The notes beneath the pieces are model-generated. The model worked only from the letters and a program-made list of their open reading frames with translations. It did not search any database and was not told the origin of the DNA. A stretch of 64,000 bases of DNA. Origin: Auanema rhodensis (lineage: Eukaryota > Animalia > Nematoda). The first letter of the stretch is position 1. Each line of letters begins with the position of its first letter. The DNA lies in NCBI GenBank assembly GCA_964057225.1, contig OZ059895.1, positions 6,138,001 to 6,202,000 of the forward strand, given 5' to 3'. The position numbers were made by a program, and so were the translations under genes. Shown one piece after another: positions 1 to 64,000 of this stretch.

Positions 1-2251
1 GTTGTTGAATCCAATAGATTAGCTGACCAATTAAGTTTTCCATTAAATCAAGAGAAAGTTCTTTCTTCTGATACTGCGAGCATGAAAGTAGAGAACTTTA
101 AGGTGTAGTTTATTTTTATTTAAACTTGATAATTTGTGTTATTTCAGCCAAAAACGGACATGGAGAAGGAGCTGGCAGCACTTGTTCAGACTAGTAAACA
201 TAACTTGACTAATGAAACAATATATACACCTGCTGAGCTAGAAATTATTAAAGCTATGAATGTAAAAGAGGTTTGTATTTCAAATATAATTATTTATTTA
301 GTTTATATCTTTTAGGCCAAAGCTCGTTTAGATTCATTGCAAAGAATGAGAGCTCTTATAAGTTATCGTGAAGCTAAGTTCAGATATGCGGCTAAAATCA
401 AATCCAAAGGGTAAACAACTAAATTTTGATGGCTTTTTCAAATCATTTATTGAAGATACCATCGTTTACTGAAGCGACAGAAGAGAAAACAGCTAGTCAA
501 GGAATTCGATGAATTATTGATAAAAGATCCCGAAGCAGCTAAAGAAAAACTTAAAGAATTAGATACGCAACGTATTTTGGAAAGAGGTTCTCTGAAGCAT
601 CATGCACGTAGTAAATTCCAACAAGAAATTCTGAAACATGCCGGTCGAGATCCCGCTGCCAAGAAAGTTTTGGAGGAGCATTTAAGGTTTATATTTGGAA
701 ACGTTCTGTATGAAATTGAATCGAATTTAGACTAGGGAGAGAACTACGAGAGAAGATTACTCAAGAATCTGATAGTGAAAATGAAGATGAAGGGGAACAG
801 GCCAAAAGCGTTGCAGATCTCATTAAGGTATTACTTTTTGTCGACCATACGGCATTTTTTAAATTAAAGTCTGCTGCCCTTGCTGCTGCCCAATCTGATG
901 AGCCTTCACGACTAGCATTTGATGAAGAAGATGAAGCTGTAACTAAGCAAAAACTTTATGAGATGAGAGCAGCTAAACGAGCCAGTGCCCAAGCATCTAA
1001 AATAAAGAGTGATGGAACGGTACTTAACTTAATATTTTATTCAAACTCATGTGGGTATACGTTGCAGATAGCTAAAGTAGAAAACGTTTTTGAAGAAGAT
1101 AATGCTTGGGATGAACCTGTTGTCGAAAAGAACGAAGAGCCTACTAAGTTGAAAACTAAGAAGAAAACACCTAAGAAAAGAAAATTAGAGAAGAATCTTG
1201 AAGAAGCAGCAGCAGCAGAAAATGGTTATTTTAGTTTTTTCCATGTAAAGCATATTTACTTCGAACTTTAGAAACTGAACCTGTATCTGTGAAGGATGTT
1301 GATCAAATATTCGAAGAAGGAACAGATGTTCTTATTAAGAAAATGCGGGATGTAAATGATTATCATAGTGAAAGAAATTGGATTCAAATTTTATAGGAAT
1401 TTGCCAGTGAAAAGCAAAGCGCTACACCCTTAAAGAAGAAAAAGAAAAAAGTTGTGAAAAAAACCGATGAAGAACCTAAAGTTGAAGAAGAGGTTGATGT
1501 AACGTTGGATCCAAAACACTTCCTTCAAGTGGAAACATCGAAAATCATGAAAGTTGCTGCCGATATGGATGATCAGCTCAATGAACTTGAGGACGAAGGT
1601 GTGGTATTATTTCGTAATACGTTCAAGTTATCATATTTTCAGATCAAAGTAAATTGATTGCTGAAGCATTCAAAGATGAAGATGTAATTGGTGAATTCGA
1701 AGAAGAAAAAGAAAGGGTACGATATCATTATATTTAAGGCAGTAATCTGAATGTTTCATTAGGTTGAAGAAGGTGAAAAGGGTAAAGACATTGATTTAAC
1801 CTTAAAAGGTTGGGGTTCTTGGACAGGACCAGGAACAACAGAAAACAAAAGAAGAAAACAGTTTATAATCAAAGCTGCTGAAAAGAAAAGAAAAGATAAA
1901 GGAAAATCAGCAGTTATCATCAAAGAAAAGGCAGAACATGTTTGTGAACTTCTGAAAACTTCGTTATCATGCTCTTTTTCAGCCTATCAACAAGATGCAA
2001 CCTCGAAATCTTCCATTCCCCTACACTAGGGTTGTTGACTATCAAACAGTTCTTAACCAACCCATTGGTAAAGATTATAATCCAACATCTGTTACACGAG
2101 ATTTATGCAAACCAAGCGTTGTTACTCAGGCAAGCCTTGATACTTCAAACTTCAAAAATGAAATGTTCTATTTAAGGGTGGTCGATCGATACGACCCATG
2201 GATAAAAAGGAAACCATTAAGAAAACCATTTATGAATCAGATGATGAATAG
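1..2251 (+). CDS. utp-14: U3 snoRNA-associated protein 14 (UTP14) homolog; multi-exon, 5' end lies outside the window
   Basis: Spliced exons give UTP14 hallmarks: YREAKFRYAAKIKSKGYHRLLKR, ERGSLKH, DLTLKGWGSWTG and LPFPY..PIGKDYN...KPSVVTQ/GGRSIRPM. Stop TAG at 2249-2251. The last intron (2130-2176) is GC-AG. Confidence 0.9.
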
Positions 2252-2367
2252 ACTTTTTGAAAAATTGTTATTTCTAGATTGTTTATTGTTTGTTGTTATT
2301 TTTTGTTGTTATCTTGTCAGTTTGCATTGTTAAACCATGTGTACAGCTAATTTTTGAAAAATAATTT

Positions 2368-2435
2368 TCGGTATAATTCCGATTTTATACCTTTAGCTTG
2401 TTTATTCTTTTTTATCAATTATAAATTTGCTTAAG
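2368..2435 (+). promoter_or_regulatory. Candidate intercistronic Ur-like element and trans-splice acceptor between utp-14 and rpb-6
   Basis: Short stem TCGG-tataatt-CCGA at 2368-2382, followed by TACCTT (UAYYUU) at 2388-2393. The AG at 2434-2435 directly precedes the rpb-6 ATG. The two same-strand genes are 184 bp apart. Confidence 0.45.
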
Positions 2436-2908
2436 ATGGCTGATGACGATGATTATCAAGAGATGGACGACGATTTTGTCGATGATGACGATATGGTAGA
2501 CGCTGATGTTGAGCAAAATGAGGAAGATGATGGTCATGAACGTGTAGACATTATTGATGTGAGGAGTTTCGACCAAACAAAACTCTATAATTTTTTTAGG
2601 CCGACAAAGGAACTGCTTCACAAGATCGTGTTACTACTCCTTTTATGACAAAGTACGAACGAGCTAGGGTTCTGGGTACGCGGGCTCTGCAAATAGCCAT
2701 GGGAGCTCCAGTTATGGTAGAATTAGAAGGAGGTTCGAGTTAATATTTTACAAATTATTATGTGAATGAGTTTTTAGAAACTGATCCGCTTGAAATTGCC
2801 AGGAAGGAATTGAAGCATCGTCGTATTCCCATTATTGTTCGTAGATACCTTCCTGATGGTTCTTTCGAAGATTGGGGAGTAGACCAACTTTACGTGACCG
2901 ATTGGTAA
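2436..2908 (+). CDS. rpb-6: RNA polymerase I/II/III shared subunit RPABC2 (RPB6); 3 exons
   Basis: Acidic N-terminus [13 protein letters not shown] followed by [68 protein letters not shown]. Stop TAA at 2906-2908. Confidence 0.97.
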
Positions 2909-3212
2909 AAATGTTGTGTTGTTACGATGTCATATATTGTTGCAACTATATAATAATTCAACAATATCTTGACTAATACCTTTGTTATGTTATGATCTAT
3001 TTGAACTACCCGTTTGCTGTTGATTCCATTACCTCCTCATAAATTTGATCTACCAATCTTCGCTCTCTTAATTTTCGAGTTCAATTAGTTATAGATAAAT
3101 TGAATTGTTAAAAATCATTTTATTATCAATTAATACTTTTATAATTACAATTTTAAATGCCTATGAAAACACGTCAGGCTACCCGTAACTTTTTTCTTTA
3201 ATAGTAATTCCA

Positions 3213-6124
3213 CTACCTATATGGTATGTCAGGAAGATCGGGAAGGAAAGCTGAAGCATATTCGAATTGATGATGTTGTGGATGAGAATCAGGAAGGGGT
3301 GGAGGTGGGAAAGACGGGGGCGATGGAACGTCAAAACCATCGATAAATCGGGAATCTGGCGTCATGTAGTCAGATACCGGCTGAGAGCAAGTGATTGAAA
3401 GTACGGGAGTTGTTCGTTGGCTCATAGTGGATCGAACAAGCAAGGATGGGTTGAAGGTGCTTGATGAGGTGGATGAGTTAAGAGATGACACAATGGTTCC
3501 TTTCGGTTCGTATTGTGCTGAATAAACAGAAGGAGCAACTCTAGCTGATGAAGTAATTGGATGAGTAGGAGGTTCATCTTGATGTCGTGATGAAACTGTA
3601 CAGCAACCTGAATCAAATAAAGTTAATCTCTTTTATTAGAATAAAAGAAAGAAAAAGTGAGAATAAAGTTTGCTTTCTGAATAACTGACCTCGTACAAAG
3701 AGTGAAAGCATTAATGGAAGGAACAACATTCCATGAATAAGTCCAATTGAAATGGCCAAGAATACAGTCTTGAAGAAGGTAACAATCATATAAGCTGGTA
3801 CATCAGCTAGTACTGCTACAGCCATTATAGTAGATGCAGCTCCTTAAGTAATTAATATTAAAAAGAGAAATTATGAATAGTATAAACCTTGTACTACTGG
3901 CCATCCTAGATCTCTCAATGCATCTTTCACTCTTAATTTGGTATCTGTTTCTTTCGAAACAACATACGCATATGTAATATGAGCTGAATAATCTACAGAA
4001 AATCCTACAGACATGATGATTGTAATCATAGATATAGCATCCTTAAATAATTTGATGAGATATATAAGTCGATTTTCACTATTTTACCAGATTTACTCCC
4101 CAAAGTGTCATAAAGCCTAGAACTCCTAAATCAATAGATCCAATAGTAAAAGCCACCCAAAGAGCACAGAAAGGTTGGGGTATAAGCATAAAAGCTATGA
4201 AAAGCATACAAAGTACAGCAATAACAATATCTTGAACCTAAAAAATTAGAAATTAGTTTTGTTTTCGTATCTATTAGACATACCGTATTAGGTACTACAA
4301 GAGCATATTGATCAGTAAAAAGCCAAAGAGGCATGAATGTTGTAACATTATAATCTTGGAATCTTTCCGCAAGCTGTAATAAAGTTGTTCAAGTTTATTA
4401 TAATATTTTAGGTTTTTATACCGCTCTGAATTCATCACATGCAGATGTTTGTTGAGTTGTTGATGAGATATCTCTCATTCCAATTAAAAATCTATAAATA
4501 AACAAAATAATTATATTTATTTGAATAAATATGATAAACCTAAAAGCTTTTATGTAAGTTCTTCCAGATTTATCAGTTGTCCATTTAACATCTTCCATCC
4601 AAGGATCATCTTCATGACTATACAAATAATGAGCAGCCATTTGATAGAAAGACTATAAAATTTAATAATTATAATTATATTTTAATTATTTATATAAATT
4701 ACTTCATCTAATAATGTTGTATTAACTTCAAGAGCATAATATCTTTCCATTTCATTCATCCAAAATTGAATAGATTCATCACCAATTGAGTGTTTTGTAT
4801 TTGCAAATTCTCGAACCATATCTTTAACATGTTGACGAGTTAAAGGTTCACGTAAATCTGGAGCTTTATTGACAACAATCTATAATTTGTTTTTTAATTA
4901 AATAAACTTTTTTAATTTTTACTTGTAAAGTTGCTCCATAATGCCAGAAATGTTTTTCTAAGGAACGATAATGAGGTGTAGCATAGGAATCATCAACCTA
5001 AAACAGTTTTGATGAGTATCAAGTGTTTAAAAAAATTTTTTTTTGAAAACAAGGAGTGAAAGATCATTTCTGAATATTTCACTTTCAATTATGTAATTTC
5101 TCCCCTTTCCTCTAAAATCATCTTCGAATTTCAATTTCAATTGTCGAAAAGGTTTATGAAAAAACCGGTAACCCTTAGTATTGTATGTCTAACTTCAAAC
5201 GTCAGACATATTCAATTCGATTACAATGTGATGTAATTCTTTCGAATTTACACGATGGTTAGCCATATAGATTGAATCATTTAGATATTCTACGCTTTTT
5301 AATTCTTTAATTCAAGTTTCTTTTAATCTTTTTTAACTCTTTTATCCTTTAAAATTGACTCTACTTCTTCACTCATTCTTACTTCAAACTTACTTTCTTT
5401 CTTTCTTATTCTTACGGTTAAAAATGAGAAAAGAAACTAAACTATTCTAGAACTTACTAGAAGATTAACAGGCTCTAATCCTTCTTTCAAATGAAGACAT
5501 CCATATATAGCAAAGCCAACGTATATAAAGTACCAGACAATTACAAGTCCTTTAACAACCGGCTGCATCAAGATTGGTGCATACCTGTAAGAAATAGTTA
5601 AATATTTATTTTGAAAGTTTTTCTTCTGTTTTAGGCAATTAAGCTAATGGACTTTACTAAATCAATTCCAGCTTTTTTTCTTTTTCTTTTGGAAAAAAAC
5701 GCTGAAAATGCTTGATCAAAAAGAAAAAAAAAGTTGAAGAAACAGGTTAGACAATAAAAGTGTGAAAGTCATTATATTTTGATTGAAAATTACTAGTGAA
5801 ACTAGTAAAAAGCCATTTTTTAAACTTTAACATACTTATTCATCTATTATAATATTCTTTTGAGAATACTCATAAAATCATACCAATTTTGGAAGAATTG
5901 AGTTGCTTTGCAATTTTTGGTGTTGCTTTTATGGTTAGGATCAGGATGTGGACGTGATCCCATCCAGAATATCTTTGAAAACAATGATGTTGAATTTTGA
6001 ACTTTTGGAGGAATCGTAGGCTTTAGCCAAAGACAATGTCGTCCTTCTCCTTCCCATTGAGTTGCTAATGATAGAACAGCACAAAAGAATGTGACCTATA
6101 AAATAATAATAATTAAAATATATT

Positions 6125-6165
<41 letters not shown>

Positions 6166-7621
6166 ATATTTCAATAATTTAAAGTTTTATCAAGCTTTAC
6201 TAAGTTGTAAGAAATGATAAACCTGGTAAACAAATGTTAAAACAAGTGCCAATCCGGTATAAATACAGAATATTTGAACGGCGGGAATCGTAGTAATTGT
6301 ACCAACTCCAAATGAAAAAGCATCTACAAAACAAAAATAATAAATTATATATTAAATTATATATTAACCAGTTAATGCAGTGATTAGAATAGAAACAGCA
6401 GCTTCAGCCATACATTCAGCCATTCGTTTCTGTGTACTAAGTGCTCGAGAAGTTTTTTTAACAGCAGCAACCATAAGGAACATATTATCAGTACCAACAG
6501 CTATAAATTATAATAATTATATTAATATAATAGTTAAGAATAACTAACCAACTACAAGAAAAGGCATTACAGCAACAATATCATTGTATTGTATTCCAAG
6601 TAAGATTAGAATCCCCATTGCACTTGCAATACCCATACCAGCATTAAAAACGCCTGAAATAAAGTTTTTATTTTAAACAAAACTTATAGAATAACTGAAT
6701 TTACCTAATACGGATACAATTGGTTTTGATAATGCCCAATCAATGAATAAAGTTCCTTAAAAAATAAACTTTTGATAACAAATTTTAATCAAAATCACAA
6801 CAAACCTCGTACTGTAACTAAGGAGCATAAAACAGAAAATGCTATAAGAATGACAAATGCTGTAATAAATCTAAATAAATAAAAAAATAAACAAAATGTT
6901 AATCTGTACTATCTATACCTTGGAGCTAAACTATCAGCATTACGCTTTAGTTCTTCTGCTAACGTTTGTGAATGAAAATATGTAATAGCAATATATGGAT
7001 CAGGTGGATATTCATCCATATGTCTTTTAAATGTCTAAAATCTCTTATTATATAAATTATATAAAATATAAATATACATTTTCCCATATACCAGATATAT
7101 ATGATACATTTGATGGATAAAATTTAAGTTGATAGATAAGAATCCATGCTTTAGCTCCAGCTAATAGAACTTGACCAGATTCATCACGTCCTAATGTTAC
7201 ACCACCTAAAGCTGCTCCAAGATATCCACTTCTAAATTACAAAAAAGTTATATATATGTAATACAAAGAAGAATATTATACTTTGAACCCATACGAAATG
7301 TTGGAAAAGTTATATTAATACCATGATTATATAATTGAGATATTATATTAACATGATCATTTGAATGACATCCTTTATGTTTCCATTTAAGACATAAATC
7401 CTTATATGTATATGTTCTATTACGAAAATTAACCTGAAATAAAGAAAATTTATATTTTATATAATTTAAATTATAAATTCTTATATGAAACTAGATTAAA
7501 TTCAAGTTTGACATAAGGTTTAACAATTCTGTTAAACACGAGAAAATATGTATTTAGGCAATAGACTAGTTATTATTTATTATATAAATTTGGAACTTTA
7601 AAAAGAAATAGAGAGAGAAGA

Positions 7622-7713
<92 letters not shown>

Positions 7714-9354
7714 AGGAAGAAAAGTAAAGATTGAAAGACACGATATGTTTGTATACATCTCTTATATGTTCATACATTTTCGTTTTTAAGAAAGAATAGG
7801 CTCTTCAAACCAACCTTAATCTTGTTTTGAATATATGAATCAAGTCGTTGAATAGCTTTTGTATATTCAGGTAACAAAATATTTCCATCATTTCGAGCAA
7901 CAACAGTAATCTGAAATTGAAAAAAAAATAAAAATAATTTGTACTAATTATACTAATTATATGTATATTTACATATATATATATATATATTTCTACCTGT
8001 GCTTCACGATTTTGAGTTACAGTTCTTCCTGGAACATAATTTTCTTCATTTAATGGCCATAAATCATGAATAATTTGACGTTCAACTTTAGATGGAGCAT
8101 CAGTAGGTGTATATAGATATACAGCATCAGTTAATGGATCCAAATGTAAAAATCCTATAAATTTATTATAATTTATATGAAAAGTTTATTTATTTTTTAG
8201 TTTTATTTCAACAAAATTATATATTTGAAGTTATTTTTAACCAAGGAATTTCTTTTTTGTTCGCGAAAAAATGATCTGGGTTAAGAGAAATGACAAAGAG
8301 ATGACACTACTAGACATTTGAAGAATTATTTCACTTAAAAAACTTTTTATAATTATAAATTATATATTTAAATAATATTTTTTTTATTTTATTTATAAAA
8401 ACTTTTATTATTTTTATTTGTAATATGTCTCTTCTTCTTCTTCTTCTTCTTTATCTTCTTCTTCATCTATATAGCAACAATAGCTAAATGGCCCATTGAA
8501 TTTAAAAGGAAAAAAACTATTTTTACGTGGTCATTTCGTGACTTTTCCATTTAACTTCTATATATGTGTGCGAATATATTTCGTTCCAAAAAAGGTATTC
8601 GAGTGACGAAATGAGACATCGCCATATACACATATAGAAGACAAGTAGAAGATTAAAACCAATGAAAAGGTATAGAAGAGATAGAGAGAGAGAGAGAGAA
8701 AGAGAGAGAAAGAGAGAGACTATGAACTATATTCGTTTCGGAAATTGGCCGATGACCTTTTACTACTTTCAACCGCCGGTGGCTAGTTGACTGAGTGACC
8801 GACTAACTGACTGACTTGTCGGCCGTCCAATTGGCTTATCTTACGTTCTTCTAGTGAGAAGATACAGAAATTACTTTTCTTGTTGACACCATCAATGTCT
8901 TCATCATCATCATTGAGATTATCTGATGATCATTAAAGTAATTTTGAATATTTCTCTCTCTCTTTCTCTCTCTGAGACTGTAAAAATGATTTTTCAATCA
9001 ATTACATAAATAATTGATTTACATGCCCGCAGGCAATAACATTATTTGTCTTTTTTTTTGTTTTAATTTTCAAATAAAATATATGATTACTATATTATAC
9101 ATGAAATATATGTCACAAAGGACAATATAATTGAGATGAAAATTTATGAAAAGTCAGATCAATTTATGTGAGAAAATTAGTTCAAATAGTTTGAATTTTT
9201 TCAAATAAAATCAATAAAATAACTAACCTGTACTAAAATACATAGTTAATAATAATGGAAAAGCTATAAATGGAAATGGATGATTTGATACAAATGTTCC
9301 ATATTTGTAGAAAAAATCGGCTACAGGCCTTTCGAGACAGCCAAAAGCTGCCAT
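3213..9354 (-). CDS. Patched-related (PTR, RND/sterol-sensing-domain) multi-pass membrane protein; many exons
   Basis: N-terminus MAAFGCLERPVADFFYKYGTFVSNHPFPFIAFP. Other motifs: DAVYLYTPTDAPSKVER, the SSD motif [81 protein letters not shown] and FFKTVFLAISIGLIHGMLFLP. Pro-rich cytoplasmic tail. The specific ptr paralog was not assigned. Confidence 0.92.
6129..6161. repeat. (TA)n microsatellite, intronic
   Basis: Pure TA run inside a ptr intron. Confidence 0.9.
7626..7708. repeat. (GA)n microsatellite, intronic
   Basis: About 40 GA units; this is the source of the SLSLSL ORF at 7573-7758. Confidence 0.95.
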
Positions 9355-10288
9355 GTGTGACTATGAATATAATAGATAAGATTTGAATATATATATATAT
9401 TTAATATAATATTAGTTCATAGCCTTAGAATGGCTATTTTTGAAAAAGAATATGATAGGTCAGACGAAATACTAAGCTCTTTCTAGTTTATAAAGCTTTT
9501 GATTTTGATAACTGCTGTTGCTCACGTAAATTGACGTGAACGTTATGAAGTTGTAACTGAAAAATACAGAAAATTAGATGTTCTGAGAACAAGAAGCAAC
9601 AACGAGCACGAAAAGAAGGAAATGATAATGGTACTGGAAGGAAGTTACTGGGTGAAGGACTTAGACTGACTGACTTGATAAGCGTTACTGTTCGGAATTA
9701 GAAAAACCGACGGCTTTTCAGATGAAAATTCAGATGGAAAGGGCGGGAAATTCATTCATTTTCTTACTTTTGTATGTTTCAACCTTGATTGTCTCTGTTG
9801 ATGGGCCACAATGACAGCAAATGTAATGACGGAAAAGGAAAGAAGGAGAGGTGAGACGGATGGAACATGAAAATGTGTGCAAAGATTGTAGAGTGTTAGT
9901 CCGAGTTATCTGGGTCAGAATAGCCATCATACATGAACACAAGCAGACGTAGCAGAAGAGAGAGAGAGAGAGAGACCTAAGTATAGTAGTTATATCGTTG
10001 TAATCTTTATATATACTTACTTATATATATATATATATGATATAATATAATATAATCTAGATATATAGATATATCTAGATTAATCTATAGTTCATTTGTT
10101 TTTGTTTTTTTTTTTCAAAATATATATGAATTAAGGAAGGTTAATGGTGATTAGAATCATTTCCAAAGATCACTGTTGTAAAGGCATATGGTATAGGAGT
10201 TCTTGGGGGGGGGGCTTAAACATACTAATAATACCATTGAACTTGATTGAAAACACAAGACATGTTTAGTAGCTTACAAGTGACTCTC

Positions 10289-10291
<3 letters not shown>

Positions 10292-10341
<50 letters not shown>
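10292..10341. repeat. (CT)n microsatellite
   Basis: Pure CT run; this is the source of the SLSLSL ORF at 10247-10459. Confidence 0.95.
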
Positions 10342-10343
<2 letters not shown>

Positions 10344-11852
10344 ATAATGTTCAAATAACCACTGGAAAAGATGAAAAAAAAGATTTTTCATCTGTCGTAT
10401 CTATACGACAAAATAATTTCGAAATTCTTTTCACCATGAGGGTTCAGATACTAATGTGACCTTTCATGAAAAGTTGATGATCACTATGGTGTACCTAGTA
10501 CTGATACTGGAAACATTCCTAATAATCTTAGAATTTGAGGAATTTCAATCAGATATATGATGCAATTTTAGTTAAAACTTAAATTAAAAACAAACTATTT
10601 GATTGGAAATGAAGAATGAGTAAAGGCAAATACAGAAAGAAAATGAAGTCGACAATTCGAAATTTATGAAAAGTGAAGATGATGGTAACGTCAGGTTGTC
10701 TGGACAAGCCAGGTGACATGGTCTCTTGGGGCTTTTCTCCATGATTCTGAATAGGAATAAACGAAACAAAAAGAGGCAGTTGACAGAAAGAGAACGTGAA
10801 GGCGGACAACGGAAAAAAACGGAAAAGATGTTAGATTGAATGAGTGAAAGGATAGAAATAGGGAGGAGGGAAATGAAGGATGATGGTCAATACATCTGAT
10901 GAAAGTAGGTTATGAGGTTGAGCTAAAGTTATCATATCGAATGAGAATAGATATACAAAAAAGATTAAAGATAATTAATCATTTGTTAAACTATTGATTA
11001 CAAAAAGAAGTTTTTATATAAAAATATGATTGAACAAGCTCAACTTGTAACTTAATCTTCTTAATGCTAACAGTATTATATATTAAAATAACTGACAGCT
11101 AGAACTGGACGTGCTAAGCGAAAAGTAAATGCAGAAAAGAAGGAGGAGAATATTGGAGAATCGGGGGGCCGGAGGCTATGTTGGAAAGGATAGCTGAGGA
11201 AGATTGGTCACAATTCGCTTTTCGCTTTCGCCTCCATTCCTCCCGCAACTACCATATATTCAACCACTCACCTTTCCTCTCATTTCGGCTATCTACCTCC
11301 TTCCCTCTCTCTCTCTATCTATAGTGATCACTCTTTATGTTTCCATATTTATCCCATGTCTCTCTCTCCCTCTCTCTCTCTTTTTCTCTCTCTCTCTCTT
11401 TACCTCTATTTCTCTCTCTTCGCCTATCCTGTACAATCTAAGTCTTGTCGCCATAAAGAATTGACCTGGTTTGCTCATTCAAACGGCTGGTGGTATGGGG
11501 GGGGAGCGACAAGACGAGGACCGACTGTTAGTCATGAGAGCTAAGGCGGCACAACTGGTCAGTTCGTTCAGACTAACTGGTTGGTCAGCCGGGTCAGGCC
11601 TGATTCCAGTCATCATGGTCATCATCATCACAAACAGCAGCACAACTTATAAAGACATAAACGAAAAAAAGAGAACATGAATGAAGAAGAACTGACAGAT
11701 AATCTACTGAAGCATCATTCATGTCTATAATAATTCTTTTCAATTTAATGACAACTATTACAATATTATTATAACAACTTTAAAACTTGAAACATTCAAT
11801 GTGAATAAACGATTCTAAAATTAGAAATAAACACTGTAATATATAATATGGT

Positions 11853-12907
11853 ATTCATTACCCATAATAAGTACGATGGAAAAATAAATGGGAATCAAAA
11901 ATTCAACTTCATTGTTGGTTCAAAACCCAGAACTCAAGGTATGTCTGGGTTTCCGAGATATCGTTTTTTCGATTAATTTCGGAATAGTTTTTGGAATTTC
12001 CGTTCGGGGTTATCCGGATGGTATTAAAGAATTATATATTTTTCGGTTTCAGTGTCACTTACAGGTACAGGACGAGTATTCTTCGAGGAAACTTAATGTT
12101 TAAACTCAACCGAAATACGGAAAAAAGAATATACATTGTCCAAATAATCATTTATCGGCCTACCTTAAAGAATTTAAAACCATCGATGAAGACAGAAAGA
12201 TGACGAGTCATAACACTAGTTGATGATACCGAGGCATTTGTCTGAGTTGGTTCTCTTTCCTCAACCTGACCAAGTTTTTGCTTAGAAGATCTGCTATTTT
12301 AATGAAACAAATCCCAAGAAACTTCTTATTAACAAATCTTTACAAATCCCACGAAATGGATGAAGAAATAGAAACTCGACAACATATCTTTTGTCTGTAC
12401 TCTTGTAAGGGACGCGCGAACGCATCCCCAAACGCAAAAATTTAGCTGTTGGCGAATCTCAACTCGAGACTGCCATACAGGTCAGCCCAATCGAAAGTGC
12501 AATGATCAGGCCTCTCCGTAGGGAGTCCGCCTTCATGATCGCGAACAACCCCCAGCCAGGTAAGTTTATGAGCTAAGACTTAGAAATCTCTTAACCCTAT
12601 CTTGCTTCGTATCTGCTATGGGTGCGCCGCTGCTAGACCATATGGCTTTCCCTCTTGGGGAACCGAGTATGTCAACGTCTATGATTCATCGATTTAATCA
12701 TGTGGCAAATGCACTGCAATTACAAACAAACCTTACATCCGATCAGATAACCCCGAACGGAAATTCCAAAAACTATTCCGAAACTAATCGAAAAAACGAT
12801 ATCTCGGAAACCCAGACATACCTTGATTCCTGGGTTTTAAACCAACAAAGAAGTTGAATCTTTAGATCCCATAAAATAATTAAACGTACCTCATATGGGT
12901 ACTGAAT
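11853..12907. mobile_element. Non-autonomous DNA transposon / foldback-like element with ~170-bp terminal inverted repeats
   Basis: ~11853-12020 is the reverse complement of ~12735-12907. The inner ~80 bp (tcaaggtatgtctgggtttccgagatatcgttttttcgatta.tttcggaatagtttttggaatttccgttcggggttatc) is nearly identical; the outer part is diverged. No transposase ORF inside and no clear TSD. Confidence 0.75.
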
Positions 12908-13076
12908 CACATTTGAAAACAAAAAATTGATTGAATAGAAGGTTTAATATGATATAACAAAAAATAATTTTAACAACAACAATATAAAATCCTATCAAGT
13001 ATACACTAGGGTTATGCTATTCATAACTGAGCACAGATCAGAAAATTAACAAAATCAGAAGAAATCTATGCAAAGT

Positions 13077-14624
13077 TTAATATTGCTTAGTCATCGTTGG
13101 CTTAGGATGATAGAAAAGATTTGAATGCATAACAGTTTCTGACAGACTTCCAACCAAAGAAGGCTCATATACTCCATTGATATCAGTTATTTTACCTTCC
13201 AAAAGCGCAATATCTTTCAATGAATTTTCGATCTTAAACAATAAAACGAATATAATATGGTAAAATAAATAAATTTCTAACGTTTTTAAGCTCTTCCTCC
13301 AAACTCTCCTTTTTCTTATTATGTTCAGACATTTTTTCTTCCCTTTCGCTAATATATTTCTGATGCAAAGATGTAAGACGTTTTTCTTTTTCTTCTTCAA
13401 CTCTTAATTTCAATTGAGCTTCAGCCCACGCCTAAAATTTGCTTTTTTGTTATATTCATTGATTCGTATGAACGAAAAACCTTTCTTGTTTTAGCATGCT
13501 CAGGTTGTTTAGGTACATGATAAGCAATTTTCAATTCATTGATAACTCTTTCGAAAGCTTCGGCATCTTTTTCTCTGGAATAAAAAGTATTACATAACAC
13601 TTTATATTGTTTCAAAACCTAAGAATACGAAGCATCTTCCTTCTATGATTGACAAATAACCAAATTCGGTGTGTTAACCAAGTAGGTTTCTGAAATCAAA
13701 CCAATAAATCTTGTACAAATTTTCAAAAACCTTAGGTGTTGTTTTCCCGATTTCATCAACAAGTTGAGACCAATGTCTGATCAATGCTGTCATCCAAGCT
13801 ACTGAAATGTCCTTTCAATTAGTTAATTTAATAAATAACAGTTCCAACTTTTCATTTCCGGACTCTCCGCATCAAGTGAATGTCGATTAACTTTGCTGAT
13901 CATCAGATTTTTCCATTCTGTAGTTAAATCTCTTCTTGTTCCAAACTCAATACTAAAAAAATGTAAATTTAAATTTACAACAGCGAAAGAAAAAACCTGA
14001 AAATTTTTTTGACTGAATCAGGAGCATTCGCCAATTCATCCAAATCTTTATAAGCACTACGAGCTTGTGATTTGTCTACTTTTGGTAAACCAAATGTTAT
14101 ATGATCAGACACCTATTAACATAATTGTAAAGTATAGTTCAGAGAGCAAGATCATACCAAGTTATCAGCAGCTTTTAAACCCAAATCACGTTCAGATCCT
14201 ATTTTTTCATAGTATAGTTTCCCAAGTGCGGTAATATAATGATCATCTAAATAAATATATTAACAACGATAAAAAAATAATATTTAAAAAGTTGAAGAAA
14301 ACTATTTTTATCAAAATATAAAGTGTTGAATTATAATCTGAATTACGAAGAGAAATAAAAAATAAATTTACTCCTCAACATTATTTAAAAAACAAGAAAT
14401 AAATAAACAAATATAAAAATATTTCTTACCTAAAGGCAGCTTACGAGCTTGCTTTTCAAAATATTCAGGGTCTTGTTTTTCTGGTTCGGTTACCTAATAC
14501 GTTGATTTCTTTGTTTATTTTTTAACTAAAAACGAATTACCTTTTTATGGATATTGAAAAATGTAGTTCTACCCCTTGCTACACAAGGAGTAACATGAAA
14601 AGCTCTTCTACTTACGGCCTGCAT
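13077..14624 (-). CDS. mrps-15: Mitochondrial ribosomal protein S15
   Basis: Transit-peptide-like start MQAVSRRAFHVTPCVARGR. S15 core HSLDAESPEMK..AWMTALIRHW...LFVNHRRKMLRILREKDAEAFERVINELKI, then a coiled-coil C-terminus. Stop at 13077. Confidence 0.85.
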
Positions 14625-15356
14625 ACCCTGCAATATTACTTCCGTCCGCTCAGCGTAATTTTGATGCAGAGTGCAAAAGTAACCGACGGAATAAGTAACC
14701 AAATAAAAATTTTGAAAAAGATAAATTATATTATTAAATACATATATTTAAACAAAACCGACAGATATGTGTATTGTTAACAAAGTATTCAGCGAGAAAA
14801 TGGGATAATGGGAGAGAGACAAAGAGATGTTTAGAAAAAGAGAGAGAGAGAGAAAAGAGAAGAATTAAATTGTGTAAAACATACATGATAAAGTGTCACA
14901 GGGGTCTAACATATCACTATATCAAGGCATACAACGTTCCTTAGCTTCCAACATGGAAATGTTTGCAAATTGTTGATATAGACAAGAATTTAGTTGGGTA
15001 CACTATATAGGGAGTAGATAATTAAAGAAAGAGTATAAACGCCAACTAACAATTATCAAATCGCTTATTATCATATATATATATATTCTCAGAAAAAAGA
15101 CCGTTAAAGTTTGGTTAAAACGAGAAAGTGAGCTGAAAAGTGTATATGTTTGGCGGTTGTGTCTCGGCGACATATCTTGGTGGAAGTCATGAAGAAACCT
15201 AGCCTTAAATTTGAGCTACAGTGTTCGAGACGGAAGAAGTTTTTAAAATTGGCAAATAAATAATCGATAATTAGGTTATATATACGAGAAAATACAACAA
15301 TTATTTAAAAAAGAAATAATAATGGCTACTGTTCTTTCCGAGTTTGAGTATGTTGT

Positions 15357-18300
15357 TTACATATTCTCGTACTGGTCAATTCTACGCTTGGTGTTTCCTC
15401 CTCTGATCTGTCGTAATGTCTTGTACTTATCGCGTCCGGCTCGCTTATTCTCCATGTGTAAAACATCATAATCGGTAACTCCGCTATGATCCTTAACTCC
15501 TTCTAATTCTCTGGTGAGCATCTGAAAGATAAGAATATTGAATAAAACAAAAAAATAAAGCAGTTGTAAAAACCTCAAGTTTGTTCTTGATGTTCAAGTT
15601 CTGCTCAGCTGCAGTAACACGTTCCAACTCGCGCTGAGGTACATGTTGGTCAGCCTCGTTAGTCAAATCTAGAAGAGTGTGGTTCAGAATCAAAATATCA
15701 TGATAGAACTTCACAAAAAAAGCAGCTAAAAGTTCGACTAACCAGTTTGTCCATTTTCGTCCTCGTCAGTGTGATTATCCTCACGAGTAAGGATCGTGGA
15801 TTGAACGATATGATGATTATGATGATGATACTCAGCCTTTGTGTCAACTTCCTTCTGAAGGAGAGACATAGCTTCAGTTTGTCTTTCAACTTCATGACGC
15901 ATAGCATGAACCTGCATTATTTTTTCGATTAGATTGAAGTTTCAATTAAAACAAAACCTCTTCCTTTCTTTGAGAGACTTCCTCGCGAAGCTTCTTGCGC
16001 TCTTCATCACTCATCATCTTTTCAGATTGAAGTTGAGAAGTCAAGTCACGGAGTTCAGCCTCCTTAAGCTCCAAGTCATCCTTGGCCTAAACGAACACTC
16101 TCAAAACCACAAGAATATTAATGAAATTCACCTTCTGGAGCTGGCGTAGTTGATCCTCAAGATTAACAATAGTATTTTGAGCCATTTGCAATTCACGCTT
16201 GGTACGCTCCATCTCATCCTTCATTTGTTGCATGTGTAATTCAGCTTCACGTTGACGTGCTTCAGCTTGTTCACGAGCAGTAGTCTCCTAAAATATAAAG
16301 AATACTATCTACAATTCATACTATGCTATACTTTGTTGAGTCGTTCCTGTTCAGCCAACTTGAGTGCTCTCTCCTCGCTAGCTTGCTGCTTCATTTGTTG
16401 GACTTCGATGGTATCTGGCTTTCTTCTTCTCATGTAAAGCTCGTGGTTGCCCATGCAGAGAGCCAAAATTCTCTTGTTAATACGAAGGCGTGGAGCATAG
16501 AATACGAAATCCTAAAAATAGTACAAATTAGAAAGAAGCATTTACAATTAACAGAAATTCATTATGAAATAAACTTGCATTTGCTTTCTTATCAATAGGC
16601 TTAATGACAAACTTCTTATCATTGAATGAGATATTACGTATTTCAGACCAGGGAAATCCAACCTGTAATGGTATAGCATAATACATTGAAAATTCTAAAA
16701 GTTGAATGCCTTTGGTGAGAGACGATCTGTTTTCTCATAGATATTTAGACCTAAAGCGTCAACACCTAAGTATAATTCGGTACCCTTCTTGTTCTTGATA
16801 TCGAAATACTGAAGTAAAATCATGAGTAAGTTTTTGAGATAAATGATGAAAACTCACATTTACTCCATACATCTCTAAATCTTGAGCGATCTTTAAGTAC
16901 TCGAGCATTGCAATTTCACGGTTGACAGCTTTATGATCTGTCCACCAAGTCATAATACGATTCTCCCATTGATCAGGAGATAATGTATACTGTCCCAAAA
17001 CGCGTTGAGGAAGTAATCTACTAATCATAGATTATTTTTACATTAATACTGCAAGTATACTAACCTATCAGAAGTAAGACATCCAGGCTTATGAGTATCG
17101 GACTGATAGTCACCGTATTTAGCCTGCATAGCATAACTTGCCAAAAGCACAGAGGTTTCGGGAGGACAGTAAATTTCATCGGATAATATGGCTTCCTTGA
17201 CTTGCAAGTAGAAGAGACGCTGAAAAAAACATATATCACGACACATCTGTGTATTTTCTCATATTAAGTCTACAATTGTCAAGCATATGATGCTTAATCG
17301 ACCTATCAACACTGTATATGGTGATGATTCAAACTTTGAGCATGACTAATGGAATTTTATAACTGCATACGCATTGAAGAACATCAAAAAATAGTTTTTA
17401 TTCCTTTGACACAATTTTTGCATATTAATTGGCGACTTGCATGTGAAAGTTTTTCTAATAACTTTCAGAAATATCTTTATAAAGTTTGAGCGCAATCGCA
17501 CATATCAGTACGAAGAATTTAAAGTTTCTATCATAAAACGAATGTTGATGCGTGGATTCTATCAGAAATCATGAACTTGATATCAGTACGCGACCATCTG
17601 AGCACAAAATAAACCTAATTTCTCATGAAAAAAAACTTCTGTATTAAAACCTTGATAAAAATAACAAGATTTACAAGATTTTTTGTCACTAGCTAAATCT
17701 GAAATCTTAGCAACATTGAACAAAATCCCAAGACTTCCTTTTTAATTCATATATGAAAGTAATATTTTGAATGGCAAAACGGGCCAAAAACCAATTATTG
17801 GTTTTGCTTATCAATATCGATAACGTTGCACCTCGTTAGAAAATGGCAGTGATATCCTTGAATAGCAGAATAATGAAAACAAAAAAATTCATAGTATTCA
17901 GTGAAAATATCTCTTCTGGAGTATCCTGAATTCATCGGGATAATCCAATAACGTCAACGACTCCGTCGCAAAAAAAGGAAAGTGGCAACTCGTCAGTGCA
18001 ATATAAGCGGATGAACTTATCAAACCCAATTCCAAATTCACAAGTGAATCGAAAACCAAAGGACTCACAATATTGTAGTTTACCCAATTTGTGTTGCAAA
18101 AAGTTCAAAATGTAGATACTATTTCATACCATAGTAACGTCCTGGATAATTTCCTCTCCAACATCTTCAGGGTAGAATTTGGCACGGAACTTGAAGACTA
18201 AAGTAGAATCTTTCTTGACATCCTGGCTTAAGACTTTCTTGTTCAACTTGAGCCAAGTTGGGAATCCTAAAACATGTTTTATTAGAGAAACAATTAATAA

Positions 18301-19073
18301 TAGTTAATCATTTACCTTTGTTATCGGTGTATTGCAAACCGAAATACCAGATTTCCCGAAGTCCAATAGTCTTTACAACCTGAATAAAAGGAGAAATACT
18401 CAAAAAACTTATTTAAATCTTCAAACCTGATCGAAAAGTTGTTTGCCAGTGGTTGCCGATTGGATGGCAAACTCCAATTCGGCATCCATCGTTGTAACGC
18501 GGACATTGATCTGAAAATAAGATGAAGATATTAGAACCAATGGGTATCCTGGTATATCAATATGTTAACAAATTTTGGTGGATCTATTTGAAAATCATTG
18601 AATATTCACAAAACTCTCAACAATTCACTCATAAGTAAATTAATTATTCGAAGAAATAGCTGAGTTTGATTAAAAACAGGATTGAAGAGATGATGAATTG
18701 AGTATGAAAGAAAATAAACTTACATCTGTGGGAGCCATGCTTCAAACAAGGACTGAGAAAGAGAGAGCAAAACTGTGACGGACACAGCACCGCCCACTGA
18801 TGCTATACGGGCAGACACAAAAGAAGAGAGTCATGTTTCACCACAAACGGATTGGATTGTCACACAATAACAGTCCCAAGCATTGCTCTCTCCTTATCTA
18901 ATTCTTCATGTATACATTCTCTCATTCAGTCATCTACTCACACATATACAAACACACATACACATATAACTTCAAGCATTTTTTGTAATTAATGGGGAGG
19001 TGTTAATTGAAAAAAAATTTTGTGCTAAATTAGATAAAAACTAAATTTAAAAACTTACGGCTTTCTTAGACAT
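15357..19073 (-). CDS. erm-1: Ezrin/radixin/moesin ortholog
   Basis: FERM domain [48 protein letters not shown], then [41 protein letters not shown]-terminal actin-binding tail [26 protein letters not shown]. Confidence 0.97.
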
Positions 19074-22000
19074 TTTGTACGGAAGACTTGGGCCCGAAGC
19101 CTAAAATGTTCTCTATACTCCTTCGAAGACACTCGCAAGCTGAAAAATGAGCTTCAGACTTGATATAACAGAGAAAAACAGAAGAACAAAAGAACGAGTA
19201 AGATGAAGTAAAAGGCGGGAGGACATATCGAAATTATCGCAAAGAATGGTAACTTTTCTGTGTTGGCGCATACAATGTGTAAGGTAAAAGTAGAGGCGAG
19301 TAAACAAAGCATGTATACTTCGACGATAACGAGAACTATCCAATGAGAATCAGTATAGTATCATGGGCTATGCTCTGAACTAATGGAGGCAGTACAGGTT
19401 GTAATCGCAATTACTATAGTAGATTTCAAAATTTAGTAGCATTTCGGTGGAACCTGGAACATGATTCACCATCAGTGGGTTTTAGCAATGGAATGAAGAA
19501 AAGAGAAATATGGTACCAGGGAGAGAAAAAGAGTAGGAGAGAGAAAAATGACAAAAAAAAGAAAAAGTAGTAAGAGCAACTGTTCTATATATCGTCTTTG
19601 TTTATAATAACGAAGGCAAATAATTCGAATTTCATTGAAGAAACTTTTGAGTTCAATAAATTAAACAATTTGTTTTGTTTGATTTAATGTTAAATAATAT
19701 CATGAAAGTTCACATTCGTGTAAAAAATAATTTTCAAGTTTAAAAATATCCATCAACAAAGAAGGCAACAGAGAGACAAATACTGAAAATGATAGTTTCC
19801 ATCGCATCTGATGGCAATTGAAACATTCGGATTGGACTGCTGAAACCGAAAACATTAATAAATTTGAAGATGAAAAAAAGTTGTGATGACTATGATAAAG
19901 TTGATGATGACACTGATGTCTTAAGGACTTGTTTGTCCGCTTTGTGGTCGTGGTGGTTACAATGTATCAGTGGGAAAAGGACAAGAAACGTGTGAATCAA
20001 TGAAAACGTATGCAACAATGATTCCCACAATAAATAAAAAGGTACCCTGAAGAAACTATGATTTTAAAAAGAAAGAAAAAAAAGGCTCAGAATAAAATGT
20101 TTATCAGTTTCTGACACGATATTTGATGATAACATGCAGTTGGAATTTGAAGAACGAAACAGTCAGCTTTCGAAAAAATTAGAAGCAGAGTTTCGAAATA
20201 GACCAATTAGGTTAAGAGAAAGAATGTGACCATCGATGTTGGCGACAACAACGAAGACTGTGTGACACGGACTGCGCGCGCGTAGTCGCCGCTGTTTGAA
20301 ACATGAGCAAGAGCAAGAAAATATGTAGAACGATGAAAGCACAAGAGATGAAGAGCGCTGAAGAGAAATGAAGATCGAGATAATAGAGTATGAAGCTAAA
20401 GAGAGAGAAGGACGCAGAGTTTGCAGATTCAAAAAAGACGTAGGCCGGTTTCGGAAAAAGCTGGGTGAACCCTCACAAACACCACATGTGGACAGAAGAC
20501 CAAGCCAAATAATGAGTACGACAGAGGTGCGAAGAGTATTTCGATTGCCATTTTGCAATAGAATTACAGAATACAACAAAGCGCTCTGGATTATGCAAAT
20601 TGGAGCAGTTTGGCTTAAACTCCAAAGTTTTCTCTTCAATAGGCAATTCGAACAATATGAGTTAGAAAACGATAGTCGATAGACTACGCGAGAGGGGAAA
20701 AGAAAAATTATACGAATGAACATCATCGGTAAATCAAGAGAATGTGAGAGATAACTACAAAACCTCAAGTTAACACATGATGGATTGTAGATCTAGAATT
20801 AAGAATAAAATAGTAGTAAATTAGTAAGTTTGCAGGATTTGAAGACTATGTGTCCCCTGTTGTATGTGCGTGTCAATGCTGGGGGCAGTTTGTGCCAATA
20901 GATGATATCTATAGTTCGGGCTGTAGGGGAGTTGTGAGATCCGATATACAGCAAAAGAACAGAAGGAAGAGAGGAGACATGAAAGAGAAAAACAGAAAGA
21001 TAGAGAGAGAAGAGATTGCGTATGAGGCCAACGCCAATAACTCTCCAGCATCATTGCGACAGCCACAGTCAGTTCTTCATCGCTAGGCTGCATGACATAG
21101 GCAATAAAATTTTCATTCCATTTTCATATATATATATATGTTCTGTTATAAACGGTGGAAAGTGACTAAAGCGCTTCGTTGTTGTAGGGTAATAGACAGT
21201 CTTTTTTTAGAGTAGGCGGCAACTAAGTTCGTTTGATAACGAGCTGGGTTTTTTTTGGACACAAACAGCTGGGCATGAAATCATCACGCAATAGCATGAG
21301 ATCCATTTCAATCGGAAAATGGAAAAAATGAGGAAATAAACTTGTTTAAAAGATATATAAAGAGAGGTTTCTAAGAAGGAAGAAGGAAAAGAGACGGAAG
21401 ATATAAGAAATAAAATATTGAATCTAACTGTTGATTCATCTAATAGGAATGAACCAGTGGACAAAGAAACAGCTGTTTAAGCCTCTTCACATCACTTCCT
21501 AAAATAGCAAATAACATGACGCCACAAAAAGTAAAGTTATCAATCAAGATCAAAAGTAAACTTTTCCTTCTACTACTAACATTTGTTGAACAACAAACGT
21601 ATGCTCTAGTGGAAGAGAAGCACGGAACTGTATTCATTGTATAGGTATTACCAGGTGGAGATAAAATTTTTGTTACATATCCGGATGTGATGGAGACAAA
21701 TATTTCTTAATATGATATGTCATAGCGAACGACACAGAAATCATAGTGAACAGAAGAACATTGCTATACTTGGAGAAGAAAGACAAGGCAATTAGAAATA
21801 AAGGGGGGGGGGCAGAAAACGATTTCAAGAGAAGGGAGGAAAGGAGAGAAAAGGGGAAGCGAGGTCTTTTTCTCTCTCTCTCTCTCTCTCCCTCTTTCTC
21901 TTATCCCTCTTTCGCCTTCATACTATCGGCGATGTGACATCGATACAACACATTTCGCATCCACAAGGTTAACGATATCCGTAAAAACAAAATCCCGCCG

Positions 22001-23130
22001 AGATTGGAACGTTAACACTTACAGACTGTAATATATATGTACATGAAGATAAAAATATTAATAGAATTCTAGAATTAAAAGAAATACATAGATAAATAAG
22101 AAAATCGTTATGTACCATTTTGAAGACAGCCTATATTAAACGACCTCACTCATCCTTATCTTCAATTTGCGCAAAAGCGTCAGTGTCATTTGGCGGGAAC
22201 GTCAGGATTTTAAAAAATTAAAACAAAGACTCAGTAATAGTGGTTTGAGTGAAATAAATCAATAGGCGTAAAGTTGCATATTCTTATGATTTTTGAGGAG
22301 GTAGTTGGACCACAGAAAGTGAAGATGAAGACCTAAGTTGACCCTAGACCCTAGCGGCACCGACCCATTTAGCAACGGTCTATCGGTCGACGACGTGTAG
22401 TCCCGAGGTAATCCGTTAGCATCGAGGAACGAAGCGAGTCGACGTACAAACAAATAGTCAAAGAGGGAGGCAAAAGAGAGACTGAAATAACGAGGGAAAA
22501 ACATGGAAGATGACGATTTGGAGATGGTTTGCACGAATGGCTTAGAGAATTCCCTCCATTCAACTAAGCGTATGAAGCAGAAATGTTCAGTCTCAATGTG
22601 TTCACCTAATAGAAATATAGTTGTTGAAAAAGGTGAACTTTACGGGTTGAATGGAAGGTTCTCGAATAACCAAATGTATACTGAAAATCTAGACTTTGTT
22701 TATTTATAATTTACGTTTTTTAGTGTATTCTTGGGTAGGTACTACTATTACTACTAAGAAAATACTTTGTTAAGGGAGCTCACTGACATCAAAAAACAAA
22801 TGTACAGATTATAAGTATATGTATATATCCTAAACTGCATAAAGCAATATAGAATATGTAAAAGGGCAGATGAACAATGTGAGTCAGCATACGACCATGT
22901 GAAGAAATGGGGAGGACCAAAACGTCGTAAAGAGATGAAGAATCAAAGAGGGAAGAAGGCGGAGTCCAGATGAGGTAAGTGACCATCACCTTTCATACAT
23001 GTTCAGCTAACAGGTCTTCATGAAGGAGCCTGAGGCGACAGTCACAGAGAGGTTTCGGAACTGTCTTTCATCAGAATAGGGCGGTAATAGGAAAGGTTCA
23101 TGTCCCTTGCTATCTAGTCTTCTCATATCT

Positions 23131-23220
23131 CTCTATCTCTCTCTTCAAAACTCTTTCTCTCTTTCTTTCTCTCTATCTCTCTCTTCAAAACTCTTTCTCT
23201 CTTTCTTTCTCTCTATCTCT
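23131..23220. repeat. Perfect 40-bp tandem duplication (2.25 copies) in a pyrimidine tract
   Basis: ctctatctctctcttcaaaactctttctctctttctttct at 23131-23170 and 23171-23210, plus a partial third copy. Confidence 0.9.
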
Positions 23221-25279
23221 TTTATCTTTACTTGAAAGCGCCAGGGTTGTTGTACTGGTCCTTATTTCCATTTCCTGCGTACAGGCCCGCCTCCTGCTCA
23301 ACATCACCCATATAATTGTTTTTTTAAACTTAATTTATGCAAATTTTTTGATAAAAAAGGAAGTACATGTGTGTACATTACAGTTGGGGCTAGTCGGCAA
23401 ACCACACAAATGAGCCATTTAAAACTGTTCCCTCGTTCTAATCTTTCTTTTTGTTTCCTATTATTTCTCTTACGTTTAGTCTGAGTCTCGCCTCGGGGAC
23501 ATGCCCAAGGTCAATGAAATCTTGCCGAGAACGAAAATAGTATATGAGGGAAAGAGATCACAATAACAAGAGAAAATTGAAGAGAAGTTAGAATAAGCGA
23601 TGAATTAGACCAATAAAGAAATTGGAACTGTGTATGATTAGAATAAATAGAGAGAAATAAATATTTGAAAATATCTGAGGATAATCTGTATCTGTTCTTC
23701 ATTATTCAACGATGTTCAGCTTAAATGTTTATAGTTTGAAAGAGAAATGAATAAGAATTACATTGATCAACTGAAATAATATATTATTTTGAACTTTATT
23801 TACTTTGACATTAAGAAGACGATTAGTAGGTGCAAATGTTTATAAAATAAAAATAATATTATCTTATAGACATAGATATGTTAGCCTAATAAATGATATA
23901 AAACGTAGTTTGATGATAAACATAAAGGTTTTCATTCATTCATTAGGTCACTAAATAGCTGATTCATATTGAAAACTATAGAAGAAGAGCATAATTTGAT
24001 GTTGTTTTAATGTTTGTTTTGATTATTCAAAAAGTGTATGTATATATGTACAGATGGGAAAGAAATCATCTGATTTTCATTCAAACAGTAATTTGTTAGG
24101 CTAGACGGAGGGCCACGTTGTTACTAACAATCTCAAACCACCTTCAATAACTGTTCTTCATCTTCTTTCTCATCTAATTCTATTTTTCTTATTTGAGTTC
24201 CGAAAGAAAAGACAAACAGTTTGATGGATGGACTGATTGTTGCCTGAAATGCAGGGGAAGCGTTTCCCAGCTAATTCGTCGTGAACTGCCATAATTGACT
24301 GGATACAAATGCATATTTGGAAATTTAACTACATGTGTTATGGGGAAGAAGATGAAGTTTTTTGCTTAGCTGATCCGGCTTTTAGAAAAAGCAAGATGAA
24401 GAAAGAAGTTATATTACCGTGTTCACTTTTTCGAAAATAGCTTTTAAGGCAACTGTATTAAGAAAACGACTATCATGTCATCTTCGTTATCGCCAGATGT
24501 CAGTTGTCGTCATCATTATTTGAAATGCTTGGGAAATATACATACATATATCCCATATGTATGTGATGATGGTTGCGAAAAAGGTGCGCTTCTATTCATT
24601 TTGACATCGGCATCAGTATAGAGATGACAAATCAGAGAAAAATTGCAACAGGAATAGTTATATGTATATGGTATGAATGTATTACATACAATATGACGTG
24701 AAATATCATCAGAAACTGAAGAAGACTGACATTGGCCGATAGTAATATATCGTTAATCCAGTTATAAGCAGATGAATGACAGGAGAAATACATGCAAACG
24801 ATACGATAAGATGTTCAAAGATGGATATAAGGCTTGTTACATATCCTCCATACATCATTCGTAAGAGAAATAATTTTCTGAGAAAAAAAAAGTAAAGAAG
24901 ACAGGAAATAAGAAGCATCATTCAGAATGCTACAGTCCTGAATAGAAAGATAAAAAGAAAAAGGTTGATCATTTAATGATGATGTACAAGTTATAAATAG
25001 AAATAATAATCGAAACCATTTATATAAAAAATTATATATAATTATATAATAATAATAAAACAATATTAATCAATATTTAATGTTTCATTTTATCATTTTT
25101 TATTGCGGATACCCGTTAGATGAAACAAAAATTATGAATAAATATTACAACTTTTAATAAGAAAAACAAATTCTTTTTGTTTTAGTCTCAATATTTCAAA
25201 AGGCACACACACACACACTCTCATACATATAACACACGCGGTCATAACTTCATGCTTCAAATAGGTTGTTGTGTCCAGC

Positions 25280-27228
25280 TTAAACAAACTCTGGCTGTAC
25301 GTCATCGTCCAAGTTTAATCCTGAGTATCCAAATTGGAATGGTGGTCCGTGGTTATTATGACGACGGAAGCGACGATAAGCAAAGATAACTGAAAAAAAA
25401 CACATTTAAATAGACAATAAATAACAATTAATAAAGAGATATATGTAAATAAATAATTGTAAAATTGATGTAGAACGTGACGATAGTACTGTTAGTTTTA
25501 TAAGATAAGTACCTGTTGCTCCGATAAGCAGCATGACGAGAAATGTTCCAAATCCATAGCCACTTGTTTGACAAAGGTTAATCCTCAATTCAAATAAGTT
25601 CTGTCCTTTAAGTTCTGGCGGACCAGCACAGTATGTATGACCCTGAAGCGTCGGCATTTATATATTATTAGTATAATGTGACAGTTAGCATTTATGTTGA
25701 TATTAAATTGAAGAAGATGATTCAGACAATCCTTACATTAAACATATTTTTATTCATTTTTTCTCTTTTAGAATAAGATAGCACAAATAAAATGAGAAAA
25801 AAAGTGAGAAAAATGAATAAATGTTGTTATAGTATCTAATAGTTTTTCATTTTTTTTTTGAAACAAAACAAAAACAACAGAATTGTAATTTCAAATTCAA
25901 AAAAAAAAGAAAGGATAATTTCATTTCTATGTACTGTATCAAATAAATATTTCATTTGAATAACTAATAAAATAAAAATCGGTTGCATTGAATTGTATTT
26001 ATGTATAATAATATTATTATATACTATATAGTACTAATAAATTAAGTTTATAAAAGAATATTTTATACCTGATTTGCAAAATCATTGTTTTCCGTTCGTG
26101 CTATATGTAGGAAAGGTTGAAGTTCACAATCACATTCAATAGGATTATTAGAGATATCGAGTAAAGTCATCATTGGTAGTGATTCCCATAATGATACTGG
26201 TAACTAAATAAGTTCCAATTAATCTTAACTATACTATGTATATTTACTTTTTTAAGTTTATTTCCACTCAAATTAAGGGCTTTTAAGGTTCTTAAACAAT
26301 TTGGTGAAGCAGAAAATGAAGTCAAATTGTTGTTTGATAGATCTAGTCGAATTAATCCGCTGATCTGAAATGATTATTATAACTTTAGAAAAGTTAAGTT
26401 TTGATGATGAGGTTTGTTATCCTCTAACAAACCTTGCAGAAAGTATCATTATGAAGAATAGAAATATCATTATCACTGAGAATTATTTCAGTTAAATCAG
26501 GATATGATCCTGGATCTTGAGCATCAAACATGAGGGATAGTAAATCAGCTTTGCTTCCACCCGATCTGATACCAAGAGCATTTTTCATATCCAAGCGTCG
26601 AAGACTATAAACGAAGAAAAACATTTAAAAAACTCGATGAGAAGAAAAACAAAACAAACCGTTGAAGTGGCCGGAAAGTATCTTTGCCAGCTTTTACAAT
26701 CTCATTATCAGCTAAGTGAAGATATTCCACAGCAGGTACATTCTCAAAGGTTTCCGAAGATAATTCAGTTATATCATTATCTGTCATGTTAATTAAAGAA
26801 ACAGATTTAAGTATTGGACCTTAAAAAATAAAAATATTTATATTGTGAAATAGTAGATTGATATCTAACTTGTTTTAAAAATATTATATCCAATATCTCT
26901 GAAATCATTTCCAGTAAAGACAATAGTCTCTAAATATGGAAATGCTTTGCTTTGTACCTGTAAATAAGAAATAAATAAAACTTTTTCTGTAAGATAATTA
27001 GAAAATTACTTGATTGAAGACACCACTTGTCCAATGTGTTCCTCTACAAACTATATTAGTACGATCACAATGACAACGTTGTGGGCAAGATGCTTCTTCA
27101 TTTGTAGGCAGATGACTACGTGAACGCTCTGAATAGATCATTAAATCTTTGAAAATGATTAGTAACAAACCTGCTAATGTAGGAAATACTAGTAGAATAT
27201 AAGTTAATATGATAATTCGAACAATCAT
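25280..27228 (-). CDS. Leucine-rich-repeat single-pass membrane protein (lron / TPBG-like architecture)
   Basis: Signal peptide MIVRIIILTYILLVFPTLA, LRR-NT CPQRCHC, LRRs (VEYLHLADNEI, LTEIILSDNDI, LDLSNNNL, LDISNNPIECDC), LRR-CT CAGPPELKG, TM FGTFLVMLLIGATVIFAY and cytoplasmic tail ...YSGLNLDDDVQPEFV*. Confidence 0.85.
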
Positions 27229-30200
27229 CTTTTATAGTTAGTTTAATTGATCCTAGAAAAATCAATAGTTTTCAAAACAAATGGAAGATGTGTTCCGAGA
27301 AAAATCATCGTAATCTTTTACACAAAAATAGAAAGAACGATAAGACTGGCCTTCAGCGAAACATGGATTGACAGATTAACTCGTAGTATATAATGTGTAT
27401 ATATATCTTAGTATAAAACTAATAGAAAATGCAGGTAATTGGTGAAAGTTTATAAGCTTTGAAGCGTTTCAAGCATTAAATGAAATATGAAAAATAGGTT
27501 CAACTTGAATAAATGAAACATATAATCCAATTGATATATGTATATCAAATCAAATATAATTGTATCTTGAATTAGTAAAAATGATTTGAAGAAAGGAATA
27601 TAGTATCAATTATATAATTTGGTTGTTGTCTTAGATTTATATTTATAGAATGAGTAGAAGTATGCTGACAAGTAATATTCATGTATATTCATGTATATAT
27701 ATGGATATGGATATATTTAACTGAATGATATAAATAACTTTTTATATTTTTAAAAAAATTTAATACAAAAAGGCTATTAAGTTTTCTTTTACGTGATTTG
27801 AGTTAATTCTTAAAGATGAAAGTGAAAGGAAGAGCCTTTCAAATGGATGTTTGAATGGCTACTTTCGTTGATCTAACTAAATGATGAAGAAGTATGTGAA
27901 TCTTGAATGGGAAAAAACAGATTGAACGCATAAATTATTCATCACCGACCTTCGTTTTTGCTATCAACGTACTTGCTAGTATCCTCAACGTCATTCAATC
28001 ATATTTAGTATTCTTTTCACAAAAAAGGTCAATTTAAGTGCCACATAGAATCAGTCATATTACAGTTTATGTTTGAAATATATGTGGAAACGTGAGAAGA
28101 AGAAGAGAGGGAAAGATAAAGTGAAAATGTAAACATTTTATTCAAGATTTCGAATATATTCGAAGATAATAGTTTCGTTAGTTTCAAATATCATTGTTAG
28201 GATTGATATAGCTTTATAAGCTTCACTGTGTCTGCTAATGGACTGAAAATTACGAAGTTCGAAAGGAGAAAAAAGATTTTTAACAATGATAGATATGAAA
28301 TATTGTAAGAGATATTCACAATAATGATATTTAGGCTTGTTTTAAGAAAATTAGGATGAGAATGATGAGCAATCTGGCCCATTAGAGCAAACAACATGGC
28401 CTTTCGTATAGAAGTTGTAATGAAAAATGGGATGGTAGGAGGGAAACATAAGGTAAAAGATGGAGGAATATAGATATAGAGACAATAGTCAGGTAGGGGT
28501 AGGTCAACGACCCATGCGCCTTTCACATACAAGCTTGTCAGGCTAAGTGCAGAGGTATGTCTCTATGTTGTCAGCCAAATAAAGAAATTTGAGGTCTGAT
28601 GGCATCAGAAAATACAATAAGGATGACGTAAAAGTCGGCATCTGAATACGATAGATTGTGGGAAGAATTAATAATTAGAAGGAAAAATAAGAAAGCTCAT
28701 CTTATTTACAAATATCAGAATCATTATATTTTAATATAATATAGTTAAAGATGATGAGAAATATTACATTTATTGGTAGTATAATGAAAGAAAAGCATAA
28801 TCAAGGATTATTTTTCATTTTACATCGAGTCGGTTGGAGGAGTCGGGGAGACATTGGATACACACTACATGACTGGTCAAAGAAGTTTTAACGAGATATT
28901 TGAGAAAAAAAAAGAAAAAGCAAAGCCTGCAGAGAAGTTGATTGACAAGAGTTCGCACAGATACTATAGACCGGAAAATATATATACATATATATATATA
29001 TATATATTTTTATATATTTATTTATTTTTATATATTTTTTCAAAAAATTGGTTTAAGCTGTGAACACTGTGAGTTTGGTTAGAACTTGTACGATCAAGAA
29101 CTATTAATTGCATAAGAAAGCAAAAATAGTCTCTTCGTCAATGGAAAAGTTGGATTAAAAAAAAGTTGAAAAGACAAGAAATGTGATCAATTCATCATTT
29201 TTCTTGGCTAATAGCCAAATAAGCATTTTGACCCAATTAAAAGTCCTGGGGGAGGCGTTTAAACATTTGATTTGTTTCTAGGAAGACAAAACAATCTGAA
29301 AAAACGGGGAAAAAACTCAATGAAGGTACTACATAAGATCGTAAAAAAGGTTATCAATAATCTAACTAGTGTCTAATTGAGGTAAGATATAGTATATAGT
29401 AATGAGGTAATAGGTTAAATAGATGTTACATGTTAACCTTACTTGGACAGATGATAAGAATCTAAAAATATAGTAATGGAGGGAATATAATAGAAATATA
29501 ATTATATTCTAAGAGAGTATATATAAATAGTAGAGAAAAAAAGAAATATTATAGTATAAATGGTAAAACGAAATAAAGAGTAGATGTATGATCTAAAATA
29601 AAATTCATAGTACTATGTATAATGTGATTGCTATACAATCTTTCAATCAAACAACTAAAGTATCTTTCATTTTTTCACAAAACTTGAATGATAGAGCCAA
29701 GTAAAATGGAAGGAGTGGTCATCAGGCAGAATCTGAACAATCTGTTCTTTTTCCATAGCTATCTCTTCATTCTTCATCTTCTCCCACTCTTTCTTTCTAA
29801 CATCTTTCGTTCCAGGTGTGATCAATCGATATTTGAGGTTTGACTAAACTTTCTCACAAAACAATGAATCTCTCAGTCTGTGTTTCCTTTCACATTTAAA
29901 GAGACGATGCGATGTGGTAAAGTAGGTAGACGATTGTATAAATGAGGCACAATATTGAGAGATTGAAGCAGAATTTGTTATCAGATAGGTGAGATATAGC
30001 TGTTGCACCTCCCATATTCCCAAGTTACGATAGATAATATACGATAAATGAAGAAGAATATATCCAATAGAGAATTAAAGAAATATGGTTGGTAGATGAA
30101 GAGAAGCAGATAGTTAGAGAACAGATCACTCAATCATATCAACCTCTCTTCCCTTTCTTCTTTCATTTAGTTTCTCTACTGTCTACTTACTCTACAGATG

Positions 30201-31485
30201 ACATTGTGTAAACATAGCGTACTTCGCACTCTTTTGCTTCTCTTTCTTAAATGAATTCTAACACTCATTTTAACCGCATAATTATAAGAAATCAAGTTGG
30301 TGACAACTAGATATTCATCATAGCATTATCACTCAACTTACAAACACGACAGATGATAATGAAGCACTAGACCCTACCCTCTTCCAGATCTATCGTAATA
30401 AAAAGAGTTTTTAAGGTTATTGAGCTCCCTCAATTAATATATATAGCTCTGCATCAATATGATCTGATCAAAATTCAATTTTATCCCCGAAAAGTTGGCA
30501 ATAAATTCAGCAGCTGTCTGTGAAAAGCTTCAATAATCAGTGGAAGAAGAAAAAAATTCCAAATGTTCATCACTCCCATACTCGAAATAGCTTAATTCAT
30601 AGAATAATTCAAGATATCATTACGTTTCTTCTAAGAAGAAGAGAAGAATAAGGATGAGAATATTCAGAAATATTGTTGATATGTATGTAATATATGAACA
30701 ATAAATCCAATAAGTTTAAATAAAATATATTAGTAAAAACTATATTAACCAATAAATTTATATAATATTTAAAAAAAGTAAATGTAAAATGATTAATTAG
30801 CATGTTATAGAAATAACGTGAAATATACGTGCAAAGTAAAATTTAAAAACAAATTATTAATAGTTCATATTTAAATATTAAAATAAAATAAAATAATATG
30901 TATAGAATATAATATAATAATAAAATTTTTATAATTATACTATAGAATAGTCTCATCTTAACTACTAATTTCTGTTTACTAAGCATCAATTAGCATTTCA
31001 CAGATTGAAAAGTTTGAATGATCTCTTGCGCTCACGAAGTTTGTTTGAAAAAAAAAGTCTCATATTTATTTTTCTAATTTTTTATAGTTCCTTTAAGTTC
31101 TCAATGTTCAACTTTCAACATTGTTGAAAAAAAAACAAGAGTTCAAAACTCATATGATTTGAAATGGTAAAAGAAAAAAAATAAGAAATATAAAAGATAT
31201 TTATATATGCTATGTTTGTCTAAATTAACATATTCATACTGAAAAACAGATGAATATAACAAGAGAATAATGTTGAAAAAAAGAAATATTAAACATTATA
31301 AAGTATAAAACAAAAAGAAAGAGTAGGCATACAGCCTTGAAACCTGATTGAAAATGTACAATGAGCATGATGTAACCTAGAAAGATAAAGTATTGAGCTT
31401 GTAAATGTATAAACAGGATTGTAAAATAAGATATATGTATAGCATAATATTTCTTAAGATAAATTGGTATTTCTTCTCCGAAATT

Positions 31486-34038
31486 TTAGGCACTATGACT
31501 TGAAACAGATGGCAATGTTTGCGGATAGATACGATTAGTGATGGGATGCGAAGCTACTCGAACTGGAGGTAGACTTATAGGTCCAACATGACGTCTGAAA
31601 CAAAACTTCCGATAACGTTATACTCTATATTTCGCATAATTTACCTATCAGATATAGATGGTACGGCTAAACGTTGTGGTTCTGATAAGACATCAACTGA
31701 AAATTACAAAAATATATTCAAAGAAATATTATTATTTGAATAATTAATTAAAAAATAAATTTAGAACCTTGCAAATGGTGTACACGCACTGATTCTGTAG
31801 TCGTTTCTGTAGTTTTATCTCTCATCTAAAAGTATTATCAAAGATTTTGAAAAGATTTATAGAAACTTACTTTGTTTCGCTGATCAAGAATATAATTATA
31901 AGTAGATTGACCATTTTTATCTGAAAAAAATGGATATAGAATTCTATATAACAAATGAAATTGAAAAAATAATAAATTATAATAATAGTTTTTAGAAAAA
32001 AAAAGATCAAAAATCTCACATAATTTCACATGAAACCATAAAAGATGACTTGATGAAGCGAATATGATAATTGAAAAAAATAGAATTAAAACACATATGA
32101 TTAGCCATAATATTGAGTTGAAATTTGGATAAAATACTAGATCTATAGTGAAAGATGTAGCTGAAATTGTTTTTGATTTTAATTATATGGTTAAAAGATA
32201 TTATTACATACTTTTTGATAATAATGTTGTTGAGTTCGTCGTCCATAGAATTAACATAGTTAAGAAACAGATAACATGTAGAAGTGAGTTAAAAGCTATG
32301 TAGAAAACAAAAACTATAAACAATCTGAAAATAAAATTGATAATAATCATAAAACTTGTTCTAAAACATGTTTTGTGCATATTTGAGGTTAACTATATTT
32401 TTAAAAAATATTATATCATTCTATTCACATATGTGTATCAATGAATATTTTATAACTAATAAATCTGGAAATGTTATTCTTGACGACAATTTGTCAAATA
32501 TTTGACGTCAATGTACATTCTCAGACAATTCTTATTATTTTTGGAAACATATTTTTCAATGCTGATAAGAAGTTCTCATATTTGAAAATAGATTATCAGC
32601 ATATTTCATTCGACCAATTCGCGGAAAACGATTATATGTTGAGTGAATTATGAAAAAGATTGTTGCGAACCTGTAATTTCGACTACCAATACAAGCATTC
32701 AGCCAAGTACAATGATGATCAAACCCAGCAATGCAAGCATTACACTGTCGACAGTGTTTTGTTCCCTTGGGCCTGGAAAGAAAACTATTCAATACTCCAA
32801 AAAATTGAAGATATTTTTCTTTTCAAATTTGATGTTAGTTGAGAAAAAAAAAGTTGTTTACGTATGATTGAATAGATCAACATACAATTTTGATGTTTGT
32901 ACATAACTTTGGTTGGATTATCAGATTCTAACAACAAAAAATCTTCAAAGTAGACTTGTAAACGTCTTTTTCATAATATAGTAAATATAAATCTTTCGGC
33001 AACAAAAGACATCTTTAAACGATTATAAATAATATATTTGAATAAATATAATCAAGAAAATCCTTGTAATTAATGTAATACTTACGCTTGTATTTGGCAA
33101 ATTTGGCAAAACTCGTTCTCAATAACATGACAGTTCGGCCTAGATACATAGGGTAATGGTTTAAATCCTAAAACAAACAAAATAAAAAAGAATATTCTAT
33201 AATAATAAGTGACAATAATCATGATGTAATCAATTGATCATTGTTGTTTTGTTTCAAATTTGATTTAAAGATGTTATGAAGATTTAGTAACAGAATATAA
33301 ATGGACAGACGTAAATGAGGAAGCCATGTATATTATAGTATAATATTTATATACAGGTTTCTTCATGTATGTTCATCATTTATCATTATAAAATATATTT
33401 TCAAATAAAAAAATCTTTTTATACACAAAATTAACTAACCATGTTTTCGTTTTTCTAATAATTCAATCATTATTGAATTTGCAAAATGCATAGTAACTAA
33501 AAGACTGATGAGAATGATACCACATAGGAAAATAGCTGAAAATCAGATAATTAAACCACTAACTTTTTCATTTTTAAGTGATTTCCTGTTTCATTTTAGA
33601 GTTTCTAACTAGTGGAAGTGAAGCATGAAAAAATAGCATTTTCCCTATCTTACATGAAACATTTTGAAAGTAGTACATATCCCTATAGAAGTTAATATAA
33701 TTTTTAATTTTAATTGAATATTTTGAAAAGATTTCGAAAACAAAAAGAATTTGTAACCAAATATTTCAAAATAATTATAAAAACTTGTCCAAAAAAGTTA
33801 ATAAGGTGTATACATATATCATGTTGTATCGAAAAGAAAATAGATATTATACTAAAATATAGTTAAAAACAAACAAAATAATAGAATTTTAATGAATAAG
33901 CCAAGCATATAAACTGAAATCCTCACCTAGGGAGCAGTATGGAAAGACAAAAGCTGATGTTAAAAATACTGTTAATGGTACCAGGACAATATTCGTCACA
34001 TATACTAGAATCTGAAGAGCACTAGGATATCGGCCCAT
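31486..34038 (-). CDS. DHHC-type palmitoyl acyltransferase (ZDHHC1/11-like architecture)
   Basis: Two N-terminal TMs, then [49 protein letters not shown], two more TMs, [16 protein letters not shown] and tail ...PSVSSHSA*. Confidence 0.9.
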
Positions 34039-36715
34039 ACTTCTGGGAATATTTTGTTTAAAGCTGCTATTGCTCGCTCTCCGACGAGAGCGGTAACTCC
34101 GCAGCGGAAATAGAACCGTCGCTCCTCAGTGTAGTTATTGCACTACTCACCTGAACACAACAAAAGTTAAAGCATTCAAAGTAAGAAAGGCGGATAAAGG
34201 CGAGAGTAGGGGAAAGAGAATAAATCAACCAGAGCTAGAGTCACTAAGGGCAAGACCGGGAGAGACTAGGTAGTATAACTTCACTCAGTCTGCAAAAAAA
34301 AGGAGAAATATACAATGAAAAGGAGAACACATACAAGAAAAAAGTTTTGATAAAGTGTAGTTTCATTAGCCTTACGGGTGAAAACGAAACACCTGCTATA
34401 TTTCATATAGTACTAAGTATGTGTTCAAACTTGAGAAAAATAAATTATATGTTTCAAACGAAATCTACAAATTTTTAACGAAGAAATGTTATTTTGCCAC
34501 ACGCATAGAAATATGCTGAATTGAAAAGTTGGAAGACACAACTTGGAAGACGAGTAGGAGGAGCAATGAGCGTAGAAGTATAAGATAGAAGCCTCATTTC
34601 TATATATGGAAATTTGACCAAACACATCTCCATGACAACGAAAAGGCGCTCCTTCAGACTAGGCAAGTAAAAGCTCTTAGTGTCTTTTATTTTCAAAAGT
34701 TAGTATTGAAGGAAGAGTGAACATTCAAATAAAAATAGGAAATAGGAATTTCTAATATTTATATTAGTAATATAAAGTTATAACAAATCATATATATATA
34801 TATATATAAGACGTTTTATCGATTAAAAAAACACGAATAAACTGAGCGTAAGATAATACTAATTCTAAATTGAGTTGCATAAAAGTTATAACTAAACTAT
34901 AAAAATATATTTAAAATCGATTACAAACGCTATACTTTGAGAAAAAACACGAAACATTATTACAAATAATGAATGACACAAGAATAAACATATACCAAGT
35001 ATATAACTCAAGAAGAATATCAGTAGCATTCTAACATCTGATAAATATTACTAAAAGGAAGTAATTACTAATACAATTAAAGCATTATCTTTTAAAATGT
35101 ATATTTTATAAACATAATTATGATAAGTATATAAGCATAAATTAATTAAATCGACTAATTTATAGTTTTTCGGAGTAAATTCAATTAATGTTTGATAAAG
35201 GCTGTCTGCTCCGAGTTGTTAGTGAAATTGAAAATCGTTTCAGTGTGCACCAAAGTCATATTTATCATAGAAATAATGCATACCATTTCAAATATCTGAT
35301 AATCTTTCTTTCTCACAATCTCTTTTATAATTTAAATTGACGCAGATTGTCCACATCAATTATACTAGCAATCACATGCAACTGCTTCTAGGCAATAATA
35401 AACACAAAATGGGATAATTTAAATTGCATACAATTCACGTATTGACGTGGAATCTAAAATTTATCTAAAAGTTTGTAAACCTTTAGAAAGCTAAATACTC
35501 ATTTCCTCATGGATTATTCATTTGCATAGTTCTATAAATTCGATCAGTGAATTCGTAAAGTATTTATCCATTAAACTACTCTTAGAAGCAGAGATGAAGA
35601 AACTTCTCGTTTAGCAGCTTGCTTGTATTATATCTATCAAATAACTATAAGACAAAAATGCTCTTTTCTCATATGAAAACTTTTTTTAAAATGTATGGAA
35701 AAAATGAAAACAAGGAGATCTAAACCTATCCCTGGTCTTATGCCTTGTAAATTCGCCAAGTCTAAGCATGATCAACGTCACACGCCTACGATCCCTAGTT
35801 TTCTTCCGTCAAGAACTATGATGACAGCTAGCTTTCTTTTTCTAACATAGAAGATTCTCCTGAATGCTCCAATGCGATTTCCTTTGCAGGCTCAGTCAAC
35901 TCTTCAACTGCAATGTATGTCCGTCAGATCTATTCAACTTCAACGACAAGATGAAGCACTTCTTTTTGAAGTTCAACATGCGTAAAAAGTGAAGGTGCTA
36001 AAATTGGCATCTACATAGAACCCTCGAAAAAAAGAGAAAAACCTTAACGCCAATTGAAAACAATAAAAAAAACACTTCACTAATGGGTTGTAGGATTCAC
36101 TTTATTCCATTGTCCAAAAGCAACTACACTAAAGCCATGCGAAAGAAAATTATGGATAATAATAATCTAACAGGTACAAAATCAGCGAAAAAAAAGAAAA
36201 AAATATGAACACGGTAAAACCTCAATAAGAATGATTATTAACAAAAATAAACTAGTTAAGGAGTAAGTACGAAATAAGTTTCCTTCAGAAACTAAAACAA
36301 AACATCAAGTTTGAGACCGAAAAAGGTAATACCATATTTAAAATAATTACAGTTCTAATGAACAAAAATGGCAATGGAATATTCGACCCAATAATTTACA
36401 TGAACACTTCAGAAAATAATCCTTTTAACCGTTCAATGTAGAATGGCAGAAATGCCTTGTGGCGTAACTGGCTGTTTTAGATACGACAAAAAATACACCA
36501 TGATACATTTGATATATTTTAAAAAGAATCACCGGATGTGAAAAAAGAAATAGCCGCTGTTAGCTCACTATGTTTCCAGATCCAGAGTATGAATGCTGGA
36601 AAACTGTTCTACTTTTATAGTTCTACGGAGGATTGTCTTTCAAGTCTACGAATATTAGGAAATCGAGGAAAATCGAATCTTGAGCAAACTAATTGAGACA
36701 GATGACTGCTTCTGC

Positions 36716-39700
36716 TCAGACAAATCGGTTATACTGTTGTAGAGTATAATATCTAGCTGGTTCATAATACTCATGTCGAATAGTTGAAAGCCAGGGCACA
36801 CCTTCCAACCAGTCAGAACCTTCGTTACGCTTAAAAGGGCAAATATTAAATATTAAAACTGAAGTAAAAACAAACCTCAAACACTGTAATTAATAAGGCT
36901 AATATTAAGAGAATTATTAAGAATGATACGAAAAACACGTTTGATACACTAGTTTTACTTGAACTAGTAGGATCCGTTGATATATGATTATTTTCTTTTT
37001 TGTGTGAAGTTCCATTTTGGTAAACAGCCTACAAGTCCATAAAATAGAGTTCGCTAAGCAATCGAATTACTCACTTTGCCATTCATCCTTTTCTCCATCT
37101 TATCAGAAATAGGAGTGCTCGTTACCATTTTTGAAATGGCCTCTGCCGACATATCTTTATGAATTTCATCAGTCGTTAGTTCCTGAAGAAACAAAAATTA
37201 GGAAAAATAATTGCCTAGTATTTTGCTAAGTTTGCACATTCTAATTCAAAACTTTAAAAGAGAAGAGCAGAAAAATTGTATAGCAGCTTAGAAGTATAGG
37301 AGCACACATTATTTGAACAAATAAAAAATGAGCTAAGCGATGTTAGGACTAAACAAGTGAAAAAAGCAAAAGTACAGGCAACACTGCAAATATAAATGTG
37401 GTAATTCAACTTTAGCCCAGCATAATAGAATGAAAAAAAAACAACCAGAAATCTTTCTTTCTATCATATGGCTTTCTATCTTATCACAGGAATCATATGA
37501 ATAGTGTATCTTGGTTCTTACCGAATTCTGAGCAATTTTTTCATATTTCACTAGATGGACAATGAACGAGGCCTGAAAAAATTGTCAAGCACCCTCATAT
37601 GCATTGAATACATGTTAGTTATACATGAGAATGAAAAGTAAGATGAAGAATACTTATAGAAACGCTATTATATATTACTTCACATACGAAACGTTATCAA
37701 ACATGCAATGCATCTCATCACGAAAAGCTCAAATTCTCTCAAAGATACTCCTCAGATTAGTTACACTTTACCAATTATAAGCAATGTGAGTTTCAAAAAA
37801 TTGAAAGTGTTAAATCGTGTTAAAAGATTCCGAACTTACTGAGTCATTTCTACCGGAATCGGTGGATTTATTCAAGTTCTCAAAGGTAGATGAGGTTGAG
37901 GGAAAAGATTTACACACCATTGGCGATTCATCGAAAATGATTGGAGAACGTTGGTTTTCAGTTCGAACTAAAAGGAAAACATCGTTAAACACACCGGGAT
38001 AAAAATTATAATCTGGGAAAAAAGAACAAACAACTAAATATTACCACGATCAGCATCATTTTCCATTGAAGCCACAGAAGTGTCATTATTGTTATCAACT
38101 GGCTTACTAACAGGAGCCTTTTGCGATTGATTGCTGATACTTTTGTTCAACCAAGGCTGATCAGGTCGTGGATCATGCTTAGCTAACGGATAACGTTCAA
38201 AAGAAACATTAGTTCTTAAAAAGAAGAGTTGGAAATTAGTTGGAAATAGTTAACATACTCATTGAATGAGAAGTCATTTTCATCGGAACTTGAGTTGAGA
38301 GGTGCTGGATGAGATAATTCAATTTCACGCAAAACTTTTTGCGAAGGGTAACGGAAAGTTGAACCCCTTGAAAGCAAAGGTATTCTCGGCCTTAAAAAAA
38401 ATCTTTAATTAGAAAAAAGAAAATATCCTACTTCGAGAATATAGGTTTAATCATCTGGGCACACTCTTCATTGAAGAAGGCTTTTTGGGAAAGAATGTGA
38501 CTCCATAAATGTTTTGCGAATGTCCCATTAGGACAGTTATATTTCAAAACCAGACGCGATTTCTTATCCTATAGAAAAAAATTGATGAGAAAAAAAAGTA
38601 AACTAAAGAACCTTTTCCAGCGTTGTCTCAGAAGTTTCACCAATAGGTGTAGGCGGTACATACTGATCAACGAGTAAAACACGAATTTCTTTTCCAATAT
38701 AGTCCACTTTTGATAATTGTTCCCTGAATATAACAAATTTTTTTAAAATCTTATACACTTTCACACCATAGAATGTTATGAGTTTTCTGATTGTTATGAA
38801 ATATTAGAATTCCACGATGATTTACACCCAAAAAAACATCTCCTCCATCTTTAATATCCTGAATTAATATTTTAAGTGTTCCAATCCTAAATGCTCCAAA
38901 CCTTCACCGTGAACGGGTCAAACCCATACGTATCCATAGGTGCTGCTTTTCTTAAAAATTCGCATTCAGCCTCTTCGGTCGTCATACCTCTGTAACAACG
39001 AAAGGAATACTAATACAAAATTCACTTTTGTTTTTTGAACTATTTCAAAGGAGCATGACACAGAAAGAGAAAAAACAAAAATAGACTAGTCCTGAGACAA
39101 TCATAAAACATTGGTCATTCCCAATTAAATGAAACCTTGTTTGAATATAACAAGTTTTTTTCGCCAACGATGCAAGGAAATACATTTAAATTGACCCAGC
39201 ATCATTTTTACAACACTTTTGTTGCTTTCATACTCAAAAAAAATTAATGGTACCTGTAAGATTTATGCAATTCGGCAATTCTTTCCTCGTTTTTAGATGT
39301 TTGACGTAGTAACAGACTATATTGAGATACATAGTTACCAGGATGTTTTTCCTCGTCATAATTCCCAAGCTGTGCTATAAATAAAAAGATTGCGCAATTT
39401 TGATATTTTGAATTCACCTTGTAAAATGAGTCCCGCTAATTCAACTGCTTTTACTTGTGGACAATAAAGTCGTCCGTGGAAAAGATCTCTCTGCAATTGA
39501 GCAAACAGCTGATATCTGAAAAAATAAGGATGATACTATTGTTGAGGAAAAAAAAAGATAAATACATAGTGATGAAGCACATAATGTTGAGTAGCAAAAG
39601 CTCAACACAATAACGAAATAAACAAGCAGCATAGAAAACATGGGAACTCAAAACAAACTAGTAACTAGCCTGTTCAGTGAAAGACATGACCAGATAATCA

Positions 39701-41077
39701 ATACCTCAGAAGTAAACAAAAAATAACAAGTAGTTTTTCTAACCTTGTATATGAATCGGAGAGAAGTGTTGGATGCGCAGGATAGAATCGGAATCTCAAG
39801 CGCAAAAAGAGAGTATCTCCTAAAAAAAATTATATATTATGTATAACTGTAAACATTCAGATGCATAACTTTTTATGACATTCAAGCTCGATGCATACAG
39901 GGACAAATAATACTAAACTTGCCTTTTATGTTCTTTGTAATATGTGAAATAGGACGGGAAAGATCGACCCAATACTGAAAATAAGATCTTGAATTTAGCA
40001 CTTACACAATATTTAAATACCCGATGTCTATTATGATCTTGATAGCGAAGTCCAAAGTAATCTTTATCTTTGATATTTTTTACTTCACAAATGTAATCAA
40101 GAATAGTCTGAGCTGGTAACGACCTCTGAAAATGAGAATAATTAGATGTGTCCCCGTGTCACTTCTTCAGATAGTCAAAAGTGATTAGTCTCATTCACAA
40201 ACAAGGAGAGAACGAACCCCACACATCGCTTTCACTCATTCAAAAATCGATCGCAATGCCAAACACATACACACAAGAAAGACTTCCCCGGGTAACCCAC
40301 TACGTCTCCTCGCGCTTTTCTTTTCCTATTTCTCTTTCTTTTTCTTCTGCCTTAAAGAGGAAAACAGTCCCGGTTTTATTTCGTTATTTCCTTTTCTCTA
40401 TACCTTCCCTTCACCAAAGAAATTGCTATTACGAGGTCGAAAAAATGTAGGCAATTTACGTTGGGTAATGTATTGCGCTGGATGGAAAGGCAGAATCGCA
40501 TGGCGAAGCACCGATAAGATTAATGTATTATCAGTAATACGCATGCAGCATTAATAATAGAGGAAACAAAATCAAAAAGCGTAAATTTTAATATTCTTTA
40601 GAAGATTGTTTCATATTGTCCCAAGTTCATCTGACTGATCATTTCAGATGACACATCCTAGGAAGCAGATAAGAAACAAATAAATCCAGAAAAAATCAAA
40701 AAGTGTAAAAGAGCAAAGATATGACCAGCTGGCACGTATGTGAATCGTTAAGAGGGTTCATGATGATGACAGCGAAAAATCAAATTGAAAATGTAGTTCG
40801 ACAAAGAATGGTTGGTAACGCTTGAAATACTAAAGTTTGAAAGAAAAAATATACAACACACAAGGAAAATATCGATAATAATGACAATAGAAATAGTCAT
40901 AGTAAGATGCAGAAATATTAAAGAAAATGTTAAACGATTACTAACCTTAAATTCATTAGAAATAGCATCTGAATCATTCAGCAACTGCACAGTTACTTTG
41001 ATGTCTTTTGGCGAAATAAAGCTACTTCTAGCCGAAAGCCGACCAAATAATGATGAAGAAGAAGTGTTGTGAGGCAT
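36716..41077 (-). CDS. FERM + FERM-adjacent domain protein with a C-terminal transmembrane helix (FRMD3/FRMD5-like)
   Basis: VTVQLLND, KDKDYFGLRYQD..YWVDLSRPI, LRFRFYP, YQLFAQLQRDLFHGRLYC, AECEFLRKAAPMDTYGFD, AKHLW...KAFF and SRGSTFRYP. C-terminal TM VFFVSFLIILLILALLITVFE followed by IRHEYYEP. Stop TGA at 36716-36718. Confidence 0.88.
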
Positions 41078-43206
41078 GTTATCAGATGTTATAGTTATAA
41101 TCCAGCTCTAATCGGTTCCACGTCAAGCTCTATAGCAGAGCTTCATCTAACGGACTGAAAATTAAAGATATGTTTCAGTTTCGATTTTTTTCTATTAGAA
41201 GAAACAGGAAAAAAGTGAAGGCGAACTGTTTATGGATTTAAAAGATGCGTCTTCGAAATGCAAGAGAAGAGGTAGGAAGAAAAAGAGAACAAATGATTGG
41301 AGCTCGCGCGCGACATGAAAAACATGCCTCCCACTCTCCGCCTCTAGACACGCCCCCAGTCCCCCAATAAACCAGGCCTCGATGCCGAAGACGGCAGCGC
41401 CGGCTGGGCTCATCGTGTTGAGACCCAATCTGAAGGTCGCTTTCCATTGCAGCTGTCTAACCAAATGCAATATCATCTATTCTTGATGAAAAGCACAACA
41501 AAACAAAAGCGGCTACCTGGTTGTGCTGAGTTCCATAGATTTAATATCGAAAATTTTGTTTGTAGTGGCTGTCACTCCCTGATTTTTCTACAACACAGGC
41601 AGTACGTGGCTATGTCTAATCTATCGAATTCGTAAAGCGGTTGCGTTCCGGTCTATTTCTCATATATTTGATCTATTCATAGCAACAAATTGTCATAAGC
41701 GTTGAAATTTGTTCGGAAACGAGTTAAACGAACTAATACTTTAATAAGTTTAACTGAAATCGATAAGCAACATAACCAGAGCAATATCTGTAGTCTATAA
41801 AACGAGTGTGCGTGTGAACAAGCATCAACAGAGTCAAGCCACATAAGTGAATAGCTTTTAGAGGACACGAGAGGATCAGTAGAATAATGCTTTGCTAAAA
41901 GCTAATGTCGGAGAAGACCATGAACAACGTATAGAAATAGTAAGAGCCTTCTATAGTCTCTCAGAATCCAACTGCAGTTCATCACATATTATTATTAAGA
42001 GCGGAAAGAGTGCTGGCTGTCTGTCACCGGAATCGTTGCTTTCTTTTCCTCTCTCCCTCTCCTTTGTTTGTGCAATAGCCATATATATTTCTATAGAGAA
42101 TTCGTTCTCATTCCATTTTTTTCTCATTGGCAGATAGTTATTACTTTTCTATTCTTTGAGAACGACACCTTTTTCATAATAAACGGAACGGGGAGGTGAA
42201 AATATTACAAGGTATTAGCATTTCAATACAACTACCACTAGAAAATGTAATGGAACAAATTGAACGAATTGATTAGAGAATAGCTGATATGTGAAATCAG
42301 CGTGTAATCACATCAGACACTAATTAAGAAAAAAAACGCAAACTAAATCAATTGTAAAGAAACTCTTTCGATAGTTCTTTATCGTATTATTACTTGAAGA
42401 TCAGGAAAAAAGTAGGAATTTTAGACAGAGATTAAGTAGAGAGCTAGAGATTTTCAAAACAACAAAAACATATTTTGGTTGTTTAGCTCGTGATTTTGAA
42501 CTATTGTTTTCATAGTGTTTCCTATGGAATCCTGCCGCATTATTAAAGTCGGCGTATACCAACGTTTGTATCACCAAGCCCTCCCGCTCTCCAATATTTG
42601 TATCAGCTTTAAAAATAACAATAAAACGAAATCAATAATAAAAATGCATGTTTAAAAAATTTGGGGATGAAAAAACTCACAGAAATTATTATTCAAATTG
42701 TTTGAACTTTAAATGCAAATTCGATAGTCGAGTATAGCGTCTCTTGTTCAACTATCTAGCAAAACATTTGTTTTGACGTGGAAACGCGGGAAATTTGAAT
42801 TCTGCTTGTGCACAAAATGGCAAACCAGAAAGAAAGCTTCATCATACTATTTTTCTCTAATGGGATGATATTTCAGCTGACACGCACGAAAAGAGGGAGA
42901 AATTGTGTATTATTGTTAACTCTATCATATGTTACGGTTCCGTCATAAAAATTAAGTACAAAGGTTATAAAAGACGGAAACAAACGAAATAAATCTGGTT
43001 TTTACTAACTGAAACAGCTCAATGAAGTGAAAGCCGAAGATAAGAAAAGGACAGATTAAATGAAGGATGGTAGAATTAGACATAATCGATATTAACGTAT
43101 TTATTACAGGTGAAAAGTTCTATTAGTAAACGCATAGACGAAAACATTTTAGATATTTTCATTATTTAGATTCCTCGGTTTGTAAATTTTTCTGTTAATA
43201 AATAAA

Positions 43207-45625
43207 TTAGCTCATGCGTATCAGAGTTATACTGAGAGAGCAGAGAAGCAGGACGGCGATAATGGTGCGAATAAATTCCAGTTCGAGTGACAAAATCTCT
43301 GTAAGAAATATAGATGAAAGCTGACCATAAGAAGAAAACTGGTTTAGTATTTGGTTAGCTTGTTAATTCGCATGAATTTTTTTCTGGGACAATATATTAC
43401 AAATTGAATATATTTGTTATAATATTTACAGGCAATTACAAGCATTTTAAGATAGAAGACATAGGCAAGGTTTCACAAACCTGTTGATTCTTTAGTAGCA
43501 ATTATTTCTTCCAGTGATTTATAGAAAGACCATTTCCGGAACAACGGTGAAAAAATTAAGAAACGTTGTTTTGTCTCATAAGGAAAATAAAGAACTACAA
43601 GATGAAACAGCAAGCTAAGACAACATGCAGCCCAGATTACAATCACGAAGAGATCTGAATTATTAATAAAATTCTTTGTTTGCTTGAAAAACTCATTAAA
43701 AATTATTTACCTATCCCTGGCAGGCTATCAGAGAGAATTACTACTTTTCCCAATGCCAAATGAACACTAATACTGGTAGAATAAATTAATGAAATGAGTA
43801 TATATATTGACCATCTGCAAATATAAAGACTTCTTCTCAAACTGGATTTCTGTCAAGTTCTTAATGTTATTTAGAGGTTTTAATAAGATATTAAGATGAG
43901 TTTGAGGGAAGAATGCTCCTCGTAATGCATGGTTTATTATGTACCCTAGTACGAGCTTAACCGATCATATAACGAATGCATTAAGTAAGTACTCTTTCAA
44001 CTACAACCAATATTCTCCTCTTTCATTCTCTATTTCCTGGTTATGTCTTCCTTTTCTCCGATTTTTTAGCCAACATTCAAAATTTTATTGTAAAGTGTTC
44101 TATTTCCCCGCTCATTTGAAGTCAGCGTTTTTATTTGAGCAACTTTCTCGATTTTGAATTATTTGAGTACAAACGTTGTGGGTGTGAGCCATGCAGTAAT
44201 GAGAATGAAGGCAGATACAAGGATTGCCGATAATACAACAACTGGGAGTGTCCACCCAGCTCTCCTTAGTGCGAGTTGACATTCGACCAATGACCTGCAA
44301 AATTCTGATATTATATAAACTATAATTTTCTCTCTCGTTTTCATTTTCTCTTTCACCCGATCTCCAAAATTCGTAAAATATACAATCATTCCAAGCTAAT
44401 CGGCTCTAGTATTTTCAAAATTTATAGCACCGTCATGATATTTTTCTTTTTGAAGAGGAAAGTGAAATACTCACATAACTGTGCTCGAGTCTCTAGCATC
44501 ATCCACATACATGTTGGTGAAATTGAAAGGATCAAAATATCTGATTTTTTGAACTCCGTTTTGAATTTTCCAACCATTAATCAATTCTTCCGGGGTATCT
44601 TCATCCATGTGAAGAGCTGGAACCACATTTGAGTTGAGGAAAATTATATAAATATGTAAAAACTAACGCGCTAAACTGAATACGCTAAAATTAGAATGAT
44701 TAACCTTTAATCGACTCTAAAAAACTTTCTGTTAAATATTCAAATATTCTGTAATTTACTCTAAATATGGGATCAACAAGAAGGAATCTAGTAAGACAAT
44801 CTAATTGTTCAAAAGGAAAAGATCCTGAAGCCTCGCAATCAAATGATCCATCAAATCGGAAGAGCATCGTGACTTTAGCCCTCTGCAATTGAAAATTTAA
44901 TAATTTAAAATTAATCCAAAAAATTTTTTTTATAGAATAACCTTATAACGAGATGGGTCTGACACTCGTAGTTTAATTGTGCGACTTTTGAATGCATGGA
45001 TAGGAATACGAGAAGTGTATCCTCTTAAAATGTACAAAGCTTAACATTATTAAAAAAAAAGAGTCAATAATAATAAAATGAAATTGTAATTTTTAAAATT
45101 TACTTCGCCAAGAAATTGACAAACGGCATCCAGATACGGTAGCCATTTGGTACAACAGTCATCATTTTTCCATTTTCATCTGCCGGATTCCATCCAAGTC
45201 TGTCATCATACCATACCTAACAACAACCATAAAAGAAATCTTTTTCAAACAGATTAGTACTAATGATATGATAGAATTAAATCTTATAGTCGGGTTTTGT
45301 ATTTTTGGAATACTCAAGTGATGGATATAAAAATTTAGTGTAACATCAAGAGGTCCTTGTGCGCTAGATGGAGCTTTCTAGGAAAGTGATGTAAGAATTA
45401 TCAAAAACAAACAACCTAATGGCTTACATCAGCTCTATATCCATTAAACAAACGATTAAGAAACTCATCTTGCTCCGCCATGTAAGTTGAATTGGCTTCA
45501 TCTGTTAAACCAAGATAATTTTTCAGGAATATTAATTACCCACCATCTACGGTTTTAGACAATCTATTCAAAGATTGAGCGGCAGAAAAATTGAAAATGG
45601 CGAAAAACAGGAACGAGATCAACAT
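43207..45625 (-). CDS. Divergent Cys-loop ligand-gated ion channel subunit (lgc-type)
   Basis: Signal peptide MLISFLFFAIFNFSAA, FLNRLFNGY, GPLDVTLNF, WYDDRLGWNP, RIWMP, Cys-loop CEASGSFPFEQLDC, pre-M1 LALRR. Four hydrophobic segments lie in exons ~44173-44295, 43711-43815, 43481-43654 and 43207-43298. Confidence 0.8.
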
Positions 45626-45838
45626 AACGAAAGTTGAACACAACTGGATAGCATTAACAGATTTTGTTTGTAACCCAATATATGAGCTACGTAAACCATC
45701 ACTACAGAAAGGTCACATTCCCCTAACTATAGCGAACGTAGACGATACTTGTATACATCTGTATGGTTTATAAATATTAAAAGTATACAATAATATTCCA
45801 AACAAGGAAAACCAACAAGGAAATGATACAATTCAATA

Positions 45839-47806
45839 TTAAACAATTTTTCGTTTCTTTGCAGCAGGGCGATCAAATCCAGCCTTCGCACCACCTATAA
45901 GAAATATGAATTATATGAGAATACTTCCATGAAAACAGGACCAGCTTTTTTATTAAAGAACTGAACATTCATAGCGCTCGTTGATGCCCAGACACCTTGG
46001 TGATCCGTTGTATCTTCGGCAGTTAAGTGAGTGTATTTTGAGCGAGAAGCTTTACCAAAGTTTTTAACCTGTGTTATAATAAAAGTTAGTTTTCAAACAA
46101 AACAAAAAATATACCTGCATAACTTTGGGTAAAATAGCTTTATCGAAAACGTCGTCGTTCGTAGCTTCAGCATAGTTTCTTTTGAAGAGCTTAAAATTAA
46201 ATATTACCTAAAAATTCGAGAAAAAAAAGATACCTCATCATCTTCATCCAAGAAGAAAGCTCCTCTATGGTAGTACTTTTGCAAAAACTTGTATTTTCCT
46301 TTAGCTTGCTGCAACAAATTGGATATATATAAAATCATGATGCCAAAAAATGGTGTACCTCATTTGTGATAATTTTAGGATTAGCTTCAAGATATCTTTG
46401 TCGTTCTTCTTCGGTCATGTTGTGAATTCTCTCAAGCTCTGCCTTTTCTTTAGCCATAGCTTCACGTTCTTCTCTGAAATATTATGCATATTTTTGAAGA
46501 ATAAAAAAATCTGAAATTATTACCTATTACGCTTAATTCTTTTCATTTCTCTGATTTTCCATGCTTCATAAGCTATATTCTCACTTTCATCATCTGTATT
46601 TACGGACTCTAATTGCAAATTATCCTCTTTTTTCCTTTTCTCCGTCTCGGCTTCATCTTTTAAAACTTGTTGAACAAGCTGAAACTTGGTAATTTTTTCG
46701 AAAATTAAATTTTCACTTACAAGAGCACTGTCTTTTTTTCTCTCTTCAAGTTTTTTTTCATCTTCTTTTCTCTTCTCTTCTTCATATAATTTTTGCTTTT
46801 CTAATTCTTGAAGCGTTACTCTGTCCTTCTTACGTACAAATACCTGTAATTATATTTCATACATAAGCATCCTGAAATTATAAAATAATTAAGACTCACC
46901 GGCTTTAATCGAGGCAATGTATCGTCTTCATCGTCATCACTGGATGTTTCTTCCTCACTAGTTTCTTCATCTTCGTCCTCTTCCTCTTCTTCTTCAACTT
47001 CTTCTTTTATTTCCTAAGCAAATATTAATTCAAACATATATTATTCAGTTATTGTAAACCGTTTTAGCCATAAGTTCTTGTTCACGTTGTCGAGCTTTTT
47101 CTCTTAATAGTTGACGTCGTCTTTCATAACTTTCTTCATCACTGCCATCTTCTTCTTCCTGTTGAAAAGGAAATTCAAAACAGAAGATGAAACATTTTTT
47201 TACCACTTTCAAGGCCTCTCTTTCTTCTTCTAGTTCTAATCTACGCATTCTAGCTCTTTGACGTCGTTCCTCGATTTCTTCTTCAGTTTCTTCAACTTCT
47301 GGCTCCTTTCCCATAATCTTAATAACATCGATAACAATAACAATCAATTATTGAAATATTAAAACCTCTGGTTCTTCGATTTTACGTTCATCTCGTCTGT
47401 TATGCCGATCATCATCCCTGTGTCTGTGACGGCGATGTCTGTCTTCTTCGTGTCTAAATATAAATTAAGCTTTGAAGAATTTATAAAAAAATACCTTCTT
47501 TCTCTTTCTCGCTCCCTTTCTCTGTCACGTTCCCGTTCACTGTACTTGGTCTCTTTTTCATCTTCTTCTTCTGAATCTGATCTCGCATGTCTAGCAAACT
47601 CAGGACTAGAACATCATAGATAAAACCAATAAACATAAGAGCACAAACGTTTTTCCTGCTACATATCTATGTACTTTCACTTTTTGCATAACAATCTGCC
47701 CTTTATCATTTTTTATCGGTATAGCTCCTGTTGTAGGAAGTCTTGCAGGTCCCAGACTACGTGCATCGCCTTCTCTTTGTTCGAAGCGGGGTACAAAATC
47801 ACCCAT
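45839..47806 (-). CDS. mfap-1: Microfibrillar-associated protein 1 (spliceosomal B-complex factor)
   Basis: [117 protein letters not shown] and [12 protein letters not shown]. Confidence 0.96.
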
Positions 47807-49455
47807 TTCTAAAATTATTAAGAATAATATTGTGAGTTGTGATCCAGATATGAAATTATTCAGTAATTCTATTATTTAATTACAAATACATTACATAATT
47901 TAAACAACGATAGCATAAATAAAATGAAATTCAAATTGGTACCAAGCATTATTCGTTTACGCTTATGCAAGTCTTGGCGCATTTCCGGTGCATGTTGGCT
48001 GTATTAAATATCGCGGCAAAATACAGTAAGATTTAACAAATTTAGCATTGTTATCAAGTTTGGAGGTTTTTTAAAAAATATCTGGAGAAAATATTTGGAA
48101 GTTGGCAATGAGGAAAAATATATTTACATACTATTGATTGAGAGATTACTGAGATTATCAACATATTCTTGCATGAATAACTTGATTGTATTTCCTTAGC
48201 AGCATTGTGGGTCAATAAAAATTATTTCAACTGAAGATCAATAGAAATAATCTTCATGAACTGTTTTTTTTCTGTTTTTTATAAATCGCTATGATGATAA
48301 CACTCTTCAAAATGTCAAAATATTGCTTCAACTATGCCAGTTCTCCCCCTTTTTTTAGAAAAGAAAAAGCCTAATCAGTTTTTTTCGGAAGAGCCGTAAA
48401 AGAAGATAATAAGTATTTTGTTTGTTGTTGTAATAATGAAAATGTTCGCATCCATTCAATCGCAGACGGGTTTTTGGTTTATATTTCAACGGTACCTAAT
48501 TGATTTTCGTATAAAACCAACATTATGCAGCATATTGAAATACCTTGAGGTAAAAACTTTGAAAGTAAGGATATAGAATGAGAGGGTGACCTTGATGCTA
48601 AAAAAAGCGAATGGTTAGAGTTTCTGGACCCAATAAATTTATGAAATTCCAAATTACTAGTTGCTTATATTTATACTGAAATGATTTCTTAATGAACTTT
48701 CTAAGTTTCCTTTTTCTGACAATATAATGATCATCTAATCTGATTCGTTGAATCTCGTTTTTTCTACTTCTCTCCTCGGCTGGTATTCATTTCCAGTCAA
48801 TAAATGGAAGGAGGAGCTAAGCTTCTCTAGAGGTGAGTCGTCCTTAAAAATGAATAACAAAAACCTCAACCGGCTAGCATACTGTCCAACAGCTTCATGT
48901 GGTACCAATGTAACCAAACGATCATTGAATCCTATACCTCTCTCCTATACCTTATTTTTTCGTTCAGTTTTCATTGTGAATAACGTTGTTGAACTGCGCA
49001 TAGATTCTAAAGTTTAGGGAACAAATGAGGGGTGGAGTCTACGAGATGAGTGTTGGGAGGGAGGTATTGAAATCTGCGATTTCACGTTATTGGTTGAAGC
49101 TAGTCCAGTAAAATTGAAACTTTGAAAAATATATTAGTTAGATACTATATTTCGGTATAGTAGATAGAAGTTGTGATTTTTTGAACCTCTAAGTTTCTAT
49201 TCAATGTATAAGCTCTACTATATACTTCAATGTATCCGGTTTTGTCATTGCCGTCTAATCGAGAAGCAGAAGGACATTAGCGTTTCTCAATGGCTTTTGT
49301 CGTGCATTTTTGCATTTTTGTATAAAAAAATCATTCATTTCTCTACTTCTCCATGATTTACAACTTGTTTTTCTTGTATCTTTAACATGCCATGTTTACA
49401 GTTTCCAAGTTAGGAGCGCATATCTTCAAAACTATACAACTTTTTTTTCAGGGAA

Positions 49456-51644
49456 ATGACTAGAATATTACTATTTATTAGTTCTATTATTTTTCCTTGG
49501 GCTTTATGTCAAATCTTAAGTCCTTTATCTAGTGCTCCTAGTGATGTTCTAACAGGTTAGCCCATTATATAACTTTATGAATTTGAATTAAGTATTATTA
49601 AACTGTTTTTCTTGCTTCTCTTACCGTACCCATTATTACAGGGAATAAATCATGGACAAGAGAAGCTATTCGTCGTTTATGGCTAGAACGGAAAAAAATG
49701 GATCATACACCTTTGTTTCGATATAAAGTACTTAACAAATCAACATCTCATGCAATAGAAAACAATATTCTTTTTTCTACTATTTTCTCAAACAAACATA
49801 TAAATAATAACTAGTTGATGATTTTAATTTCTTTTTTTGTTTAGTATCCCGCATTTCCAAATGTTGAGATATTGTTCAAAAATGAGTCAGCTAGCCCTAC
49901 CGGCAGTTTGAAGCATCGATATGCATGGATGCTGATGATGTGGGCTCTAATGGAAGGACACGTCACAGAAGGTATTGATGAAATGTATAAGTATCACAAG
50001 AAATCAAACAATATATATTTTTTATTAATCATTCAAAACATTCAATCATATTATGTTATGATAAGTTTGAAATTTAGGAACAAACGTTTTTGAAGCATCA
50101 TCTGGAAATACAGCAGCATCACTTGGTTATATGTGTCGAATAGTAGGAGCAAATTTTACTTCAATTGTAAGAAATTTTATACATAATTAACAATTAATAT
50201 TTTAAATTTAAAATATTTAAATAACATTCATAAGAAAAACAAATAAAAAAAGAATAATAAGCAACCAATTGAGATAAGAGAGTAGAAGAAACGTTTAATT
50301 TTTAATTTCATTTTAATTGTGCATTTGAAGCGGTTGTACTGTTTTATGATTAGATTTATGTATCTAACAAATATTATTAAGGTTCCTGATACTATTGAAT
50401 TAATAAAACAAAAACATATTGAACAATATGGTGGAAATGTAATAAAAGTCCCAATTTCTGAAAGGTATATATCATAAGCTTTATTCAAATTATCACTTAT
50501 ATATATATATTGTAGATTAAGACGAGCTCGTGAAGAAGCTGATCGAAACAATGGTTTTTTCATGAATCAATTTGGAAATGCTGATCGAGCAGAAGATTAT
50601 CATGAATGTATTTAAATGTTTATTATTTACTCTAATTGATTCTCAATTCTTTAGCTGGAGACTATTCCTTAGAATCATTGAATATGCTACATGAAATCCT
50701 TGCTCAAATGCGTAATGATCCAGGACAGGTTGTCAAGGTGCCACATTACTTTGTACATGCAGCCGGAACAGGTGATTCAATTTAAATATAAATAGCGAAA
50801 TATAATATTTAATGATGTTCTTATAGGTGGTACTATATCATCAGTTGGGCGATATGTTAAAAAGTATGGTTTGAATACTCGAATTGTTCTTGCCGATACG
50901 CAATATTCAATATATTTTGATGTTGTTGTTAATAATAGGTATAAGAAAAACATAGATATTAGTCTCTATATTGCTCTATACACGTGTAATCTAGATTCCG
51001 TAATGAGTCTGGAGCCGAGTTATGGGTTAAACCCGGAATGGCGGGAATAGGATACGGCCCTATGGGAGCTGCTAAAAAAGGAGAGACTTCAAGGTATGCA
51101 TACTCAAATAGTTGAAAAATGTTTGCATTAGTTTAGTTTGGATCCAGCAGTGATTGATCGTGCTCTAAAAATTCCCGATCTTGCTTCTACAGCTGCAATG
51201 AAAGTCTTAAGAGATCAAGTAAATAACAACAACAATGATTAAAAACTTTGTATAATACTCAGGGAATTTCTGGTGGTACAAGTAGTGGTGTAAACTTTCT
51301 GTCATCTCTCCATATTGCTGCAACGAATACGTAAACTTTTCTTGAATTATGCATTACATTACGTATTCAAACTTCAGTCATCGAGTTGGTAATCATTTAA
51401 CAATTGCAACTATATTATCTGATCCAGCCAAATATTATGATGCAACTTATTATAATCGAACCTGGATATCTAGCAACTTTAAACAACATGGCGGCTTACG
51501 GGTATGCTTATGCAGTCGTGTAAGATATAATGCTTCATTACATCATTACAGGTTTATGATTGCTGGGTAGATGTTATTCAACGAGCTTTAGTAGAACCAA
51601 TAGATCCACTCTTTGTTGGAAATGAACAATGTCAAATTGATTGA
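49456..51644 (+). CDS. PLP-dependent cysteine-synthase-fold enzyme of the bacterial Cds1 (L-cysteine desulfhydrase)-like subfamily, with N-terminal signal peptide
   Basis: Signal-like MTRILLFISSIIFPWALC, then WTREAIRRL..HTPL, FKNESASPTGSLKHR (PLP lysine), EASSGNT, FMNQFGNADRA, VHAAGTGGTISSVGRY, IDRALKIPDLAS, GGTSSGVN and TILSDPAKYYDATYYNRTW. About 12 exons with canonical splice sites. Confidence 0.88.
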
Positions 51645-52219
51645 TAACTGAGAAAAATGAACTTCTATGTCTGTATTTGAATTAAGTTAAAAGAATCATA
51701 AATTCTTTGATGATTTTCTGTGTTTCGTATTAAATTTAGAAATCATACTTTGTTAAAGAAAAAAAAGTATAAAAACCTGTATGTAAATAGAATATTATGC
51801 TCATATTTCTATTATATTTCGTCTTGTATTAATCTGAAAAGTATATTTTATAAGAGAAATTTATTGAAAAATTACTTCCTTATATTTGATTCTAAAAGAA
51901 TTTCAAAGTAATGTTTCCATTTTTAGCGAAAAAAGAGCAGATTTTCTAAAAAAAAGTGTAAATACATAATTGGTATATGTATAATAATGATACTATACAT
52001 ACATCGGCGATGAACGCAAATTTTTATGTAAACTAAGGAAACTAAGGATATACATAGTATTTACCTTTTTTTTACCGGAAATGTTCAACTCTATATTACG
52101 GAACAGTGTTCCTTCATTTCATCATAATGTTTTTGCTAAAATAGTTCCTTAAAATCAAAAGTAAAACCTTGTTGTAGTTTTAACTTCAATTCTATTTTAT
52201 ATCTAACTGTTCTCTTAGA

Positions 52220-53169
52220 ATGTAAACAATTTTTCTTAGGATCCTTATCTTCATCTAAGCATTTATCACTTTCTTCCATCTCTTCTCTAAATTTCTTATT
52301 CCATTCCTGAAAAATGACTTAGATTTTGATTCGAAAAAAGTTTTAAAAAAATTTCAACTTCCCCTATAGTTTTGAAGCTTTCCCCTCTTAAACTATGTTC
52401 CATGGACCTGAACAGATGGTACTCTGTTGGCGTAAGGCCTGGAGAATAAGGGGGAGGCTCAAAAACTTCCCAGTCCAGCTCCTGGAGCTTTTGTTGTACC
52501 TTCGCACAACAGTAAAGGCGCGCGTGGTCGTGCAACAACGTCACTCGCCTGCTTCTGAACTCCTATCCTATTGGGCTTCAATGGCAGCATTGAGTCTTCT
52601 GAGTTGTTCAGAATAGTACTCCCCGTCTATGGTTTTGCCGTAAAGTAAAAGCTCATAGTAGTGAACTCCGTTTTCATACCAGAAAACGGACAAAAGGGCT
52701 TTTTTGGCGGTTTGTGGGTCAGCTCTGGGAGTCATTGGAACCTCCTCATCTGGACTAACCCACAACTTTGGCCTCGTCATGTTGGAGTAGAGAATCCACT
52801 TCTCATCTCCTGCCACAAACCCTTTAAAAAGCTCCCTCCTTTGGCTCAATTTCAGAAGATCCTGGGCTAAAGTTACTCTTTCATCGTCATCATCAATTCC
52901 GAGGTTAATTTTCAAAATTTTTAACTGTAATTATAGATATTTTTCTAATTTAGTTTAATGGATATGCTGAAGCAAAACCCAGCGATGTTCTAAATCGTCT
53001 CCAATACAAGTTCCCACTTGATAAAGATTCACAATCACATAAACAACAGAAGCTAGAAACAAAAACTAAGTTTGGAAATGTTTATTTTGATGGTACTGTT
53101 GAAGGAATTTCTAATGCTGACACTCGATATAAAATACAAGCTGGTGTTAGCTTTGATTTTAATAAATAA
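52220..53169 (+). pseudogene. Two-exon small secreted-protein gene disrupted by a mariner fragment and a codon-2 nonsense change
   Basis: Acceptor ctcttag then ATG at 52220. M*TIFLRILIFI (52220-52255) resumes as VIINSE (52886-52903) after the insert. A 50-nt GT-AG intron (52904-52953) is followed by an open 71-codon exon ending TAA at 53167-53169 that overlaps AATAAA. Confidence 0.6.
52256..52879 (-). mobile_element. Degenerate internal mariner (DD34D) transposase fragment
   Basis: GDEKWILYSN, WVSPDE, LLSVFW..GVHYYELL, LLHDHAR, WEVFEPPPYSPGLTPTEYHLFRSM and NGIRNLEKRWKKVI. It has an in-frame stop and a frameshift, and lacks the HTH domain and TIRs. Confidence 0.92.
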
Positions 53170-53313
53170 ATGTTTTCAATATTCATCGAATAATTTTATA
53201 TATTTCAGTAAAATAATTTATTTTATTTTATATTTCCTATTCGAATAACAGTAATTTCTATTTTGATATATCACAATAGATCAACGTATTAAATTATGTT
53301 TTGAGATATTACC

Positions 53314-56300
53314 TCAAATCATCCAATTGCTAATAATTATAAATATTAAATTCATAACAAGATCAGACAAATATAGGCCTGATGATAAATTTGAAGAAGT
53401 CAACTTAACTCTGCTAATTTCAGCTTTTTCTAAAAAAAATTAAATTAATTATATAAATAGTTATGTTTATCATACGTTGAGTTATGAATTGATAATGAGC
53501 ATAGAACCCTGTTGCATCAAAAATATCATTCGAATAGAAAATCATTCGAAAATAATTTGATTCAGAAAGAATTGGACCACGTGGTGCTATCTTCAATTAA
53601 GTTTAATCGTTTCAATATTTCAATATTCATCAAACATACTTTACCGCAAAATCGTCTATTAGTTCGATCATGAGTTTGATAGTTACTGAATAACACGAAA
53701 TCACTTTGAGTTGTCTCATCACATCTGAAATTAGGTTGCAAGTTTGGAAATTTTAATATTTTTTTCTAGCAATTATTGGTTTTAGTTGGTTTTCAGAGTT
53801 CTATATAGGAGAAAGGTACTAAGCTTAACACAAATACCAAGGTCTAAACGGTACATATTCAGATATTGAGAACAGAGACCCCACATCTTTATTTATAGGA
53901 AACCAGAAAAGTCTGATTTTTGGGATAAAACTAGGCAGAATATATCATACAACGTAAAAATTATTGCGATAATGAATATAAGGAAAAAGAAAACTTACTG
54001 ATTAAATCCCTCAATATCAAAATATTCAAAATGTATATGAACAATTTCATCTTCAGTTCCATGAAAAATGTATTCGCAATACATATTCCGTGGATAATAT
54101 CCTGGATAGTTAACAGACCACAACTTTCCACTTGATACTATAGAAGAATTAAAAACAAATCTACATGCTGAAACAGTTTAATAAAAATATTTTCGAAAGT
54201 TTAGCCTATTTGCCTTTTGTTTTATCCACTTTTGCTTGCATATGGGCCATATTCCAATCAGAATGAAACTGATATTCCAGTACAAAGCCATAATCAATCT
54301 TAGATGATTCTCGAATAGCACGAGAAGACTGTATGAGTATGATTTGCTTTCAACAATCAGTTCATCTTACCTTTGTGGTATATTCAAGTTGCATCAAGTG
54401 ACTACTACTCATCAGCTGAGGCGGTTTTGATTCTCCACACCATTCATCGATTCGAGACAATCTGGTTCCTACACGAACATCAGCTGTTAAATTATCCACA
54501 TCTCCACATCTTATATAGATAACATATATTATAAATAAGTTATTTCTATTATATATTCTAACCTTTTTGTAATATTCATATTATCAGGAACATATAATTT
54601 GAAATGATTGAACTTAATTGATATTCGTTCATTTGGAAAACCTAAGAAAATACAAAAAGTAATGGAAAAAAGTATCAATAAACACCTTGAAAAATTATTC
54701 TGCATTTAGTTGGAAGGTTAGTATTGGCTTTATGAGTAATTTGTTTTGATGAAAAAATTCCAAACTTATCGGTTTCGGATGTGATTGAAATCAAACATTC
54801 CGTTGATCCTTCTGAATAAGAATAAATAAATAAAATTATTATCTATTTCTTTAATATTTAGTTAATATATTATATAGTATTTGAGAGAAAAACCTACGAT
54901 CAATAAAATATATTAGAAATAGTATGAATACAGCACAGTGAATATACATGAGTATTCTATATTATTTTGATTTTTCAATATATCTAATCACAGATGATCC
55001 GTGTGATGCTTCAGCAAAATGATCGAAATTTCGAAGAGATCTGACTATGGTTGGAGGGATGTATTCAGGACCTGCTGCTCCTTCAAGAGACACCGACTGC
55101 ATAAGGCATGAGCAAGAGAGAGAGTACGCAGAGATTACGAGAGTTTCGAGAAGTAGAGAAAAATGAAGAAGAGAACTTACGAATAGACTCGTCAGTAGCC
55201 AGCTGCTTCGACCAATTTTCCGTCTTCTCGTAAACGAATTCAATTACTAGCCCTCGCCCCTAGAAAAGACAGAAGTTAAGATGTACCTTCTACAATGGTG
55301 GCTGGCTACATTTTCATAGATTAGCAATAGTTCCGTTATTTCTTTTTTTTATTTTGTTTTATTACTTCTTTTTTAAAAAATATATGAAAATCTAAACATC
55401 AACCGCTTTGTCTATTCATAGTTTTCAAAATGAAATATGTACTTTGCGTAAACTTAATAATAAACATTAAAAGGTTTGAACCATCTTCTAATTAATTCTT
55501 ATTTTAAAATTATTTCAATTTTCTATAAAACCTACTCTTTTAACTTTATTCTCTCCTGCTTTGAAAAATACTAATAAACTAGAAGTGGATGAAATATATA
55601 AATTATGAGAATCCGATCTTAAGGTTTGCAGCTTAGTTTTCTGAAAGAGAATGATGAAATAACAGAAGATTTTATGTATTTTTTGTTTGTTTTGCTTTTA
55701 CAAACTAATTTTTTTCAAGAGAGTAAGCTTACTCCATGGCTTGACATTTCAAAAACATCAATTTGTGCATCTGGAGCCAAATCTATCAACGACGAAGATA
55801 AAATTGTTAAATATCCTTTGTTTTGAGGCAAAATGTATGTACAGTTTATGAAAGAAGGATAAAAATATGGAAATTCGGGTGAATACAATGTTCCCTGAAA
55901 AAAAGATTAGTAAAAGTATTTTGCAATTTTTGCAAAAATTACTTTAAGTTTTTCAACCCGATAACTATATTCTGATAATTCGGCAGCATCAGATGAATAA
56001 TTATCTGAAATTAATATATTAATTAAGCATATTCCATATTTATTAATAGTTTTTTTAAACAAAATTGAATATGATTTACCTCGATGAATAAATCGATAAT
56101 CCCCAATGAATCCTTTAGAAGGATATGCATCTTGTTGCATTTGTAGTAAAAAATGATTAAATCTATAAATTAACTTTGAAATTTTTAATTTTCTTCAATT
56201 GAAGCAGACCTTGAATAGAAAATATGCCCAGGAACTATCTCCCGTTCACAAAACTCAAAGTCGGGTTGTTCTTCAAGGTGAATTAAGCCATCCGGTGAAT

Positions 56301-57430
56301 GATCGAAAAACTTCAAGCTACTCGAACAAGAGCTGCAAAGTTTTAAAAAAAATAAAAATTATATTATAATTAATAATTAATTTTTAACAATTTTTCATAG
56401 AAAACAAAACTATATAAAAAGTTTTTTATGTGAGGAATGGGGGACTTCTTTTCTTCTCGACATTTCTCCAGGGAGAATCCAACACTGCCAAGAAAATAGA
56501 GAAAATGACTCAAGACACAGATTTTAAAGCTGTAGTATGCAAACTTCAGTAATTGTAATTAAAATTAATCTTATTTTACTTTTTTTTCTCCATTTTTTAG
56601 TCTCTTCTCTTCTATTAGCTTTTAAACCCAAAAAGAAATTGGTATGGTTGGAACAATTCTTAAGAATATTTCGTTTTCTTTAAAAGAAAATACTGTTGCG
56701 AGCTTGTGAATTTCAAATTTTTTGTAGGTTATTGCTTAATTTCATCATAACACTATCTGTTCTCATAATAGCAGACAAATTCATTGAAAATATTAAATCA
56801 GAACAAGTAGGCTGTGGTAGCCAAATCTTCATGTAATGACTAATACGAGTAGCAGCCATAAGTAGGTTTTTGAATTTTAAGTAAAAGATGGGATTAAGTC
56901 TATATATGGCTTTTGGCTTAATCATAGGCTTAGATCTAAACACCAACTATGATGGAGCTTTTAGAAATTCTTCTAGAATATGAAGAAAATGCACATAAAG
57001 TACTTCTTTGAAAAATATTTTTAAACCTTGTTAGAATTTAAGATAGAGATGTGTTTTGCGAGAGATATATATGTATAATAAATCAAAGTATATGCTTACT
57101 TTCCTCGTCGGGGAGGCAAATGAAAGTTGTGAAAAACAATTTGAACGATATGATCTATAAAAAAATGGATAATTATAAGAAATAAGAAATAAATATAAAC
57201 AAACCTGGTGGAGCTTCAAAATGATAAAATATACATGATATATTAGAAAAAGAATCAGGATAATTGGGTGAGAAGAATGAACCAGTTGAATTGAATAAAA
57301 CGCATGGACAGTATGGGATAAACGAATCTGCTTGCACTTGCTTATTTAACATGAAATATGTAAGAAAAATAGGAAAAACATTATTTAATATGCCGTGCAG
57401 ATGTGATTTTAAAATGTCTGGTGACACCAT
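53314..57430 (-). CDS. sol-1: Four-CUB-domain protein, SOL-1 (AMPA receptor auxiliary subunit) ortholog
   Basis: CUB1 [23 protein letters not shown]2 [23 protein letters not shown]3 [29 protein letters not shown] and CUB4 [62 protein letters not shown]. Short hydrophobic C-terminus. The start codon is tentative. Confidence 0.82.
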
Positions 57431-59861
57431 CGCCTACATAGCTTTCAGGCTGGCATAAGCGTGTCCAGATGAATTTCCAGGACAGTGTTCAGATTTGAAG
57501 GAACAGATGATTTCAGGAAGTTGGAAAGAAATGAGGAGAGCCGATTTCTTCCGGTATTCCTATCTATATCTCTCGATCTTCGTCAGGGTGTCTGGTGCTT
57601 TTCCCTAAGCCAAGCAGGGAGGACGAAAGCCTCTTCTTGTGTCCACGCCCCTTTTTTAATGCATCTTCCATCAGAATCCATTTGAAGAAGCGAAGCAGAT
57701 AAGAAGCTGTACTCATTCATAAAGTGGTTGATGACCAAAGTTTCTTTTTCTTTGGGTTCTTCAAAAATCGAATAAGAAGAGATATGAAAAGAATAAAAAA
57801 TATAATGCATGTAAAGATTGTGATTGTTCAAAATGGTTGAAGGTCCAAGGAAGAAATATGAGAATTGCGGAGACGTCAATCGTTTCTCAAACCACAAACA
57901 CACACTAGCTTGGGCTTATATTATTCTTTTTCTCTCTCTTTTCTTATGTTACTTCATCCATCCCATCAATTTCTCTTCAAACTTAGAACATCATGCCCTA
58001 ATTAAACCATTATGAAGAACCAGCATATCAGATTCAAAAATTCTCAGCGACTATTGTTGAAATAAAGTAAATTGTTGGAAGGAAACAGAATCTGGCTCAA
58101 TTCAATTTGCCTGTTATTCGACGCCTAATTCTGGATTCTTTTGAAATTTATTTAGTACGATGATATGTGTAAGAGTCTTCAGAATCATATCTATCCAGTT
58201 AGAAAATCACCATCCTAAATTGCCTTATTTAGTGTCATCCACATATCAGAACTTAAATCATGATGACTGCCATCAATTGGGGAAGAGGCTTTATAAAGCG
58301 CTTTGATGCTCTTTATGGTTGATAGGCAAGAAGAATTATGAAATTCGCCTCTCTCCATGCATTCCATCTCTTTGGAGAATTTCTGACAACACATCGAGGG
58401 CTTTTGACCCCCATTACCAGCTTTTACATGAATTATAACTCCATATGGGAAGCTAGGCATAGATAAATCAATCGCTAAATATTTTCATTCATAAAACTAT
58501 TAAAATTGCAACAAAAAAAAGAATATTCATATGTACACATCGCCAATCAATACAAAGGAAGATTTACCACGGATCTGTCTGATAAGTTTTCAAACACAAA
58601 AAGGAAATTAGGAGTTGTTGTCAACAGCTGAATTTCTAATGAAATACAAGAAAACGTGACCCAATGTAAAAAAAACTTACACAAGTGCATTTCGTAAATG
58701 TAACCTGATCTTACTTGTTGGATTAAAGAATTTCTTTTAGCTATGACTAAGCATATACTAATTCCTGAAGTAAATTCAAATATGTAAAATGATCAAAATA
58801 TGAAAAAACTGGTTAATTCAGTTCTAAATGATCAAGTGATTTTAAATTTCGAACTAATTATTAACCTAAGAAAATTGTTGAAATTCCACTAATTCCAAGG
58901 AATACAACCAAAAATGAATAATATATCTCATCATTAGGCAGCGTTTTTACAAACTGGAATTCTAAAAAAGTCAAAATATATAACAAATAATAAACTAACT
59001 GCAAAGTCTGACATGTAATTTAGTTAGACCGATAATGAGAGATGAAAAGCTTTAAATGAATATGAAGTATTCCTAGATGTTTAAGTAAACACGATATACG
59101 AATGATAATATTTATACTTCAATTTCTAGGAAATAGTTATAAAAATTATATATTGAATTACTAATTTTATATATCTATATAATTTAAATATTTTAATTTT
59201 ATTTACTTCATTCTTTTATTCAAACAGTTAAGCTATTCTGCTATGTTTTTTCAATATCTTTTCAACACAAAAAGTTGTCTTAGTGATGGCATCTTCAATA
59301 TACACGAATAAGAGGGGCGGATGTCTCTACCGAAAAATCAAACGGGCTGTATGATGCCTCAGCGATCGGAATGGTGTTTCGTTCCACTGACATGACCGCA
59401 TATAAGGATGTTCTTAGAGACGATCAACCAGCCTACCGCCAAATCTGTGACTAGTCTCTCGTGCGTGTTTCTTCTTATTTCTCTAACGCAAGCCCAGAAT
59501 CTTTCGACTTTTCTGTTTTTTAAGATGTTTTTAATATTCTTAACGATTTTCAAATTTCGAATCATAAACATATTACTTTTTATCTATGAGTGCTTTTTCA
59601 ATATTTTACAAGAAAAGTTTTCTTGCATATATATAAACTTTATCGAAAACCCCCTGCGAGTGATGTTCTTAGTTTGCCCAGCTAAGACGTTCTCGTACAC
59701 CAACCATTCGTCATGTTTACATTATTTCAAATAAGAAGACCGTTCACGTGATTATCTCACGTGCTGCACTTTTATTTATTCTAATGCCATCCAAATATCT
59801 TCTAAATCATCAGATTTATATAAATTAGTATTCATATACAATATAAGTTTTTAAATTTCAG

Positions 59862-60839
59862 ATGGAGAAAGAAAGAAAAGGTAGCTTGCGGGGAGTTGCA
59901 TTTGCTGCAGTTGTTTTTTCAACCGTAGCTGTAACAGCTTGCTTAATCACTTTTCCTCTGGTCTTCCATTACATCCAGACTTTACAAGCTACTGTACAGG
60001 TTTGTCTCAACAAAATTTAGATTTAATTAATTCATATTGTTTCCTTTTTATCTGTAATTATTAAGGGAGAAGTTGAGTATTGCAAGTCTCGCTCACGCGA
60101 CATGTGGCACGAGATGGTAGAAGTTAATCCTTCTGCTCCCGGAAATGTTGATTCTCTGAAAGTATTGACAAGACGTGTAGCTCGTCAAGCCGAAGCCCAA
60201 TGTTGCACCTGCCAACAAGGACCTCCAGGAGTTGATGGAGCACCAGGACAAGATGGAAAAGATGGAAATCCTGGAGTTGGGCCAGGACCCGATGGACCAC
60301 CAGGACCTGACGCCGAACTTCATGACAGCTTGTTACCTGTTCCACCACAATGTCCATGCCAAGCTGCTCCTGGAATGACAGGACCATCTGGACCCCCAGG
60401 ACAGGATGGAACTCCAGGAAACCCAGGACCAAATGGAAATGATGGAGCCCCAGGACCACAAGGACCTGCTGGTATGCCTGGACCACCAGGACAACCAGGT
60501 CAAACCGGACAACGTGGACCTCCAGGAGAACCAGGAAAACTTATGCCAGGAAATGAAGCTCCTGCTGGTCCCCCAGGTCCCACTGGACGACCAGGACCCC
60601 CAGGACTTCCAGGAAAGCCAGGAACCCCTGGAATGGATGGAGCAAATGGAGAGCCAGGTCAACCAGGAGAGCCAGGTTGATACTTCACTTCTAAAATAAT
60701 TACTTTTTCTTATTTTTCAGGACAACGTGGACCAACTGGACCTCCAGGAACTCCAGGAGCCAATGGAGATGGTGGAGAAGCTGGATCACCAGGAAGTTGC
60801 GACCATTGTCCACCAGCTCGTCTTGCCCCCGGATATTAA
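59862..60839 (+). CDS. Nematode cuticle collagen; 3 exons
   Basis: N-terminal cuticle-collagen domain [38 protein letters not shown], furin site RRVAR, CCTC, Gly-X-Y blocks and [13 protein letters not shown]. Confidence 0.97.
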
Positions 60840-61730
60840 TATTGTTCAAATTTTCAATAAGAATAAAATTCTTTTGAATGTTCATATTTATTTTAATTTT
60901 CATGAAAAATAAGGTCAAAAAGCTGATGCAGATGCTAGTAACTAAAGACGAAATCCGATAACCGAACTGCAGATGGGGCCCCCGAGAGTAAAAGGGTGAA
61001 ACAGAGGGCAACAGCCGTTTAAAAGTTTTCCAATCTATGTGGACTACATAAAGCAGTGTTGTTGTCGTCGATTGATGCACAAATGGGGGAGTCAGATGAT
61101 CGAAAAGCAGTTGACGAAATAGCTATGTAGTCCTTCTTGTCCTTATTTTGTTGCTTGGAAGGACGATTCATAGAAGCTGACACGAACAGCGAGGTTGACA
61201 ACCAGAGAAGAATACTGAATAAGAGAACAAGAAAGAGAGAGCGCACAGGCACTTTGAAATTTATGCTATAAGAACAGAGGCAGTTGACCAGTTGGATTGA
61301 AGAACGCTCCAATGCTACAGTACCCGTCACTTGTTCAGGTCATGCGTTGGCCGTCCTCCAGTGTTATTAGTGAAGCAGCAGCTTCTCCGCTGAGCTTATT
61401 TACTTTACATTCAAACAAACTGTTCGCTTCTATCAGTCGTTGTTTCCGTTCTTCTATACAACTACACAGTATTCTCGAAATATTCTACTGCTATACTTTT
61501 TTAAGTAAGAGAAATATATATGTTAATATATTTGCATGGTCAATGACTTTATTTTGATCGGTTAATCGATTATGAATGATCACATCGACTGCGATAGTTA
61601 TCTTTTATGCCTTACATCTATCTTTATGATGGAATTTTAATATTATATTTTCTTAAATGTCGTCATTTTTTATTTTTAAAGTCCATTTTTTGTTTTTAAA
61701 GTCTTCCTTAATCCTTCATTTCAGTCAATA

Positions 61731-63166
61731 ATGGCCAATATAGAAATGCATTCATTCAATAATCAAATGCAGCCTCTTGTGGATAATTTAGCTCCCGATA
61801 TGACTGAGGTAAGGTAACTACTAAAACTATCTAGTTTTTTTCTTCCAATTGAAGGAGAAAGTTGATACTGCTCACGGAAAAGTGAAAGTAAGTATATATG
61901 GTGACCGTTCTAAGATGCCTTTGGTCACATTCCATGATTTGGGACTTGATTGTAAGTTATAATATTCGTTTGCTTTTATTTTATAATCTTGGTTTTAGCT
62001 GAAAGTAATTTTCAAAACTTTTTCCAATTTGTCTCTATTGCCGAGTTTACCGAGAAGTTCTGTATTTATAATATAAATGCACCAGGGCAAGAAGTTGATG
62101 CGCAGGCTATCTCGGAAAGGTTTGTCTTAACGTTATTTCAATAGTTCAATATTTTTTCAGCTTCATTTACCCTTCTATGGATGGTCTAGCAAAGATTGTT
62201 GAATCTGTTGTTGATCATTACAAGTAAGTTACATTGAAACATTTAATTTCCTTATCTTCAATTTGTAGCCTCAGCACTTTTATCGCTTTTGGTGTAGGGT
62301 TGGGAGCTAATGTTTTACTCAGATACACGGTATATCATTAATGTTTTTATGTCCTGAACACGTTTAGTTTTACAGCTAGTTAATCAAAACAGAGTAAACG
62401 CTCTTATACTTGTCAATTGCACAATTGCTCAAGCAGGATGGATTGAGTGGGGTTATCAAAAGGTTTTTTATTTAAAAAGAACAGAATACTCATCTCCTTT
62501 ATAATAGGTTAATCTTCACAACTTACGTACTCATGGTATGACTAACTTCACCGTCGATTACCTCATGTGGCATCACTTTGGTCGTCGCCTTGACGAATGC
62601 AGCACAGATATTGTTCGTCAATACAAAGTGTATTTCCAGCATTTGCCAAATCCAGTCAATCTTGCTGCTCTAATTGAATGCTATTTGAAGTATGTTCAAT
62701 TTGATGTGTAATTTTTGTAATGTTGTTCCTTTTAGTCGTTCCTCAATCATGATGTCTCGTGATGGAAATGCCGGACCTCAATTAAAGGTTCCCGTTCTAC
62801 AAATTGTTGGTGCCGGAAGCGCTTTTGTAAATGATACTGTATCAGTAAATACTGCATTGGATCCTTCAAGATCCGATTGGATTAAGGTTCTTGAAAACAA
62901 AGTGCAAATACAACTTCAGGTTTATAATTCCAGATTTCGGACTCATGTGGGTTAGTTCTCGATGACAGACCAGAAGCTGTGACTGAAAGTATGATGCTGT
63001 TCTTGCAAGGGTTGGGATATTGTAAGTCTATCTAATAAATTTCCGTTGAGAAATTGATTAATTGATTTCAGTCCCTACCATGAATGTTGTTAAGTTGATG
63101 AAGAAAATTCATGAAACTCAATCAGGATCTTATGCCGCCGTTTCTGAAAGCCTTAACGAGTGCTAA
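61731..63166 (+). CDS. NDRG / Ndr family alpha/beta-hydrolase-like pseudo-enzyme
   Basis: VDTAHGKVKVSIYG..PLVTFHDLGL, YNINAPGQE, YPSMDGLA, FGVGLGANV (Gly at the nucleophile position), GWIEWGYQK, YLMWHHFG and SCGLVLDDRP..LFLQGLGY. Confidence 0.93.
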
Positions 63167-63679
63167 TTTAATAATGTTTTTATAATTTTTGTAACATTCG
63201 TCTTTGAACTGTTCGATTAAGCAGCTTTAGAAAATTTTTCCAAATTTTCACGAAATGTTGATTATTTTCATTATCTCCTTAAGGATGCATTCCTTCATGC
63301 ACTTTTGTTGCTATCTGCTTAGCATTTTTCTCCTTCGATCTTATTTTTGGATTTATTTTTTCTTATTGTTCTATAGACTTTGAGCTCAGTGTTTTATATT
63401 TTACTAGTCATTTAAATTGTCCAAGCTTCACCTCCTCTAATTGTTTAACAATTACAAATCTACCATACAATCGATTGAACTTCATAAATTTTTTAAATTT
63501 TTTCATCGAGATCTGTACGGGTTTGGCAATCCTTGGAGCAACTACTTCTCTTCTTGTCGGAACACGGAATCTTCATTCTATTGTTTACTTCGTTATAGGA
63601 ACTGTGAGCTGACAAATTTTATAGAATACGGGAAAGCTAGTTGAACGGACAGAATTGGGAGCTGTAAGCTACTCCCAAT

Positions 63680-64000
63680 ATGCAAACCATAGACAATTTG
63701 AATGAATTTTGGTCTGATCCAGTAGTCAATTGGTTCGATTACTTTGTTAATCGATCAAAGTTTAATGAATTGCTCGAAGATACGAAGAAAAATAAAGGTT
63801 TTCATTGAAAATACACCATAAGGTAAATGCAATATTTAAAGATACAATCATATCTTTGGCTTTGCAATTTTGCGAACAAGCAAGTGTAACTGAGAAGGAA
63901 TATGATGTTATGGCTCAGAAATCTTTCCCAGCTGAAGATCTTCAGTTTATTCAGCGGAAATCCATCTGTCTATGGCTATGTTCCCTGTCCTGTTTAGCTT
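63680..64000 (+). CDS. 5' part of a probable Integrator complex subunit 8 (INTS8); continues past the window
   Basis: MQTIDNLNEFWSDPVVNWFDYFVNRSKFNELLE..DTIISLALQFCEQAS...LWLCSLSCLA resembles the INTS8 N-terminus (WFEFLL...L..QFLEQAS). The family call is from memory on a short fragment. Confidence 0.5.

What the first reader, a model, noticed from the sequence alone, without database searches (positions are those of the whole stretch)
49456..51644. Apparently secreted, bacterial Cds1-type cysteine desulfhydrase-like enzyme encoded by an intron-rich nematode gene
Seen in sequence: the spliced protein has a cysteine-synthase fold but not the animal CBS or CYSL/OASTL signature (SVKDR, EPTSGNT). 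It carries W..EAIR.L, ES..PTGSLKHR, EASSGNT, NQF.NA.RA and AGTGGT...GRY instead. Established knowledge: this motif set matches my recollection of the Cds1 subfamily typified by Mycobacterium Rv3684, an H2S-producing L-cysteine desulfhydrase. Also seen: a hydrophobic N-terminal leader, several N-glycosylation sequons (NKS, NFT, NES, NRT) and a C-terminal Cys pair (YDCW...EQCQ). Inference: an old bacteria-to-nematode transfer retargeted to the secretory pathway, so cysteine breakdown, H2S output or cyanide handling may occur extracellularly (gut lumen, cuticle or host interface). I recall similar uncharacterised proteins in C. elegans (e.g. F13B12.4), so the family may be known but its function is not.
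Basis: partly seen in the sequence, partly recalled or inferred. Interest (0 to 1): 0.72.

Follow-up and report, generated by a model that had tools for sequence, protein, structure and literature searches.

The report
Secreted Cds1-like PLP enzyme gene, nematode
This is a real 13-exon nematode gene for a vitamin-B6 enzyme whose closest relatives outside nematodes are bacterial hydrogen-sulfide-making cysteine desulfhydrases, and it has gained the marks of a secreted glycoprotein; its chemistry is untested.

Summary

- **Orthology:** It is single-copy in this 181-Mb genome. It is the positional orthologue of an Auanema gene (77% identity, same 12 intron positions, same neighbours) and of C. 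elegans T25D3.3. F13B12.4 appears to be the paralogue.
- **Family placement:** The family was found in Plectus and in the nematode groups represented by Brugia/Ascaris, Bursaphelenchus/Steinernema and Caenorhabditis/strongylids. In ML trees it is sister to bacterial Cds1 (100/100). It is separate from CysK, CysM, CBS and this genome's own CYSL/CBS genes.
- **Not a strict Cds1 member:** Orthologues score 157-231 bits against a 600-bit cut-off. Two conserved-motif positions differ (SSGNT versus SSGST, MNQF versus MDQF).
- **Secretory routing is well supported:**
  - a leader in 34 of 39 nematode homologues and 0 of 27 bacterial ones
  - an invariant nematode-only Cys pair
  - three conserved sequons
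  - SL1 spliced just before the leader ATG in a relative's transcript
  - a hookworm paralogue reported as an N-glycoprotein
- **Still inferred:** Bacterial origin is likely but the donor is unresolved, and the enzyme activity is untested. No paper on the family's function was found.

The parts
49441..49451 (+). TTTTTTTTCAG, a trans-splice-type acceptor 4 nt before the start codon
   Evidence: Read directly. In L139, a transcript contig in the Heligmosomoides cluster, the last 10 nt of SL1 sit 2 nt before the homologous leader ATG.
49456..49555 (+). Exon 1: start codon, signal-peptide-like leader (residues 1 to about 18, nt 49456-49509) and linker with the LSSAPSD motif
   Evidence: The Kyte-Doolittle 11-residue maximum is 2.55. 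A comparable leader is present in 34 of 39 nematode homologues and in 0 of 27 bacterial Cds1.
49642..49727 (+). Exon 2: N-terminal helix with the conserved W..AI..LW motif shared with bacterial Cds1
49845..49971 (+). Exon 3: PTGSLKHR motif with the PLP-binding Lys85 (49911-49913); sequon N75 (49881-49889)
   Evidence: Pfam PALP profile positions 21-51, E 2.8e-4. K85, H86 and R87 are invariant in 40 nematode and 27 bacterial sequences.
50078..50166 (+). Exon 4: Asn loop SSGNT (50098-50112)
   Evidence: Pfam PALP profile positions 57-82. N115 is Asn in 38 of 40 nematode sequences and Ser in 26 of 27 bacterial sequences.
50382..50464 (+). Exon 5
   Evidence: same size as the Auanema exon.
50516..50607 (+). 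Exon 6: MNQF motif (Gln180)
50655..50771 (+). Exon 7: nematode-specific insertion, and the start of the GTGGT phosphate loop
50827..50938 (+). Exon 8: the rest of GTGGT and the ...SVGRY motif
50995..51093 (+). Exon 9: conserved sequon N272 (51002-51010) and the enlarged G-I-G-Y-G loop
   Evidence: N272 is a sequon in 34 of 40 nematode sequences and 0 of 27 bacterial ones.
51137..51218 (+). Exon 10
51263..51330 (+). Exon 11: GGTSSGVN motif; I read Ser336 as the PLP-N1 serine by analogy with CysK
51378..51501 (+). Exon 12: sequon N378 (51454-51462) and the HGGL insertion
51552..51644 (+). Exon 13: C-terminal helical hairpin with Cys397 (51561-51563) and Cys420 (51630-51632); stop codon 51642-51644
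   Evidence: The two Cys are present in 40 of 40 and 39 of 40 nematode sequences and absent from all 27 bacterial ones. In the AF2 model of the orthologue they fall in adjacent helices 390-406 and 411-420.

Best explanation
Shown:
- This is a single-copy, 13-exon nematode gene. It is the positional orthologue of C. elegans T25D3.3.
- It encodes a 423-aa fold-type II PLP enzyme of a nematode-wide family.
- That family is the sister group of bacterial L-cysteine desulfhydrase Cds1.

Strongly inferred (about 0.85): the protein enters the secretory pathway. It has a cleavable leader on an SL1-type first exon, conserved N-glycosylation sites and a nematode-only C-terminal disulfide. It therefore works in a lumen or outside the cell.

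Inferred (about 0.65): the gene came from a bacterium into an ancestor of the chromadorean nematodes. It then gained introns, host base composition and secretory features.

Inferred (about 0.45): the intact PLP site (Lys85, Asn loop, Gln180, GTGGT, Ser336) forms an aminoacrylate from L-cysteine or a close beta-substituted amino acid. As in Cds1, this would release H2S plus pyruvate and ammonia.
For: Gene model and orthology:
- The model is open with GT-AG at all 12 introns.
- It is 77% identical to Auanema P0069 over residues 5-422, with identical intron positions and flanking synteny.
- It is the only copy in G000.
- P0093, which is C. elegans T25D3.3, falls in the same subclade.

Family placement:
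- For ten nematode orthologues the best NCBIfam model is NF052478 Cds1, at 157-231 bits. The next-best models (CysK, SbnA) score about 92-129 bits.
- In a local script the joined window protein scores 225.5 bits against a bacterial Cds1 HMM, 99.6 against CysK/M and 76.4 against CBS-like. This genome's own CYSL/CBS genes show the reverse pattern.
- In the careful ML tree the nematode clade has 100/100 support, the Cds1 clade 100/99, and the two together against CysK/CysM/CBS/own CYSL 100/100. A quick 85-row tree agrees.

Secretory routing:
- An SL1 remnant lies directly before the leader ATG in L139 and L128.
- A. ceylanicum A0A016SMI1 (P0337) is a paralogue 48% identical to the window protein. 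It is listed among adult hookworm N-glycoproteins carrying phosphorylcholine glycans (PMC13733962 Table 2).
- Its only internal sequons are the N75 and N272 equivalents.

Origin:
- In a nematode-profile search the top-ranked hits (320 bits and above) are, where named, all nematode proteins.
- The score then drops to bacterial Cds1-type proteins at 281 bits or less. No named non-nematode eukaryote is among the best 120.
- Plectus is basal within the nematode clade.

Catalytic site: the key residues are invariant, and the AF2 model of the orthologue has mean pLDDT 92.9 with a CysK/SbnA/CBS-like fold.
Against: - No activity data exist for any family member; none was found in the literature searches.
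- Orthologues score far below the Cds1 equivalog cut-off of 600 bits.
- The Asn loop is SSGNT, as in the CysK/CBS-type genes, not SSGST as in 26 of 27 bacterial Cds1. MDQF has become MNQF. The substrate-side loop is enlarged. The substrate or reaction may therefore differ.
- Nematodes are sister to, not nested in, the sampled bacterial clade, so a transfer is not proven and the donor is unknown.
- The glycoproteome evidence concerns a paralogue in another species.
- I know of no precedent for how PLP would reach a secretory lumen.
Confidence: 0.6

Rival explanations
1. Same family and same secretory routing, but different chemistry. The enzyme could be a beta-replacement synthase (cysteine, S-sulfocysteine or beta-cyanoalanine synthase, or SbnA-like), a cystine or S-alkylcysteine lyase, or a Ser/Thr dehydratase, rather than an L-cysteine desulfhydrase.
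For: - The Asn loop has the CysK/CBS-type Asn (38 of 40 nematode sequences) where bacterial Cds1 has Ser.
- MDQF has become MNQF, and the G-I-G loop is enlarged.
- The closest solved folds are CysK, SbnA, CBS, CapA1 and CmnB, at similar scores.
- From general knowledge, outside cells cysteine is mostly oxidised to cystine.
Against: The best sequence and tree affinity is to Cds1, not to any synthase. From general knowledge, many CysK-fold enzymes also release H2S from cysteine.
Confidence: 0.3
2. The gene was not transferred from bacteria. It is an old eukaryotic or animal paralogue kept only in chromadorean nematodes, or the sister placement is an artefact of long branches.
For: - Nematodes are sister to the sampled Cds1 clade, not nested within it, and both stems are long (0.95 and 0.83).
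- Only the best 120 of 552 profile hits were listed.
- An Atlas structure hit includes a chlorophyte PALP fusion.
Against: - No named non-nematode eukaryote is among the 120 best profile hits. No protein from a nematode outside Plectus and the three groups named in the report is there either.
- The next hits after the nematodes are all bacterial Cds1-type.
- The Cds1 clade spans Pseudomonadota, Actinomycetota, Myxococcota and Desulfobacterota.
- Vertical descent would need many independent losses.
Confidence: 0.3
3. The protein enters the ER but stays inside the cell, in the ER, lysosome or gut granules, rather than being exported to the gut lumen, the cuticle or the host.
For: The evidence (leader, sequons, disulfide, glycoprotein status of a paralogue) shows only entry into the secretory pathway. 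The hookworm data as read come from worm extracts, not from a demonstrated secretome.
Against: There is no C-terminal KDEL or HDEL, no second hydrophobic segment and no GPI-like tail; the protein ends ...EQCQID.
Confidence: 0.3
4. It is an ordinary cytosolic CYSL/OASTL or CBS gene, or bacterial contamination of the assembly.
For: The fold is PALP, and weak hits to CysK and CBS models exist.
Against: - It lacks SVKDR and EPTSGNT, which this genome's CYSL/CBS-like genes carry.
- It separates from them with 100/100 support.
- It has 12 introns at the same positions as in Auanema, conserved neighbours, host-like GC content and a chromosome-scale contig.
Confidence: 0.02

Closest known systems
Bacterial L-cysteine desulfhydrase Cds1 (M. 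tuberculosis Rv3684; NCBIfam NF052478)
   Same: - Fold-type II PLP enzyme.
- Shares the N-terminal W..AI helix, K(D/N)ES..TGSLKHR, EASSG.T, M.QF, AGTGGT...GR(Y/F) and a C-terminal D..Y..Y..W.
- It is the best NCBIfam hit and the sister clade in the trees.
- Rv3684 converts L-cysteine to H2S and pyruvate (PMC8389258).
   Different: - About 31-35% identity, and 157-231 bits against a 600-bit cut-off.
- Bacterial proteins are about 350 aa with no leader.
- The nematode protein adds a roughly 37-residue leader and linker, three insertions, a C-terminal hairpin with a Cys pair, and conserved sequons.
- Asn replaces Ser in the Asn loop, and MNQF replaces MDQF.
C. elegans T25D3.3 and F13B12.4 and their nematode homologues ('Putative pyridoxal-phosphate dependent protein F13B12.4')
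   Same: - The window protein belongs to this family.
- It is 60% identical to T25D3.3 (P0093), 62-65% to strongylid orthologues and 77% to Auanema.
- Leader, Cys pair and exon structure are shared.
   Different: Nothing structural. This genome keeps only the T25D3.3-type copy, while many strongylids and Caenorhabditis also have a second paralogue group. No functional paper on the family was found.
CysK/CysM O-acetylserine sulfhydrylases and nematode CYSL-1..4
   Same: Same fold and the same PLP-site layout. These are the closest solved structures, with TM-score about 0.8 normalised to the target and 21-25% identity. The Asn-loop Asn is shared.
   Different: - Different subfamily in trees and HMM scores.
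- CYSL-type genes carry SVKDR and EPTSGNT.
- From general knowledge, CYSL proteins are cytosolic.
- This genome has its own CYSL-like genes elsewhere (L003, L005, L007).
Cystathionine beta-synthase
   Same: It gives the best PDB sequence hits, at E about 1e-19, and has the same fold.
   Different: The window protein has no CBS domain pair and no haem domain, and it falls in a separate clade. The genome's CBS-like gene is L002.
Bacterial cysteine-synthase-like gene transferred to mites and Lepidoptera (beta-cyanoalanine synthase; PMC4011162)
   Same: It is a precedent for a bacterial PALP-fold gene captured by animals.
   Different: I read only the abstract listing for that case. It concerns arthropods and cyanide detoxification to beta-cyanoalanine; the lineage and recipient differ from the case here.

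Membership tests
Fold-type II PLP enzymes (Pfam PALP, PF00291) | Match to the PALP profile | tested here: met
   Exons 3 and 4 hit profile positions 21-51 and 57-82 in order (20.8 and 19.8 bits). Seven of the eight full-length homologues scanned score 110-125 bits and P0029 scores 85, all above the 35-bit cut-off.
Fold-type II PLP enzymes (Pfam PALP, PF00291) | PLP lysine, Gly-rich phosphate loop, Asn loop, and a Ser facing PLP N1 | tested here: met
   K85, GTGGT 230-234, SSGNT 112-116, Q180 and S336 are present and (near-)invariant in 40 nematode sequences.
L-cysteine desulfhydrase Cds1 (NCBIfam NF052478, equivalog) | Whole-protein score at or above the curated cut-off of 600 bits | tested here: not met
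   Orthologues score 157-231 bits. Window exons 3 and 4 score 26.2 and 15.8 bits. Vibrio proteins that UniRef names Cds1 also reach only 574 bits.
L-cysteine desulfhydrase Cds1 (NCBIfam NF052478, equivalog) | Cds1 is the best-scoring family, and the protein groups with Cds1 to the exclusion of CysK, CysM and CBS | tested here: met
   Cds1 is the best hit for all ten orthologues, by about 53-128 bits. The window protein scores 225.5 against 99.6 and 76.4 bits in local HMMs. In the tree it is sister to Cds1 with 100/100 support.
L-cysteine desulfhydrase Cds1 (NCBIfam NF052478, equivalog) | Family motif set, including SSGST and MDQF | tested here: inconclusive
   Most motifs are shared. The nematode proteins have SSGNT and MNQF where 26 of 27 and 27 of 27 bacterial sequences have SSGST and MDQF.
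L-cysteine desulfhydrase Cds1 (NCBIfam NF052478, equivalog) | Converts L-cysteine to H2S, pyruvate and ammonia | not testable with these tools
   This needs an enzyme assay. It has been shown for Rv3684 only (PMC8389258).
Nematode T25D3.3/F13B12.4 family | Full-length collinear similarity, N-terminal leader and C-terminal Cys pair | tested here: met
   Identity is 42-77% over about 400 residues to members from the Brugia/Ascaris, Bursaphelenchus/Steinernema and Caenorhabditis/strongylid groups; Plectus groups with them in the trees. The leader and Cys pair are shared. The nematode clade has 100/100 support.
Nematode T25D3.3/F13B12.4 family | Positional orthology with a named member | tested here: met
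   The 12 intron positions are the same as in the Auanema gene. An MFAP1-like gene lies upstream and a CUB-domain gene downstream in both genomes.
CYSL/OASTL and CBS | SVKDR and EPTSGNT signatures, and grouping with CysK or CBS | tested here: not met
   The window protein has SLKHR and EASSGNT. This genome's own paralogues carry the canonical signatures and group with CysK or CBS.

The most novel reading that the evidence does not exclude
An ancestor of the chromadorean nematodes captured a bacterial Cds1-type gene and turned it into a secreted, N-glycosylated, disulfide-stapled PLP enzyme. That enzyme makes H2S, or removes cysteine or cystine, outside cells: in the gut lumen or at the body surface, and at the host interface in parasites such as filariae, hookworms and Haemonchus. 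I know of no other PLP enzyme shown to work in the secretory pathway of an animal, and no homologue from any non-nematode animal was found here.
Probability: 0.3. Interest if true: 0.75.

Novelty: new variant of a known kind. Interest (0 to 1): 0.55.

Why it matters
- **A missing branch of nematode sulfur biology.** H2S, cysteine and cyanide handling in nematodes is currently explained with cytosolic CBS, CTH, MPST and CYSL enzymes. A conserved secretory-pathway relative of a validated bacterial H2S producer would add an extracellular or lumenal branch that, as far as I found, nobody has studied.
- **Relevance to parasites.** The family is present in major human and livestock parasites: Brugia, Wuchereria, Onchocerca, Ancylostoma, Necator, Haemonchus, Ascaris and Toxocara. 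No homologue from any non-nematode animal was found here. One member is a phosphorylcholine-glycosylated protein in adult hookworm. That makes the family a candidate antigen or drug target.
- **A case study in gene domestication.** It looks like a clean case of a likely bacterial gene being domesticated: it gained introns, an SL1-spliced leader exon, sequons and a disulfide.
- **Directly testable.** C. elegans T25D3.3 and F13B12.4 offer an immediate genetic and biochemical test.

Tried and rejected
- **Joined model kept out of the search tools.** Database searches used exon references or orthologue ids. The joined translation was used only inside local scripts (BLAST, hmmsearch and trees against sequences already fetched).
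- **Exon 3 against the PDB.** Only a chance hit.
- **PF00291 scan of the whole genome.** It did not list this locus, because the per-exon scores are too weak. It found the canonical PALP genes instead.
- **Second word search, with Vibrio P0128.** It returned only near-identical Vibrio proteins and added no diversity.
- **The 429-aa 'bacterial' Atlas cluster** (TM 0.82 over residues 10-415). I looked for it in 401 genomes of the phylum that holds the Desulfobacterales MAG L060. Only the seed genome had a hit, and that was an ordinary Cds1. The cluster may be the query's own cluster with unreliable taxon labels. This remains unresolved.
- **Literature.** Searches for F13B12.4, T25D3.3, Bm6003, and excretory proteomes naming this protein gave nothing on function.
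- **M. tuberculosis Rv3684 itself** could not be fetched. The NCBIfam model and 27 bacterial Cds1-type proteins stood in for it.
- **Supplementary glycopeptide tables** of PMC13733962 were not requested, because the tool holds no supplements for papers added after August 2026. The occupied site is therefore inferred, not read.
- **Contamination and a CYSL/CBS identity** were considered and rejected.
Full report
**1. The observation**

Reading 49200-51900 and the three forward frames gave a 13-exon model. The exons are:
- 49456-49555
- 49642-49727
- 49845-49971
- 50078-50166
- 50382-50464
- 50516-50607
- 50655-50771
- 50827-50938
- 50995-51093
- 51137-51218
- 51263-51330
- 51378-51501
- 51552-51644

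All 12 introns are GT-AG with T-rich acceptors. The CDS is 1272 nt, 423 codons plus stop.

Taken by reference, exons 3 and 4 hit Pfam PALP at consecutive profile positions. The window is G000:C3:6138001-6202000 in a 181-Mb, 112-contig assembly. GC content across the gene (0.27-0.33) matches the flanks.

Database searches used exon references or orthologue ids. The joined translation was used only in local scripts.

**2. Orthology and gene structure**

Exon 3, searched against 1.84 billion representative proteins, found 52 proteins. Several were full-length proteins of 417-459 aa with hydrophobic N-termini. They come from Bursaphelenchus, Dictyocaulus, Steinernema and Ditylenchus.

A word search with one of them listed about 75 further nematode proteins and then bacterial proteins. 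Against all of these, the window protein is closest to:
- Auanema sp. JU1783 P0069, 77% over residues 5-422
- strongylid proteins, 62-65%
- C. elegans P0093, 60%

P0093 is T25D3.3.

The Auanema gene (L130) has 13 exons of 103, 86, 127, 89, 83, 92, 117, 112, 99, 82, 68, 118 and 99 nt. Here they are 100, 86, 127, 89, 83, 92, 117, 112, 99, 82, 68, 124 and 93 nt. The intron positions are therefore identical.

Its neighbours are a Neur_chan_LBD gene and an MFAP1 gene upstream and a CUB-domain gene downstream. They match window 45409-47818 and 53383-56290 in the same order.

Exon 3 and a paralogue-type query (P0014) both find only this locus in G000, so the gene is single-copy here.

**3. Which family**

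For ten nematode orthologues the best NCBIfam model is always NF052478, 'L-cysteine desulfhydrase Cds1', at 157-231 bits. CysK, SbnA and CBS models follow at about 47-129 bits. All orthologues are far below the 600-bit equivalog cut-off. Vibrio proteins that UniRef names Cds1 reach 574 bits.

I built local HMMs from fetched sequences.

| Query | Cds1 HMM (bits) | CysK/M HMM (bits) | CBS-like HMM (bits) |
|---|---|---|---|
| Window protein | 225.5 | 99.6 | 76.4 |
| Own genes L002, L003, L005, L007 | 37-72 | 246-332 | 194-284 |

The four CYSL/CBS-like genes of this genome also carry S(V/I)KDR, and two of them show EPTSGNT.

ML trees were built with LG+C20+F+G4. One was a quick tree of 85 rows and one a careful tree of 58 rows. 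Rows left out of the careful tree were the long-branch outgroups L108, L109 and L112 and redundant family members. Remote PALP loci L115-L119 were never included. The own-genome rows are concatenated exon fragments and so are approximate.

| Grouping | Support in the careful tree |
|---|---|
| Nematodes plus window | 100/100 |
| Bacterial Cds1-type | 100/99 |
| The two together against CysK/CysM/CBS-like/own CYSL | 100/100 |

Plectus is basal among the nematodes (88/89).

The nematode clade is sister to the sampled bacterial clade, not nested in it.

**4. What differs from bacterial Cds1**

- A leader plus linker of about 37 residues precedes the conserved Trp.
- There are insertions after the A..A(E/D)(Y/W) motif, around the G-I-G loop, and at HGGL.
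- There is a C-terminal extension.
- Cys397 and Cys420 are present in 40 of 40 and 39 of 40 nematode sequences and in 0 of 27 bacterial ones.
- Three sequons are conserved in nematodes and almost absent from bacteria:

| Sequon | Nematodes | Bacteria |
|---|---|---|
| N75 | 28/40 | 0/27 |
| N272 | 34/40 | 0/27 |
| N378 | 26/40 | 1/27 |

- NKS35 and NFT130 are not conserved.
- The catalytic Lys, His-Arg, GTGGT, Gln and Ser are invariant in both groups.
- The Asn loop is SSGNT in 38 of 40 nematode sequences and SSGST in 26 of 27 bacterial ones. MDQF has become MNQF.

**5. Secretory routing**

- A hydrophobic 11-residue stretch (Kyte-Doolittle mean of 2.0 or more) lies in the first 40 residues of 34 of 39 nematode homologues and of the window protein. 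The exceptions are truncated or over-extended gene models. No bacterial protein exceeds 1.65.
- The ATG at 49456 follows TTTTTTTTCAG-GGAA, a trans-splice-type acceptor.
- Transcript-like, intron-free Logan contigs of relatives carry the leader. L139 is in the Heligmosomoides polygyrus 90% cluster. It starts with the last 10 nt of SL1, then GG, then the leader ATG. L128 starts with the last 7 nt of SL1, 14 nt before its ATG.
- A preprint on the Ancylostoma ceylanicum N-glycoproteome lists A0A016SMI1 among adult N-glycoproteins bearing phosphorylcholine glycans (PMC13733962 Table 2).
- That accession is P0337, a member of the P0081 cluster. It is 48% identical to the window protein. Its only internal sequons are the N75 and N272 equivalents.
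- The AF2 model of the Auanema orthologue has mean pLDDT 92.9. The two conserved Cys fall in adjacent C-terminal helices, about equidistant from the turn, which fits a stapling disulfide. No coordinates were available to measure the distance.
- The protein has no KDEL-type end and no second hydrophobic segment.

**6. Origin**

A profile built from 16 nematode members ranked nematode proteins first, down to 320 bits. The unnamed hits in that range resemble them. The score then dropped to bacterial Cds1-type proteins at 281 bits or less and 32-35% identity. No named non-nematode eukaryote appeared in the best 120 of 552 hits, and no nematode outside Plectus and the three groups already listed.

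The bacterial family is widespread. It occurs in Pseudomonadota, Actinomycetota, Myxococcota and Desulfobacterota.

This pattern, together with Plectus at the base of the nematode clade, fits one acquisition before the Plectus and Rhabditida lineages split. The sister position, the long stems and the limited listing leave room for other histories.

**7. Structure and literature**

No Cds1-family structure has been solved. The best PDB sequence hits are CBS and CysK at E about 1e-19. The best fold hits are CysK, SbnA, CBS, CapA1 and CmnB at 21-25% identity.

Rv3684 was shown to convert cysteine to H2S and pyruvate with a Km of about 11 mM (PMC8389258; PMC12910592). No paper on the function of T25D3.3 or F13B12.4 was found.

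**8. Verdict**

It needs correcting on the C. elegans orthologue and on strict Cds1 membership, and it is unproven on gene transfer and on activity. The gene belongs to an already catalogued but unstudied nematode family. The new content is the link to Cds1 and the conserved secretory adaptation.

Noticed in passing
window 45409-47818 (-) and 53383-56290 (-): An MFAP1-like gene, preceded by the end of a Neur_chan_LBD gene, lies upstream, and a CUB-domain gene lies downstream. They are collinear with the Auanema sp. JU1783 locus L130, so this genome is a fairly close relative of Auanema.
   Followed up: partly
G000 loci L002 (C6:9.39 Mb), L003 (C5:9.865 Mb), L005 (C6:13.14 Mb), L007 (C6:13.388 Mb): The genome has a CBS-like gene with two PALP modules in tandem (L002) and three CYSL/CysK-like genes. 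Three further PALP loci (L001, L004, L011) score weakly against a CysK/CBS HMM and are probably dehydratase or racemase types.
   Followed up: partly
P0057 (MetaClust, 719 aa): A family member of unknown source aligns to the window protein in three overlapping pieces. It looks like a partial tandem duplication or a fused gene model.
   Followed up: no
Atlas structure search with P0069: The best structural match is a 429-aa cluster labelled bacterial (Thermodesulfobacteriota, phylum known for only 6 of 54 members), aligned over residues 10-415. It is either the query's own cluster with poor taxon labels or a long-form bacterial relative that could be close to the donor. It was not found in 401 sampled genomes.
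   Followed up: partly
Nematode family tree: Strongylids, Caenorhabditis and Mesorhabditis carry a second paralogue group (P0014, P0081, P0087, P0100, P0252), which this genome lacks. A. ceylanicum has three adjacent gene models of that type on one contig (Y032_0200g1691 and g1692).
   Followed up: partly
L120 and L121 (one Micromonospora genome, G003): This actinomycete carries two Cds1-type genes.
   Followed up: no
Residues about 22-31 of the window protein (nt about 49519-49548): A short LS.AP.D motif after the leader is conserved across the subclade that holds the window gene and T25D3.3, and in the Brugia/Toxocara group. It could be a pro-peptide or a processing site.
   Followed up: no
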